Shown piece by piece: positions 1 through 64,000 of a DNA stretch of 64,000 nt. This DNA is from Candidatus Thorarchaeota archaeon (lineage in GTDB: Archaea; Asgardarchaeota; Thorarchaeia; Thorarchaeales; Thorarchaeaceae), in NCBI GenBank assembly GCA_963726195.1, contig CAVSBO010000010.1:56139-120138 (forward strand), written 5' to 3'. Under the pieces are notes generated by a model, which worked only from the letters and a program-made list of their open reading frames with translations, was not told the origin of the DNA and ran no database searches. Position numbers and translations under genes: made by a program. How positions within the stretch are numbered: the first letter of the stretch is position 1; each line of letters begins with the position of its first letter.

Positions 1-636
1 TACAGCTTCAGCGTGTATCTCTTCGCATCACCGAGACAACGATCGCAGAGCCATTTGCGGACGGTAATGCTCTCACTTCCGCACTTTGTGCATTTTTCCT
101 CGGGAGGAACACCCTTACCCATCTCATTGCACTCAGGATTGTTGCATCTCCATGCATCGTGGTCCTGCGAACACGGGCAATCAAGATGATCTGCATCAAT
201 GTCAAACACGAGCTCTGCGCCCTGCCAACCCTTTTCTTCCATGCTTCGAGATACCGGTATATTGTAGAATGCTGCAGAATGGTATACACTATGTGGTGCA
301 GAAACCACCAGGTCATTTCTGAGCGCGTCTGGTGATCGGTAACCCAGATGACGAGTCCAGCTAGTCATCTGGACCTCCGGAGAGCCACAGTTCGGACAGA
401 CCTTGAGCTTCTTGAAGGACCGCCCTGACTGACCACAACCCACGTTCGTTCTCAGTCCCAGAGGCATCGTGCGTTCTTCGTTCCGGACATCTCCAGATGA
501 AGTCCCAGCTCTCCATCCCAAACTCGCGCATGTGAAGACGTTCGGGCACATCAACTCGATCGGCGTTTGCGCGGTAGTAGTCTTGGAACATCAGCTGCAG
601 GAACTTGGACTTTGTTTCTTGCCCGCGTACGGCCAT
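1..636 (-). CDS. priS: DNA primase small (catalytic) subunit; frameshift near 445; runs off the window start
   Basis: The N-terminus YYRANADRVDVPERLHMREFG continues after a 1-nt shift into RHLGY...APHSVYHSAAFY...KGWQGAELVFDIDADHL, the AEP catalytic DxD motif. Lies directly downstream of PCNA. Confidence 0.93.
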
Positions 637-665
637 GACAATGCAGCGACCGAGACCAACAGGAA

Positions 666-1418
666 CTATCTTCGCTCTACACGAGGGGCGAGAACGAAGC
701 TAATTCTGCCACCCTCGGCAATCCCGAACTCCATCATCATGGGTTTGTTTGTGCTGAACTGAAGAACGACGCTGTCACTGGACATTGCTTTGGATATTTC
801 CGAGAGGTAGTTCAGAGCGTACATGGACGTACTGTCCTTCTCAATCTTCAGTTCATAGAGAAGAGACTCGTCTCCCATCTTCAAGGAAACCTGTGCTTCG
901 CCCGTATCGCCTTCTCCGGAAAATGATATCGTATCACCATGTGTGCTAATCTTCACGTGGCTCGAAACAACGCCTATGTCCTTCACAGCCTGCTTGAACG
1001 CTTCAGCGTACATCTCTGCTCGTGCATCAAAAGACAGTGCCGGCTTCTTCGTTCTGTCCTCAGGAGGACTAAGCATTTGAAGCTTGAACAAGCGTTCGGC
1101 CTGACCTAGCATCTTGATTTCGAAACGCTGCTCAGTCTCATTAAGATTGAACTCAAGCCTGTCATCACCAGCCATGCGCTTGCTGACCTTCGTGAGTTCA
1201 TCAATTCCAAGACAGATGTCATGCTCGCCTTTGCAGCTATACTCTTGAAACAGCCCTGCAGGAAGAGTGAGATCAATCATGGCAGCTTTGGTTGAGTCAA
1301 GTTGACGCAGCATGAGGCCGGTCTCTGAAGCAACGAAATGAGCTTCAGTTAACAATGTAGCCAGTGCATCTACTATTTGTTTCCAAGTCTTCGTGCTATC
1401 AAGTGTCGCATGAAACAT
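666..1418 (-). CDS. pcn: PCNA DNA sliding clamp
   Basis: 250 aa, MFHATL...LDSTKAAMIDLTL...ISFVLAPRVE, typical PCNA N- and C-terminal motifs. Confidence 0.97.
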   Translation of the reverse strand: MFHATLDSTKTWKQIVDALATLLTEAHFVASETGLMLRQLDSTKAAMIDLTLPAGLFQEYSCKGEHDICLGIDELTKVSKRMAGDDRLEFNLNETEQRFEIKMLGQAERLFKLQMLSPPEDRTKKPALSFDARAEMYAEAFKQAVKDIGVVSSHVKISTHGDTISFSGEGDTGEAQVSLKMGDESLLYELKIEKDSTSMYALNYLSEISKAMSSDSVVLQFSTNKPMMMEFGIAEGGRISFVLAPRVERR

Positions 1419-1432
1419 CTCAGTACCTCCAT

Positions 1433-1804
1433 TTATCGGGCCATTGCACGGGTTATTCGTTCCTCCAGATCCAGCGCCTGTTTGTATTCCTTGATATCGA
1501 GAGGATTGATATTCAGAACCTGAGAGGCTGCAAACATTAGCTCTTTTCCCTTCGGCCCGTTCTTCTCCGTTAAGCCGCCTATCAGCATGTACTTCTGTGC
1601 GACTTCGAGTCTTCCTTCCACTAGTGCCCTAATTTGTCTTGCCTTCCCCACGTCGTCATAGATGTCTTGCACAAGCGCCAAGCCGGGTGTCGACTCTACA
1701 ACGATACACATTATCCTCACAGGGCCCTTCGTGTTGGCGGACAAGGTACGTACTGTGGCAAGCCTGGCAGATTGCGTACGGGGAATCCTTTGTTCCTCAG
1801 TCAA
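1433..1804 (-). CDS. Small OB-fold protein, RPA14/RPA3-like
   Basis: 123 aa with an OB-like strand pattern (VRIMCIVVE, KYMLIG) and a C-terminal helix LDIKEYKQALDLE. Head of the pcn-priS operon. Family call is inference. Confidence 0.55.
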   Translation of the reverse strand: MTEEQRIPRTQSARLATVRTLSANTKGPVRIMCIVVESTPGLALVQDIYDDVGKARQIRALVEGRLEVAQKYMLIGGLTEKNGPKGKELMFAASQVLNINPLDIKEYKQALDLEERITRAMAR

Positions 1805-2090
1805 GATGTCCGCACCAACAGATGTTGCTGAACAGAGTATGCTCTGTGCTCAAGTTCTTGAAACTCGTGATATAAGAATGTATAAGTCTAGCGCCGTTCA
1901 TTCTTAGCTAGAGAAACTTAGACATTCGTGATTGCGGGGGTCTTATGACTGTGGAACAGAGTGGAGAATCCACGTGGCATATTGGCATGCTGCTGGCCGA
2001 AGATCTATCAGGAACGTACAATCTCGAAAGGCTCTTTGGGTTTTGAGTCATTGTCCGATAGATTTGTCCTGAATACGCATACAAGATGCT

Positions 2091-3572
2091 TTGGAGGGGA
2101 TTCTCAGGTACTTCGATAATCTAAGGGACAGGCAGATACTCCTCCTCATTTTTCTGATTTCTTTGGTCGGGCGTTTGACTGTAATCTTGGTGCTAGGGCA
2201 GGAACAAAACCTGTACGAGAACGGAGCCATTGCCCTCAATCTGGTCTCAGGCAATGGCTTCTCGTTTGCTGCATTTCCGCCGGCTACACCAGTACAGGAA
2301 ACCTGCGTGATGTCGCCATTTTACCCGTATTTTCTTGCTGTATCTTACCTTCTTTTCGGTGTCAATACGATGGCCCTCGCGTTCATACAGGTAATCCAAG
2401 CACTAGTCGGATCAGTCACTGTATATCCCCTCTATTACTTGGCGAGGGACTGCTACTCAAAGAGGACCGGACTGCTTTCGGTTCTAATCTTCGCTGTATT
2501 CCCGGATTTCCTGCATTGGTCCTATCTTATCCAACAGCTTACCTTCACAACATTCTCTGTAGTGAGTATCGTGTATCTGTTTAGCCTCTTCAACAGAGAT
2601 CCAACACTCCGAAAATCGCTTGCACTTGGTCTGGTTGCTGCATTCGGACTCCTTGTCGACCCAGTTGTTGTATCGGTAGTAGGCCTGATGTTCATCTGGA
2701 TCCTGTTTGCGCTCGTCAAACAGAGGCTTGGTCATGGCACGCCATCGACCAAGGATGTCAGGCTCAAGGCTCTTGGTCTCATTCTTGCGGTAGCAGTCTG
2801 TGGTCTTGCCATTGCACCTTGGGAGCTGCGATGCCTACAAGTCTATGATGGCCGTCTTGTGTTCATCAAGGCTAGCGGGTTCAACCTATGGCGTGGGAAC
2901 AACCCGAACTACACCGATACTGGAATACCCTCATGGGTGACCACGGACCTTCTGTCGAAACTCAACACAACAAGGGAAGGGGACATAGATAGCGCGCTTG
3001 GGCAGTCTGCTTGCACGTACATGACAACACACATCCCCCAGACACTGGCAAATGCAGTAAGGAAGCTCATAGATCTATGGTGGTTTCCTAAGGCATTTCC
3101 CGAGGAATCGCCCTTGCTGAGACAGCTCCTTTACGCTCCGTTGCTGCTACTTGCTCTCTTTGCTCTTCTTATAGACCGCAAAGGGCTAGTCCAGGTTGTT
3201 CCTGTTCTTCTTCCTTTGATAGCGTTCTCGGCTCTGTACTCAGTGGTTTTCGTGTTGGCGCACCACCGAATACCAATAGAACCGATTCTCTTCATTCTTT
3301 CTGCAAGAGGCCTAGAATATGCGGCGACTCGTCTGCTCAGAAGACCCGGATTTGGAAGAAGAAACGGCTCCGGGCAATGCATAACTGTGTATGCCCAACT
3401 TTGTCCAAGTTCGCTGTGGGTGTTGTCTAGCGCCCGCCATAGTAGCGCCAAGTCTGTTTACACTTGGTGCATCTGTAGAATTCAGTCATGCCTTCATCAC
3501 CGGCTCTTGTTTGAACCGTCCAATAGTATGCCTCGTCATTTCCGCAATTCGGACATGTGGCAGCAACCTTAG
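2091..3572 (+). CDS. GT-C fold (ArnT/PMT-like) membrane glycosyltransferase; true 3' end uncertain
   Basis: Multiple TM segments, A-x-NL-x-x-G-x-G-F, P-F-Y-P-Y-F-L and GFNLWRGNNP motifs, and a late R-x-P-x-x-P motif. The 3' end overlaps tfs on the opposite strand. Confidence 0.7.
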   Translation: MEGILRYFDNLRDRQILLLIFLISLVGRLTVILVLGQEQNLYENGAIALNLVSGNGFSFAAFPPATPVQETCVMSPFYPYFLAVSYLLFGVNTMALAFIQVIQALVGSVTVYPLYYLARDCYSKRTGLLSVLIFAVFPDFLHWSYLIQQLTFTTFSVVSIVYLFSLFNRDPTLRKSLALGLVAAFGLLVDPVVVSVVGLMFIWILFALVKQRLGHGTPSTKDVRLKALGLILAVAVCGLAIAPWELRCLQVYDGRLVFIKASGFNLWRGNNPNYTDTGIPSWVTTDLLSKLNTTREGDIDSALGQSACTYMTTHIPQTLANAVRKLIDLWWFPKAFPEESPLLRQLLYAPLLLLALFALLIDRKGLVQVVPVLLPLIAFSALYSVVFVLAHHRIPIEPILFILSARGLEYAATRLLRRPGFGRRNGSGQCITVYAQLCPSSLWVLSSARHSSAKSVYTWCICRIQSCLHHRLLFEPSNSMPRHFRNSDMWQQP

Positions 3573-3759
3573 GCATGGGGATGGATTCGTCATCTACAAC
3601 CACGATTTTGTCATGAGGTGTCCTCCTCATGTTCTCTGACACTTTCATTTCGCCAGCAAGTTTCATAGTATGGCCGCAACTCCTGCACTTCATAATCTTC
3701 TTGCCGTTTTCATCAACAGCAGGGACCATCATGGAACCGCACTTATCACAGAACTGCAC
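3427..3759 (-). CDS. tfs: Transcription factor S (TFS/RpoM-like)
   Basis: FCDKCG...CRSC N-terminal ribbon and CPNCG...QTRAGDEG...CTKC C-terminal ribbon with the acidic DE hairpin. Confidence 0.95.
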   Translation of the reverse strand: MQFCDKCGSMMVPAVDENGKKIMKCRSCGHTMKLAGEMKVSENMRRTPHDKIVVVDDESIPMPKVAATCPNCGNDEAYYWTVQTRAGDEGMTEFYRCTKCKQTWRYYGGR

Positions 3760-3853
3760 AGGATTTCACCACACATTCTCCTGCCTACGAGATAGCAGTC
3801 AATTAAGGCTTGCTGACCGGACACGAGCCATCGTGATTGATTTTCTGTTCAAA

Positions 3854-4282
3854 CTAACAGACCGGCAACTGATTCGTGACCTGCTCAAGCAGATACTGGA
3901 AAGCCTGAACCGCTGACTCGTCTTCTCTTTTTGCACTCTTTGTGGTCTGGGCCAACAGATTCTTTCCAAGGGAGTCGACAATTGATTCGATTGTTGTCCT
4001 TCGGTTGAGCCAAAGCCAAGCCATGAGGGCTTCATAGGCGTCAGCTGCATCTCCCGGGTCGGTCCTGTGACCTACACTGGCGTATATCGGGCTGGTACGA
4101 ATTGCACGCGCCAACACGCTATCCTTGACCTTTTCACCAGTAGGACAACCGATGACAATCGATTTTGCAAGGGAATAGCAGAGATTCACAAGGCTATCGC
4201 CAAGCTTTGCTAGGCCGGCATCGTTCATGATGTCATGAAGCGTCGTATGGCTTGCTAGACAGTCCCAAGCCATCCAAACCAC
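3854..4282 (-). CDS. Archaeal ribonuclease III-family protein
   Basis: GLAKLGDSLVNL and ADAYEAL motifs of the RNase III catalytic domain. Confidence 0.8.
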   Translation of the reverse strand: MVWMAWDCLASHTTLHDIMNDAGLAKLGDSLVNLCYSLAKSIVIGCPTGEKVKDSVLARAIRTSPIYASVGHRTDPGDAADAYEALMAWLWLNRRTTIESIVDSLGKNLLAQTTKSAKREDESAVQAFQYLLEQVTNQLPVC

Positions 4283-4305
4283 CCGACCACGTTCGTCTAA
4301 TCAGA

Positions 4306-4602
4306 CTATTCGACCTCGTGCTGGGAGGCCATCTGGTGAAACCGCTTCCTGAACTCCTCAGTCCGTGCAAGCATCTTCTCTAGTCCTTCTCTCACGACAA
4401 CGTTCGCTTGGCGCCTCTTAGTTCTTAGAGTAAACACCGGATTCGCAAGCAGCGGGTGTTCAATGTTATAGCCAGCGAAATCCACCGATTCTTCTTCAAG
4501 AAGAGTCTTGCGTAGAAGATTGCAGAAAGAGTGATCTTCCCCGATAATTTCCGCTACAAGCACGTACTTCGAGTTCTCAATAACCTTTAGCTCCAATTTC
4601 AT
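4306..4602 (-). CDS. rpoL: RNA polymerase subunit Rpo11 (RpoL)
   Basis: GEDHSFCNLLR...FAGYNIEHPL motif. Confidence 0.95.
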   Translation of the reverse strand: MKLELKVIENSKYVLVAEIIGEDHSFCNLLRKTLLEEESVDFAGYNIEHPLLANPVFTLRTKRRQANVVVREGLEKMLARTEEFRKRFHQMASQHEVE

Positions 4603-5396
4603 TGCCTCCTGCCTCGCGGACGCCTGTCATCTTCGCGAGTCGTGCGATGAATTGGCCGGGAAGGTGCTCCGCGGCTACGTTCCCTCGATTCACCACTTCT
4701 GGTAGGGCGTCTCTCGCGGAAAGTCTCGCGGTCACGTCGAGGACGTTCGCTATCATAGCGTTTCTCATCATAGGATCTCTTGCGCGGTGCAAGGTCGGGC
4801 CTAGGTTCCAAGCCAAATCTTTGACCGTAGTCGGCTGCTACCTCACGAGTTTCGCGATTCTCACATCTCAGACAAACAAGATTATTCCCGGTTGTTAAGG
4901 AAAGCGAATTCCCACACTTCGAGCATTTTGCAAGCATGACACCAAGTTTGGGTCCTACCAGCGTGAGCTGCACTGGTATCGTGTGAGTGTTGGTCGCCAT
5001 CGCTCGCAAGATATCTCCTGGCTTAATCACATCAAACATGGACTTGACATATCTTCTAGTGACATTGCTGATGTGAATCTCGCCAAGGAAAGGACTTGGA
5101 ACATCAACATCGTTGCGTTTGACCAGACTAACCTCGGCACGTTGTTCGTAGGCGTTCACAACCTCGCCCATGAGGGTGTCACCCTTCATTGGAAGAGCAA
5201 TTCTCACGCTGCCATCGCTCTCAAGGACCTTTATGCTGCGCTCCTTGAGATCGATATGCACGGCTCCTGAAGCAGCCGCATACACAAAGCCCTCCTGCTC
5301 GTATGTGCCAAAACCCGGGGAAAGCTCCTCAATAACACACAGTTGATCGCCCGGTACTACTACATCGCCGCTCTTCACATCAGCCATTTCGGTCAC
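4599..5396 (-). CDS. csl4: Exosome RNA-binding subunit Csl4 with an Arg/acidic C-terminal tail
   Basis: VVPGDQL...EE...PGFGTY, S1 domain (EIHISNV, PGDILRA), Zn ribbon CSKC...CLRC. Conserved csl4-rpoL order. Confidence 0.92.
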   Translation of the reverse strand: MTEMADVKSGDVVVPGDQLCVIEELSPGFGTYEQEGFVYAAASGAVHIDLKERSIKVLESDGSVRIALPMKGDTLMGEVVNAYEQRAEVSLVKRNDVDVPSPFLGEIHISNVTRRYVKSMFDVIKPGDILRAMATNTHTIPVQLTLVGPKLGVMLAKCSKCGNSLSLTTGNNLVCLRCENRETREVAADYGQRFGLEPRPDLAPRKRSYDEKRYDSERPRRDRETFRERRPTRSGESRERSRGAPSRPIHRTTREDDRRPRGRRQ

Positions 5397-6016
5397 GCCC
5401 TTCTGGATACACGGTAAAGGTCAACCGCAATCAGGTGCATTTCCTTCTTATGAAAGTCATAAATCCTTGGAATGGGGAACTGGAAGGTTTCTATTTGTGT
5501 CACTTCTCCATTTAGTTCCTCTATTGCGCGCTTGAGGAACTCTCGGTTTTTCTCTATCGCGAGATGCATACTGTATGTCACAGCAGCTATGGATACTGCC
5601 TTCCCAAGGAACTTCAGGTCCGCGCCTCTCTTCTTCACGCCGAAGGGCGGGTTGCTCACCACAGTATCAATGGGTTCTGTTACTTCGATGGAAGCGACGT
5701 CCCCAAGAACCCAGTCTGTTGTGCCTTCTGTCCCAAGCAGAACGGAGTTCCTTTGTGAGACCTTTAAGGCTTTGGTTTGAATATCAATCCCAACAACGCG
5801 TTTTGCACCAAGTAATGCTGCGCCGATTCCGAATATGCCGTCTCCGCACCCGAGATCGAGCACGGTCTTGCCTATGATGTCGCCGTGTTCCATCTCCGCA
5901 GCGAACAGGACTGACGCGGCAATCGAGGCGGAAGTGGGATAACTCTCGAGGCTGACTTCGCGTTCGTCCAAGCGCTCTATTGACTGCAAAGCAATCTCGA
6001 GATCCCTCAAACGCAA
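5393..6016 (-). CDS. METTL5-family N6-adenine RNA methyltransferase
   Basis: LESYPT, VLDLGCGDG and NPPFG motifs. Start placed at the TTG following a GGAGTGA SD. Confidence 0.88.
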   Translation of the reverse strand: MRLRDLEIALQSIERLDEREVSLESYPTSASIAASVLFAAEMEHGDIIGKTVLDLGCGDGIFGIGAALLGAKRVVGIDIQTKALKVSQRNSVLLGTEGTTDWVLGDVASIEVTEPIDTVVSNPPFGVKKRGADLKFLGKAVSIAAVTYSMHLAIEKNREFLKRAIEELNGEVTQIETFQFPIPRIYDFHKKEMHLIAVDLYRVSRRA

Positions 6017-6389
6017 ATACACATCACTCCGGTTGTCAGGCGTCCTCAACTCTTCGATGGGAGATAGCAGACATGCCTTCGAGCTCGCCACTTCAGAGAA
6101 ATGCGTGAAGCGGCCGCCTTGGGTGCAGCCTGCATCGTGATGAAGCCCTATGATGATTTAAGTCCGCGTCTTCGGTACTGAGTTTGTGAAATGAATAACG
6201 CTGGACGTTCCCTCTGTTCATCTAAAGCTAGAGATGGAAGAGGACCAGAGCTTGAGCTGATTTAGAAATGCATTCTGCTCTTTCCCAACCACTCGAACCG
6301 GCGGCAGTGGCACAAAGCTGTACCTGGGAACAGCGCCAAGGAATTCCCACGTAATACCCAGTCTTTTATCTCGTCCAGACGCTCCACCG

Positions 6390-6403
6390 GTTCCATCGGA
6401 AAC
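6390..6403 (+). promoter_or_regulatory. ORB-like Cdc6/Orc1 binding site
   Basis: GTTCCATCGGAAAC matches the ORB core GTTCCAGTGGAAAC at 12/14. Lies between a TATA-like CTTTTATC (6363-6370) and the cdc6 start. Confidence 0.55.
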
Positions 6404-6445
6404 AGCGGAACGAGAGGTCAACTGTCGCGGAGGCAAGCACAAGAC

Positions 6446-7693
6446 TTGGAGAAACCCTTGGACAAGCTCTTTGACAAATTCCTTCAAGGTCAGGGTATTT
6501 TCAGAAAGAGAAGTGCACTTAGACCCACATATGTTCCTGACGATATTCCCTATCGAGACGAACAGATGAGGAGAATAGCTGCCATTCTCGGGCCAGCCCT
6601 GCGTGGAGCACCGCCATCCAACATTCTTTGCTACGGCAAGACAGGCACTGGTAAGACTGTAGTTGCCCGCTATGTTCTGTCATTGCTTGTGGACAAAGCG
6701 GATCAAAGTGGCGTCAGGCCTCCGCTCACCGCCTTTGTCAATTGCCGTATCGTAGGGACCAACTATAGGGTGCTCAAGCGCCTCTGTGACCAGATAGATG
6801 CAACAATGCCTGATGGGTCGGAGGTCCCTTTCACAGGGCTACCAACGGATGAGATTAGGGACCTGCTCAAGAGAAAGCTTGACTCTGAATCCAACATCCT
6901 CACTGTCGTGCTAGACGAAGTGGACAGCCTGTTGAGGCGGGATGTAACCCAAGGTAATGACATTCTCTATGGTTTGACACGGATGAATGGCGAACTAGAG
7001 AACAGCAAGATATCGATAATCGGCATCAGCAACGATTTGAAGTTCAAGGAAATGCTCGACCCTCGGGTACTGAGCACTCTGGGAGAGGAAGAGGTCATAT
7101 TCCCACCCTACAATGCTGTGGAGCTGAACGGAATCCTTCAGCAGAGGGTACAGATTGCTTTCAACGATGACGTCATTGAAGATGAAGGTGTGATAAACCT
7201 CGTAGGAGCACTGGCTGCACAGGAGCATGGCGATGCACGAAGGGCTCTGGATCTTCTCAGAACAGCAGGCGAGCTTGCGGAACGTAACGGAGACGATAAG
7301 GTCACTCAGGAACACGTACGTGAGGCACAGAAGATCATTGAGCGCGATACCATAACTGAGACTCTCAAGACGCTGCCCATGCAGTCAAAGGCTTTGTTGT
7401 TCTCAGTATATGTGCTAACAGACAGAGGACAACGTGACATCTACACCGGGGAGTGTTTCAATGTCTACTCCGAGATTGCAAAGTTGCTTTCTCTTGATAC
7501 GCTCACTCAGAGAAGAATCAGTGATCTCATCAGCGAACTCGACATGCTCGGGTTAATCAACACGTCAGTGGTCTCGAAGGGTCGGTACGGTCGTACAAAG
7601 AAGATTCGCTTGGCGGTTGGCAAGAAGCACATTGCGAGCATTATGGAGTCAGATCCCAGATTAAGTAAGATAGCGCGGGATTTGGTAACGTAG
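6446..7693 (+). CDS. cdc6: Cdc6/Orc1 replication initiator
   Basis: Walker A GKTGTGKT, VLDEVD, FPPYNA, GDARRALDLLR and the wHTH SKGRYGRT. Confidence 0.97.
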   Translation: MEKPLDKLFDKFLQGQGIFRKRSALRPTYVPDDIPYRDEQMRRIAAILGPALRGAPPSNILCYGKTGTGKTVVARYVLSLLVDKADQSGVRPPLTAFVNCRIVGTNYRVLKRLCDQIDATMPDGSEVPFTGLPTDEIRDLLKRKLDSESNILTVVLDEVDSLLRRDVTQGNDILYGLTRMNGELENSKISIIGISNDLKFKEMLDPRVLSTLGEEEVIFPPYNAVELNGILQQRVQIAFNDDVIEDEGVINLVGALAAQEHGDARRALDLLRTAGELAERNGDDKVTQEHVREAQKIIERDTITETLKTLPMQSKALLFSVYVLTDRGQRDIYTGECFNVYSEIAKLLSLDTLTQRRISDLISELDMLGLINTSVVSKGRYGRTKKIRLAVGKKHIASIMESDPRLSKIARDLVT

Positions 7694-7750
7694 CATAGCT
7701 GAATTCTACGAGCAGAATTGATCAGACATCGGTTGGATACTGCCCCGATT

Positions 7751-9412
7751 TCATTGACTGGCTCCGCTTTCCCCGCTAGGTGAAGCTGCGTAGTCATAGA
7801 AAAACCTCAACTCTGGTATGAGTGTTGCCAGATTCACAATCGAGACTATTCCCGGTGTCGGCTTGATTCCTTGCTTTCTCATGAAATCAGTTTGTCTCTG
7901 AAAGCACCCCGAATTGATGATTTGTATGCCGCGGTAGTTATCGCAGGCATTATGATGAGCATGACCAAAATGCACGATATCTGGTGGCGTATCGATGACC
8001 ATCCAGTCTCGAGCCAACGGAGTCAGCTCTGTCTTCCCACCATAGATAGGGGCAAGATGTCTCTTCCGAAGAAGGGCCTTCATCGCCAATTCGGGTTTCT
8101 CGTATGAAACGCCCGGTAGCTGGGTGGTCAAGTCATCCAGTGAATCGCCGTGAGTAACCAGTATGTTTACGCCTTCGATACGTACTTGGCACGGGTCGCC
8201 CATCATGAACATCCTATCGCCAAATTCGTAGAGTTGACTTGCGAAGCCTTCAGGGATGGGTGGCCTAGGGAGCGCTTGTCGGCAAGCATCGTGGTTGCCC
8301 GGAATGCAGACTATCTTGATCCTTTCTGGAACACGGCGCAGCTTATCAGCGAGACGTGCATACTGGTCATGTATGCTCTTGATGCCAAGATCCTCTTCTT
8401 GGCCGGGATAGACGCCCACTCCATCACACAAATCTCCGGCAATGAACAGATACTCAATCTTGTCAATCATTGCCTCATCAGCGTGTCCATTAACGCCGCT
8501 CCCAGCAATCCATTCGATGAATCTGTCAAACTCATCCTCAAGGAAGTGAAGGCTGCCATAATGTAAGTCAGAAATGAAAACTGCGTACACATCTCTTCGA
8601 GCCCGCCTTCGGTCTAGAGTCTGTGGAATGTCAGGAAAGATAACCGTATTGGCAATCATTCTTCCATCTTGATCAACACGGCCGGATATGCACACGACCT
8701 CATCCAGAAGTATTGAATTGCCGCTCTCAAGCAGCTCGCGGCCCTCTGGACCCGTTCGCCCAGCGGGTATCACACACGTGACTGCTCCCTCTGCATCTTC
8801 AAGCTCGATTATTACATTGCCTGACCTTGACACGCTCTTGCTCTTCACCATGCCAATAATCATATAGCTGGGAAGCGGTTCAGCCATTACGCCTGCCCCG
8901 TAAAGGCGCTTCAGATGTCGAGTGTCATCTTTCTTTTGTTTCAGCGACTCGATGGACACTGCGCCTCGCGTGTCAACACGGGCCATGTATATTTTCTTGA
9001 TGCGTTGAAATCGATCTGTGAACAGAGCCAGAAAGTCGTCCACGGTCCCCGCAGAGCCCACTGCCGCTGGTGAGGGGTTCTTCAGTATCTCGACTGATTC
9101 GCCATTGCTTTCGTTTGGCTGAACGTATTCTTGCAGAGTTTCCGCCGCGGCAGACTCATTTGTCGCCTTTGGAATCTCAGCAGGCGTATCGCGAGCCGCC
9201 GGAGAAGCCACTTGGCCAACAATACAGGACTGAACCTGCTCGAGAGAGATTAGTACTCCCACGTTCTCCTCGGAGCCCCACTTAGACACCAGTGATTCTA
9301 CAACCTGAGCTGGCGACTCCTGATTCATTATGTATTCTAATGCATCTGGTGTGACCTGAAACCCGGATCTTATGAGCCTCTGCAATATAGCCCGGCGGAC
9401 TGATGAGGTCAC
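7751..9412 (-). CDS. polB: DNA polymerase D small subunit DP1
   Basis: ISDLHYGS, AGDLCDGVGVYPGQ, PGNHD, HGDS, RHLAPIYG and GHAH calcineurin-like exonuclease motifs. GTG start inferred. Confidence 0.95.
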   Translation of the reverse strand: MTSSVRRAILQRLIRSGFQVTPDALEYIMNQESPAQVVESLVSKWGSEENVGVLISLEQVQSCIVGQVASPAARDTPAEIPKATNESAAAETLQEYVQPNESNGESVEILKNPSPAAVGSAGTVDDFLALFTDRFQRIKKIYMARVDTRGAVSIESLKQKKDDTRHLKRLYGAGVMAEPLPSYMIIGMVKSKSVSRSGNVIIELEDAEGAVTCVIPAGRTGPEGRELLESGNSILLDEVVCISGRVDQDGRMIANTVIFPDIPQTLDRRRARRDVYAVFISDLHYGSLHFLEDEFDRFIEWIAGSGVNGHADEAMIDKIEYLFIAGDLCDGVGVYPGQEEDLGIKSIHDQYARLADKLRRVPERIKIVCIPGNHDACRQALPRPPIPEGFASQLYEFGDRMFMMGDPCQVRIEGVNILVTHGDSLDDLTTQLPGVSYEKPELAMKALLRKRHLAPIYGGKTELTPLARDWMVIDTPPDIVHFGHAHHNACDNYRGIQIINSGCFQRQTDFMRKQGIKPTPGIVSIVNLATLIPELRFFYDYAASPSGESGASQ

Positions 9413-9622
9413 TTTGCCACCAACTACAGTGAACATGTAGAACCGTTTTAAGGATTGCAAAAGAGTTCTCTCTCGATGAAGGCTGGAACAATCAGCTGTA
9501 TGAATTCATAGCTGATGCCATGGAATCTAGGCGGACAAGACCCGTGTTCTCTGCGGGAAGCGTAATAAGGTTGCAACCGATAGTCAGCGTCAATATCAGC
9601 AAATTTGTTGGGGATGTGATCA

Positions 9623-10603
9623 ATGCCGTATGTCATCAGGAAACTGCAGCAGACCGGGGGAAAAGAAGGCAGCTCCTTTCTTGTGATACTCCCTAAGGAA
9701 TGGATACTGCGGCACAAACTGAACAAGGGCGACCCGGTTGTCGTTGCAGAGCGTGAGGATGGCTGTCTGATAATAGACCCCCGGTTTCCAAGAGCTGGGG
9801 AAACAAGGTCGACAACAATCAAGATTGAACACAACTTGCGTTGGGCTATCACGAGCACCTATCTACTGGGGTTCGACGAGATTCGAGTGGTTAGTGAAAA
9901 GCCGATTACTAACAGCCAGAGAGAGGATTTGAAAAGAATCATCAAGCGCTTTGTGGGAATGGAGGTCACAGACGAAGACGACCAGCAAGTCATGATTCAG
10001 TGCCTTGTTGACCCTTTCACCCTTCCAGTCAACAAGGCGATGAAGAGAATGAATCTGATAGCCTCTAGGATGCTCAATGATGCAGTCGATGCATACTTTG
10101 GGGGACTAAAGGAACTCGCAGACGATGTTGTACAGCGAGACGAAGAAGTGGACCGATTGTTCTTCCTAATAGTGCGTGAATTGAGGTCCGCAATCCAGTA
10201 CCCAAGCATATCGGAGAAGATGAGCATGCCGCCCGTTGAAGCCCTAGACTTTAGGCTGGCTGCCCAGTACATTGAGAGGACTGCAGACTTGGCAACGGAT
10301 ATCGCAGCGCGGACAAAGGGCGCACTTGACAAATCACTTGTTGGAAAAATCAGTTCCATAGCAGCTATGGCGAAGGAGATGCTTTCTGTCTCAGTGGCTA
10401 ACCTGTTCAAGTTCGATCCGGAGAAAGTTGCTTGGGTCATAACAGCAGAAGGAAAACTAATCACGGATACCGCGGCTCTCCGAGATGACATCATCGGGAG
10501 TCCAAACAAGAACCCTCAGGATCATTTGTATGTGGTGGACAGTCTGTTGAGAGTTGGAGAAACTGCGAAGGATATTGCAGACTTGGCACTGCCACAGGGC
10601 TGA
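9623..10603 (+). CDS. AbrB/PhoU-domain phosphate uptake regulator
   Basis: RKLQQTGG...LPKEW AbrB N-terminus, YLLGFDEI, and DEEVDRLFFL / IERTAD PhoU repeats. Confidence 0.88.
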   Translation: MPYVIRKLQQTGGKEGSSFLVILPKEWILRHKLNKGDPVVVAEREDGCLIIDPRFPRAGETRSTTIKIEHNLRWAITSTYLLGFDEIRVVSEKPITNSQREDLKRIIKRFVGMEVTDEDDQQVMIQCLVDPFTLPVNKAMKRMNLIASRMLNDAVDAYFGGLKELADDVVQRDEEVDRLFFLIVRELRSAIQYPSISEKMSMPPVEALDFRLAAQYIERTADLATDIAARTKGALDKSLVGKISSIAAMAKEMLSVSVANLFKFDPEKVAWVITAEGKLITDTAALRDDIIGSPNKNPQDHLYVVDSLLRVGETAKDIADLALPQG

Positions 10604-10615
10604 GGAGGTATTGCA

Positions 10616-12017
10616 TTGGAAAGGAAACTGTTCGGTACAAGCGGCATTCGCGGCAGCATAGCAGAGAAGGTGAGTGTTGATTTGGCCCTCGAATCTCGGG
10701 CGTGGGCTGGGGACTTTCCTGAACGGAAAGGGTACGGTGGCAGTCGGTACAGATGCCAGAACCTCAAGACAGGTCCTCAGAAACGCCTTTGTTGCCGGCC
10801 TGGTATCAACAGGCACGAATGTCACGGATCTCTCCGTCGCTCCAATGCCAGCTGTGGCTGCTCAGAGCGCGTGGACAGACGTTTCTGCCTCAGTAATCAT
10901 CACAGCCAGCCATAATCCAGCGACGGATAACGGTTTCAAGTTCTTCACCGGTGGACGGGAATTCATTAGGTCTGAAGAAGAAGCACTGGAGAAGTGTATC
11001 TTCAACCGCGAATTCGGCATTGCCAGTTGGACTGCAATTGGAAAGGTCATGAAAACAGACATCAAGCAAGCCTATCTCAAGAGAATCAGGAGCTTCCTCA
11101 GCAGTAGAGGAGGAAACACAGGCCAAACCAGAATCCTGGTCGACTTGGCTAACGGCGCCGCCATAGGATACACACCAGAACTGCTGAGAGAACTAGGGTT
11201 CACCGTGACTACTATCAATTCGCATCCTGACGGGTATTTTCCAGGAAGGCTGCCAGAGCCGTCACCTAGCAATCTCATTGACACTATGAAAACCGCAGCG
11301 GGTTCCGACTTTGCTGCAACTTTCTGCCATGACGGAGACGGAGACCGCCTTGCGGTCATCGATGAAAAAGGCAGGTTTGTGGATCAAAACAGGGTCATAG
11401 CTCTCTTTGCTAGGGATGAAGTGGAGAGGAAAAACGGCGGTTTGGTTGTGACGTCAATCGATACGTCGAGCGTGATAGATGAAATAGTCGGGAAAGCTGG
11501 AGGCGAAGTCACTAGGGTGCCCCTCGGCTCGCTTCAGGAGCAGTTGGCTGGAGACAGGCGACAGTCGATTGTCTTCGCTTCAGAACCTTGGAAAGCGATT
11601 TTCACAGAGCTGGGCTACTGGATGGATGGCATTGCAGCTGCTGGCCGGTTCGCACAAATGGTCCGAGAGGTCGGTCAGGATAGTTGCATCAAACTCATGA
11701 GCTCGATTCCTGAATACCCCGTGTTGCGTGACCAAGTAGCCTGCCCCGATGATGTGAAACAGCAGTTCATGGGGAATGTTCGAACCATATTGCTCTCAGA
11801 GGTCACTGGGATTCAGAGAGTACTCGATGTCGACGGTATACGAATCGAATGTGTTGATGGCTCGTATTTGCTCGTGAGACCTTCGGGTACTGAACCAAAG
11901 GCTAGGGTCTACATAGGGGCAAGAACCCAGGCAGCTCTGGATAAGCTAGCAGGCATAGCAATGAATGCGATACGCAGAGCTCTTGGGGAGAGCACCATGG
12001 CCAAGACTGCTAGCTAA
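10616..12017 (+). CDS. Alpha-D-phosphohexomutase (PMM/PGM/GlmM family); frameshift near 10690
   Basis: LFGTSGIRG start in one frame, then TASHNP, DGDGDR and VRPSGTEPK in the next. Confidence 0.92.
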
Positions 12018-12143
12018 GCAACGGACTCACGCTGCTGGAACTTCGGAGAGAGTTGAGATGCGTAGTTAACGTTAAATCCGGTGCAATCAACAGCCCGACT
12101 GACGTGCTCTAGCCAGCTCTCTTGGCAGGCCCGTCTTATTCTA

Positions 12144-12243
12144 GCCGAGGTATCCAAGCGGTTACGGAGACGGTCTCGAAATCATAGCCAACAAGGCAAC
12201 CGTTGGGGTCATCCCCGCGAGGGTTCGAATCCCTTCCTCGGCG
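12144..12243 (+). tRNA. tRNA-Ser(CGA) with a 17-nt intron at 37/38 (12181-12197)
   Basis: Acceptor GCCGAGG/CCTCGGC, anticodon stem ACGGT/ACCGT, CGA anticodon, long variable arm GGGG/CCCC, GGTTCGAATCC T arm. Confidence 0.9.
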
Positions 12244-12334
12244 CCTGCAGTCAACCTTCAGTGCGTAATGGGCCGCATAAGATAGGAAGTCGCAGCCCTT
12301 CGAGAACCAGAGAAACATGCAACGAAGATGAAGA

Positions 12335-12422
12335 TGGTGCGGAGGGCGAGATTTGAACTCGCGAATCTCTACAGAACGAGGTCCTAAGCCTCGCGCCTTT
12401 GACCTAGCTTGGCAACCTCCGC
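12335..12422 (-). tRNA. tRNA-Leu(TAG), CCA encoded
   Basis: GCGGAGG acceptor, CGAGG-CT-TAG-GA-CCTCG anticodon arm, long variable arm, GTTCAAATC, ends ACCA. Confidence 0.95.
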
Positions 12423-12566
12423 TCTACTCGGTCAGCGGTTAGCTACATGATATAACGATTTTGGGAAGCTGCCGAGATTACGCTTCGGACAGCGCCCAGA
12501 TGCTAGCCCCTCTGACAGTCGACTTGACCGTTGATGAAAAACAAAAGTGTGTCTGGTATCTGCCTT

Positions 12567-12734
12567 CTAGGGGGCTTTAGCCGGCTTACCGCTTGAATCT
12601 GTCACGGTCTCCCAGATGTGACTGCATCGTGGACATCTCCACTTGCGTCTGTTGAACTTGCCAGCACCGAACACTTCTTTCCTTACGAGCGCAGCATCCT
12701 TGGATCCGCAGTGTGGGCATGTGACCTCAGACAT
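12567..12734 (-). CDS. Small 55-aa Zn-ribbon protein (below the ORF-track cutoff)
   Basis: MSEVTCPHCGSKDAALVRKEVFGAGKFNRRKWRCPRCSHIWETVTDSSGKPAKAP, two CxxC pairs, GAGG upstream. Confidence 0.7.
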   Translation of the reverse strand: MSEVTCPHCGSKDAALVRKEVFGAGKFNRRKWRCPRCSHIWETVTDSSGKPAKAP

Positions 12735-12799
12735 AATAATATCCTCGCTGAGAAGCTGGTCGCATTCGGATATTTAGTTTGCTCCCAGCCTTGGCTTGG

Positions 12800-12952
12800 A
12801 CTTGTGCTAGGGCATTGAGTCAACTACCCGCGACTAAAGTCGCAGGCTTGCCACTGCAATCCGTGGTAGGAACTCTACCTCATCATTTCGCGCGACGTTC
12901 GGGCGGTTGACTTTCGCCCTCCCGACCACAGCATTGCCACGGTCGGATACGA
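12800..12952 (-). ncRNA. Putative TnpB omegaRNA scaffold plus flank-derived guide
   Basis: TTTAAA box at 12975-12980. Hairpins CCGACC/GGTCGG, GGGCG/CGCCC and GGTAG/CTACC plus the RE hairpin. Loop GTCAAC is complementary to the terminal GTTGAC (pseudoknot). Ends approximate. Confidence 0.6.
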
Positions 12953-13047
12953 TCCTTCACTTTTCAAGCTCTCATTTAAACTCGTATATCCCGCGGCGGC
13001 GTTTCCTCCCCCGACTAAAGTTGCGGGTCTCCTCGCCGCGTTTCTCT
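12819..13047 (-). mobile_element. Non-autonomous IS200/IS605-family mini-element (no ORF)
   Basis: Related subterminal palindromes at both ends (CCCGCAACTTTAGTCGGGG at the LE, CCTGCGACTTTAGTCGCGGG at the RE). RE terminus GGTAGTTGAC. LE preceded by TTCAT. No target-site duplication. Confidence 0.8.
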
Positions 13048-13183
13048 ATGAAGGAAACGTGCAACACATGTCACAACCTTTTTATTAGCACCGTAAGATA
13101 ACGGCGGGAACCGTGGCGCTACCACGGCGTGGGTCGAGATTCTTCGGACCAACTCAGGTATTTCACCAAGAGTGTGATGTGAC

Positions 13184-13867
13184 ATGTCCTCGCAGACCAA
13201 GGAAGTAGCTGCCACTACCGCAAGAGCAAGAGACAAGTGGAGAGAGAAAGCTTGGTATCAGGTTCTGGCACCAGAGTACTTTGGCAACAAGGAAATCGGC
13301 GTCACGCCCGGGGAGACTCCCGACTCGCTGGTTGGTCGCACCTTGGAACCCACACTCTACGATATTACTGGTAACTTCGACCAGATTCACGTTAAGCTTC
13401 GGTTCAAGATAACAGGTGTTGTGGGGCAGCAGGCCAAGACTGTCTTCTTTGGCCATGAATGGAGCTCAGATTATTTGCGTGGGCTCGTTAGAAGAGGCAC
13501 ATCGAGAATAGATTGGATTGGGCCGATACTCACGAAAGACGACTACATGATGCGGATTTCCGTGATTGTTTTCACTATGACTCGCTCAAAGACCAGTCAG
13601 GAGCACTCTGTGAGAAAGGCTATCGAGAAGGTCATAGTCGGACACGCAAAGAGGCATACATTCGACGAGCTTGTCCAGAAGGTAATTCTTGGAGACCTTG
13701 CCAAGGAAGTCCAGGACGAAGTCAAGAAAATCACGCCCATCCGGGAGTGTGAAATTCGGAAGAGCAAGGTACTGAAGGCGCCTGAGGAAGTGAGAGCCAG
13801 AAGGGCAAGACTTCGCAGAGGCGGTCCGAAGGCCGAGGCTACAGAGACACCTGAGGCGTCAAGCTGA
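13184..13867 (+). CDS. rps3ae: Ribosomal protein eS1 (S3Ae)
   Basis: RDKWREKAWYQVLAP...LVGRTLE...DYLRGLVRRGTSRID...EIRKSKVL. Confidence 0.96.
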   Translation: MSSQTKEVAATTARARDKWREKAWYQVLAPEYFGNKEIGVTPGETPDSLVGRTLEPTLYDITGNFDQIHVKLRFKITGVVGQQAKTVFFGHEWSSDYLRGLVRRGTSRIDWIGPILTKDDYMMRISVIVFTMTRSKTSQEHSVRKAIEKVIVGHAKRHTFDELVQKVILGDLAKEVQDEVKKITPIRECEIRKSKVLKAPEEVRARRARLRRGGPKAEATETPEASS

Positions 13868-13964
13868 TTCCTTTGATGAACAGGATATCAATCAGGCCCT
13901 CTCGTTTCACGGGAATTGCATCGTTGTCGTAGTTACACTAACTTCGCAGTCTCATTCCTGAATG

Positions 13965-14330
13965 CTAAGCATTCTCAACGCGACTCATGCTCTCAAGTCT
14001 GTGCAATGCCTGCAATAACAGAACCACCAGTCGTGCCAGCTTTGTGAGCGCTTCGATGTCGTTCTCGCTTTCAACCAGTTCGTTCACATCTTTCAGTTTT
14101 CGAAGCAAAGTCTCCCTGAGCTGTGAAATCACAGTATTGGGTGCCGGGGCCTCTACCTCTTGGCCTGAGCGCACAACCACTATCCGACGATCACACGTAG
14201 CACAGTAGGTATCGTTTCCCACCTTGAACAGAGGCGAACCGCATTGTGGACACGCCTGCGCGAGCATTGTAGCGCCCCGACGTAATAGCTCGGCCATCTT
14301 CTTGATTGATGCGTCAGTCTTGTCGGCCAT
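13965..14330 (-). CDS. UPF0148 / autoantigen p27-like Zn-ribbon protein
   Basis: MAELLRRGATMLAQACPQCGSPLF...YCATC. Confidence 0.85.
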   Translation of the reverse strand: MADKTDASIKKMAELLRRGATMLAQACPQCGSPLFKVGNDTYCATCDRRIVVVRSGQEVEAPAPNTVISQLRETLLRKLKDVNELVESENDIEALTKLARLVVLLLQALHRLESMSRVENA

Positions 14331-14512
14331 TCACATCCAACTCCCACAAAGTGAGAAACGATGTAATAAGTGATACCAATGCTGTGCCAAGAATACACCC
14401 GGTCTGTGACACTCAAGACGGAAATCGAGGACCACCCCAAACCATTAACCATGTCGCAATGTTGATATGGTTACGCCAAGTCTGAATCTCCGGTTGTTCA
14501 CGCACTCCATTC

Positions 14513-14806
14513 GTGCGGCAAGACTATTCAGAGGTGAGCCAATTGGACCCAGAGACACAGAGGAGCATAGACCAGTCGAAACATTTGCTTAGACAGATAT
14601 CCGAGGATTCGTCGGTCCCCCGTAACATTCGTCGTGCGGCCAATGAGGCTATTGCAGTCCTTGAACGCAGTGCAGATTCGCCGGCAGTAAGGGCACAGAA
14701 TGCAATCGCGACTCTTGATGAACCAAGTCAGGATCCGAATTGTCCCAACCACGCGCGAACGAAAATCTGGCATGTTTCTAGTCTCTTGGAGCCGATACGT
14801 GACTAG
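14513..14806 (+). CDS. UPF0147 family protein
   Basis: DSSVPRNIRRAA...DPNCPNHARTKIW...LLE. Confidence 0.88.
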   Translation: MRQDYSEVSQLDPETQRSIDQSKHLLRQISEDSSVPRNIRRAANEAIAVLERSADSPAVRAQNAIATLDEPSQDPNCPNHARTKIWHVSSLLEPIRD

Positions 14807-14890
14807 CCTTCGTGAAACTGGCAGTGGAATACAGACAGTTGGTCCTCATGAATGGGGTTCTGACGCCTAAGGTCCGGTCCAGGGTCGTCT

Positions 14891-16387
14891 ATGAGCAAGG
14901 TGAGGATAAGAGGAATCTATTCGCAGTCATTGACACAGATCATGCTGCAGAACCACTTTGATGTGGTTCAGCCAAGCCCTGAGGTTGCACGAAGATTCGG
15001 CTTGCCCTATCGCGATGAGATTCCAGACATCGATATCTGGGATCGGAGTGATCTGCAGGGGATTGTTGCAATAGCCTACGAATCAGTTTTGAATCGACTG
15101 ACCGATGTTTTGCGTAGACGGCTTGGCAACGTGATAACTCGCACACCGCGCGTGGCCAAGGGTTCGATATACAAGGGCTCTGTGCTTGGAACAGACGAAA
15201 AGACCGGGCAGACCAAAGTGGACTTAGGAGACATATCGGGTCTGCTGCCGGAAAAGGGTCTCAAACAGGGTAGCCACATAATGGTCCAGGTGAGAGCCCA
15301 CGACTACGGAAGGAAGTCTCCTGTGCTCTCTTCTAGTATAACTATCCCAGGAAGAGCTGCAGTGCTACTGCCCGAGCCAGTAGTCAGATTGAGTGCGAAG
15401 ATTAAGGACAAGGAAACCCGCAGCCACTTGCTTAGCTTGGGCGAGAAGATTAGGCAGAACTCGGAGAACTGGGGCATTCTCTGGAGAACCTCAGCTGACA
15501 GACTAGAAGAAGATGAGCTACGCAATGAGGTGGATGACTTGCTTGACACCGCCCAGCAAGTTCAGTCCAAGTATGACGAGGCAAGTAAACCCGAACTTCT
15601 GTTCGAAGGGACGAGCAATGCGGACATTGAGTTTCCATCTGAGGTAAAAGAGGCATTGGATGTCACACGTGCAAAGATTACCCCAACGATAAAGCTGCAT
15701 CACTTCTACAAGAGCGCCGGATATGCAGCCATCGTGGAACTCGCAGAGACAATCATCGAAGAACGCCCGAATGAAAGATCGTACATCATGTCCAAGCTTG
15801 AGAAGATAATCAACAAGGACATGCCGAAAGTTGATGACCCGGTAAACATAGAGCATGTCAAGCTAGATGGAAGAAACATAGTCTTGTCCAAAGGCAGGGT
15901 CGTAGGCATCACTGCTCAGGAACTCCTCATCAGGAGACAGTTCAGGTACACGAGTAGGAAGCTGAAACTGGCCTCCGATTTCACAGAAGACAACGAGATG
16001 GAAGACGATGAAGGAGACTTTGCAATTACTCACGTTGTTCCCGGATCAACAACCCTCGTTACCGAGTACTTCTCTCATGATGAGCATCTTAGGGGCACCT
16101 ATGTGAACGTAAACACGGGTGTAGAGGTCTATCCCAGTTCTGGAAGCAATCCCGGTCGAATTAGATATGTCGACTTAGAGATAGACGTCGTTAGTCCCGT
16201 TCAGGGAGAAACTAGGATAATCGATCAGAATCTTCTCAAGCGTGCTGTCCAAAGAGGATTCATAACGAAAGAACTCGCGGACATGGCACGACTAAAGGCC
16301 AAAGCGGCTTATTTCAGTCTGGCTGGCGAGGGTGCGGAATGGAAAATGCCCGATGAGGATTTGCCCGAGACTTCGTCCATCGAATAA
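14891..16387 (+). CDS. fau-1: Ribonuclease FAU-1 (AU-binding, DUF402)
   Basis: KVRIRGIYS N-terminus, RNase E/G-like middle, YVNVNTGVE...RYVDLEIDVV DUF402 end. Confidence 0.88.
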   Translation: MSKVRIRGIYSQSLTQIMLQNHFDVVQPSPEVARRFGLPYRDEIPDIDIWDRSDLQGIVAIAYESVLNRLTDVLRRRLGNVITRTPRVAKGSIYKGSVLGTDEKTGQTKVDLGDISGLLPEKGLKQGSHIMVQVRAHDYGRKSPVLSSSITIPGRAAVLLPEPVVRLSAKIKDKETRSHLLSLGEKIRQNSENWGILWRTSADRLEEDELRNEVDDLLDTAQQVQSKYDEASKPELLFEGTSNADIEFPSEVKEALDVTRAKITPTIKLHHFYKSAGYAAIVELAETIIEERPNERSYIMSKLEKIINKDMPKVDDPVNIEHVKLDGRNIVLSKGRVVGITAQELLIRRQFRYTSRKLKLASDFTEDNEMEDDEGDFAITHVVPGSTTLVTEYFSHDEHLRGTYVNVNTGVEVYPSSGSNPGRIRYVDLEIDVVSPVQGETRIIDQNLLKRAVQRGFITKELADMARLKAKAAYFSLAGEGAEWKMPDEDLPETSSIE

Positions 16388-16394
16388 CTGTTGA

Positions 16395-16637
16395 CTACTC
16401 CGTTGACTTAAGAGTCCTGAGAGACAAGTCCACTGCGCTCAAGAGATCCTCAATTGTGGTCCTCAGAGAATCCAGTCCTCGACTACACTCTATTCTGAAA
16501 ACCAGTTTCCCGTTTACTTTCTCAGACTCGATTCTAAGGCCGGGCGGCAGTGGAACATTGTCTGGAAGTACAGAATCCAAGACTCGCTGGGAGTCTGTAA
16601 TTGGCAAGAGATCCAGCTCGATTGTAACGACCATCAT
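16395..16637 (-). CDS. pcc1: KEOPS subunit Pcc1
   Basis: 80 aa, SVLPDN...SLRTTIEDLL. Conserved rps15-DHH-pcc1 order. Confidence 0.75.
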   Translation of the reverse strand: MMVVTIELDLLPITDSQRVLDSVLPDNVPLPPGLRIESEKVNGKLVFRIECSRGLDSLRTTIEDLLSAVDLSLRTLKSTE

Positions 16638-17977
16638 TATCTCATCTCTCCTGCGAGACCACGTATTGCATCAAACAGGTCCTCTCGCTTCTCCTTAGTC
16701 ATGTGAACCAATACTGATCTTGGGGATGCCGAAGAAGAGGAGAGCCCAGCCATTGTGAAGGACTGCAAGATGTTGTGAAGCCTCATATCCTCGAAATCCC
16801 ATGCCACACAGGCACAGTCTTCCCGTTCTAGTACCAAGAACTGCTCTCTGTCGGCATACCCGTTTTCGAATACTATGCGACACACATCGGGAAGGACTTC
16901 CCTCGGAGCTCCGGACATGGGTGCTACCGCTATTGAATCTGATTGGACAGCCACTTCTTGATTGCTTTGAGCTGACAAGAACCGCTGTACTCCTGAGATA
17001 GTCTCTCGGCAATGGAGCCTGTAGGAATCAAGAAGCATTCTTAGCATTCTCGCGTGGTCCCCCATCCAGACTGCCATTGCTAAGCCAGTTTCGTGCCTGC
17101 ACCATGCAACTTCCGACATGGACTTGATTGCGGAAAGAAAGCGTAGAGGACCACTCTCGGGTTCCAGATGGTTTTCAAAGTCCAGTCCTAGCAGCCGCCG
17201 TATTACAGAAATGTCAAGTTTCACAGCCAGTTTTTCAGTGAGCCTTCTCATTTCTTCGCCTGCTAGGGACGTTATCGGCATGCTGTGCCTTGATGGAGGT
17301 ATGTCAGCCTCGCTGAGAACACGCTCGCATGATTCAATGCTTCCGCTCATGCCACGCAGATAAGGGCTGATGCTGTTTGATAGAGTTTCAATCAGAGGAA
17401 GGAAATTAGTACCGAAAACCCTGAAACCTCTTCTTTCTGCCAGAACATCAGCTTCCTGTGCGAACAGAATCATCTCCCTTGATAGTGAGTCTGATTCGGT
17501 CTGCAGTTGATCTTGGACAAGAAGCCCGGCAGTTGCTAGATACAGCTCCTCAGGACCAACTTCCAGCTTCTCTCTGGCAATGGCATACGCGCCAACAGAG
17601 ACCTGTTCCCTCTTGCCAACAGAAAGCATTGACGAAGACCCTGTATTGATCGTGCTTCCAATCAGAACAGGCAATGGCGAATCAGTATCATGGGCAAGGT
17701 CACCCGAAACGTCAACTCCGACAACCAAGACTGTGCGGCCTAGACTTGTACTCATGAACGACGCGAGGGTTTCTGCGTTCATCATAGGCTCAACGAAGGT
17801 AACATGGAAGACCCCGCCAGCGTTTACGATTGACCGACACAGGAGCGTACTTGCCAGCACAGCCGGAGGAGTGGGTGAGCTTATGATTAGAACACGACTG
17901 CCTTTGCCCAGAGACACCTCTCTGCACTTGCCAGCCAGACCATCAAGCTCCGGAGTACTGAAGTCCCTCGCAGTCAT
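16637..17977 (-). CDS. RecJ/DHH-family protein with degenerate catalytic motifs
   Basis: Occupies the usual slot after rps15. Recognisable GFRVFGTNFLPL...SISPYLRGMSG region. No DxDG or DHH motif. Confidence 0.7.
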   Translation of the reverse strand: MTARDFSTPELDGLAGKCREVSLGKGSRVLIISSPTPPAVLASTLLCRSIVNAGGVFHVTFVEPMMNAETLASFMSTSLGRTVLVVGVDVSGDLAHDTDSPLPVLIGSTINTGSSSMLSVGKREQVSVGAYAIAREKLEVGPEELYLATAGLLVQDQLQTESDSLSREMILFAQEADVLAERRGFRVFGTNFLPLIETLSNSISPYLRGMSGSIESCERVLSEADIPPSRHSMPITSLAGEEMRRLTEKLAVKLDISVIRRLLGLDFENHLEPESGPLRFLSAIKSMSEVAWCRHETGLAMAVWMGDHARMLRMLLDSYRLHCRETISGVQRFLSAQSNQEVAVQSDSIAVAPMSGAPREVLPDVCRIVFENGYADREQFLVLEREDCACVAWDFEDMRLHNILQSFTMAGLSSSSASPRSVLVHMTKEKREDLFDAIRGLAGEMR

Positions 17978-18011
17978 CTCAGCCTGAGGGGCACTGCCGC
18001 TTTTGATAAAA

Positions 18012-18467
18012 CTATCTCAACAATACTGCGGCCTGTTCAGGAGTGTACTTCCAGTCAGAGGAGAGAACTCTCGTTTTCTTGTAGTACCCTGACAGCCTGT
18101 GTATCTTGCTTTCGACAAGCTGAAGGCCTCGCCTTGAGACAAGATCCTTCTTGTTATCCTCCATATGTTTGCGAATCGCTGTGGCCTTTGCAATCATGTT
18201 ACGCAAGTCCTCAGGTATTTTCCTCTGAAGGTTGTTGTCTCTCAGAATCTCGGTTACTTTCTTTCCGGTGACCACCTTCACAAGCGGGACGCCATACTGA
18301 TCGCGAAGAATCAAGCCAATCATTGATGGGCTGTTACCGCCCTTGGCCATCTCAACTATTGTCTTCTCCACCCACGAAGAATCCTTGTTCAGCCACTGGG
18401 GTGTTTGAAGAGTTGATGGCCGTTTGCTTCCCGACTGGCCTTTGCGTCTAGTGTGCATCCGCGCCAT
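18012..18467 (-). CDS. rps15: Ribosomal protein uS15
   Basis: MARMHTRRKGQSGSKRP...IGLILRDQYGVP...ESKIHRL. Confidence 0.97.
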   Translation of the reverse strand: MARMHTRRKGQSGSKRPSTLQTPQWLNKDSSWVEKTIVEMAKGGNSPSMIGLILRDQYGVPLVKVVTGKKVTEILRDNNLQRKIPEDLRNMIAKATAIRKHMEDNKKDLVSRRGLQLVESKIHRLSGYYKKTRVLSSDWKYTPEQAAVLLR

Positions 18468-18604
18468 GGACACAACCTCTTGGTCTAAGGAGCTCTCGGA
18501 AAACCCGCTCCTCACCACCGCCCCTTGGCTTCGAATATAAAGGTTGTCGTGTGAGTAGAAGGCAACAATGGCTAGACTCCGTTAGAGAGGAGTGATGCTT
18601 ATTC

Positions 18605-19249
18605 CTAGTGATATCTGCCGCGCTCGCGGATAGCCTCCATTCTTGAGAACACAGGTTCTGCATCGCTACCGAGAAGACTAACGTAACCTTCGAGTGTCGC
18701 TGACAACATGACCTCCTGCAAATCCCAGTGAGTCGTCTCGAGTGCACGATGAATGAGGTGCAGGTCTACCCCTTTCATCTCAATCGTGGCATTCCATTCC
18801 GCAAGCCCAAAGTCTACCATCCAAAGCCGAGACTTACTATCAATCAAAACATTGCTAGTCGTAGGGTCTCCGTGCACTACGTTTCCCCTATGCATGAGCG
18901 CAATCGACTGCCCGAACGAGTGACAAAGCTCTGCCAACTTTGAATGCGATAGTGTCGGTGCCATTTGTTTCAGCTGCCTTCCTTCGATGTAGTCCATTGC
19001 TATCGTGCACGTCGCAAGGTTCGCCCAGTGTACAGCAGGAGTCGGAACTCCCAGTAAACGGGCATAGGTGAGCATCTTGCACTCTCTGCTGGTCCGGCTA
19101 TGCCTCAACAGTTCATCGATTTCTTTCAAAAGATACGGTTTCTCAGGACGCCACTTGAGAATCACAGGACGACCCCATTCTTCGGTCTTGAATATGGTTG
19201 ACTCGGCACCCATTGCCCACGGTTCCATTTTCAACTGGATGCCCTCCAA
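18605..19249 (-). CDS. bud32: KEOPS kinase Bud32
   Basis: GAES, HGDPTTSN, DFGL, GVDL, ERGRYH. Confidence 0.95.
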   Translation of the reverse strand: MEGIQLKMEPWAMGAESTIFKTEEWGRPVILKWRPEKPYLLKEIDELLRHSRTSRECKMLTYARLLGVPTPAVHWANLATCTIAMDYIEGRQLKQMAPTLSHSKLAELCHSFGQSIALMHRGNVVHGDPTTSNVLIDSKSRLWMVDFGLAEWNATIEMKGVDLHLIHRALETTHWDLQEVMLSATLEGYVSLLGSDAEPVFSRMEAIRERGRYH

Positions 19250-20224
19250 GTTATGTCCTGCTCATCCGTGCGCCACTTGGGTCGCACATGTGAATCCGCA
19301 ATCTCAAGTTGGTCCCCCGCGTTATGTTGCAGGATGCCGGTCCATGCTATCATCGCACCTTGGTCGCCTGCCAGCGGAGGAGAGACAGTGTGAAATGTTG
19401 CACCGTGCCTGTTGGCAACGCCTCTGAGTATCTCTCCAAGACGCTTGTTGCGAGCCACCCCGCCAGTGAGCAGCATCTCGGTCTTTTTTGTGTGCGCGAT
19501 AGCGCGCTCGGTGACTTCAGCAAGCATGCCAAATGCTGTTTCTTGGACGCTATAGCACAAGTCTGACAGTGCTACCCCTTCCGAATAGAGTCTCCTCGCC
19601 GCAGTCAACATGCCAGAATAGCTGACATCCATTCCTTTGACGGAATAGGGCAAGCTGTGGTAATTCTCACCCTTCCCGGCCTCCTTCTCGATCCCTGGGC
19701 CTGCTGGGAAACGCATGCCTGCGACGCGTCCTAGGACATCCAGCATGTTGCCGATGGCAATATCCAAGGTTTCGCCGAAGGTTCTGAACCTGTTTCCTGC
19801 GAAAGCGATCACCTGAGTGTTGCCACCCGACACATACACCGTCACAGGATCTCTAAACCCAGACTCAAGACAACCTATCTCAATATGTGCAACACAATGA
19901 TTCACGCCTACGAGCGGGACTCCTAACTTAAGGGCTAAAGAACGTGCCATGGTGGCAGTTGCCCTGAGACAGGGTCCAAGCCCGGGGCCGCGCAAAAGCT
20001 ATCAGGTTGATATCGTGAAAAGCAACACCAGCTTCTATCAATGCCTTCTTTATGATGTCGGGGCCCATGTCCGAGTGATGCCGGCTGGCTTCGCGCGGAT
20101 GAATGCCACCTTCCTGCGGGGAAACCATGTCCCAACAGTTTGACAGAACCTTGCCTTCGCTAGAGACAATGCCAGCTCCGAACGAGTGTGCAGTCCCCTC
20201 AAGTCCAAGGCATATCATGGGCAT
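19231..20224 (-). CDS. kae1: t6A synthase Kae1; frameshift near 19990
   Basis: LGLEGTAHSFG...GGIHPRE, then GPGLGPCL, NHCVAHIEIG, VSGGNTQ, GETLDIAIGN and DQGAMIA in the adjacent frame. Confidence 0.95.
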
Positions 20225-20365
20225 TGTGATTCTCCTGAAGCAGTGATTTCTTACTGCTCTTAACACTGACGAGATAGTGCAATCTCTGAGATTCTGCTTC
20301 TCAGATGTCATCTGCAACAAAGGGTTTATAATTGGTCGACAAGGTCGCCGGTCTGAGGTTACCCT

Positions 20366-20596
20366 GTGTCCGCCGAAAAGATGCCAATCAAGGCGCTTGA
20401 GAATGTTCTCAACGAAGTTGTATCAATCAAGCTGAAAGACAATAGGATTTTCCGGGGAAAACTTACGAGATGCGACATATACATGAACCTCACACTCGCG
20501 GATGCAGAGGAACTTGAGAATGACCAAACAAGGGCCAAATATGGTTCGGTACTGATTAGGGGAAACAACATCCTGTGGATTCAGATACCGGAATGA
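20366..20596 (+). CDS. Sm-like archaeal protein (SmAP/LSm)
   Basis: Sm1 motif G.L...D.YMNLTL.DAEE and Sm2 motif IRGNNI. Confidence 0.93.
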   Translation: MSAEKMPIKALENVLNEVVSIKLKDNRIFRGKLTRCDIYMNLTLADAEELENDQTRAKYGSVLIRGNNILWIQIPE

Positions 20597-20658
20597 TATA
20601 GACAATGAATTTGAAGTGACTTTCCTCAGTAATCGTTTTCAATTTGCAAATAGCGGTG

Positions 20659-22679
20659 CTACCTCTCGATTTGTCTCCTGTAACGTTCAACAGCTCCTAC
20701 CAAGTCATCCTCGCTCTTCTTCCGGGCCTTCTCGCGCACTTCCTTGGTGAAGACTTGAAACAGCCTCTCGAATTTCCTTCTGCTTATGAACGCAAATTCA
20801 TCGATTCTTTGCAGTTCAACATCATTGGCTTGAATTACAGGGACTTGCGCCTTCACGAGCTCCTCCTCAGAGAGATGCGAAAGCGGCGTATCTACAATTA
20901 CGGCCTTGATTTCGCGGTCGATCAGCATGGCTGCTGTATGAGGACCGCCCCCGCTGGCATCTTCGAAAAGTACAATGTCGCCCGGCTTGAGACCCACTTT
21001 CCTCATGTAAGCCTCTATCCCCTCACGAGTGAAATGAGGAATTGTCTTTACGGCAATCGTATCGCCACGCATCTCCAGACGTCGCACTCCCTTGAAAAGC
21101 TCGATGCGTTTGGTCAGATCTGACACTTGTCCTCGAAGTCTATCTGTCTCGGTCGATACGTGGCTTCAGCTCGGACTCCTTCTTAGCAATCTCACGGTCA
21201 CGCTTCACTCGCCAATAGTTGTCACGACTAACGATGTCAAGACTGTGTTGTAGCTCGCTTTCTCTGAACGTAAGATACTCCACAAGTCGCTTGAGGTCAG
21301 TGTTCTGTTCCGTCAGCGTGCGGTTCTCGGCCTCCAGAGTCTCGTTCTTCTCCGCAAGAGCATCGAAATGAGCCTGCGTTAGAACCTCCTCGCGGACAGG
21401 CTGTTCAGTCACCACCTCCACAACTTCCGGACCCTCTTGAACGAGAACTTGCCAACGCTTCGTTAACGGTCATTCCTCTTATCACAAGGGCCTTCAGATG
21501 GTTTCTGTCCACCACAAGTTGTTCTTCGCGTACCTTCTGGTCTATCTGTTCGAGTCTCGGCAGAACACTTCTGTAAGCATAGATAGCTGCCGTCAATGCA
21601 TCTCGTTCGTGAGCGTTCTTAATCTGCGCCTCTTGAGAGAACTCTCTCGCCATCTCCTGCTTTTCCGCTACGGGTATCGGTCTTTCGGGAGTAAATATCG
21701 CCACATTGACAGTACTTGCTATCTTCTTCACTAGATGAGGCACTGGAGTAACGTCCGTTGCAACTATCACTGGAACACCATGTTGATAGACGAGCCGGAT
21801 GATGTCTGCTCTCGTAAGCCCTTTTCTGCTCGCAAGAAAACTCACTCTCCCATCAAGAGAGACCAGACACAGTGCTGCTGTTATACCGGGGTCGATCCCC
21901 AATATGAAGTACTGTGGCGCAAGCTCAGTAGGAATGCCTTGTGGCTCAAGTGGGACAAACTCGACACGTTTTCGAACTGGAGAGACGAATACGTTGAAAT
22001 CACTGCCACGTCTCGATTCGACTAGCCCCCTTATTGCAGGTAACGGGGCATAGGCAACAAGACGTGAACTCTCATATCCAAAGTCCGAGTCCCTAATGTC
22101 AGAATCATATTCAATTCCCGCGGTCTTGAGCTGAGACTCTACAAAACGAGTAACCTGCTGAATCTCGGAGTGCAACCTGCGACGATACCGATTCGCGCTT
22201 TGTCCCCCGCTACCAGTCTTCCTTCCTCGTGTCACTCGAACCTCGGTCTGTTCACCAAAACACTCAAGGCGATAGCCAACACCGAGATACGCTAGCTGTG
22301 CTGCGATTTTCGCAGCAGCAAGCGGAGTCAAGTGCCCCCCGGATTGAAGCTTGTATTGTCGGGCAAGAATCTTGAGAGGAACTTGGTTCGGCGGTACGCC
22401 TGTCACCTGAACCAGCTTCGTCTCGGTCGGTATCCGACTCAGAAGGCCAAACATTGACTTGCTGTCTGGAACTATCTCAAGAATATTGTCTGTGGCGAAA
22501 TACTTGGGACGTGTCTCGTAAACCAAGTCCAGCAGGTCTCTTCGGGATATTTCAGGATACTCATTGAGAACTACTCCGTTGCGTACTATCGCACAAGAGT
22601 ACCTTGGACTCGTCGTTGAGCGCGGGCTCTGAGAAGGGAGGATGTCGAAGCCAACAATGAATATGCTGTCATCGCCCAT
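20659..22679 (-). CDS. DUF460-domain (COG2433-like) protein split by two frameshifts (~21430, ~21150)
   Basis: IVGFDI, ATDNILE, GGQSANRYRR, ILGIDPGIT, HERDALTAA, coiled coil, C-terminal DASGGG domain. Confidence 0.85.
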
Positions 22680-22823
22680 CGGCTCAGTGCTCAGAGAAGA
22701 AACGTCAGCTTAGGCTATAAGGATTCAGATGGACTCGCCTTCGCACCACGTAAGCTGTTAACAAACAACAAGTATAATAAAGCCATACTTGAGCGACAGC
22801 TTAACTCATGCGAGGTGTGACAA

Positions 22824-23105
22824 CTGTCAGAAACGCTGCAAGTCAATGAAGAAGATGCAGTACTGCGTGTCGGCCGGGCTCTTTCGTCAAAGACACGCAT
22901 AGAGATACTGAGACTTTTGTTCGATGGAGAAAAAGATGTGACTAGGGTGGCAAGGCACCTCGGCGGCACTGAGGCAAATGCCAGTGCTCAGATCAAGATA
23001 CTTCTTGAGGCAGGTTTGCTCGAATGTCGCTTTGAACCCGGGCAGCATGGGCTCAAGAAAATTTCCAAGACGAAAGTGAAGCGTATAGTAATCGACCTGA
23101 AGTAG
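22824..23105 (+). CDS. ArsR-family wHTH regulator with an apparent CTG start
   Basis: RALSSKTRIEILRLL...ANASAQIKILLEAGL...GQHGLKK. GAGGTG SD 6 nt before CTG, with an in-frame TGA just upstream. Confidence 0.8.
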   Translation: MSETLQVNEEDAVLRVGRALSSKTRIEILRLLFDGEKDVTRVARHLGGTEANASAQIKILLEAGLLECRFEPGQHGLKKISKTKVKRIVIDLK

Positions 23106-23131
23106 ACCCATCACTGACCGCAAGACACGGT

Positions 23132-23857
23132 CTAAGGTGAAGTCTCAGGTTGACTCAGCATTGTGCTCCAGCGGTGAATACGTTTCAGGATATTGTCGCG
23201 TTCCTCTGGTCGTATGCCTTTCTTTCCTCTCGCCCTGAGAAACTTGTCAACAACATCCATGTCACGTGCCACCTTTGGGTTCGGGTGGTCTTTGGTGATT
23301 AGATAATCTCTTGCGGCTTGGAGGTACTCTGCGATAACATCAGCCGGAGCTTCTCCGGTGCGGATTTCGTGCGCAATAGGATCCAGTACGCGAGCCACTG
23401 TCACACTTACTGCTTGAGTGTGCTCAGCCGGCTTTGCATTAAGGTTGTCAGACATGCTCGTCCTGTGAGTTGGGGGCGAAATGCCTGTGTCAACCTTAGG
23501 TGGTTCGCGTTCGGAGGCCTTCGAGACCGCCGCAGAGGACGAAGACCTGACAGTTGGTGTTGTTTTTTGGGGGCCCGTCGACGAAGTAGTTGGGCCTGCT
23601 AGATCGTGATTGCTAACCGGCGGCGATGCAGGTACGTCGGAGAAGAGTGGCAGGATTGGAGAAACCGAATCTGTTGCTCCTTCTTCCACGGGCAAACCCA
23701 GTCGGCGGCGCAACTCGCGTAGCTGATCGAAAATCTCCACTAACCCGGACTGTATCTGGCCGATCAGCCGCCTAATCTCGTCCGCATTCTTTTCAGACAA
23801 TGAGGACTTGCCCCCGTATGATATCGCAGTACCGCTCTTGGTGCTCCCTGCAATCAT
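23132..23857 (-). CDS. Hypothetical protein: coiled coil, S/T/P-rich linker, helical C-terminal domain
   Basis: 241-aa ORF starting 6 nt after the herA stop. Confidence 0.7.
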   Translation of the reverse strand: MIAGSTKSGTAISYGGKSSLSEKNADEIRRLIGQIQSGLVEIFDQLRELRRRLGLPVEEGATDSVSPILPLFSDVPASPPVSNHDLAGPTTSSTGPQKTTPTVRSSSSAAVSKASEREPPKVDTGISPPTHRTSMSDNLNAKPAEHTQAVSVTVARVLDPIAHEIRTGEAPADVIAEYLQAARDYLITKDHPNPKVARDMDVVDKFLRARGKKGIRPEERDNILKRIHRWSTMLSQPETSP

Positions 23858-23863
23858 CGTTTA

Positions 23864-25393
23864 TCAGCGTTGTGATGAAATTCTGTCAGCTTTTCTCATG
23901 GCTTCTGATAGGCTCGTCACGGCGCCCGCGGGTTCAAAATGGCGGCGACGAATCTTCACAAACGTCGGAAAGGATACGCACTCCCCCACGAAGAGAGCTT
24001 CCCCCACCTCAAGCGTCGTTACTGATTCAAGAGACGAATGATCGATACCCTCACTGGTTTTGCCGATGTGTTCAAGGTCATACGGATTCGTGCACCTGAA
24101 AATCGCTTGGTTGCTGCACTGACTAAGGACAGTTGTCGATAGCCTTACGGGCCTCTGGGAGATTAAGCATAGAAGAGCGTAGAACTTCCTGCCCTCTCTG
24201 GCAATCGTCTCAATCTGAGCCTTTGCAAGAGTCAGCTCGTGACGACTCTCGGGGCAGAATTGATGTGCTTCTTCAATGATGAATAGGAATGGAGGTATCT
24301 TCTCTTGCCTTCGTAAATGCAGCAGTTCGCCCGCAAGGTACGATGTCACGATTTGCTTCTTCTTGAGACTGACGAAGTCGCTGAGATCAATCAGCGTCAG
24401 CTTGCCGGGATTGACTATGCTCTTCACATCGGGCACAGCTTCCACGCCGAACAGTCCGGTTTCATCAAGATTGGTCAGCCACCCAACGATAGCATCTCTC
24501 GTGTTCTTGTTGATAGTATTATCTTCTCTTACAATCTCTGCGAGATCACCGAGACTGTATTTTCCCTGCTCGTTCTTTCGGACTTCAGATATCACGCGCC
24601 GTAGGTCACGCACTTGGATTCCGCTCATATCGGATACAAAAGAGCTCAACGCTTCTGCTGACAGGGATGGTACAGGAATTTGAAAATAGGAAGACCGAAT
24701 ATGTTCGACATCGATTCGAGAACCTCGCAGCCCTAACGATTCAGCCGGCAGGTCCTTCAGATATGTGTATTCGCCATGAACGTCAAGAACAACTATGGCG
24801 AGTCGCCCCTGTTCCTTTGTCCGCGCGAGCATCTCCTCAAGCAGAACGGAAATGAAATAGGACTTGCCGGCGCCGCTCATGGCAAGAACGGCAAGATGTT
24901 TTGACAGAAGCCGATCAATCGAAGGGCAGAAGCCAAGTTCGTGATGAGATAATGTGCCCAGTTTCAAACCGTTCTTTGGTTCCAGATTCAGAAATGAGGC
25001 CAGCATTCCTTCCTCTGGTCGCCTTACTAACGCGCCTGGTGAGACCGAGAAAGAAGGACGCACCGCCTTGTCGTCAACCCAGCAGCCCAGTACACGAACC
25101 TGTGCAACAGTGTACTGCCACCTATCTGTTGGCAAAATAGAACGTAGAGACTCGCCCCTTGACTGGTATTCTCTTACGGCTTCTGCATGCTGATAGTACC
25201 GATTGGCCCTTACAAGATTCTGAACTCGTCCAATAATCGTACCATTGTCAGTTGTTACTGAAACGAACTCGCCGCGGCGGACAAGAACCTCGTTTGGTGC
25301 GCCCTCTACTACAAACTCGAACTCCACGACATTCGGTGTTGATTCCGTACAGATGATGGTCCCAAGCTTGGATTCAGGTGGGTATGTTGGCAT
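23864..25393 (-). CDS. herA: HerA helicase/ATPase
   Basis: HAS barrel, HLAVLAMSGAGKSY, DVHGEY, IEEAHQF, IAREGRKF, SQRP. Confidence 0.93.
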   Translation of the reverse strand: MPTYPPESKLGTIICTESTPNVVEFEFVVEGAPNEVLVRRGEFVSVTTDNGTIIGRVQNLVRANRYYQHAEAVREYQSRGESLRSILPTDRWQYTVAQVRVLGCWVDDKAVRPSFSVSPGALVRRPEEGMLASFLNLEPKNGLKLGTLSHHELGFCPSIDRLLSKHLAVLAMSGAGKSYFISVLLEEMLARTKEQGRLAIVVLDVHGEYTYLKDLPAESLGLRGSRIDVEHIRSSYFQIPVPSLSAEALSSFVSDMSGIQVRDLRRVISEVRKNEQGKYSLGDLAEIVREDNTINKNTRDAIVGWLTNLDETGLFGVEAVPDVKSIVNPGKLTLIDLSDFVSLKKKQIVTSYLAGELLHLRRQEKIPPFLFIIEEAHQFCPESRHELTLAKAQIETIAREGRKFYALLCLISQRPVRLSTTVLSQCSNQAIFRCTNPYDLEHIGKTSEGIDHSSLESVTTLEVGEALFVGECVSFPTFVKIRRRHFEPAGAVTSLSEAMRKADRISSQR

Positions 25394-25397
25394 ATGT

Positions 25398-26558
25398 TCA
25401 GCCCCCAAATGGATTCCTAGAACGTCTCTTCTCAAGTGCCGTATAGGTCAGACCTGAAAGAGCCATGAGTCGGTCGATTATGATCTGAGATTCATTATGG
25501 CTGATTCTTGCTCTCGCGTCGGCCTCCACGATTGGTGTCGGAATGCCGTACTCCTTGTGCTGCCAAGAAATGGGCAGTATGGCGGACAAAGCCCTGTCGA
25601 GTAGCCGAACATCGTTGCTCCCATCTCCAACAAGGACTTCGATTCGGAGAGGCAAGTCATCCTGCGCGGTCTTGACGTATGTCACCCATATTCTTGAGGC
25701 CCACGAAGACAATTCATCGGGATACGCATTCGGAGTCTGTTGTATTTCTGAGGAGAAACGAAACACAAAGGTTCTCTCGCCTTCATCCAGAAATGTATCC
25801 AGTATGTCGCAGTCTCTGGATATCTTTAGAAGCCAACGATAGTCAACACCCTGCATCATCTCAAAGACCGAAGGGTCCCTTATGATATGAGGTAGAATCT
25901 CACCCATTATGTTCACGACGCGGCTCGAACGGCTGTCTTTCACCACGCCTACCAAAGTTGTACCCTTTTCCTTGGCTCTGTTGTACATTTGCCTGTAGAG
26001 TGCCATTACTTCTTGGAACTTGTCATTTGCCACAGAGGCGGCGGGAGGACGGTCGCGAGGATGATAGAACAGGCTGCCGTCAATCAGGATTAGGTCTGTG
26101 GAGAATTCTTCGAGGACTGACAGGGTCACTCTCAGTTCCGCCGCAAGGCGCTCAAGGGATGCGAGCTGGTCTAGTTCCTGTCCCGAAAGACTGAGCATTA
26201 CAGGTTTGATAACGGGGCTCGGAAAGGGATCTGGGAAGAAGTCAACGGTAGGGCCCTCTTTCGGCCCGAACTTGAATATCACTGCGATGGCACGTGTAAG
26301 TATCAGGTCCATTGATCTGAACTCTCTTCGTATGAGTCCTCCGTCGATGCCAGCCATCTTTAGGCCTGAGAGACTGGTCGGCTGCAGTCTCGTACAGAAC
26401 TGCGCATCAACCACGTTTTCGGCTACCGAAGGGAAACGTCGCAAGTCTATGCTGCTCTTAATCTGTCTGAGAACCTTGCCAAAGCGTTCGCGAGTGATCT
26501 CGGCCCGTTCAATTTCCTCCACTAGTGCGGACAGCATCTTGTCAAGATTCCGTTCCAC
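25398..26558 (-). CDS. nurA: NurA DNA end-resection nuclease
   Basis: AGIDGG, ILIDGSL, GVVKDSRS, YGIPTPIVEADARA. Upstream of herA. GTG start assumed because the ATG at 26585 lies inside the IS end. Confidence 0.9.
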   Translation of the reverse strand: MERNLDKMLSALVEEIERAEITRERFGKVLRQIKSSIDLRRFPSVAENVVDAQFCTRLQPTSLSGLKMAGIDGGLIRREFRSMDLILTRAIAVIFKFGPKEGPTVDFFPDPFPSPVIKPVMLSLSGQELDQLASLERLAAELRVTLSVLEEFSTDLILIDGSLFYHPRDRPPAASVANDKFQEVMALYRQMYNRAKEKGTTLVGVVKDSRSSRVVNIMGEILPHIIRDPSVFEMMQGVDYRWLLKISRDCDILDTFLDEGERTFVFRFSSEIQQTPNAYPDELSSWASRIWVTYVKTAQDDLPLRIEVLVGDGSNDVRLLDRALSAILPISWQHKEYGIPTPIVEADARARISHNESQIIIDRLMALSGLTYTALEKRRSRNPFGG

Positions 26559-26577
26559 TAGGTCCGTTGTCCGAAAC

Positions 26578-27777
26578 TCACCCATTCAGGACGTCCTCCC
26601 TAACAGTGTTCGGTTCCTGCTTCATCATGGAGCACCTGCCTCTTGTGGCATGAACCTCTCCATTCTCGCAGGCGTTTTGTGTCTCCGCCCAACTGGCGGC
26701 GACTAAAGCTAGATTCATGGCGGCGTTCAGGTCACGGTCGACTTCGAAACCGCAACGCCCGCACCTGTGTGTTCTCTGGGAGAGCGGCATCTCATCCTTG
26801 ACCGCTCCGCAGTCAGAGCATCGTCTTGTGGATGGAAAGAACGGGTCTGTTTCCACGACCGCACCCCCATTCCACCTAGTCTTGTATTCCAGCTGACGGA
26901 GTAACTCTCCTATGCCTGCATCCGCGAGCTGCTTTGCTAAATGATGGTTCTTCAGCAGTCCAGCCACGTTCAGGCTTTCCACGCCGATGACCGACTTGGT
27001 TCTCGCCAGCATCGTTGTGGCTTTGTGCTGGGCGTCTTTGCGGATATTCGCAACTCTGAATTCGCACCGAGCCAGCCGCATCACGGTGTCGACTCGGTTG
27101 TTGCTTCCTTTCACCTTCCTAGCAAGAGACCTTTGGATTCGCTTCTTCTTTTGCTCGAAGCGCGAAAGAGGTCTTGGATTCGCGATTGCGGCTCCGTCAC
27201 TGACAGTAGCAAGTTTCAAAATGCCAACATCGATTCCGGCCACAGGTCCAGTGTTATTCGGGACTTCAATCTCCTCCTCCACCCGAAGACTCACAAACCA
27301 TTTCCCTGCTTTTTCTGAAACAATCGCAGACAGGACATGAACTCCATCAATTGGAAGGTAGCCTTTTTCCTTAAGCCGAACCACACCGAGTCGGGGCAAC
27401 TGCACCGAGTCGCAGAAAACCCTGATGTGTCCTGTGAGCTTGAAGCTGCCTACCCCGAGTCTTCTGCGCTTGAATCCGGGGTATTTCGCGCGCCCCTCGA
27501 AGAAGTTCTTGTACGCCCCGTCGAGATCTCGGAGGGCTTCCTGCGGAGCACACTTCGAAACCTCGTACATCCAAGGGAACTCCGTTTTGTTCAGAGCATT
27601 CAACTGCCTGTGCAGCTCGACGGCATTCGATGATGTTCCCATCTTCTCGTACTCTTCCTTCCGCCGCGCGAGTCCCCAATTGTATGCAAACCTCGCTGTT
27701 CCGGCGTGTCTGAGCAAGGCCGTGCACTGGATGTTGTTGGGGTCCAGCTCCGTTTTGTAGGCCTGCATGATTCTCAT
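26578..27777 (-). CDS. tnpB: RNA-guided endonuclease TnpB (IS607 type), catalytic triad intact
   Basis: AYKTELDPNN N-terminus, RuvC GIDVG / VESLNV / DRDLNAA, Zn finger CSDC..CGRC. Confidence 0.93.
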   Translation of the reverse strand: MRIMQAYKTELDPNNIQCTALLRHAGTARFAYNWGLARRKEEYEKMGTSSNAVELHRQLNALNKTEFPWMYEVSKCAPQEALRDLDGAYKNFFEGRAKYPGFKRRRLGVGSFKLTGHIRVFCDSVQLPRLGVVRLKEKGYLPIDGVHVLSAIVSEKAGKWFVSLRVEEEIEVPNNTGPVAGIDVGILKLATVSDGAAIANPRPLSRFEQKKKRIQRSLARKVKGSNNRVDTVMRLARCEFRVANIRKDAQHKATTMLARTKSVIGVESLNVAGLLKNHHLAKQLADAGIGELLRQLEYKTRWNGGAVVETDPFFPSTRRCSDCGAVKDEMPLSQRTHRCGRCGFEVDRDLNAAMNLALVAASWAETQNACENGEVHATRGRCSMMKQEPNTVREDVLNG

Positions 27778-27824
27778 GTTCTCATGGCCTCCATCGCCCG
27801 TTCGGCCCAATCAGACAGCTTCAT
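27774..27824 (-). pseudogene. Internally deleted IS607 tnpA (serine recombinase) remnant
   Basis: MKLSDWAERAMEAMRT* reads as the IS607 TnpA N-terminus MKLSxWA fused to a C-terminal RA-x-EA segment. ATGA overlap with tnpB. Confidence 0.7.
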
Positions 27825-27877
27825 GTTATCATGTGCCTGTATGTGGTACTGACTAGTATTAAGCCCCCTTGACTGTT

Positions 27878-29555
27878 TCAACCCTCCCTCTTGCGCTTGT
27901 ATTCCAAGGCCGCCTTCAGAAAGGCTACGTATAGAGGATGTGCATTACCCGGTCTCGACTTGAACTCTGGATGATATTGGACTCCAATCCAGAACGGATG
28001 CCGCTTCAGTTCGACTGCATTTATTATCTTCCCGGTCCTATCGTAAGCTGAAATGACCATGCCTGCATCTTTCATCTTGTGCACATACCTATCAATAAGA
28101 TGAAACCTATGCCTGAATCTTTCTCGCGTTTCAGTGACGCCATAGATGCTGTGTAGACGAGTCCCCTCGACAATTCTGATTTCTTGCCCCCCGAGCCTCA
28201 TGGTACCGCCCTTTTCATCGGTCTGCTTCTGATCATCAAGTAAGTCTACAACTGGATAGAGACTGTCAGGGTCAACTTCTGTCGTGTGTGCACCTTGCCA
28301 GCCCATTCGTCTTCTTGCGAAAGCTACAATTCCTAGCTGCAGCTCCATAGCAGATTCCGAGAAATGGAATACCGTCTTCAAAGGCCACCGTGGCTGCATT
28401 AATCATTCCTTCTACTCCGCGAGAACCAAACCCGGGTGTCAGAAGTATACCATCGACGTGATTAAGGTCTTCTCGCAGACAGTCTTCACTGCATCTCACG
28501 TCGGTCTCAATCCATCTTATGTCGACTTTCGCCCCGCACTGTGCGCCAGCATGTAGAAGAGCCTCATTGATGCTCTTGTATGAGTCGCTCAAAGCAGTGT
28601 ACTTTCCTGGCATGGCTACTACTACGTTGTCAGTACAACTATCGAAAGCATGGACTATCTGCTGCCACGAACTAGTTTCGGGCTCACGCGGTTCTAGCCC
28701 GAGCAACCTGACGAGGGTATTGCCCAGGCCTTGCTCTTCGAAGGACAAGGGCAATTGATAAACTACCGGGATGTCTGGATTTGAAATGACTCGATCCTCG
28801 GGAACGTTACAGAATAATGCGATTTTTCCTCGTGCTGAGTCCTGTAGTTTCTGTTCAGCTCTGCATACTATAATGTCGGGTTGAAGACCTGATCCTTGAA
28901 GAGTGCGGACGCTGTGTTGTGTTGGCTTGGTCTTGAATTCACCAACAGCAGCAATGTAAGGTACAAGAGTCACATGCACGAGAACAGCTCTTTCCGGTCC
29001 AACTTCGCGAATCAGCTGCCTTACCGCCTCTAGGAATGGCATCGCCTCGATGTCACCCACTGTACCTCCAACTTCCACGAGTAACACATCTGGTTCAGGC
29101 TCCTCGTTGGCAACGTCCCATATCCTGCTCTTGATGCAGTCTGTCACATGTGGGATGATCTGTACAGTGTGGCCCAAGAAACTCCCTTTTCTCTCTCCTA
29201 AGATTACCGAGACGTAGATTTGTCCCGATGTTATGTTATGAGACGGATGGATGTCCATGTCCGTGAATCGTTCATAGGTTCCGAAGTCTTGGTCGATTTC
29301 GGTAATCTTGAACTCGAAACCTTCAACAGGTTTGAATACCCAAGTCTTGTCGGTGACAAATACCTCACCATGCTCAACAGGGTTGAGCGTCCCAGGGTCA
29401 ACGTTGAGGTAAGGATCGATCTTGATTATTTGAATCGTGTACCCCCGAAACTGAAGTATCTTGGCGATTGATGCTGTGGTTACACCCTTTCCGATGCCGG
29501 ACACAACACCTCCCGTTACAAATACAAATCTCGTGTTATGTTGTTTAGTGTTCAA
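27878..29555 (-). CDS. pyrG: CTP synthase; frameshift near 28350
   Basis: [52 protein letters not shown]. Confidence 0.96.
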
Positions 29556-29667
29556 GTGTAACTCCTCGACAAACCGTTTAAGCAGGGCCCATTTTACAGT
29601 TCGAGCAAGGCAATCATTTGAAGTAGTAAAAAGGTATTCGCTCAGTTGAGTGGACTAACTTGCTTAT

Positions 29668-30249
29668 CTAGGCCAAAGGGGGTATCAGGACGCCTGCACG
29701 CAGAGCTTCTCTGAACAGCAAGTAGAATGCCTCCATGATGTTAAGACCTTCCTTGGCTATGCTCTTGAACACTGGGACTGAGGATGGAAGTCGTAGAGCG
29801 GAACGTATCTTTTCTTCAGAGACTGCTTCGGGCAAATCCTGCTTGTTGAGACAGACAACTACTGGCAGAGGACGCTCCTCTCCTGCAATCACAGTCATCA
29901 GCTCGTTCCAGCTGGAAACATCTTCATTCAATAGATGCTCTTGGGAATCTGCAACAAACACGACTCCATCTGCTCCTACGAGTACGACCTCTCTCGTCGA
30001 CCTGTAGAAGTCTTGCCCGGTGGCGGACCAGACATGTGCATTGACGGTCCAGTTGTTAGCTAACGAAAACGGAATCGTGCCAAAGTCGCAGAACATCGTT
30101 CTTCCAACGGTGTTCTCTACTGACATAAGGCGGTCTGTGCATCCAAGCCTCGAAAAGAGCCATCTTATTGCTGTGGTCTTCCCGCTCATCGCGGGACCAA
30201 AGAATACAAGTTTTACGCCCAGAGACCTGTTTCCATAGTCGACTATCAT
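29668..30249 (-). CDS. Small GTPase, MglA-like
   Basis: G1 GPAMSGKTT, switch I GRTMFCDFG, G3 SATGQ, ADGVVFVADS, G4 NKQD, G5 SIA. Confidence 0.9.
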   Translation of the reverse strand: MIVDYGNRSLGVKLVFFGPAMSGKTTAIRWLFSRLGCTDRLMSVENTVGRTMFCDFGTIPFSLANNWTVNAHVWSATGQDFYRSTREVVLVGADGVVFVADSQEHLLNEDVSSWNELMTVIAGEERPLPVVVCLNKQDLPEAVSEEKIRSALRLPSSVPVFKSIAKEGLNIMEAFYLLFREALRAGVLIPPLA

Positions 30250-30269
30250 GCTTCTTCCAACCCCTGATT

Positions 30270-31191
30270 CTAAGTACCCCACATACTGTCAACGTAAGCG
30301 CCCAAGCCCGAAATTGCACCACTCTTTATGCAATCTGAAAAGTCTTCATGCCACTCGGCACTGATGAATAGCGCTAGGTCAGGTATCTCTCCCGTCTCCC
30401 AACCAATCGCCTCATAGAGATTCCTCTCAGTCAGTGTTGTGAGCGCCCCAAGATCCCTAGCCAATCGTATCCTTGAGAGAATCATGACTGCCCGGCGTGC
30501 GGCATGAACGTAGCTGTTAATCTCCTCCTCGAACACATCTCGAGTCAGCTTCACTGCTTCGTCGTCCAGTTTGAGAACTTCCTCTATAATCTGCTCAGAG
30601 ACCCTGAGATCTCGCAACGATTTGCCCAGAAGACGTCTAATGCGCTCCAAGGATTGGCTCTTTCGGGTGAGTATCTTGGCAACGATTCGCTTCTCGACTT
30701 CCAGACTTAGTGTGTTGGGCTTGGCAAGCGAGAATGCCATGGAGGAAGGCGATGTGACTCTGAGTATACCGCAGTTGCCTGATGCGTGTTGGACTTTGGT
30801 TATCATTGCCGAGAGTGTATCCTCATTGACGTGAAGCCCCGGTATGCCTGTCCCCATCGGCACAGCTACTATCCATCCTGTGAAGCGTGTGACTCGGTCC
30901 GAAAGGAGCCCGAAACTCAGCTGACAGGGAGCAAGCGACTGTCCGTACAACCTCATAATCATGCTTTTCCTCATCCAAGACAGACTGGATCTCGCTCTCC
31001 GAGGTGAAGTCGCGCCAGAAAATCATCTTGTGGCGATGCGGGCATAGCAATGTGAGACTGTCAGCAAGCTCGTCCACAACCTCAACGTCCACCCCTGCCA
31101 CAAGAATGGGAGTTCTGCTCAGCACGGAGTTAAGAAGCAGCGGAAAACCGTTGCCCATTAGTTCGATTATCTGCATGACTGGATAGGTCAT
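30270..31191 (-). CDS. Hypothetical protein, possibly DENN-like; frameshift near 30910
   Basis: Two ORF halves join into ~306 aa. The N-terminal LLLNSVLSRTPILVAG...VDELADSLTLLCPHR resembles the cDENN helix-strand-helix. ATGA overlap with the roadblock gene. Confidence 0.55.
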
Positions 31192-32132
31192 GTTTCCCGC
31201 CTCGCAACAACAAAACTCTCTGAGCGATCCGATAGCAGCAATTCCTTTAGATCCTCTGGAATTGAGGGTCTCGTGACTGGAGCTGACTCCAACACTCTGC
31301 GAGTTTCCTCAATGTAGTGTTTCAGCAGCAACCTGATGAGCCCAAGTTTCTGGCTATCGCGATCCACCCACAGGCTGAATACACCATTGGGAATAGAATA
31401 GATGAAGTGACGAATGCGACCGGTCTCACAAAGCACATTTTCCAAAGTGCTATTCCGGAGAGTTTTAACAACCCTCTCAGAAGCATCGTATAGGGCAAAG
31501 GACATTGCGGCTAGCCTGTCGTTTGTAAAACCATCGAGCGAAACTCGAACACCGCCGCTTAGAGCCAGAAAGACGGATTCGACATCGCTAACGCTGTCAT
31601 AAACCTGCCTTAGGATTGTTCTCAGGGTAAGAGCTTGAGATTGATCCAGCGATATTATGGTCCGAGTTGTTGCATAGGAAGCTTTGCCTTTCTCTGCAAC
31701 TGAAAAACCAGAGAGAACCCTTTCGGTTTCGTCGTCACTGTATGAGCGGAGCGGAGGCAGATGCCTGTCTGCACGCTGCCTCAGAAGGAATGACACACGG
31801 GACAGGTTGTCCTTCATTTCGATGAACAGCGCTGCAAGATTGACTCTTGGTGCTGTTGTGACTGCCAGAAAGTAATCAGGATCGTCAGGTAAAGATGCAA
31901 GGAATATCTTGGAAGTTTCTGATTCCATCAGGAGATACTTGAAGTCGCTGTGTATGAGTTTCGCTACACCAAATATGGCGCAAGTGGATGAAGCGACAGC
32001 GAAGACCTCTTCTTTGCTGAACCACACTCCTGCACTAGCCACTGGCAGTCCATCCTTTTGTATGAGAACGACGTTCTCGACTCCTGCAATCATCTTGATG
32101 TTGTGCAGTGTTTCATTAAGGTCTTCGTCCAA
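31188..32132 (-). CDS. Tandem roadblock/LC7 (MglB-like) domain protein
   Basis: Two repeats: GVENVVLIQKDGLPVAS...AVASS...VNLAALF and DVESVFLALSGG...LAAMS...KLGLIRL. Confidence 0.8.
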   Translation of the reverse strand: MDEDLNETLHNIKMIAGVENVVLIQKDGLPVASAGVWFSKEEVFAVASSTCAIFGVAKLIHSDFKYLLMESETSKIFLASLPDDPDYFLAVTTAPRVNLAALFIEMKDNLSRVSFLLRQRADRHLPPLRSYSDDETERVLSGFSVAEKGKASYATTRTIISLDQSQALTLRTILRQVYDSVSDVESVFLALSGGVRVSLDGFTNDRLAAMSFALYDASERVVKTLRNSTLENVLCETGRIRHFIYSIPNGVFSLWVDRDSQKLGLIRLLLKHYIEETRRVLESAPVTRPSIPEDLKELLLSDRSESFVVARRET

Positions 32133-32290
32133 CGACTCAGCTCCCAGCGTATTTCAGTTCAAGGTGGATTTCCGGCGTACACTATATAATCTCCACACAG
32201 CATTTAGCTAAAATGCCAGCGGAAATCCAGCTCTTGCAGGACAGACCGGATGTGCGCGAATCCAGAATTCGAGAAGACTCGCCGCGATTC

Positions 32291-33607
32291 TCACATGTGG
32301 ATTAGTGCCGCCTCGGGCACCTCTTGGAATATCTCGCGGGCCGCTCGACCTACTTCTACGCGATGCTGACTTGTCGTGTACACTCGAATGACATCAAGGT
32401 ATACTTTCATCATCTGTCCGATGTTGGAATACTCGGAGAGATTATGATACACCTTCTTGCCGTCGATCACCTCAAAGATGCCAATTTCCATCGGGCTTAG
32501 CTGTTGGGGATCATATGGAACTGAAGGCAGAGTCGGGACGTCAACTATCACATCGTCTTGAGGGACTCCTGCACTTGCTGCAATCTCCTCTTGGATGCTC
32601 TCCCTGACTTTTAGTTTGGCAAGAGTCTTGGAAACAAACCGATCTTGAGTATGCAGAACCTTTTCAAATGCGGATTTGTACAAGACGCGCGCATCCAGCA
32701 AATCAACCATCTTGAGTGCGTCCTTGGATTCGCTCGACTCGGATCCCTTTAGATTCCTTATCCCTGCAATCACCGAAAGGTCATCCAACTTCAGAAACTC
32801 ATCGGTATTCGAGAAACTGGTAAAACCTAAGGTAGAATCAGCGGCGTTCATCAGCCTTACTAACATGACTTCGACACTGCGGACAGTCTTATGGTAGTAG
32901 ACGTTAAGGAACATCTCATACCTTGCCACCAGAAATGACTCCAATGCTCCACGTGCTGCAATATCAAAATGCATGGAGGATTCGCTAGAAACCTGCAGGC
33001 TGTTAATCAAACGGTAGACATCTACGAGACCGTAATTGACGCCACAGTAGAATGAGTCCCGTACCAAGTAGTCCATTTTGTCTGCATCGACTTGCCCAGC
33101 TACAATTCCCGCAAGCACCGTGTCTGTTGCTTTGATACGACGACCGCGTACCAAGTTCGCCACACGGTCCTTGGATATTCCTCCGTCCTCAAGGATATCA
33201 CCAATTACGCTCTCGCGAATCACCCATTCAGTCACATCCTCATGGTTCAGACCTCTTCGCTCTAGCAGTATTTCTTCGAAGACATGGCTGAAAGGGCCGT
33301 GGCCAATATCATGAAGCAGTGCTGCAATCCGCACTTCCTGAAGCGAATCCTCAAGACCCAGCTGAGGAAGCAATCGCTCGCCCATTAGGCCTGCCAAGAA
33401 CATCGTGCCCATACAATGGCCGAACCTGCTGTGCACGCCAGTGGGGTAGACATAGTGTCCTCCAGAAAGCTGTTTGATCCTTCTGAGTCTCTGGTAAGGT
33501 TCAGAGTCAACAATCTTGGCTTCGAGATCAGTGAGACCTATGAAACCGTGGATGGGATCATTAATCTCTGTCATGAATTCTAATTTGCTCAAGTCAATCA
33601 CACTCAT
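32291..33607 (-). CDS. HD-domain dNTP triphosphohydrolase-like (SAMHD1 family)
   Basis: DPIHG, QRLRRIKQL, HSRFGH, ALLHDIGHGPFSH, DADKMDYLVRD, VYYHKT. Confidence 0.93.
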   Translation of the reverse strand: MSVIDLSKLEFMTEINDPIHGFIGLTDLEAKIVDSEPYQRLRRIKQLSGGHYVYPTGVHSRFGHCMGTMFLAGLMGERLLPQLGLEDSLQEVRIAALLHDIGHGPFSHVFEEILLERRGLNHEDVTEWVIRESVIGDILEDGGISKDRVANLVRGRRIKATDTVLAGIVAGQVDADKMDYLVRDSFYCGVNYGLVDVYRLINSLQVSSESSMHFDIAARGALESFLVARYEMFLNVYYHKTVRSVEVMLVRLMNAADSTLGFTSFSNTDEFLKLDDLSVIAGIRNLKGSESSESKDALKMVDLLDARVLYKSAFEKVLHTQDRFVSKTLAKLKVRESIQEEIAASAGVPQDDVIVDVPTLPSVPYDPQQLSPMEIGIFEVIDGKKVYHNLSEYSNIGQMMKVYLDVIRVYTTSQHRVEVGRAAREIFQEVPEAALIHM

Positions 33608-34350
33608 TCTGCATGCGGATTGAATGATCTAAGATCACGAACCAAGTCCTCGGGGGACTTGTGTTGAGACAGACATAACGGCAGATGAATGCTCTCCGCA
33701 ATCATTACGGCGAGTGAATCCAAGTCCTTCACACCTTGGAGCACGACAACAGCTGGCTTGACAGCAGCAGAGGTGCCCATCTGGCTCGCCTTTATTGCGA
33801 CCATAGGTGAGCGCCCTGTCGATACGTTGGTGAGGATTGCTGCTCTCTGAGTTGTTCCTCCATAGAGACGTAGCAGCTGCTGTGGAGTCAACGAAACTAT
33901 CGCTTTCACGCTATCTAGGGCAGTGTAACCATATATGTCTCGGTCAAGCAAACTCGCATGTGTCAGTACCTCGCAGCCTAGATGATCTACCAACAGCCTC
34001 GCCGGAATTGGCATTCCAAACTCGCGACTATCCAATATGGCGTCCGATGCAATTTCCGGTGCCACGAGTTTCTCGAGCGCGACCGCTACCCGGCCTCCAT
34101 TTGTTGCGTCTATCTCGATGAGGCCTTCGACAAACCGTCGTATGGTCTCGACGCGCGGAGACTTTCTTCTGCCACTTTCATAATCACTTATGACGGACGG
34201 AGAGACCTCAAGATGCTTGGCAAGATACTTCTGGGAAATCTGAAAGCGTTCGCGCCATCTCTTCATGACTGCGCCCGGATCGCTCTCGGCAAGGCATATC
34301 TCACCTGCCATTGCCTCTGCGAGTCTTTGAAGGGCTTCAGTCTGATTCAT
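33604..34350 (-). CDS. XRE-type HTH transcriptional regulator (COG1709-like)
   Basis: AGEI...KRWRERFQISQ..LA..L.VSPSVISDYESGRRKSP...TNVSTGRSPMVAI. Confidence 0.88.
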   Translation of the reverse strand: MNQTEALQRLAEAMAGEICLAESDPGAVMKRWRERFQISQKYLAKHLEVSPSVISDYESGRRKSPRVETIRRFVEGLIEIDATNGGRVAVALEKLVAPEIASDAILDSREFGMPIPARLLVDHLGCEVLTHASLLDRDIYGYTALDSVKAIVSLTPQQLLRLYGGTTQRAAILTNVSTGRSPMVAIKASQMGTSAAVKPAVVVLQGVKDLDSLAVMIAESIHLPLCLSQHKSPEDLVRDLRSFNPHAE

Positions 34351-34581
34351 ATGAAAACTGCTCGTAGGTCGACAGATAAGAATTGCGCGAAAGCCGATTG
34401 AGTCATCGACGACTGACGAGTTGTACTGTCTAGGACCAAGCCGAACCGCGCTACATGAAAATGAACGCCCAGCATTCAAGCCGAGTGGTGAAAGCCCCAG
34501 ACTTGGTGCCTAGCAAAGCACCAAGAAGCATGTGCTCAAAGTAATAAGCGGCAACTAAAGTGGTCTATTGCGGTTGGGCTG

Positions 34582-35352
34582 ATGTTCTATTCATTCATCG
34601 TTGGAACAGCGGGCTCCGGCAAGTCTCTACTGGCAGCCTCTCTGGAAAAGTGGCTTACTGCATCGGACCTGAAAGTCGCGGTGGTCAATCTGGACCCTGG
34701 TGTCGAAGACCCGCCATATACATGCGATGTCGACATCCGTGAATATGTTGACTATGCCGAAGTCATGAAGGAATATAGCCTAGGGCCAAATGGTGCGCTT
34801 GTTGCGAGTCTGGATATGGCAGTAAGCTATGCCAACGAAATCAGAACTGAAATTGTTGATGCGGGAGCACAGTACGTATTGGTTGACTGCCCCGGCCAAA
34901 TGGAGCTCTTTGCATACCGCAACTCTGGACCACTGATGGTGACAACCCTCAAGGGAGAAGAACCTGCGCTCTCCATCTATCTTCTTGATTCTAATATTGC
35001 TCATACTCCTAACGGCTATCTTGCATCAATGTTGCTTGGTGTGTCGATTAGCATAAGATTCGGACTTCCGCAGCTCAATGTTCTCAGCAAACAAGACATA
35101 CTAAAAGAAGACCAAATCCAAGAGATAGTCGACTGGTCGACCGACTCGTATCTGTTGGAGGAAGCTCTCGATAGTTCCGAAAGCGGTATGCTGCGCGAAT
35201 ACTCAGGATCGGTACTGAGAATGCTGGAGGACTTCGGAGGAGGGACGAGTGTAATACCAGTATCAGCCAAACAGATGTCAGGATTGGAGGTACTCTATGG
35301 CGAGATGCAGAGAATCTTCGCGGGAGGAGAAGACTACGTTGCAGACTGGTAG
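34582..35352 (+). CDS. GPN-loop GTPase
   Basis: GTAGSGKS, NLDPG, LGPNGAL, DCPGQMELF. Confidence 0.93.
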   Translation: MFYSFIVGTAGSGKSLLAASLEKWLTASDLKVAVVNLDPGVEDPPYTCDVDIREYVDYAEVMKEYSLGPNGALVASLDMAVSYANEIRTEIVDAGAQYVLVDCPGQMELFAYRNSGPLMVTTLKGEEPALSIYLLDSNIAHTPNGYLASMLLGVSISIRFGLPQLNVLSKQDILKEDQIQEIVDWSTDSYLLEEALDSSESGMLREYSGSVLRMLEDFGGGTSVIPVSAKQMSGLEVLYGEMQRIFAGGEDYVADW

Positions 35353-35361
35353 GGATTCCTC

Positions 35362-36387
35362 TTGAAGGAATACTTCGCACTCGTTTCTGGAGAGAACATT
35401 GAGTTAGCACAAGCGGAAGTGACTGCCCTCATTCGTGCCTCCACAGTGGACCCAAACATCTCCTGGCTCGGGCGACTGGGCATGATGTTTTCGACTTCAG
35501 ACCCGGTTCCTTTTCTTTTGGGCAGGGCAGCTCTGCTCAAGGAGGCAGGCGAGATTCTGATGAAATCAAAAAGCCTCAGCAACCTAGTCCGCGGCAAATT
35601 CCTAGATGCGACCTGGAAGTCGATAGAGCCAAGCAGCAGTTTCTGCATCAGGGTCTGCAACCTTGCCCATGAAAAACAGAAGGAATATCCAGAAACTGCG
35701 GTCCGTCAGCTCGGAGAGAGAATCCGGGGTGTCACTGGAGCGCATGTTTCCATGAAAGCTGCCGACGTGAGGATCCTACTCATAATAGCGGCTGAAGGGG
35801 TCTTCGTGTGCAAGTCCGTTGAATCAGAAACTAGGCACTCACTGAGAGGCAGAGGACCGGACCGGATGCGTTTTTTTCATCCATCGATGATGAATGCATT
35901 CTTGGCAAGAGCCATGTGCAATCTTGCCGGCGTAATGCCAAGTGACATAGTCCTTGACCCATTTTGTGGTGGAGGAGGAATACTCCATGAGATCCTGTCA
36001 ATAGGAGCCAAGCCTGTCGGAATCGATCTTAACTGGCCGCTGTTGACCGGGGCAGGCAAGAACCTAGCAGACTCTCAAGGCAGCGATTTCTGTCTTGTCC
36101 AAGGAGATGCAAGATTCATGCCCGTACGTAGATGCAACTGCATTGTGACAGACCCTCCGTACGGCAGATCGAGTTCCACACGAGGAAGTCAATCCATCAA
36201 GCTGGTCAGATCCCTACTGGAGCAGGCAGGCAGCATTCTGCAACCGGGAGGGAGAATGTGCATATGTGCTAGTAGCGAGATGAATATCTCACAGCTGATT
36301 GCTGTCTTTGGCATGATCCCCGTTTTCCATGTTCGGGTACCTGTTCATAGTGGTCTAACTCGGGAGATCTTTGTCCTTGCATTCTAA
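35362..36387 (+). CDS. THUMP-domain tRNA m2G10 methyltransferase (Trm11-like)
   Basis: LVSGENIELAQAE, FFHPSMM...ARAMCNLA, LDPFCGGGG, TDPPYGRS, VHSGLTR. Confidence 0.88.
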   Translation: MKEYFALVSGENIELAQAEVTALIRASTVDPNISWLGRLGMMFSTSDPVPFLLGRAALLKEAGEILMKSKSLSNLVRGKFLDATWKSIEPSSSFCIRVCNLAHEKQKEYPETAVRQLGERIRGVTGAHVSMKAADVRILLIIAAEGVFVCKSVESETRHSLRGRGPDRMRFFHPSMMNAFLARAMCNLAGVMPSDIVLDPFCGGGGILHEILSIGAKPVGIDLNWPLLTGAGKNLADSQGSDFCLVQGDARFMPVRRCNCIVTDPPYGRSSSTRGSQSIKLVRSLLEQAGSILQPGGRMCICASSEMNISQLIAVFGMIPVFHVRVPVHSGLTREIFVLAF

Positions 36388-36457
36388 TACATACTTACAT
36401 CTGCAGCACGGAAAGCCTAGCAATGTCGCCAGCGTTGAACAGAGAATTCTGCCGAAC

Positions 36458-36889
36458 TCAATCTTGGCCTGGGATTATGTGACCGTTTTCAGTGCGAGGA
36501 GTAATCCATGTTATGAACCGGTTGAACTCAGTGCTGCTGTTGAATTGCATTGAGACTTCGATGTATCCAAGCGACGGGGTTTCTTCCGAATCGTCAATTA
36601 TCCGAACACGCCCAAGGAATGCAGCCTGCTTGTCAATGCATAGACGCGTTCCGGTTCCATCCCAGTTCGATTGGAGTCTTGTCCGTGCGGCATCAATTAT
36701 CCGGAGTTCTTGAATTCGCTGCCCGAGCCGTTCAAGGGATTTCGCTTCACTGAAAGTAGTTTCGAGTTCTAGGTATCCCTCATGCTGGACGATCTTGCAA
36801 TTGCCATCGCCCAGTACGCTCCTTATTGCCTGCTCAACTCTTCCTTGATCCTCTGTCGGATAGGCTCTTGCCCTTGCGACCCCCTGCAT
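36458..36889 (-). CDS. UPF0201-family putative RNA-binding protein
   Basis: YPTEDQGRV..A, IIDAAR, KQAAFLG, WITPRTENG. Confidence 0.82.
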   Translation of the reverse strand: MQGVARARAYPTEDQGRVEQAIRSVLGDGNCKIVQHEGYLELETTFSEAKSLERLGQRIQELRIIDAARTRLQSNWDGTGTRLCIDKQAAFLGRVRIIDDSEETPSLGYIEVSMQFNSSTEFNRFITWITPRTENGHIIPGQD

Positions 36890-37430
36890 CTCTCTGAAAC
36901 CTCGCGCAAATCGTTCTTGCGGCTTTACGCAAATCCTCGATAGAGCCTTCGTTAGTCAGCATAATGTTGCTCAATGCGATTATTCCACCAAGGCCAACGG
37001 AAATCTCGCGAAGATCGCGTTCCCTGAATGTGGACCATTCTGGAGGGGCGTCATCGCGAGCACGTTGCCGCAGCCGGGCGAATCTTGTTGACGGAGAAGA
37101 ATGAATGCAGAGCACGGTGACCGGCTCGGCGTATTGTTCGAACACTTCAAGTTCGGCAATGCTCCTGCATCCTTCAATGACGACTGTTTCTGAGGTCATG
37201 GCCCTCAGCTCATCCAAACAACGGCGGGCAACAGCCGCAGGCCCCTCACGTTCTCGCAAATCCAGCATTACTGCTCCCGTGTTGGCAGGATTAGGGTCAA
37301 GACCCCTTTTCTTGAGTTCTTCGCGAACGATATCACCCATGGCGATTACGGGAAAGCCTGCTTCTCTCAGCACTTGAGCAACTTCGCTCTTTCCGGCCCC
37401 CGGCATTCCTGTGATTATGATAAGCCTCAT
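36834..37430 (-). CDS. UPF0200 / dephospho-CoA kinase-like P-loop protein
   Basis: ITGMPGAGKS, MGDIVRE, EGCRS, RDLRE..GLG. Confidence 0.85.
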   Translation of the reverse strand: MRLIIITGMPGAGKSEVAQVLREAGFPVIAMGDIVREELKKRGLDPNPANTGAVMLDLREREGPAAVARRCLDELRAMTSETVVIEGCRSIAELEVFEQYAEPVTVLCIHSSPSTRFARLRQRARDDAPPEWSTFRERDLREISVGLGGIIALSNIMLTNEGSIEDLRKAARTICARFQRDAGGRKGKSLSDRGSRKS

Positions 37431-37681
37431 GGATTTGTACCAGCCTCGCCTAACCAGACCACGGTGCTCTCAGACCTCGTCGTCTTACAGTTCAACTCAT
37501 GGGATTCGAAATTATACTGCATGTCTTCGGCCGCGGCATTCGCTCAAACTTCTTGATGCCGTAGCAGAGCCGCTTGAATCATCGATTTGGCTCCTCCTTT
37601 AAACGTCTTCGTTGCAGTCTCTGCTCCGCTAGAATAATAACGACGACGTACATTTGTCTTCAAGACGCCGAGGTGTGGCAA

Positions 37682-38254
37682 TTGTCGGAGAAATTCAGAG
37701 TCTTCCTGAGTGTTCACATAGTAGATGAGCCACTGCTTTCTCGAATCTCAAACATACAACGCAGACTGGACCAAGAAGCAGCGAAACTCAAGCTTGTAGA
37801 GAAGGACAGCATCCACTTCACACTTCGTTTCTTCGGCGATACTTCCCTTTCCAGAATCGAAGATATGCGAAGGGTATTAGAGACCATGAGCTTTGACCCG
37901 TTCTCGATTTCAATCACAGGCGTAGGGGCCTTCCCGAGCTCTCGTCGTCCTAATGTAATATGGGTGGGAGTCAACCAGAATGCAGAACGGATGACCGAAC
38001 TAAAGAATAGAATTGATTCCCTTCTTGTGAACCTAGGTTACCCTCCTGAGAAGAACTTCAAGGCCCATGCTACGATAGCGCGCGTACGATTCTTGCAGAA
38101 TCGAGAGAGGATGCTCGCCAATCTCGAGTCACTCGCAAAAGAATCAGTTGGCACAATGACTGTGTCAGCCTTTCAAATGACCAAGAGCACGTTGAAGCCT
38201 TCGGGGCCTGTCTATGAGGCTCTCTGGGAGGTGTCAACTGGGAAATCGAAGTAG
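37682..38254 (+). CDS. thpR: RNA 2',3'-cyclic phosphodiesterase (2H family)
   Basis: HFTLRFFG and AHATIARV 2H motifs, GAFP...PNVIWVG, S.L.PSGPVY. TTG start after GAGGTG. Confidence 0.9.
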   Translation: MSEKFRVFLSVHIVDEPLLSRISNIQRRLDQEAAKLKLVEKDSIHFTLRFFGDTSLSRIEDMRRVLETMSFDPFSISITGVGAFPSSRRPNVIWVGVNQNAERMTELKNRIDSLLVNLGYPPEKNFKAHATIARVRFLQNRERMLANLESLAKESVGTMTVSAFQMTKSTLKPSGPVYEALWEVSTGKSK

Positions 38255-38292
38255 AATGATATCGCAACCTAGGTGCATTAAATGGAGGTTCA

Positions 38293-38400
38293 TGGTGGGC
38301 CGGGCCGGATTTGAACCGGCGACCTCTTGCAGTTTGGGGCTCGGTTGATGAGACCGAGACCACCCCAAGCAAGAATCATACCAAGCTAGACTACCGACCC
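38293..38400 (-). tRNA. tRNA-Pro(GGG) with a 31-nt intron at 37/38 (38332-38362), CCA encoded
   Basis: GGGTCGG acceptor, CTTGC/GCAAG anticodon stem, clean BHB with central helix TTGG/CCAA, GGTTCAAATCC. Confidence 0.93.
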
Positions 38401-38588
38401 GTGATTCTGGAGCGGCTGTGTCCAACGTGAAGATAAAGGTTACCTCCAGATATTGCTTTGTTTCCGTTTCGCTCAGGTGCATTTGATTTCCACCACATCA
38501 GTTAAGTCGTGTCGCGGAGAACAAGCATTCACCTGCACACTGCCTTTCGCTGGCAGGCGAGAATGATGTCTGCTGGAGGCGACCGGTA

Positions 38589-39644
38589 TTGACGACTGAG
38601 ATACTGTATCATGACGTATTCATGAAACATGAGATATCGCCGGGGCACCCTGAAAGCCCACAGCGTCTGAAAGTCGCTCTTGATCGTATAAGAACAGCAG
38701 GACTCCTACAGACCGGTAATGTCAAGCTTGTTACACCGAAACCACCAGACCTGAGTGAAGTCTACGCATTACATGACAAAGACTACATTGAAGACATCCA
38801 TGTCAAGTGCGAGCGCGGAGGAGGAGTCTTCACCCTAGATACTGCCGCGAATTCATTCACCTATGATGCCATGCTGCTGGCATCCGGTGGTGGAATCATG
38901 GCCGTTGACCATATTCTGGACAAGACCAGCGAGAATGCCTTTGTTCTGTGTAGACCTCCCGGACACCATGCCGAACACGATAGAGCATTCGGATTCTGTT
39001 TTATCAACAACATCGCTATTGCTGCACAGCATCTCGTAAAGAGAAAGCATCTTGATAGAGTGATGATAGTCGACTATGATGGTCACCATGGAAATGGAAC
39101 ACAGCATGCCTTCTATGATACCAACAAAGTGCTTTACATCTCTATGCATCAAGATGGTCGTACTTTATTTCCCGGTTCAGGCTTTCCAGATGAAATCGGA
39201 AATGGAGAGGGTAGAGGATACACGGTGAATCTATCAATGTATCCGGGTGCCGGAGACCGCTCTTACGAAATCGCCTTCACTCACATGGTCGAGCCGCTGG
39301 CGGAGGCCTACGAACCCCAGTTCGTGCTAGTCTCTCTAGGTTTTGATTGCCACTTTGAGGATCCTCTGACGAGCCTCGGTCTCACTACTTCGGGTATCTC
39401 GATGATGAATGCGCGCGTTCATGGAATAGCAAAGAAACACGCCCATGGCAGACTTGCCTTCTTCCTTGAGGGCGGGTATAACCTGAATATCGTGGGCAGC
39501 GGCTGTCAGAATCTGATTGAGGAGCTGTCAGGGCATCCTATAACGAAATTCGGAGACAGCCACCAAGAGAGCGATATCTGCGTACGCTATACCGAGGAAT
39601 TGGTGAAAGTCCTCGAACATAATCTCAAGGGAACCCTGTTCTAG
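38589..39644 (+). CDS. Histone deacetylase family protein
   Basis: HPESPQRL, RPPGHHA, GFCFINN, DYDGHHGNGTQ, GFDCH..DPL, LEGGY. Confidence 0.95.
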   Translation: MTTEILYHDVFMKHEISPGHPESPQRLKVALDRIRTAGLLQTGNVKLVTPKPPDLSEVYALHDKDYIEDIHVKCERGGGVFTLDTAANSFTYDAMLLASGGGIMAVDHILDKTSENAFVLCRPPGHHAEHDRAFGFCFINNIAIAAQHLVKRKHLDRVMIVDYDGHHGNGTQHAFYDTNKVLYISMHQDGRTLFPGSGFPDEIGNGEGRGYTVNLSMYPGAGDRSYEIAFTHMVEPLAEAYEPQFVLVSLGFDCHFEDPLTSLGLTTSGISMMNARVHGIAKKHAHGRLAFFLEGGYNLNIVGSGCQNLIEELSGHPITKFGDSHQESDICVRYTEELVKVLEHNLKGTLF

Positions 39645-41880
39645 TGTTCTCTATCCTCAAAGTCTTCCAGCAGTGTCTGTGCTGAATCGGCGGCGTCTTG
39701 CTCTCCCGTTGTAATCGACAGTTCCCTGTTGCCCTCGTCGACCCCGAGACCGAGTTGCTGCTTTATTGATTCTGCAATGGAGGGCCCAATCGATGGTACT
39801 CTTGCTATCTGCTCGAGAGACGCCCGAGACAGGTCTGATAGTGTCTTGAAGCCATGGTTATGTAGCATCCTACCTCTTACCCGTCCTATCCCCCTCAAGC
39901 TGACAAGCTCGATAAGCTCGGGTAGTACGCCATCTCTGACACGAACCCTAAGAGATTGCAGAGACGGCGCCAGCTGCCACGCTCCTACAACTCGGGCAAT
40001 CTCAGATGCTGAATATGCTAGCCATTCTGCAGCTTCAACGTGACGGTAGATGTCGCCCATTCCCACATCGTAGTCCTCTGTAATGTCTCTCTCGGTGCGC
40101 TCTGATATCCAGTCATTCAACATGCGAGCAGTCTTCACTTGAGCAAGATACTTGGAATAGGATTCGTCGTCCGTCCATTCGTCTGGAGGAGCAACTAGTA
40201 GCTCGTCCTCATGAGCCGCCACGAATGCTTCGTAGTCCTCTAGTTCAGCCTGTGTTACACGGACGAGAGGCTCATCAGGAGTGCTGCATATCAGATGAAG
40301 GATACCGATTGGGGTAGCTTCCGTAATGGTTGGCAAGACATTCCGGAATAAGATTGCAGTGAGAGGATCAATGTACAGCTTTGCGGCCTTTTCACCCAAG
40401 GGCGTCGCATACAAGTGCTCAGATTCGCCGCTCCCTATCAGCTTACCTTCCTCAAGGAAAGTCAATGCGGATGAGACATACTCATCTATCTCGTGGCTAC
40501 TGAACTGAAAGGAGAAGAATGTACCCTGCATGAGTTGGTCAATTTCGTTCCTGTTGGAGACTGTCTTCCCAGCTATGGCGGTCAGTAGATGAAAACGGAT
40601 TGCGGACTCTGACGCCAGCTTTGACTTGATGTCCTCTGGTTCCGCAGAAACGTAGTGATCCATGAGAAAATCGTACTCTTCCTCTGTGCGCGCCACTAAG
40701 ACGGATTCTCCATATTTGTCATATTTCGGACGACCTGCACGACCAGCCATTTGCTTGTATTCTAAGACAGGGATTGGTTGATTGCCGCGTTCCTCATCGA
40801 ATCGACGATAGTCACGGACTATAACACGTCTCGCTGGAAGATTTATTCCTGCCGCAAGTGTCGGCGTGGCCACAATCACCTTGAGAAGATTCTGTTTGAA
40901 GCATTCCTCTACGGCTGTCCGTTCTTGAGAAGCCAAACCCGCATGATGAAATGCAATACCGGTCTTCAGTAGCCTAGCAAGAATCTTGGATGACTCGGGG
41001 GCATGAGGGCCTCCTCCAATCCTATCGGACACTCGCGACAGCTCCTGTAAGGCTTCTCGTGACAGGTATGGACGCACAGAAGGTGCAATCTTGCTTGCCA
41101 CAGAGACCGCAGAACGTCGACTTGAGACAAATGTCAGAACCTGACCCTTCTCATCTAAGGTATCACATACAAGATCGATTAACTCCTCTCCACGCGTCCT
41201 CCGGACAGTTCTCGAAGAACCGTCACTAAACCTAATCTTGCCATCGAAGAGGATACCTTCGCTAAGAGGTACGGGTCTCCAAGTGCTCTTAATGAGTTCT
41301 GCTTTCAACCAGCCAGCAATCTCCTCTCCATTCGCTATTGTGGCGCTTAGAGCGATTACTTGGACGCCGGGTATCATCTTAGTGAGTTTCGCAACCACCA
41401 TCTCAAGGGTTGGGCCCCTAGACGGATCGTTAACCAAATGAATCTCGTCAGCAATGAGCACAGCAATGCTACGCATCCACTCAGGATCATGACACACCAA
41501 CGAATCGGCTCTCTCCGTAGTGAGCACCAAGATGTCAGCATCAGACAATTTCGCCCCTGGAGAGTCATAGTCGCCGACTGACATCGCGGTCGTTATGCCC
41601 AGTGCCTCATATTTCGAGAACTCATTGTACTTTTCGCGTGCCAGTGATTTCAGTGGCACAAGGTATACTGCCTTTCCTCTTCCGTCCAAGATTGCCTTAA
41701 GCATGCATATCTCCGAAACAAGCGTCTTGCCAGAACTCGTGGGGATTGCTAGAACCAAGTTCTTGCCATCCAAGACTCCTGTGTCAAAAGCTTGTTCTTG
41801 AGGAGGAAAGAGTGAGACACACCGCTCTCGCGAAGTAAGGAAATCACACGCTGGTTTATCGGTATCTCATCAAGATGCGT
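39641..41880 (-). CDS. hel308: Hel308/Ski2-like SF2 helicase; N-terminal frameshift near 41815
   Basis: LFPPQ Q-motif, PTSSGKT, DEIH, ALSAT, HHAGL, TPTLAAGINLP, QMAGRAGRP, C-terminal HhH. Confidence 0.93.
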
Positions 41881-41921
41881 GGTTCTCCGCTCCGTTCAGA
41901 GTCCCTGCAGCTGCCAGCGTC

Positions 41922-44900
41922 TCATATTTGAGCCCTCTTAATCTTGCCCTCCCTTGGGTTGAAGAGGATGCCTTCTGAGACAAGCTTCCTTATGACTTCC
42001 TCAGCTCGCTCTTTTGAAAGGCCCATCGAAGTGACTCTTTGAAGCAATGCATCCTCACTGACTACAGGAGTACCCTCGGCTTCCATGTCCTTTATGGCCT
42101 TCAGGATGATGTCCGAAGAGCTTCTCTGGGCAGCACTCATCTTGGATACCAAGCGGTCTATGTCAATCTTTCCTGTTACAGTGTCGAATGCGACCATCCT
42201 GAGTGATTCTTGCATTAGTCGTACTGCCGCTTGAGCGTCCTCTTTCGTTACCTTGGGCCGTAGGGCCATCCTAGCCCTTGCTTCTGCTAGTCTGACAAGA
42301 GACTCTAGCTGACGTGCAGTTATCGGAACTGGTGCTGCACCACCCTCAGCGCTCTTCCGCAAATCAACATAGAAGTCTTCCATCACTTCAGCAGCTTCAG
42401 GAGTAAGCTGAGGGATCACGTATCTATTCGCAAAGCCAATGTACTTCTTGAGAAATTCCGGTGGGATGGGAGAAGTTGAATCCTTAGTCGGATTCTTCTT
42501 CCTCTGATGCATGTTCAGAATGAACTGAGCCAGCTCCCTGTCCTTTGTCGGTTCAACTGTATCGACTAGAATCCAAATCAGGTCGAATCGTGACAAAATC
42601 GTGAATGGAAGTTTTATATTGTCTTGCATCGACAGAGATGGCTCGTATCTACCAAGGGCAGGATTCGCTGCGGCCAAAATCGATGTTCTGGCATTGAGTG
42701 TGGCTACGATTCCGGCCTTGGCTATGCTCACGGTATTGTGAAGTATCACCCCATCGCTAATGAAACAGTGATTAGGTTCAACGGTCACATCATACGCATA
42801 GGCCGATTTCATACGACCATTGTTTGGAACTTTCTCGATCTTTCTGACACGCAGAAAAGCGATGTTGCTTTCGAGCATTGCATCGATTTGCAGGATTCTC
42901 TGAGATAATAGCTCTAGTTCCTCTTGGACCGCCTTCCCGAGTGAAGCTATTATGCATTCAATGACAGTGTTGGAATAGCCTCCATGTTCAGCATAGCTCA
43001 TCACCGACCTTTTCTTGCTGATTTTCTCAGCTGCTGTTGCTTGCGACCAATGAACTATCTGCCTCAAGGACTTCGGAGTTTGGGGACTGTTATCAAAATC
43101 GACCTGCGATTTCGCAAGTTCTTCCTTAAGGATCTTAAGATGACTTTTCAGAACATCTCTCGTAATACCAAATCCTTCATGAAGACACCGATAGAACTCG
43201 CCATGGTAACGCATACCCATTTGTTGATAGAGAGACTTCAGCACTGCCCCAAAGTAGGGCGGATATGCATCATGGTTGTAGTTAGACCTATCTGAACGAA
43301 CTACGATTCTCTTGATTTTCTCAATTCGGGGGTCCCAGTCTTCTATGAGTTCCTTGTAGAAAAGTGGAAGACTACTTCCTCGAACATACACCTTGTATGA
43401 ATCATTGTGAATGTCATGAACAATTCGGCTCTGGATTCCAATGCAGAGAAGTAGGTCTTGATAGTCATAGGCTAGTCCTTGGGAGGCAGTCCGATAACAC
43501 ATACCTGTCGACTCTACGCTGCCATCGCCGAGAAACGCAGTCCGTAGTAGATTACGGACCACCTTTTCTCCCGAGACAAATGCCTGTGAGGGAATCCGCT
43601 TGTTCCTAGCCAGAGCCATTACTTCGGGAAAGTTCCTATTGAAGAAATCACGGAGCCGAGCTGAAACAAAACGAATTGTACGATTCTTGGTAACATAGTC
43701 GATTCCTTTCAGTCCAAAGGTATCTTCCATTAGATTCAGGATTTCTTCTTTAATCGGATTGGAGGTTGTTGAGAAGCCAAACTCGGCGGATGAACCGTCG
43801 TAACTGTATCCCTCCGTGATGAAGTACCCAAGAATGCGTGCAAGCTGTGGGGAGAGCCTATTAGGAAGTGTAATTGGAGTGGCAAGTGGATGTGTTGTTA
43901 CGCATTGCGATAGTGCCGCGCCCGGATTATGCCCACATGGTTGCATCCGCGGCGCAGGAACAAAAGCGCCAGCTTGAAGGTCAGAAGCAAAGACCGTGCT
44001 TATCTTGTCGTCCCGGAAAACGAAGACGGGGTGATCGGGAGTGACAATCACGTCCCTTCCATTGTCATATGTAATCTTGACAAAGTGACTGGGAGCAGGG
44101 TGTCGACTCACTCTGTCAACATTGGTCATTCCTATCCCTGAGAAGTCAGTTGTGTAGACTCCTAGGTCTAGTCCCTGCGTGTCAAGTATTTCACAGTTTA
44201 CACCCTTGACCACTCTAGATGAGTGGTCTTCAAACAACTTGTCCACAAGATTGCCAATAGGCCTTCGGGACCCATCAGAAAGATAGATTTCGGAAGAGGG
44301 ATGGAAACTATGCTGCTCCATCGCCTCATGAATTGAAGTCCGGTCATCAGGGTCCATTTTGTCGAATTCATCGATACACGCGACGCCCTGATCTGCCAAC
44401 ACTAACGCTCCGGCCTCCAGAGTCATTGCCCCCGTGTCTGTGTCGTGAATGACTGCCGCTGTCAGGCCCGCAGCAGTCGTTCCCTTCCCGGAAGTATAGA
44501 GACCACGCGAAGCCAGTCCTGCAACGAATTTCAGAATTTGGCTCTTTCCCGTGCCGGGATCGCCTATCATGAGAATATTGGACCTTCCACGAAGACGTGT
44601 GCCATCGGAAAGCACCTTCTCGACGCCACCGAACAGCAGTAATGCAATCGACTCCTTCACTTGCTCATGGCCTTGAATTGAGGGCGCAATTGAGGCATAG
44701 ACTCTTTCGTGAACAAAGGGGTCTTCTGCCAGCTCACGTATGCGTTTCTCGTCCTCTTCGGATATCTCCACTTGCTCGTACTCCTTCTCTGCAATCTCGG
44801 CACCATTTGCCTCGATGAAGATGTTGAAAGTGGCCAGACGACCCCCATGGCGAGAGAAGTCTGGCGATGTCTGGAGGATACCCGTCAGCTTCACCAAGTC

Positions 44901-45569
44901 GCCGGGTCGAGAGACATCTACAATGTCGCCTCCGAATATCACATCGACAAATCTCGGCATCTGCCCGGGTGGCAGCTCTTCTGGCGACTCTTGCACCCTA
45001 ACCTTTTGCCAGTCAATGAACCTTGATTGTTCAGGAATAAGCCGCATGGCTGTCTTCTTCCCGCATGTAGGACACAATGGCGGCTCGGTGTAACGTCCTT
45101 CCTCCTGCGTCTGAGGGATATCTTGCCCACAGACTCTACACCTGAAGACAGCTTCCACAAGAAGAGGCTTGACCTCACTTGCGCGCATCAGAATCCCATT
45201 GATTTGTATCAGCTTGCCTATGTGCTTGGAACGAATGTGTCTCAGAGGAACGTGTTCGGAATAATTGATTATGCGAATCTTTATTGTGCTCACGTCGAGC
45301 TTCTCAACATAATCCGGGTCATCGGTCCCTAGAATAGAGAGCAAAGCACTGCTCGCATCTGCAAGGAATTTCTGAGGATTCTCAGATGCTAAGACGGCAA
45401 ACACATTATCGAAACTGACTAGGTCCTGAAAGTCAACCAACAATGATGTTTCATCATTGAGCGACATCTGCTGACACTTGGGCCAGTATACCTTAGTACC
45501 GTGCTCATCTTTGTAAGTGCGCAGAAACTCTTCGAATCTCTCTTGTGGGCCTTCGTCAGTGCGGGACAT
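41922..45569 (-). CDS. mcm: MCM replicative helicase containing one intein
   Basis: GDPGTGKSQ, TAAGLTAA, CIDEFDKM, HEAMEQ|TVSIAKAG, LSRFDL, ITARQLE. Confidence 0.97.
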   Translation of the reverse strand: MSRTDEGPQERFEEFLRTYKDEHGTKVYWPKCQQMSLNDETSLLVDFQDLVSFDNVFAVLASENPQKFLADASSALLSILGTDDPDYVEKLDVSTIKIRIINYSEHVPLRHIRSKHIGKLIQINGILMRASEVKPLLVEAVFRCRVCGQDIPQTQEEGRYTEPPLCPTCGKKTAMRLIPEQSRFIDWQKVRVQESPEELPPGQMPRFVDVIFGGDIVDVSRPGDLVKLTGILQTSPDFSRHGGRLATFNIFIEANGAEIAEKEYEQVEISEEDEKRIRELAEDPFVHERVYASIAPSIQGHEQVKESIALLLFGGVEKVLSDGTRLRGRSNILMIGDPGTGKSQILKFVAGLASRGLYTSGKGTTAAGLTAAVIHDTDTGAMTLEAGALVLADQGVACIDEFDKMDPDDRTSIHEAMEQHSFHPSSEIYLSDGSRRPIGNLVDKLFEDHSSRVVKGVNCEILDTQGLDLGVYTTDFSGIGMTNVDRVSRHPAPSHFVKITYDNGRDVIVTPDHPVFVFRDDKISTVFASDLQAGAFVPAPRMQPCGHNPGAALSQCVTTHPLATPITLPNRLSPQLARILGYFITEGYSYDGSSAEFGFSTTSNPIKEEILNLMEDTFGLKGIDYVTKNRTIRFVSARLRDFFNRNFPEVMALARNKRIPSQAFVSGEKVVRNLLRTAFLGDGSVESTGMCYRTASQGLAYDYQDLLLCIGIQSRIVHDIHNDSYKVYVRGSSLPLFYKELIEDWDPRIEKIKRIVVRSDRSNYNHDAYPPYFGAVLKSLYQQMGMRYHGEFYRCLHEGFGITRDVLKSHLKILKEELAKSQVDFDNSPQTPKSLRQIVHWSQATAAEKISKKRSVMSYAEHGGYSNTVIECIIASLGKAVQEELELLSQRILQIDAMLESNIAFLRVRKIEKVPNNGRMKSAYAYDVTVEPNHCFISDGVILHNTVSIAKAGIVATLNARTSILAAANPALGRYEPSLSMQDNIKLPFTILSRFDLIWILVDTVEPTKDRELAQFILNMHQRKKNPTKDSTSPIPPEFLKKYIGFANRYVIPQLTPEAAEVMEDFYVDLRKSAEGGAAPVPITARQLESLVRLAEARARMALRPKVTKEDAQAAVRLMQESLRMVAFDTVTGKIDIDRLVSKMSAAQRSSSDIILKAIKDMEAEGTPVVSEDALLQRVTSMGLSKERAEEVIRKLVSEGILFNPREGKIKRAQI
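42735..44309 (-). mobile_element. 525-aa intein with LAGLIDADG homing endonuclease
   Basis: Starts SFHP, block B VTPDHP, ILGYFITEG and AFLGDG LAGLIDADG motifs, YDVTV...ILHN followed by Thr. Confidence 0.93.
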
Positions 45570-45680
45570 CAGTTCCAGCCTCGATAGTCATGCTCCAAAT
45601 CAAGCAGTTAGTATAGCATCGGGTCTGAGTCTAATGCTTAGTCATATTGACTCGTATTTAAGCTCCTGTGTTAACTCTCA

Positions 45681-46259
45681 TTAGGTCATCAGATTGTCAC
45701 GCCATTCAGACAAGAGATGTGCCAGCTGTTCGCACAGCCAGCGCTCTTCGTTGGCCATTTGCTTGCGCATCTCAAGATAAGCGCCTGACTTCGCCGTACG
45801 TATTATCTTGGACATCCGAGACTCAAGTAGGAAAGGAATGAGCCGCTTCAGTTTGTCGATTTCCTCATAGCTCCTCGGGTCTAGGGACGTCTTGTCACTC
45901 TGGAGGCGGAGCAACTTGCGACTGAGAGCGGCGTAGAGATATGGATGGAATGGCTGAAGCTTGTGAGGCACTTTCTCTTCGGCCAGGTAGAGATTCTCAA
46001 CTCGTCTCACGGATTCGTATGCATCCTCTGGGACCAGGTCGACAATGTCATGTTTCAAGAGCTTCTCGATTATCCAGTTAGGCAGGTCTGCGTGATCCCC
46101 TTCGTGGAAAGGACCGAGCTGACGACCATCAACGAGAGCCACGGTGAAGTCTTTTCTGAATATGCATCCACGCATATCGTTCAGAAACGTCATTCTGAAC
46201 CTGTCTACCACTTCCTTGACATCGTCGCGGGGCTTCATAATATTCATCCAAGAGCCCAT
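45681..46259 (-). CDS. GINS subunit (Gins23-like)
   Basis: N-terminal B-domain LGPF.EG...LPNWI, then helical A-domain R..KIIR.A...EER. Directly upstream of mcm. Confidence 0.78.
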   Translation of the reverse strand: MGSWMNIMKPRDDVKEVVDRFRMTFLNDMRGCIFRKDFTVALVDGRQLGPFHEGDHADLPNWIIEKLLKHDIVDLVPEDAYESVRRVENLYLAEEKVPHKLQPFHPYLYAALSRKLLRLQSDKTSLDPRSYEEIDKLKRLIPFLLESRMSKIIRTAKSGAYLEMRKQMANEERWLCEQLAHLLSEWRDNLMT

Positions 46260-46446
46260 CTGGATTACATGTCATAAAGAGCTTGCTGACTAGCTATGCT
46301 TCAGGAAGAAATCACCTCTTGAAGACTGAGCCCTTCTGTCAGAGGATATGCGAAGCCGGTCCGAAGAGTCTTTTAGGGTCACATATCGAACACTCTCTTG
46401 GCTCACAAGGACACTGAGTCTTCATTAGGCTAGGACGACAAAGTCA

Positions 46447-47400
46447 ATGGAAACGGATCTCTGGACGGAGAAGTACAGGCCTCAGACACTAAAAGAAATC
46501 GTCGGCCAGCAATCGGTCATTGAGAGTCTGGTCAGGTTCGTTGAAACAAGAAATATCCCGCATTGCTTGTTCGCAGGTCCACCCGGTACAAGCAAGACAA
46601 CAGCTGCGATAGCAATGGCCAAGGACCTGTTTGGGAACTCCTTTGACCGCAACTTCATGGAACTGAATGCAAGTGATGAAAGAGGAATTGAGGTAGTGAG
46701 AAACCAGATCAAGCATTTCGCTCGGACTCTGCCAACAGAGAATGCGCCATTCAAAATCCTAGTCCTTGATGAAGCTGATCACTTGACTGGCGACGCTCAG
46801 CATGCCCTGAGAAGGACAATGGAGAGCTACGCATCATCATGTCGGATGATACTGATATGCAACTACTCAAGCAGGATAATCCCGCCCATACAGTCAAGGT
46901 GTGCTATGTTCAAGTTCGCCCGACTGAGTGATACTGATATTGCTGGTAGACTCGAGTACATAGCAAAGAAAGAGGGATTGCATCTTCTATCGAGCGGAAA
47001 AGAGGCGATGCAGTATCTAGCAGAAGGAGACATGAGAACTGCGATCAATCTGCTTCAAGCTGCAGCGTCTGCCAACAAGAAGATTACTGATGCAGTTGTC
47101 TATGGAATCTCTGGTCAGGCTGATCCTGCGAAAGTGCGAGAGATGCTAACCATGACCCAATCATCGAATTACAATGGCGCCCTTCAAGTGCTTGATAACC
47201 TAATGTACCAACAAGGGCTCGCCCCATCGGATTTGGTGCGCCAGATACATCGAGAGATTATTAGAATGGACGTTTCTGAGGATCGAAGAATGAAGATTCT
47301 TGAAAGGACTGCAGAAACAGAGTTTCGGATTGCCGAAGGTGCCAACGGAGAGATTCAGCTTTCGGCACTACTGTCGTTTTTTGGAATAGGCACGGCGTAG
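46447..47400 (+). CDS. rfcS: Replication factor C small subunit
   Basis: WTEKYRP, GPPGTSKTT, ELNASDERGI, LDEAD, IQSRC. Confidence 0.96.
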   Translation: METDLWTEKYRPQTLKEIVGQQSVIESLVRFVETRNIPHCLFAGPPGTSKTTAAIAMAKDLFGNSFDRNFMELNASDERGIEVVRNQIKHFARTLPTENAPFKILVLDEADHLTGDAQHALRRTMESYASSCRMILICNYSSRIIPPIQSRCAMFKFARLSDTDIAGRLEYIAKKEGLHLLSSGKEAMQYLAEGDMRTAINLLQAAASANKKITDAVVYGISGQADPAKVREMLTMTQSSNYNGALQVLDNLMYQQGLAPSDLVRQIHREIIRMDVSEDRRMKILERTAETEFRIAEGANGEIQLSALLSFFGIGTA

Positions 47401-47403
47401 GGA

Positions 47404-48640
47404 ATGGGCGAAGACACCACACCTTGGTCTGAGAAGTATAGACCTAGCAGTATGGATCAACTCGTCGGCAATACCGAAGCGATGCGGGAACTGCGGGATT
47501 GGGTATTGTCCTGGGAAAAGGCGCCTCAGAAGGCGAAAGCCGTCCTTCTGCTTGGGCCACCTGGCGTTGGCAAAACCTCAGCCGTGATAGCTCTCTGTAA
47601 GGATCTGAACGCTGAGCTAGTCGAGTTCAACGCGAGTGACAAGCGCAACAAAGGAGTCATCGAAACGGAAGTCTGGACCGCTGTCACTCAGCAGACACTT
47701 GACGGGCGAATGCGCGTCATCCTCTTAGACGAAATCGATGGATTGTCAGGTACAAGCGACAGAGGTGGTGCGGGGGCAATTCTCAAGGTGATTGCCGAGT
47801 CTGTACACCCAGTTGTGATGACAGCGAATGATCCTGAAAGCCCGCGTCTCAAGGACATCATGAAGTACTGTCGTGTTCTTACAATAAGACCGATTGAATT
47901 ACAGGATATGCTTGGTGTCCTAAAGAGAATAGCTCGCCTAAATGAAGCCGAGATCCCAGACAGGGTTCTTGAAGAACTGGCTGAACATTCGAGTGGAGAC
48001 TTGCGTGCGGCTATATCGGACTTAGAAGCGATTGCCGTAGGTAGCCCATCTTTTGAGCTGAGGCAGCTTGTCTTCGAGAGATGTCCGGAGGGGTATGAGA
48101 GAAACGCTCGGTAGGCTCTTCATGGCCACCAACCCTGCAGTTGCCAAGAGAGTCTTATCAGAAGCAGACGCAGATGAAGAGGAAATGATACTGTGGCTCG
48201 AAGAGAATATGAATCTGCATCTTGCGACCAGCAATGAAAGGAGCCGAGGATATGAAGCATTGTCACTTGCGGACTTGGCACTCGGAAGAATTCGCAGAAG
48301 ACAAACTTGGAGAATGTTGGCTTACATTCAGGATTTCATATCGGTAGGAGTCGTGATGGGACGTTCCGAGACGCCATTCCGAAGAATCGAGTATTCCGAA
48401 CCCTCTTGGCCGCTCTTGGCTTGGCGTGGTGCTAGGAAAACGGATAAGATATCGGAAATCATAACAAAGCTGTCAAACATTGCTGGAGTCTCAAGACGGA
48501 AAGTCACCCGAGCTTACTATGACGCAATTGAACAGACGATAGTAAGAGATCCGAAAAGCGCAGACCTGTTTGCTCGCTGGTTGGGCGTTAGTCGGGCACT
48601 CATCAGCTCGAAAGGAAGTCATCGTTCAGTGCGGACATGA
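47404..48640 (+). CDS. rfcL: Replication factor C large subunit; frameshift near 48065
   Basis: PWSEKYRP, GPPGVGKT, NASDKR, LDEIDG, GDLRAAI, then WLEEN...LSLAD...W in the next frame. Confidence 0.93.
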
Positions 48641-48652
48641 CTTTAGCTGACC

Positions 48653-49417
48653 TCACAAAAAGCTCAGCTGCGTGTTGATGTACTTTCGAACTCTTCTTAG
48701 AGCGAACTTGTTGACATTCATTCGTAACGGAACCACCGCTTCCATGAGCACCAAGCATTCAGGTGCAGCTGGTCTTATGCCGCCATGTATCGTATTTCGT
48801 TGCTGGAGTATCTCGGGAACCAGCTCGGGACTCAGCTCGTTAAGTCCCACGTGGATGAGTAGAGAGACAACCTTGCGGACAAGTTTCCACAGGAAGCTCG
48901 TCCCGAACATATCTAGGGCCATAACTCCTCTTGATTCGCTTATACAGGCATTCAGAAGTGTAGCCTTAGAAGAACGGTTGCCATCACGCTTTGACAGAAG
49001 CGTGAAATCGTGTGTTCCGGCAAGATGCTGTGCTGCGGTCATCATTGATTCTTTGTTGAGTTCAAGGTTGGATGCGTCAAGGTAATATCTATAGTGACGC
49101 ATTATGATGCTTTGGCGGGGTCTGAATCCCGGTGGAGCCACAGCATGTGCCCAAAGTGCTATGTCGTCCGGCAGATGCTTGTTTATCTGATTGATGTCTA
49201 GGGGTTTGTCCGTGGATATCATCACTATCTGGCCGATGCTGTGGACGCCTCCGTCCGTGCGCCCAGACAGCTGTACCGTAGCAGGCGAGTGCTTCTCCCC
49301 GCTCCAGTTCGACATTGCATCGATGAGTGTACCTTGGACCGTTCGCAATCCCGGTTGCCACTGTGATCCATGGTAATTGCTTCCCAAGTAAAAGAGACGA
49401 GCCAAATAGGCAACCAT
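48653..49417 (-). CDS. truA: tRNA pseudouridine(38-40) synthase
   Basis: Y.GS.YHGSQWQP, GRTDGGVH, GTHDF, SFLWKLVR. Confidence 0.92.
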   Translation of the reverse strand: MVAYLARLFYLGSNYHGSQWQPGLRTVQGTLIDAMSNWSGEKHSPATVQLSGRTDGGVHSIGQIVMISTDKPLDINQINKHLPDDIALWAHAVAPPGFRPRQSIIMRHYRYYLDASNLELNKESMMTAAQHLAGTHDFTLLSKRDGNRSSKATLLNACISESRGVMALDMFGTSFLWKLVRKVVSLLIHVGLNELSPELVPEILQQRNTIHGGIRPAAPECLVLMEAVVPLRMNVNKFALRRVRKYINTQLSFL

Positions 49418-49432
49418 CTCAACATAATCTCC

Positions 49433-49726
49433 CTATGATGACCACAAATCGAAGAGATTCTTGAGAGACCTAGCTCTCAAATCCTCAACTCGGTAGCGAT
49501 AGATCTTAATTCGCCCAAAGACCTTCTCTTCGATTAATCCGGAATCGATGAGCACCTCGAGATGGGCCTTGGTTGAACTATGATTCAGCGAGGCCCTCCT
49601 GCAGAGCTCTGATATGTTCAGCTCGCCAGCAACAGCCAATTCCCTGAGAATCCTTACTCGTCCCTTGGATGAGAACAAGTCCTCTATGGGCACCCGTGAA
49701 CCGGGTTCCTTCTTCATGTTTGTCAT
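49433..49726 (-). CDS. Small wHTH (ArsR-like) protein coupled to cdc6-2
   Basis: LFSSKGRVRIL...ELNISEL...HL..L...GL..EK.FGRIKIY. Confidence 0.8.
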   Translation of the reverse strand: MTNMKKEPGSRVPIEDLFSSKGRVRILRELAVAGELNISELCRRASLNHSSTKAHLEVLIDSGLIEEKVFGRIKIYRYRVEDLRARSLKNLFDLWSS

Positions 49727-50935
49727 CAGCCTCCCTGTGTCGACTGAAGCAAGTCTAGAAGAAAACGTTCTAGCATGTCTGCAGGAACGTCTGAAAGCCC
49801 CACGAGGGTCGTCTGCCCTCTCTGACCCGCCCCAGATCGTCTGGTGTCAATCAACCCATGTGCGTTCAGGTCTTGAACCCACTCCCACACTTGAGTGTGT
49901 GCGCGCGGTTCCACTCCATACTCCTCACATACTGTGCGATACATCTCTTCCACTTCGCCTATTGTGGCGTAGGCACTACGAATTTCCTTGAGAGACCTGC
50001 TGGCGGCTGAGCAGTAGAAGCTTGCTTTGAACGGGAAGTGTTGTGAAAACCTCCTTCCTCAGCTCGGGATGTGTGTCAGCTTTTGCCTGACGAGCATAGT
50101 CTGGAACTACAACTTTCGATTCATCACGATCTGCCTGTTTTCCGGCCCGCCACAGCAGCTCAATTGCGTACCTAGCATCGCCGCGTTCGGAAGCAATGTC
50201 AGATATAACCTGAAGAGTCTCGTCCATTATGGTGTTTGGTTGAAATGCTAGTGCGACACGGTCCTTCAGGATGTCATAGAGAGCCTCAGAATCGTACTTG
50301 TCAAACTTCAGAATGTTACGCTGTAGAGTGCTGAGTATACTCCGGTCGAACGAACTCTCATCAATGGCAATGTCTCTGCCGACTCCAATAATCGAGACTC
50401 TCTGAGGTGCGTTTAGCCTATCGTCAATCAACCGGGTCAGATCATAGAGAATCTCAGCGCCTCTCTGTTTGATGAAGTAGTCGAGTTCGTCGAGAATCAA
50501 CAGAACGTACCTGTCCTGCGAATCGATAACTTCGAGAACCATCTGCAGGATTTCTTCAGGCGAATGGCCTCTGCGCGGAAATCCCGAATTGAACTCGCGT
50601 AGAATTCGAAGGTATACAAGATAGGTGCTCTTGTTTACACGGCAATTGATGTGCAGCTTGTGCAGACGAATGCCCCTTCGGCTTGCAGCCTGAACCATCT
50701 GCTCGGAGAATCGTTTGGCCACAGCGGTTTTTCCACTGCCAACAGGACCTTCAACCATAAACTTCTGACTAGTATGTCCAGGCGATGTTATGAGCGTCCT
50801 GAAACTCTGTGCCAGAGTCCTGAGTTCCTCTTCCCGATGCGGCAAGGTCTCGGGGACATAATCGGCAGATAGGAACTGCTCTGACTTGAATACACTGTGC
50901 CGACTCAATTCATCCTCAACATAGTCCCGAGGCAT
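49726..50935 (-). CDS. cdc6: Second Cdc6/Orc1 paralogue; frameshift near 50000
   Basis: YVPETLPHRE, GPVGSGKT, LDELD, GDARYAIELL, and the wHTH Y...C......PR.HTQ.W...G.RGQTT in a downstream frame. Confidence 0.93.
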
Positions 50936-51340
50936 TATGGTCCGAGTACAGGTCTTGGTATGAGCTTAAAAGCATTCCGCGCATTGTACGATTAAAAGCA
51001 CAAGGGTGGCAGAGGTGACCGAAACTATTAGTGGCGAGCTCTTCACTCAAGATCCAGATCATCGTCGGAACTCGACTCATCGGGGTCATGACAATCATCA
51101 CTCGCCAGATTCTGAATCTGCTGCATTCACCGTTTATTGTTTTCTGAACAAAGTTGGACACAGGAGTCTTTGTCCGCGCAGAAACGGCACTGGGCTCCAA
51201 CTCCTCGAGGTCATGTTCGTGTCGTTCTAGCCTCAATGATCAGATATCTAATCCAAGCTTTTATACTCCTACAGCTCGATGCCGAAGTTTGTCCAAGTTT
51301 TCAGCAGTTGCCGCATGCCCTTAAGTGTGGCGGCAAATGA

Positions 51341-51440
51341 TGGTGCGACCGCCGGGATTTGAATCCCCGCGGTTTTGAGAAACCGACTCGGGTTGGAAGC
51401 TTGGGAGGCTTCCGTCCTAACCAAACTAGACCACGGTCGC
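51341..51440 (-). tRNA. tRNA-Gly(CCC) with a 23-nt non-canonical intron at 53/54 (51364-51386), CCA encoded
   Basis: GCGACCG acceptor, GAAGC-CT-CCC-AA-GCTTC anticodon arm. The T-arm insert forms a BHB (helix CCCG/CGGG, bulges AGT and GAT). Confidence 0.85.
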
Positions 51441-51473
51441 TAAACGGTTCGACTTGTAGGCCTTGATAAAAGA

Positions 51474-52775
51474 CTATCGGGTTTCGACCCATGTGGGCAC
51501 AGGCAGGTATGCGTCAGCATACCTATCGTATCCCACGTAGATCTGGGGCTTCACCGCATCATCTAGGAGCCTCACGAGTTCATCGGCTCCTTTCCGCTCC
51601 GCCCCCGTCAGGACGTACCCACCCACGAGCAGTGTGGGTAGGATGTTTGCATCCCACCACTTCTTCTCATGGGGAACGCCCTCCATCCTCAGGTACAGAT
51701 TGATTGCTGCATTGAGCTGCCTGTCTATCCGTAACCCACAGTTCGCGCACTCGAAGACCGCTCCTCTTCTTAGGTCTCTGTCTATCCACCCGCATCTGGA
51801 ACACCTCTTCGAGGTGAACTGCGGAGACAACTCTTCAACAGCGCCACCTTCCGCAACCCTTCTCATGATCCCCCGCCAGTCCGTTCTCGCCAGCCTACGG
51901 TTCCACAGCCTCGAACGCGTGTATAGCTTCTCCTTTCTCAGCGCCTCGAAGCCGCTCCTCTTGGAGAGCACCCGAATCGCCCTCGCGATTTCAATTTGAT
52001 GTTTCCTCGCACGGTTCCTTTCCCGTCTTGCGTATTTTGTGAGGACTCCCTTCATCCTCTTGGACTTCGAAGCCTTCCTTTGTACGCTGCGTCTCTTCTC
52101 GAAGCTCGATACGTGCGCCGAGACGAGTTTCCTCGTGTCTATCTTCACCCACCCTGTCTCAGGGCTATAGCCATCCATGGACAGCATGTTCGAGTCCCAA
52201 GCTATCGCCTCAGCAGTCCTCTCCTTCTCCTCCTCTTCTGCCACATGGATGGGCAGGTATATTCTATCTGGCGTGATGACGGGTTCACCCAGGCCCACGG
52301 AGGATACATTATGAGGCAGCTTGAAGTAGCGTCGGGAGAGGTCGACATAGGCGAACTCACGTGGCTTCAGGGTAATCCTGAGCGTGTTCCCCTCAAGTTT
52401 GAGAAGGGTCTGCTTGACCCGCAGAAAGAGTCTACGGGAATGTGGACATGCCCTTTTTCTCTCACCCTTGTCATAGTTCCTTTTCCACGAAGCCATGATA
52501 CTGAAAGCGGTCTTCATGGCGGAGTCAACCCAGTGAGCGGCATAGCACCATTCTTTCAGGCACCTGTTTCTGATCTCACGCTTGAAGGCATTGTCCTTCC
52601 TGTACTTTGGGTAGAGCCTGTACTGCTTCTTGCCTTTGACTTGGTGCTTCTTCCACTCTATCGTCCGCCAGATGGACTGCAACATGGTGTTGAGGATGGC
52701 ATTGTAGGCAGCCATTAGACCGTTGAGTGCTTCGCCTTGGTCATTGCTGAGTGAATAGGTCTTTAGCGCTTTCAA
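51474..52775 (-). CDS. tnpB: TnpB-family protein (archaeal IS607 type) with Gln at the RuvC-III Asp position
   Basis: AWDSN, GFEAL, TSKRCSRCG...CANCG, IDRQLNAAINL. TTG start overlapping the tnpA remnant. Confidence 0.88.
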   Translation of the reverse strand: MKALKTYSLSNDQGEALNGLMAAYNAILNTMLQSIWRTIEWKKHQVKGKKQYRLYPKYRKDNAFKREIRNRCLKEWCYAAHWVDSAMKTAFSIMASWKRNYDKGERKRACPHSRRLFLRVKQTLLKLEGNTLRITLKPREFAYVDLSRRYFKLPHNVSSVGLGEPVITPDRIYLPIHVAEEEEKERTAEAIAWDSNMLSMDGYSPETGWVKIDTRKLVSAHVSSFEKRRSVQRKASKSKRMKGVLTKYARRERNRARKHQIEIARAIRVLSKRSGFEALRKEKLYTRSRLWNRRLARTDWRGIMRRVAEGGAVEELSPQFTSKRCSRCGWIDRDLRRGAVFECANCGLRIDRQLNAAINLYLRMEGVPHEKKWWDANILPTLLVGGYVLTGAERKGADELVRLLDDAVKPQIYVGYDRYADAYLPVPTWVETR

Positions 52776-52918
52776 CGACCTCCACGTACTTGTGGCTCCT
52801 GAGACCGTAGCGTGCACGCCCGGGAGAATACAGGTTTCTTTCAGTATGCAAGGTCTTTCAGGTATACCTGAATTTGTATGACATATGCCTATGTAAACCC
52901 ATATAGACTGGAACTGTT
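51478..52918 (-). mobile_element. Second IS607-family derivative; ends approximate
   Basis: tnpA remnant plus tnpB. AT-rich upstream end with a perfect palindrome TTCAGGTATACCTGAA (52857-52872). Confidence 0.65.
52741..52851 (-). pseudogene. Internally deleted IS607 tnpA remnant
   Basis: MHTERNLYSPGRARYGLRSHKYVEVVESAKDLFTQQ*. YGLRSHK is the IS607 TnpA C-terminal motif. Confidence 0.75.
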
Positions 52919-53092
52919 TAGGAGAACGAATGTCGCGCAGGTCTGATTAGAGCATCTTTTGTGCAGCATCTACATTCGTGTGGTCTCGCCGCATGTGTTG
53001 CACATCAGAGCTGATTGACTGACAAAGCTTCCATGGACTTTGCAGAAGTCTTATCTTTGCACTGGCCAAGCCCGACATGGAGAGTCGTACAG

Positions 53093-54226
53093 ATGACTGC
53101 TCGAAGCTCTTTGACGCACTTCTGGCAAGGAAACCAAGCATGTGCGGAAGCAGCTATCGCTGCCGGTTGCCGTTTCTTTGCAGGTTATCCGATAACTCCA
53201 GCTTCGGAGATCGCCGAGATTATGGCAGAAAGGCTTCCCCAGATAGGAGGAGTATATCTCCAGATGGAGGATGAAATCGGTGCCATATCAGCCGTAATCG
53301 GTAGTTCGTGGGGCGGAGTGCTATCCATGACTGCGACTTCGGGACCGGGATTCAGCTTGATGCAGGAAAACATTGGTTATGCAGTAATGACTGAAACGCC
53401 GTGTGTTATTGTTGACGTTCAAAGAGCGGGGCCGAGTACGGGGCAAGCTACGAAAGCCGCCCAAGGGGACTTGATGCAGGCAAGATGGGGGTCTCACGGA
53501 GACTACGAAAGCGTAGTTTTGGCCCCCTATTCAGCCCAAGAAACGTATGAACTGACTTTGAGAGCCTTCGATCTTTCTGAGCGCCTAAGGCATCCTGTGA
53601 TATTGTTGTCGGACGAGGTGGTGGCTCACTCCCGTGAGAGAGTAGTCGTGAAAGACTTGGGCAAGGCCTCGGTCGAAAGGAGATTTGCAGCTAGGGGCGA
53701 ACCACCCTTCGGAGGTATCGATAAAATGGGAAGAGCGATAATGCCAAGGTTTGGAGATGGTCACAATCTGCTGGTCACGGGCTCGACACATGATGAACGA
53801 GGCCTGAGAAGAACATCAGACCCGGAAGTTCATGATAAGTTGGTACGCAGACTCGTAATGAAGATTCGAGAGAATAAGGCCCTCCTGACGGATACGGTAG
53901 TCTCAGGACCTGCAGAGGCGGAGTGGGGGATTGTATCTTTCGGATGCTCTTCAAGAACAGTTGAGGAAGTCATGATGGAAAAACATGATTCGCTATCACT
54001 TCGCTCTCTGAGGCTAAGGACCGTATGGCCATTTCCAGATGCGGAAGTGAAGAGATTTGCAACCACCGTAGAGAAATTACTTGTGCCTGAATTGAACCTA
54101 GGGCAACTCGTCAGAGAGGTCTCCCGAGCTGTAGGAAACTCTGTCGAGGTGTTCCCATTGAACAAGATTCGAGGCGGGCTCATGATAGAACCAGAAGAGT
54201 TGGTCAAAGCGGTAGCAGGAACTTGA
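53093..54226 (+). CDS. korA: 2-oxoacid:ferredoxin oxidoreductase alpha subunit
   Basis: GNQACA, AGYPITPASE, QMEDEI, ATSGPGFSL, QRAGPSTG, ELNLGQ. Confidence 0.93.
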   Translation: MTARSSLTHFWQGNQACAEAAIAAGCRFFAGYPITPASEIAEIMAERLPQIGGVYLQMEDEIGAISAVIGSSWGGVLSMTATSGPGFSLMQENIGYAVMTETPCVIVDVQRAGPSTGQATKAAQGDLMQARWGSHGDYESVVLAPYSAQETYELTLRAFDLSERLRHPVILLSDEVVAHSRERVVVKDLGKASVERRFAARGEPPFGGIDKMGRAIMPRFGDGHNLLVTGSTHDERGLRRTSDPEVHDKLVRRLVMKIRENKALLTDTVVSGPAEAEWGIVSFGCSSRTVEEVMMEKHDSLSLRSLRLRTVWPFPDAEVKRFATTVEKLLVPELNLGQLVREVSRAVGNSVEVFPLNKIRGGLMIEPEELVKAVAGT

Positions 54227-56511
54227 CGAAAGACCTGATTCCCGCCGTCGGGTACATATGTGTGCGAACCATGAACAGAAATCGTGATTCTCGTACGCAT
54301 CCAGACAAAGACGTGAATCGATTCGTTTGCGCTGCCAAGCCAAATCTGACTCACTTGAAGAGCAAGCAGGTGTGATCCTGGAGTAACGCAAAGGGGCAAG
54401 GGTACCGATAACAGCTGCTTGGTCGTGATGTTGTTCAAGAGGATTTGCAGTCCGACATCAGCATAGCTCAAGAGTATGGTTGCATTGTTTACCGTATCAT
54501 TGTTGTCATCAATCGCGGTGATATTGAGGACAAGATTTTCCCCATAGAATGCCGAAACGATTGTGCTACTCGCACGCAGTATTCCTGTGACAACGATTTC
54601 GACAATAGGCAGCCCAACGAAGATGTATGGGCCTGCAACAACCTCTACTGTGATAAGATGACGGCCGAGAGACATCTGGAGACCGATGCTCAGTTTGATT
54701 ATGATAGGCACGCCGGTAATGACACTCTGTTCTGTCGTTATCTGCGTGAGGCTGTCTGTAAACCTGATATCGATCATCTGGTTTTCGGGGCCTTGCGATT
54801 CGACCGTAAACTCGATAGTGGCATTGCTGTTTCGCATGACGGTACACGAGCTGTTCGAACAGAGAAACAGCAATGGGCAGAACACGGTGAGCTGAAGAGG
54901 GATTATTGTCTGGTGAAGGAATAATGAAATGTCAGCATGAATGAGTAGCGAATAGGCTTGAATGCCAAGTCCAGTGTCAGTCGGAATCACCCAGTCTAGG
55001 AAGGCCTCTCCCTCGGAATCGGTCCGATTGTGAGCGACTGTTTCGTTGTTCGGTGCGAGCAAGTCTACGAGGATTCCATTGAGAACGCTCCCGTTAGGGT
55101 CCATTATGTACACATGGATTGCCGCTTCTTCGCCTGAAAGGATAGGAGTGACGGGCTGGACAACAACATGGGGTGCGTATGACACCTTGCTAACCTGCGT
55201 GCAAGCGTAAGAGTCATGGTACGTCGTCTTGTTGATGTTCAGTGAAACGAGTGCTGTGCCCCAGATGCTTTCGGGCAAGTGAATTGGAATGTGTATCCAT
55301 CCGGACGAGTTGGTAGTGACTTGGCATCTCGTTAGAGTGTTGCTATGGACAGAGAGGCTAAAGGTCACAGGTATCGACGTGACAGCCATACCGGTCAGAC
55401 CATCTGTCACACGTGCATCAATCTGGATTGTGGAACCAGACAGCAAATCCGGAGGCATGGTAATGCTTGTCAAGATGGGTCTAGGAAGACATTGAACAGT
55501 TACATTCGTTACTGCAGTTTGGTATAGGCCGTTCGTGGCTGTCAGATTAACAAGATAAAGGCCGGGTGTAGCAATGAAAGGAATGGACGCCTTGTAAAGA
55601 CCATTTCCAAGACCGGTCATAAGACCGTTAGAGAAAGACGCTGACCACTCAACCACGCTATTATCGATTGGTGAGAGAGATGAATTCAGATGCTCTGCAG
55701 CGATTTCAAGCGAATCGGTTTGTCCATACTCTGGATATTCACAATACACATGGCTTGATGCATTTAGCACGCTCAAGGTCGACGGACCCGGTTCCACAAC
55801 GACGGTCTGAGACCGTGATAGTGGCAGAAACGAGAGCGACCCCGGACTGCTGAGTGTCAGGTTGTACGTGCCGGGAGGACCCATGGCTTTTGTCCAATCA
55901 ATATGCAACTGGCCAAGCGAGTCTGTTGTCATGCTAGTCTCGAGAACAGGCTGCAGATCAGAGTTGCTAATGCGAATCGAGATAGGTTGGTCCGAGAAGG
56001 GTATGTTATTGTTATGTGCGCTTGCAATCTTCAGTACAAACGTCCTGTTGGTGCCAAATTGGACTGACAAGGGTCTTAGCGGGAGCACGACTAAGGGCCC
56101 TTTCTTCAAGTTCACGTTAACGACTTGCGTCCCGCTCTGGCTGTATTCATCATGGATTTCGTAGTTGAAGACCACCTCCGCAGATGTCCCGTTAGAACCG
56201 GGCGAGGTCTCGTTCGGTGTAATGACATAAGATGAGGTAAGAAACTGAACATAAGGCGATGAAGGAATAGAGTATCCTTGGTTGTACACCGGCCCCAAGT
56301 CTGTGATTACTGCAAATGAGACGTAGCAGTAGCCGCCCTCTCCGAAATCGGCGATGACCTTGGCGACCATGTCTATTGATTCTCCGACCTCATAGACCAT
56401 CTTGTCAGTCTCGAAGTAATAGAGCTGAAAGTAAAATGCTGAAACAGGAGCTGCCATACAAAGAGCCATTGCTACGGACAATGATAGTGCGGTCGTCAGC
56501 TTTGAGGCCAT
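53830..56511 (-). CDS. Large secreted protein with repeated Ig-like beta-sandwich domains
   Basis: N-terminal signal peptide ending AAPVSA, repeated T(D/N)SxG turns and G.Y.(V/L) motifs, many NxS/T sequons. Confidence 0.75.
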   Translation of the reverse strand: MASKLTTALSLSVAMALCMAAPVSAFYFQLYYFETDKMVYEVGESIDMVAKVIADFGEGGYCYVSFAVITDLGPVYNQGYSIPSSPYVQFLTSSYVITPNETSPGSNGTSAEVVFNYEIHDEYSQSGTQVVNVNLKKGPLVVLPLRPLSVQFGTNRTFVLKIASAHNNNIPFSDQPISIRISNSDLQPVLETSMTTDSLGQLHIDWTKAMGPPGTYNLTLSSPGSLSFLPLSRSQTVVVEPGPSTLSVLNASSHVYCEYPEYGQTDSLEIAAEHLNSSLSPIDNSVVEWSASFSNGLMTGLGNGLYKASIPFIATPGLYLVNLTATNGLYQTAVTNVTVQCLPRPILTSITMPPDLLSGSTIQIDARVTDGLTGMAVTSIPVTFSLSVHSNTLTRCQVTTNSSGWIHIPIHLPESIWGTALVSLNINKTTYHDSYACTQVSKVSYAPHVVVQPVTPILSGEEAAIHVYIMDPNGSVLNGILVDLLAPNNETVAHNRTDSEGEAFLDWVIPTDTGLGIQAYSLLIHADISLFLHQTIIPLQLTVFCPLLFLCSNSSCTVMRNSNATIEFTVESQGPENQMIDIRFTDSLTQITTEQSVITGVPIIIKLSIGLQMSLGRHLITVEVVAGPYIFVGLPIVEIVVTGILRASSTIVSAFYGENLVLNITAIDDNNDTVNNATILLSYADVGLQILLNNITTKQLLSVPLPLCVTPGSHLLALQVSQIWLGSANESIHVFVWMRTRITISVHGSHTYVPDGGNQVFRQVPATALTNSSGSIMSPPRILFNGNTSTEFPTARETSLTSCPRFNSGTSNFSTVVANLFTSASGNGHTVLSLRERSDSESCFSIMTSSTVLEEHPKDTIPHSASAGPETTVSVRRALFSRIFITSLRTNLS

Positions 56512-56634
56512 AGTGTCCACCAGAATGCCGTGAGTATGATGCCTAAAAAAGGCCACAAGGTGATAACGACAGGTTTAATTCAAGACCATCGCCCCGAACT
56601 CTGGAAAGTCAGACCGCTGGGAGCGTCAGAGTTC

Positions 56635-57001
56635 ATGGGGATTAAACTGAAGGATGCTATCATCGATTTGATTGATGATACCGATACGAAAAGACTGAAG
56701 CTCGTGAAGATAACGTCCAAGATAGACGGAGCTACTCTGACAATAGAACTTCCAGAAGCATTGTGTGAAAGACTCAGTGTGAAGGAGCATGTTGATGTGA
56801 CTTTGGATTCCAAAGCTATTCCAAAGGGTGAAGAAGCCAAGTCTATATGCAGAGGGCACGCTTTTGCGTGTCCTCGAAGGGAAGGCTCTGGAGATTATGG
56901 GGTCCATCGGAGGCCTTAGACTCGAACTCAAGGTCACTAAACCGACACCCTCACAGAGCAAGACGTTCGCATCGAATGTGTTCTATTTGATGATTGTGTG
57001 A
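56635..57001 (+). CDS. rpoG: RNA polymerase subunit Rpo8 (RpoG/RPB8-like); frameshift near 56842
   Basis: Joining frames gives MGIKLKDA...LTIELP...KLYAEG...GSIGGLRLEL...FYLMIV. SxGGL is the RPB8 signature. Confidence 0.75.
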
Positions 57002-57171
57002 TGATCTTAAGTTGTGTGAGAGCTGAAGTAGTTTCGGCGCTCCCTCTTTCTGTATGGGCTGAATCCGACCACCATACGGCCGTCATTGTTCGATAAAATA
57101 GACAAAGGCTCTAAGCAATGAGAATGAATGCTTCTGGAATCTAATTATCCGTTGGAGTCTAGACAATCTCG

Positions 57172-58227
57172 GTGTGGTTTTTGGTCAACGAGGTAGATGA
57201 GCCTTTCATAAATTCCTCATGGTCTTGTCCAGATTGTTCAGGGCAATTAGTGACAAGTCAAGGGCATATAGTCTGCGCTGAGTGCGGACTTGTGATTTCA
57301 AGAGAGTATGTACACCCTACATATCAAATGGGTGAAGAGCAGCATGCAGATGCTCCTGATGTATCATCGTATGTTTCACTTGGCAACAGATTGCACATTG
57401 TGGATGGCCTTGGCAGCTACATTGGTTATCATAAGGACACGTACTTCCGAGACGCTAATGGACAAACACTCCCGGGAAGTGCACAGAAAAAATTCAAGCG
57501 CCTCAAGCTAGTATATAGTACGCGCATAAGAATCGGAAAAAGTGAGGCAAAGTACCGAGCACTTAGGACACTCAATCACGTTTCGAAGTTGCTGATGCTG
57601 AACGACCAAGTGCGTGATCGGACAGCCTATCTCTACAAAAAAGTAATCTCAGAAACTCCGGATAAGGTCACTAATAATATCTTGGTTATGGCAGTATGCC
57701 TCTTGATGGCAGTACGCGAGTTCAGAGATGGAGCTCCGATAACTCTGGAAGAGATAGCCGGTATTTTCGAGAAGTGTGGGCACAGAGTGAATGTGCGTGC
57801 AATGGTACGCGAAGCCATGCGGCTCAAGTCTATGACCGGTCATGCGCCCGAAGTCAGGCGGCCCGAGGATTATGTTCCCAGAGTATTGTCCATGGTGATG
57901 AACAACCCGAAAGTAATCGGCAAAGTGAAATCCAGAGGCTGGAATTCAAGCGAGTATGAGAATGCCATGAGGGGTAAGATGCTTGCCATACTTGATATGA
58001 TACCCGCTTCGAAAAGAGGCGGCCGGAACCCATTCATATTCACAGTCTCAGTCGCTTACACTGGCGATAGGTTAATAGTGAGTGAACACGGACGACATTC
58101 CGTCTTAACTCAGAAGCTAGCCTCCAAGGCGACCAAAGTGGCTGAGTACAGCATTCGAGATCACTTTGGGGTGATAAAGAAGCTCTTGGAGAACGTGCCT
58201 GAAGCTGTCGTCGAACATCCTCAATAG
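57172..58227 (+). CDS. Divergent TFB/TFIIB-family protein
   Basis: CPDC...VCAECG Zn ribbon, two cyclin-like repeats (PITLEEIA, GGRNP), C-terminal TQK....VAEYSIRD HTH. Confidence 0.75.
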   Translation: MWFLVNEVDEPFINSSWSCPDCSGQLVTSQGHIVCAECGLVISREYVHPTYQMGEEQHADAPDVSSYVSLGNRLHIVDGLGSYIGYHKDTYFRDANGQTLPGSAQKKFKRLKLVYSTRIRIGKSEAKYRALRTLNHVSKLLMLNDQVRDRTAYLYKKVISETPDKVTNNILVMAVCLLMAVREFRDGAPITLEEIAGIFEKCGHRVNVRAMVREAMRLKSMTGHAPEVRRPEDYVPRVLSMVMNNPKVIGKVKSRGWNSSEYENAMRGKMLAILDMIPASKRGGRNPFIFTVSVAYTGDRLIVSEHGRHSVLTQKLASKATKVAEYSIRDHFGVIKKLLENVPEAVVEHPQ

Positions 58228-58654
58228 CCACTGATTAGCACTAAATGACTCTCTTGGCCCAGCTTCAGGGGCTTAAATGCAGTGGCGCGAAAATAGCAAG
58301 TGGACTGGTTAATGTGACGGAGAACCTCAACCGCACGTCGAGAGAAAATGGTGTCTGCACTCACGACAAATCGACTAGGAAGTGACCCTTCACTTGATTG
58401 TGCCGAAGCTGAATGCAATAAGATGCCCTAGGGCGCGCTGCAAGGGTTGCGATTATGCATCAGCCACAGCTGTTCAGTCATGCAAACTCCTTTCAGCCGT
58501 GGCCTCAGCCATCGAGCATCACGCCAAGGTTCTGATTCTTGAACCAGAACGTGGGCTTGTTCACATAGGTGGCCTCAACGGAGTGGCGCCCAAGGGACCT
58601 CCTTGGCAAGTGGATGACTGGGAGTCTATCTATGTGGGGGATCATGGCTCCACA

Positions 58655-58670
58655 AATGGAGGTGAAGCTG
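58655..58670. other. Junction between mid-GC archaeal DNA and high-GC bacterial DNA
   Basis: Abrupt composition change. The bacterial C-N hydrolase is cut after YAKVHTCSF. No IS ends or att-like repeats seen. Confidence 0.85.
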
Positions 58671-59046
58671 CAGGTGTGCACCTTGGCATAGGTGAGCGCC
58701 TCGCGCCCGAAGCGGTCGAACAGCGAGACGGTGTTGCGCGGCCCGGCGGGGCGAGCGCTCGAGATAGAGGTGACGGCGACGGCCATGCTCAGTTCCGCGG
58801 CGAGTTCGGCGTGCGCGACGACCCACGTCGACGGCGGCGCAATCGAGTGGCTTTTTCCAGCGGCCGAGGTCGCCGTCGGGGAACGAGTAGCCGGTGCTCC
58901 ACAGTTCCGGGAACAGCGCGAGGTCGGCGCCGGCCGCGGCGGCGCGCCGGCAGGCGGCGAACACGGTGCGCGAGGCTCGCCTCGCGGTCGTAGCCCGAGC
59001 CGGCGAGCTGCAGAAAGGCGCGATGCGGAGCTCAGTCGCGCTCCAC
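58663..59046 (-). CDS. Carbon-nitrogen hydrolase (nitrilase family), 5' part only, frameshifted
   Basis: AAAAGADLALFPELW and RNTVSLFD...YAKVH motifs. Confidence 0.8.
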
Positions 59047-59880
59047 GCGCTCGCCCCCCGCCGCTCCTCCGCCGGCGCGAACACCGTCGACTTCGCCTGG
59101 CTGCAGGATGCGTACGTCGACCTCCGGCGTGAGGTGCGCCGCATAGCGGGCGAACGCGTGCGGCCACTCCGCCCACTTGGCGTTGAACTCCGGCGGCAGC
59201 CACGGCGGGAATACGGTGCCCCAGTGCACCGGCACGCAGGCCGCCCGGCGGGCGCAGCAGCTCCAGCGCCTTGGCCGCCGAGAGCGGGTTGAGGTGGTCG
59301 CTGGGCAGCCTCGGCCCCCACCCGCCGACGGGCAGCACGGCGACGTCGATCGGCGCCAGGTCGCGCATGCCGTCGTACAGGCCGGTGTCGCCGTGAAGTA
59401 GGCGTCAATCCCGCCGGCGACGACGTAGCCCAAGGCGGGCGACTCCGCGGCGAGTGGATGCCGAGTGCCGGCGCGATCTGCGGGGACGGCTTTCACGCGC
59501 ACGCGAGGGGGCCGGACGGCTCCGGCCGCGCCGCCGGGCCGCGATCTCGACTTCGTCCCCCACGTCCATCTCCAGCGGCACGAACCCGAGCCGCCGCAGG
59601 AGGGTGCCGCAGGCCGCGCGGCGCCACAACCGGTGTGCGCCGGTCAATGAGCCGCAGTGACGGCACGTCCACACGATCGAGGCCGGGCGTGCGAGATGAG
59701 CACAGCGTCGAGGTCGCGACGCATGGGCGGCGGCGGCACGGGGCTGCGCCGGATGAGGACGCCGATCCGCTTGCGCAGCAGCGGGTCGGTGAGCAGCCGA
59801 ACGCCGTCCAACTCGAGGAGCACCGTCGCGTGCCCCGCGAACGTCACCGTGAGTGTGGAGGTCCCCGCCCGCGCGCCCAT
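59032..59880 (-). CDS. MBL-fold metallo-hydrolase (multiple frameshifts)
   Basis: VTFAGHATVLL...LLTDP, VLISH, YF.GDTG-like segment, LPVGGWG, PVHWGT. Confidence 0.8.
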
Positions 59881-59930
59881 GAGCTCACTCTACCTGAGAC
59901 GGCGACGGTGGTCGGCACATCCTCGAAGGG

Positions 59931-61930
59931 TCAGCCGAGTGCGTCCGCCGTCTCGACGCTCTCGACGAAGGCCTCGACCAGCACCGGGTCGAACTGCAAG
60001 CCGGCCTCCCGGCGCAGCTCGGCGAAGGCTTGGCCCTGTGTCATCGCCGCCCGATACGGTCGCTCGGCGATCATCGCCTGGTAGGCGTCGCAAATGGCGA
60101 TCACGCGAGCCGCGAGTGGTGTCTCCTCACCCTTCAACCCGTCTGGGTACCCGCTGCCGTCCCAGCGCTCGTGGTGGTGCAGGACCACCGGCATCAGGTA
60201 GCTGAGCTTCATCGCGCTCTCGATCAGCCGCTTGCCCACCATGGGATGCTCGCGGATCATGACCTTGTCGTCCTGACCCAGCCGGCCCTTGCGATTGAGT
60301 ACATCGAGCGGGATCGCCAGCTTGCCGACATCGTAGATGCGCGCCGCGGCACGGACCATCTCGCCCTGATGCTCGTCGAGCGGCAGCGACCCGATGACCT
60401 GCTCCACCGTCTTCACCACGCTGGCGGAGTGGCGCTTGTCGAACGCGTCGCGGGCGTCGACCGCGGACGCCAGGGCCTCGAGCGTCTTGATGTCGGCGCT
60501 CTCGAGCCGAAACGCCAGACCCTCGAGCGCGCGCATGTCGAGGTCGAGAGGGCTGATGTCCGAGAAGTAGGCGACCATGTCACGGCCGGCGTGCTTGGCG
60601 AACAGAAGCGCCGCATCGGCGGCGGCGATCAAGCTTTCGCGGTCCGTGCCGCAAGCCGGGAAGTCCGCAATACCGATGCTGATGGTCAGCACAGGCGGAT
60701 CGGCTACTTCGAGCCCAACGCCGCGCACCCCGGCGCGGATGCGCTCAGCCACCGCGCTGGCCTTTGCGCCGGTGGTCTCGGGCAGGATCATCACGAATTC
60801 CTCGCCGCCGTAGCGGGCGACGAAGTTGGAGGAACGCGCCACGGAGTTGAGCACCTCCGCGACCTCACGTAGCGCCTCGTCGCCGCGCAGGTGCCCGAGG
60901 CGATCGTTGACGCCCTTGAAAAAGTCCAGGTCCATCATCAGCACCGAGAACACGTTCTCGTAGCGCTTGGCGCGCTCGGTCTCGACGGCGAGGACCTCCT
61001 GGAAGTGCCGGTGGTTGTACAGGCCGGTGAGACCGTCGGTGATGGCCAGACGCTGGAGCGACTCCCAGTGGCGCGCGTTCTCCAGCGCCACCGCCGTCAC
61101 GTTGGCGAAGATCTCGAGCATCTGTAGGGTCTCCGGGGTGGGCAGCAGTCCGTCCTCGGGGTTGTACAGGTCGAACAGGCCGATGATCTGCTCGTCGTGG
61201 TCGCGCAGCGGCGCGAACAAGGCGTCATCGGGGTGGAAGCATCCCGGGCCGCCGTACTCGAAGTCGGTAGGACGGGAAGTACTCGTCCTCTTCTTCCGTC
61301 CACTGGTGGCGCGTGTGCTCGACGAAATAGCAGTTGCCGACGCGGAGTTCCTCGCGCAGGAGACCCTCGACCACGTGCTTGGGGATGCGTTGGTGGCGAT
61401 CGTGGCGTCGCGCGATTCCTCCCCGCCGAGGCACCACCGGGCGGAACACGTCACTGTTGGCGTTGAGCAGGTAGATCGCGTTCTCGCGGAACTTGAGCGT
61501 CTCGTAGACCCCCTCCTCCGCCCCTCCCGACCTGGCGGCGACGCCGTGCACGGTGCGCAACTCGTTGCTCAGGCGAAGGATCGCCTCGAGCCGGCGTGAG
61601 CGCCGGCCGTGCGTCTCCGCCGCGCGGTGCAGGTCGCCGACGATCCGGCGTTCGCGGCCGTAGAGGAAGTAGCAGCCGGCGAGCAGCGAGACGACCAGAG
61701 GCGGAGGCGATCAGCGTCTGCGCCCAGAGCAGGAGCAGTGGGCGCCTGGCCCGGCGTTGATGAAGAGACCGACGGCGATCAGCGCGGCCAGCAGCGCCGT
61801 CGCGCAGACGAGAAGTACCTACGAGCGGCCGCGAGCCTGCGCCTCGCGCTCCGTCCAGGGCCACGACGCGGATGGAAAGGAAGAACGCCGCGTAGGTGCC
61901 GATGAGGTTCAGATAGCCGACGATCTCCAT
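59931..61930 (-). CDS. Membrane-anchored GAF/GGDEF/HD-GYP signalling protein (frameshifted 5' half)
   Basis: TDGLTGLYN, DLDFFKGVND..GH..GD, RYGGEEF, HHERWDGSGYP. Hydrophobic N-terminus. Confidence 0.85.
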
Positions 61931-62045
61931 GGGTCCGGCTCCCCCTCCGAAGTGGCGGCCTGGGCTCACCCCCTGTCGTGAACGTCTATCGGCACACTTC
62001 GACGCGCGCGCGAGCGGCCCTGTGTGGCCGGCGCGGCCGCTCCCT

Positions 62046-63381
62046 CTAGAGCCCAAGCAGTGCCCGGATGTTCGCCTTCGCCTCCTGCGGGCTCGGGTCG
62101 TGCGGATACGTGGTCTCCAGCTTCAACACCCGCCCCAGGCGCAGCTCACCGCGCAGCTCGTGCATGGCGACGTTGTCGGAGAGGTCCGCGGGGCTCACGC
62201 CCAGCCGCTGTGCGACGTGTCCTTCGCCTGCTTGAGCTTCATGCCTCGGGTCATCTGCAGCGGACCACCAGGTCTCCAGCGTCCGCAACCCACCCATGCC
62301 CGAGGCGACCGCGTGCGCGACCGCCATGCCGAAGCTATCGCCGGTGCCCACCTACAAGCCGTCCAGGCGCAGGACGTCGACGCAGGCGCGCGAGCAGCGG
62401 GCGACGGCGTCGAGCGGCGTGTATGAGGCCATGGGCACGCCGCCGACGCCCATGCCCACGTTCATGTGCACCGGTATCTCGGCCACGGCCATGCACGGCT
62501 TGACGAAGGTGAGCGCGCGGGCCATGTTCCAGGCCGTCGACTTGCCGGAGTTGACGTTCACGGCCGGGCCATAGACGGTGGCGCCGGCCTTCTGCACGAC
62601 TTGCACCTGGCCCTCCGGTTTGAGGCCGCGAGGCGCACGCCGTCGTACTCGAGCTGGCCGTGGGTGCCCAGCACGATCTCGCCCGCCATGCCGACCTCGA
62701 TGCCCAGGTCCGGGTGCGGGCGCGTAGCGTCTCCACAGCGATCAGCGCCGCCAGGAAGTCGGCGTCGCCGGCGGCGCCGCAGGTGTCGAAGTCGATGCCG
62801 TCGCGCCCGCCTCCCACATGCCCTCGGCGACGTAGACCATGTCGGCCACGGCCATCTCGACGGCCTCCTCTTGCGCCGCCCGCGCCTCGTCGATGCGCAT
62901 CGCCGGCAGCAGCTCGGACCAGTTGCCCACGGACCGTCCGGCCGCGAGTAGCGGCCCAGGTCCGGCTGGGCCCCGTAGTGCACCGGGATGGTCACCCGCT
63001 CCTGCGCCTCCTTCATCTGCTGCTGCTCGTAGGGGAGCACCGTCTTGACGGCGCGGTAGGAGTAGTCGACGTGGTAGAGCTCGCAGCTGTCGGCGCCGTA
63101 GAGCTGCTCGGCCTGGTAGAGCGCAGCCACGCGGCCGCCCTGCTGCGGCACGCCGGTGCCGTCGTAGGTGAGCACGACCTCGTCACCGATGTCGACGCTC
63201 GAGAAGCGCGCCGGCGGCGAAGATCTCCTGAAGATGGTCGAGCTCATCCTACGCCGAGCTCGGGGGCGCGCGCCCTGGCGGCGGCGGCGCGCGTGCCCTC
63301 TTCGATGCTCCCTTCAGCCCCACTGCGCGTCAGCTCGACGGCGGAGCCGTCCCCCTGACGCGTGACGATGCGTGGTTCCAT
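62046..63381 (-). CDS. mtbB: Dimethylamine:corrinoid methyltransferase with in-frame amber (Pyl) codon at 62352-62354; several frameshifts
   Basis: TRQGDG N-terminus, DYSY, YGAQPDLG, EVGMAGE.VLG.HG.L.YDG, GPAVN...KS.AWN, H.NVGMGVGGVP, DGL-TAG-VGTGD. Confidence 0.88.
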
Positions 63382-63540
63382 GCACTCCTCCCCGGCGGCA
63401 CCGGCAGCGCGTCGCCCCGGTGTCCCCGCATCCGCTTCGCTGCGCATGCTGCTATGGGGCACAGCAAGGTGAGACAACGGCGGATACTTGGGCAAACGTC
63501 GCAGTCGCTTCGCCTGCAAAGTCCGTGGCCGGCGGCTGTC

Positions 63541-63605
63541 TTGACACCCCCGCGACCCGCTCGGTACAGTCCGGGACAGTGCTGTTAGTTATATGAGTAA
63601 CTAAC
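63541..63605 (+). promoter_or_regulatory. Sigma70-type promoter followed by an AT-rich palindromic operator
   Basis: TTGACA-N18-TACAGT, then GTTAGTTA-N6-TAACTAAC (63584-63605). Confidence 0.65.
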
Positions 63606-63642
63606 GCGACCGTCCTGCGGCCGCGGACGACCGGAGGGCCCG

Positions 63643-64000
63643 ATGGCACAACGTATCCCAACACGCCTCGGCGACGGCTCGCTCGTCGAGATGACCCGGG
63701 CCGAGGTCGAGGCCGACCTGCACGCCGGCTCGGAGGCCGCGGTGAAGCGGGCAAAGGTCGAGCCCCTGGCGCAGGACCAGCTCGATCACCTGCTCGACCA
63801 CCTCCGCGGCGAAGTTCACCTCGGTGGACTACGGCGATGAGGTGATCCTCGGTTTCGACGGCTCGGGCAACGCCGACCTCGCGGCGCCGGTGCGACGGAC
63901 CGTGTACCAGAACCATCACGGCGCCGAACATCAATCGAGCTGTGGCACCACGACTACTCGTACAAGGCCGTGCGCACCGTCCTCTCGTTCCAGACGCAGC
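63643..64000 (+). CDS. mtbB: Second mtbB-like methyltransferase (5' part, frameshifted, runs off the window end)
   Basis: MAQRIPTRLGDGSLVEMT..EV..DL..G...A..RAKV..L, GDEVIL and HHDYSYKAV. Paralogous to the divergent gene. Confidence 0.8.

Follow-up and report, generated by a model that had tools for sequence, protein, structure and literature searches.

What is the short segment without a gene that lies in the gap between two divergent genes of a Thorarchaeota archaeon, upstream of both, and is it a mobile element that carries an omegaRNA and borrows its proteins? The segment (the mini-element) was found in the window, the whole stretch of 64,000 nucleotides that was analyzed, which is part of contig C10 in an archaeal assembly of 2.92 Mb (88.9% complete). 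A first-pass annotation, prepared from the letters of the window, had described a target motif, a left end with a palindrome, a TTTAAA box, four hairpins, and a right end, and all of these features were present on the minus strand where it had placed them (Table 1). The size of the segment, 229 bp, was exact, set by the divergence of the flanks in 11 copies and by the joint of an empty site, which skips these 229 bp (see below). There was no gene within: about 40 codons of the former tnpB frame remained uninterrupted, with no start codon among them. The complementarity between a GTCAAC loop and the terminal GTTGAC also held (12911-12906 and 12824-12819, respectively). Subterminal palindromes were found at both ends, the left hairpin being imperfect in this copy, without terminal inverted repeats. 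Therefore, a canonical MITE, which has terminal inverted repeats and target duplication, was ruled out; the element had neither. An Rfam search with the mini-element gave no matching family.

Table 1. Features of the mini-element and its neighborhood in the window
Feature	Position	Strand	Comment
Whole mini-element	12819-13047	-	229 bp, gene-less
Target motif TTCAT	13048-13052	-	Target of TnpA, and TAM predicted for TnpB; belongs to the host DNA, not to the element
Left end	12981-13047	-	DNA guide GAGA (13031-13028), imperfect subterminal hairpin (13027-13008), outer stem
Archaeal TATA-like box TTTAAA	12975-12980	-	Putative promoter
Box-to-scaffold linker, 24 nt	12951-12974	-	Probable relic of a tnpB 5'-region (sister lineage); contains the deletion junction
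omegaRNA scaffold, 132 nt, ends GTTGAC	12819-12950	-	Corresponds to the 3' end of four tnpB elements
Scaffold hairpin 1	12947-12921	-	
Scaffold hairpin 2	12919-12901	-	
Scaffold branched stem	12896-12850	-	
Right-end hairpin of scaffold	12847-12826	-	
Pseudoknot loop GTCAAC	12906-12911	-	Complementary to the terminal GTTGAC (12824-12819)
Predicted guide from the flank	12799-12818	-	First 16-20 nt past the right end; by analogy with characterized TnpB omegaRNAs
S3Ae-like ribosomal protein gene	13184-13867	+	Neighbor of the mini-element; identified from sequence
Segment upstream of the S3Ae-like gene	13090-13183	+	Partly conserved across the genus; fold no better than shuffles (z = +0.69)
Zinc-ribbon ORF, 55 codons	12567-12734	-	Neighbor of the mini-element; conserved in three congeners, 85 nt downstream of the mini-element on the same strand
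tRNA, CGA, Ser-like	12144-12243	+	Apparent anticodon-loop intron (Rfam only; ARAGORN misses it)
tRNA-Leu(TAG)	12335-12422	-	

The first-pass annotation had also predicted that further copies, and a cognate tnpB with the same ends, would lie elsewhere in the genome, and both were found. BLAST analysis revealed six other gene-less copies (227-231 bp; 90-95% identity), seven in total, together with four full-length elements of 1271-1275 bp that have the same ends and scaffold and encode tnpB alone. Between the mini-element and these long elements, the left end was 77-84% identical and the last 132-140 bp 91-94% identical. A covariance model of the scaffold (R1) matched exactly these 11 places in the genome. 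The genome scan for right ends was too strict, recovering 3 of the 11 known ends, and other short derivatives may have escaped it. Beyond this genome, the element was absent from the relatives covered by a DNA search of 60, a metagenome pattern scan returned one full-length element and nothing more, and the element was not found in viral contigs and phage records.

The four cognate TnpB proteins (about 385-400 amino acids; one is encoded at C16:97498-98691) were 86-89% identical to each other, with intact RuvC residues (D175, E254, and D340) and a zinc finger, and the one tested against the NCBIfam model guided_TnpB scored above the cut-off. Named relatives came from Thorarchaeota, Hodarchaeales, Sigynarchaeota, and other Asgard groups. 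Since the scaffolds of the mini-elements and of the cognate elements were 86-97% identical, we infer that a compatible and catalytically intact-looking TnpB is encoded in the same genome as the mini-elements. The two tnpB genes of the window, tentatively of the IS607 type, are not this partner, as had been supposed: both were only distantly related to the cognate proteins, one with 24-28% identity and the other with a match confined to a short C-terminal stretch.

Several observations were made on related elements in other genomes. In another Asgard genome, a leucine-rich-repeat gene has at its 3' end a 5'-truncated copy of the cognate tnpB family (L013:2990-3417), which consists of the last 130 codons and the right end without a left end. 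L074 (G058:C1:1803037-1803186) and L065 (G025:C338:5349-5486) are candidate gene-less IS605 derivatives with different scaffolds, which end in TTTAC; in the case of L065, a second end-like hairpin comes immediately afterwards.

The predicted target motif TTCAT directly preceded 8 of the 11 family members (TCAT in 9 of 11), with CTCAT, TTGAT, and TTCAC before the three others, and insertion occurred 3' of TTCAT without target duplication. The empty site that had been predicted was also found. In metagenome run X4, one contig links position 12818 to 13048, skipping exactly 229 bp and retaining TTCAT, with flanks of about 90% identity and no shared letters at the joint; the same run carries the filled allele. 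This joint is a single contig of 151 nt at a depth of 2.5, and independent support came from three congeners: the orthologous region of G002 aligned without gaps to the reconstructed empty allele, and the element was absent at the site in G001 and G003 as well. Contigs from runs X1-X3 exit the element at 12818/12819 and 13052 into different flanks, indicating that the family has further insertion sites. The flanks differed in all 11 copies, and the filled allele at this site was common to strains whose flanking sequences differ by a few per cent. The mini-element has moved, occupying seven sites in this genome and more in related populations. We take GAGA 5' of the left hairpin and CAAG 5' of the right hairpin to fit TCAT and TGAC, respectively, under the DNA-guide rule of IS608. 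The DNA-guide principle for IS605-type ends is described in PMC10055086.

These properties are those of PATEs, which were reported from Haloquadratum walsbyi as elements with IS605/IS1341-related ends that are too short for a transposase (Dyall-Smith et al. 2011, PMC3119063). The mini-element has the PATE features that were tested: palindromes, no gene, insertion 3' of a motif, and ends shared with a coding element. As in H. walsbyi, the palindromes are near-terminal, terminal inverted repeats and target duplication are lacking, and the copies form a homogeneous family (>90% identity) with strain-specific insertions (PMC3119063). On the other hand, the host here is an Asgard archaeon, that report predates omegaRNAs, and the part retained in the mini-element proved to be a full covarying scaffold, with a putative promoter box at transcript-start distance.

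The 132-nt scaffold folded into the proposed stems (z = -3.26; none of 200 shuffles was as good). The opposite (+) strand also folded better than shuffles (z = -3.07), at -46.5 kcal/mol vs -54.5 kcal/mol for the scaffold. The first-pass annotation had expected covariation among copies, and in 19 scaffolds (11 from this genome and 8 from relatives) the hairpins and the terminal pseudoknot did covary: 95.6% of cells were paired, 19 of 46 pairs had changed on both sides, and pairing fell to 29-50% in a control in which the partners were slid by 1-3 columns. For the pseudoknot, 99.1% of cells were paired and two pairs had changed on both sides, one such change occurring within this genome (the long element on C5). 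RNAalifold recovered hairpins 1 and 2. These values are to be read with the facts that related sequences inflate the shuffle control, that the two-sided changes came mostly from tnpB-coding relatives, and that the right-end hairpin is under constraint as DNA too.

The TTTAAA box was invariant in 7/7 mini-elements, and the scaffold begins 25 nt past it. The box lies at body position 68; long elements have TTTAAG there, before tnpB. The linker is found, in this genome, in the mini-elements alone and is absent from the four long elements, and by eye it resembles the spacing of box, GTGAAG, and start codon in the sister elements L019, L024, and L079, in which the start codon lies 23 nt after TTTAAA. 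The part retained in a mini-element exceeds the right-end hairpin by about 100 nt and ends some 7 nt short of the first stem region of the scaffold. The mini-elements clustered on both the left-end and scaffold trees, with weak support (81/81 for the scaffold branch); this and a single junction common to all of them suggest that they likely have one origin. We therefore propose that one internal deletion took out tnpB, beginning at about the start codon and ending a few bases short of the scaffold, and would thereby have put the old tnpB promoter box 25 nt upstream of the scaffold, so that a transcript from the old promoter would start almost at the scaffold 5' edge. When host ORFs were used to calibrate the TATA-to-start distance, no clear peak emerged. 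Read-through from the mini-element could affect the zinc-ribbon ORF downstream.

Taken together, the mini-element is best explained as a non-autonomous IS200/IS605 (IS1341-type) derivative, namely, an omegaRNA-bearing PATE that uses TnpB in trans, to which we assign a probability of roughly 70%. Its RNA of about 150 nt would consist of the scaffold and a guide from the flank, with little or no 5' trimming needed. Cognate TnpB from the full-length elements would bind this RNA and cut the empty junction of TTCAT and guide left after excision by TnpA, and homologous repair from an element-bearing copy would restore the mini-element. Such cutting of the empty junction after excision, followed by recombinational restoration, has been demonstrated for Geobacillus elements (PMC10055086).

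The most serious alternative is that the mini-element moves, or once moved, passively as DNA via its two ends, the scaffold being a passenger unused as a guide and conserved by recent origin and by gene conversion with tnpB-coding copies. The pattern of divergence among the seven mini-elements bears on this point. Divergence was 4.9% in the scaffold, as compared with 12% in the left end and 17% in the linker, and there were no indels in the scaffold and five gap columns elsewhere in the mini-element. Stem-breaking changes in the scaffolds numbered 2, against 5.4 expected (P about 0.015). Of 13 scaffold variants, however, 11 fell where the old tnpB frame has its third codon positions (P about 2e-4; scaffold positions 4-103), including all five private ones, and six were also present in coding copies. 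Structure-neutral transitions were unenriched at the third codon position (27/73), and secondary structure therefore does not account for the bias. Conservation together with this codon-position signature could have its source in partial gene conversion from tnpB-coding copies, and the scaffolds may be conserved in part by exchange with coding elements, not by selection on the RNA of the mini-elements. The absence of a positive correlation between left-end and scaffold distances among the mini-elements, like the codon-position bias and the shared alleles, favors a passenger scaffold. Wholesale replacement of scaffolds found no support, the mini-elements forming one side of a weakly supported branch (81/81).

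Other features argue against a passenger. The deletion junction lies almost exactly at the scaffold 5' edge, at promoter distance; the TATA box is invariant while the adjacent linker drifts; the mini-elements cluster, weakly (81/81), on the scaffold tree; and an unrelated gene-less family in another Asgard family keeps a scaffold too. The latter family (L082 at G217:C14:379474-379919, L083, L084, and L087) is from one genus and measures 414-426 bp in three measured copies. It has TTCAT, a left-end hairpin, and a TTTAAA box; the omegaRNA scaffold, which is shortened, follows the box after about 125 nt, and an extra conserved hairpin lies in this interval. The family shows that the gene-less architecture recurs. 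On balance, a purely passive element appears unlikely.

A tentative extension of the omegaRNA-bearing PATE, which we consider rather doubtful, is that the mini-elements are second-order parasites, in which the deletion joined the tnpB promoter to the mature 5' end of the omegaRNA. The resulting guide would be independent of processing and would compete for TnpB with the four elements that encode it, gene conversion from tnpB-coding copies keeping the scaffolds compatible, perhaps in a genome that has lost TnpA. If true, gene conversion would explain a codon-position signature in non-coding DNA.

The proteins to be borrowed were located in part. The first-pass annotation held that both TnpA and TnpB are supplied in trans; the cognate tnpB elements are in the genome, as described above, and TnpA was not found in the assembly. 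Searches with Pfam Y1_Tnp, tblastn, and a custom HMM gave no convincing Y1 TnpA in the 88.9%-complete assembly (best E 0.018-0.026), and the whole genome (G000) showed 35 matches to the TnpB C-terminal Pfam family and none to the Y1 transposase. Weak tblastn hits of TnpA on the mini-elements arose from the left end, because this end overlaps the tnpA C-terminus in an autonomous relative. This relative (L080; 690-2375) has divergent tnpA and tnpB genes, is preceded by TTCAT, and has a left end closely similar to that of the mini-element; its TnpB is 81% identical to the cognate protein, and the autonomous element was found in two other metagenome assemblies (L080 and L081). The tnpA of L080 lies on the opposite strand from tnpB, and its C-terminal codons cross the left-end hairpin. 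A Y1 TnpA would have to act, or have acted, in trans.

A further question is what the guides would recognize. Host domestication, in which the mini-elements are kept as guide cassettes aiming TnpB at viruses or host genes, would be in line with an excess of mini-elements over tnpB copies (seven vs four), with their location, in all cases, between long ORFs or at the edges of such ORFs, and with the sharing of the filled allele among strains that have diverged by a few per cent in the flanking sequence. The guides, however, are arbitrary flanks, and those of the 11 copies found no TCAT-adjacent target in their own genome beyond 9 matched bases. For this copy, 17-nt matches of TAM and guide were found in two viral sequences; they extended no further than 12-13 guide bases, and their frequency was about that expected by chance. 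The lack of a target above chance in both sets fits the empty junction as the sole target. The site is also empty in all three congeners and in one related strain, and TnpB is mobile with intact catalytic residues. These results made domestication very improbable.

The omegaRNA-bearing PATE adopted here is a further case of a described architecture, that of protein-free IS605 derivatives with omegaRNAs (PMC10055086 and PMC10691335). According to Meers et al. 2023 (PMC10055086), omegaRNAs are often encoded by PATEs and depend on TnpB supplied in trans. The closest counterparts described there, PATE-like elements of Geobacillus stearothermophilus, are likewise protein-free IS200/IS605 elements beside tnpB-only elements with the same ends, and likewise have TAM/TEM motifs with DNA guides. 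The G. stearothermophilus genome has a TnpA gene, whereas none was found in the Thorarchaeota assembly, and the direct fusion of promoter to scaffold proposed for the mini-element is not described for the G. stearothermophilus elements in the passages of PMC10055086 consulted.

In comparison with mRNA-processed omegaRNAs, the transcript of the mini-element would start at about the mature 5' end, without upstream mRNA. The standalone omegaRNA demonstrated to work in trans is reportedly that of an IscB. Compared with that case, the mini-element is archaeal and carries a predicted TnpB scaffold. More generally, standalone mobilized omegaRNAs of OMEGA systems act in trans (Altae-Tran et al. 2023, PMC10691335), and the mini-elements resemble them as effector-less mobile loci with effector loci in the same genome. 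TnpB trims its omegaRNA from its own mRNA (Nety et al. 2023, PMC10278001); known TnpB omegaRNAs range from 79 to 466 nt, the AmaTnpB scaffold having 106 nt, and part of the upstream mRNA inhibits cleavage by AmaTnpB (PMC10278001). As with these omegaRNAs, the scaffold studied here overlaps the tnpB 3' end, and its 132 nt are within the size range. A literature search that included few subscription papers gave no report of such elements in Asgard archaea or of a promoter-to-scaffold fusion.

Although knowledge of PATE and TnpB systems is otherwise unchanged, this family points to the probable minimal scaffold and TAM of an uncharacterized Asgard TnpB clade. It also offers natural material for testing a proposal that has been stated but seldom tested, namely, that PATEs without a protein of their own persist by borrowing TnpB. 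All parts are defined: the ends, TTCAT, the 132-nt scaffold, four intact nucleases, the TnpA of a close autonomous relative, and the empty site.
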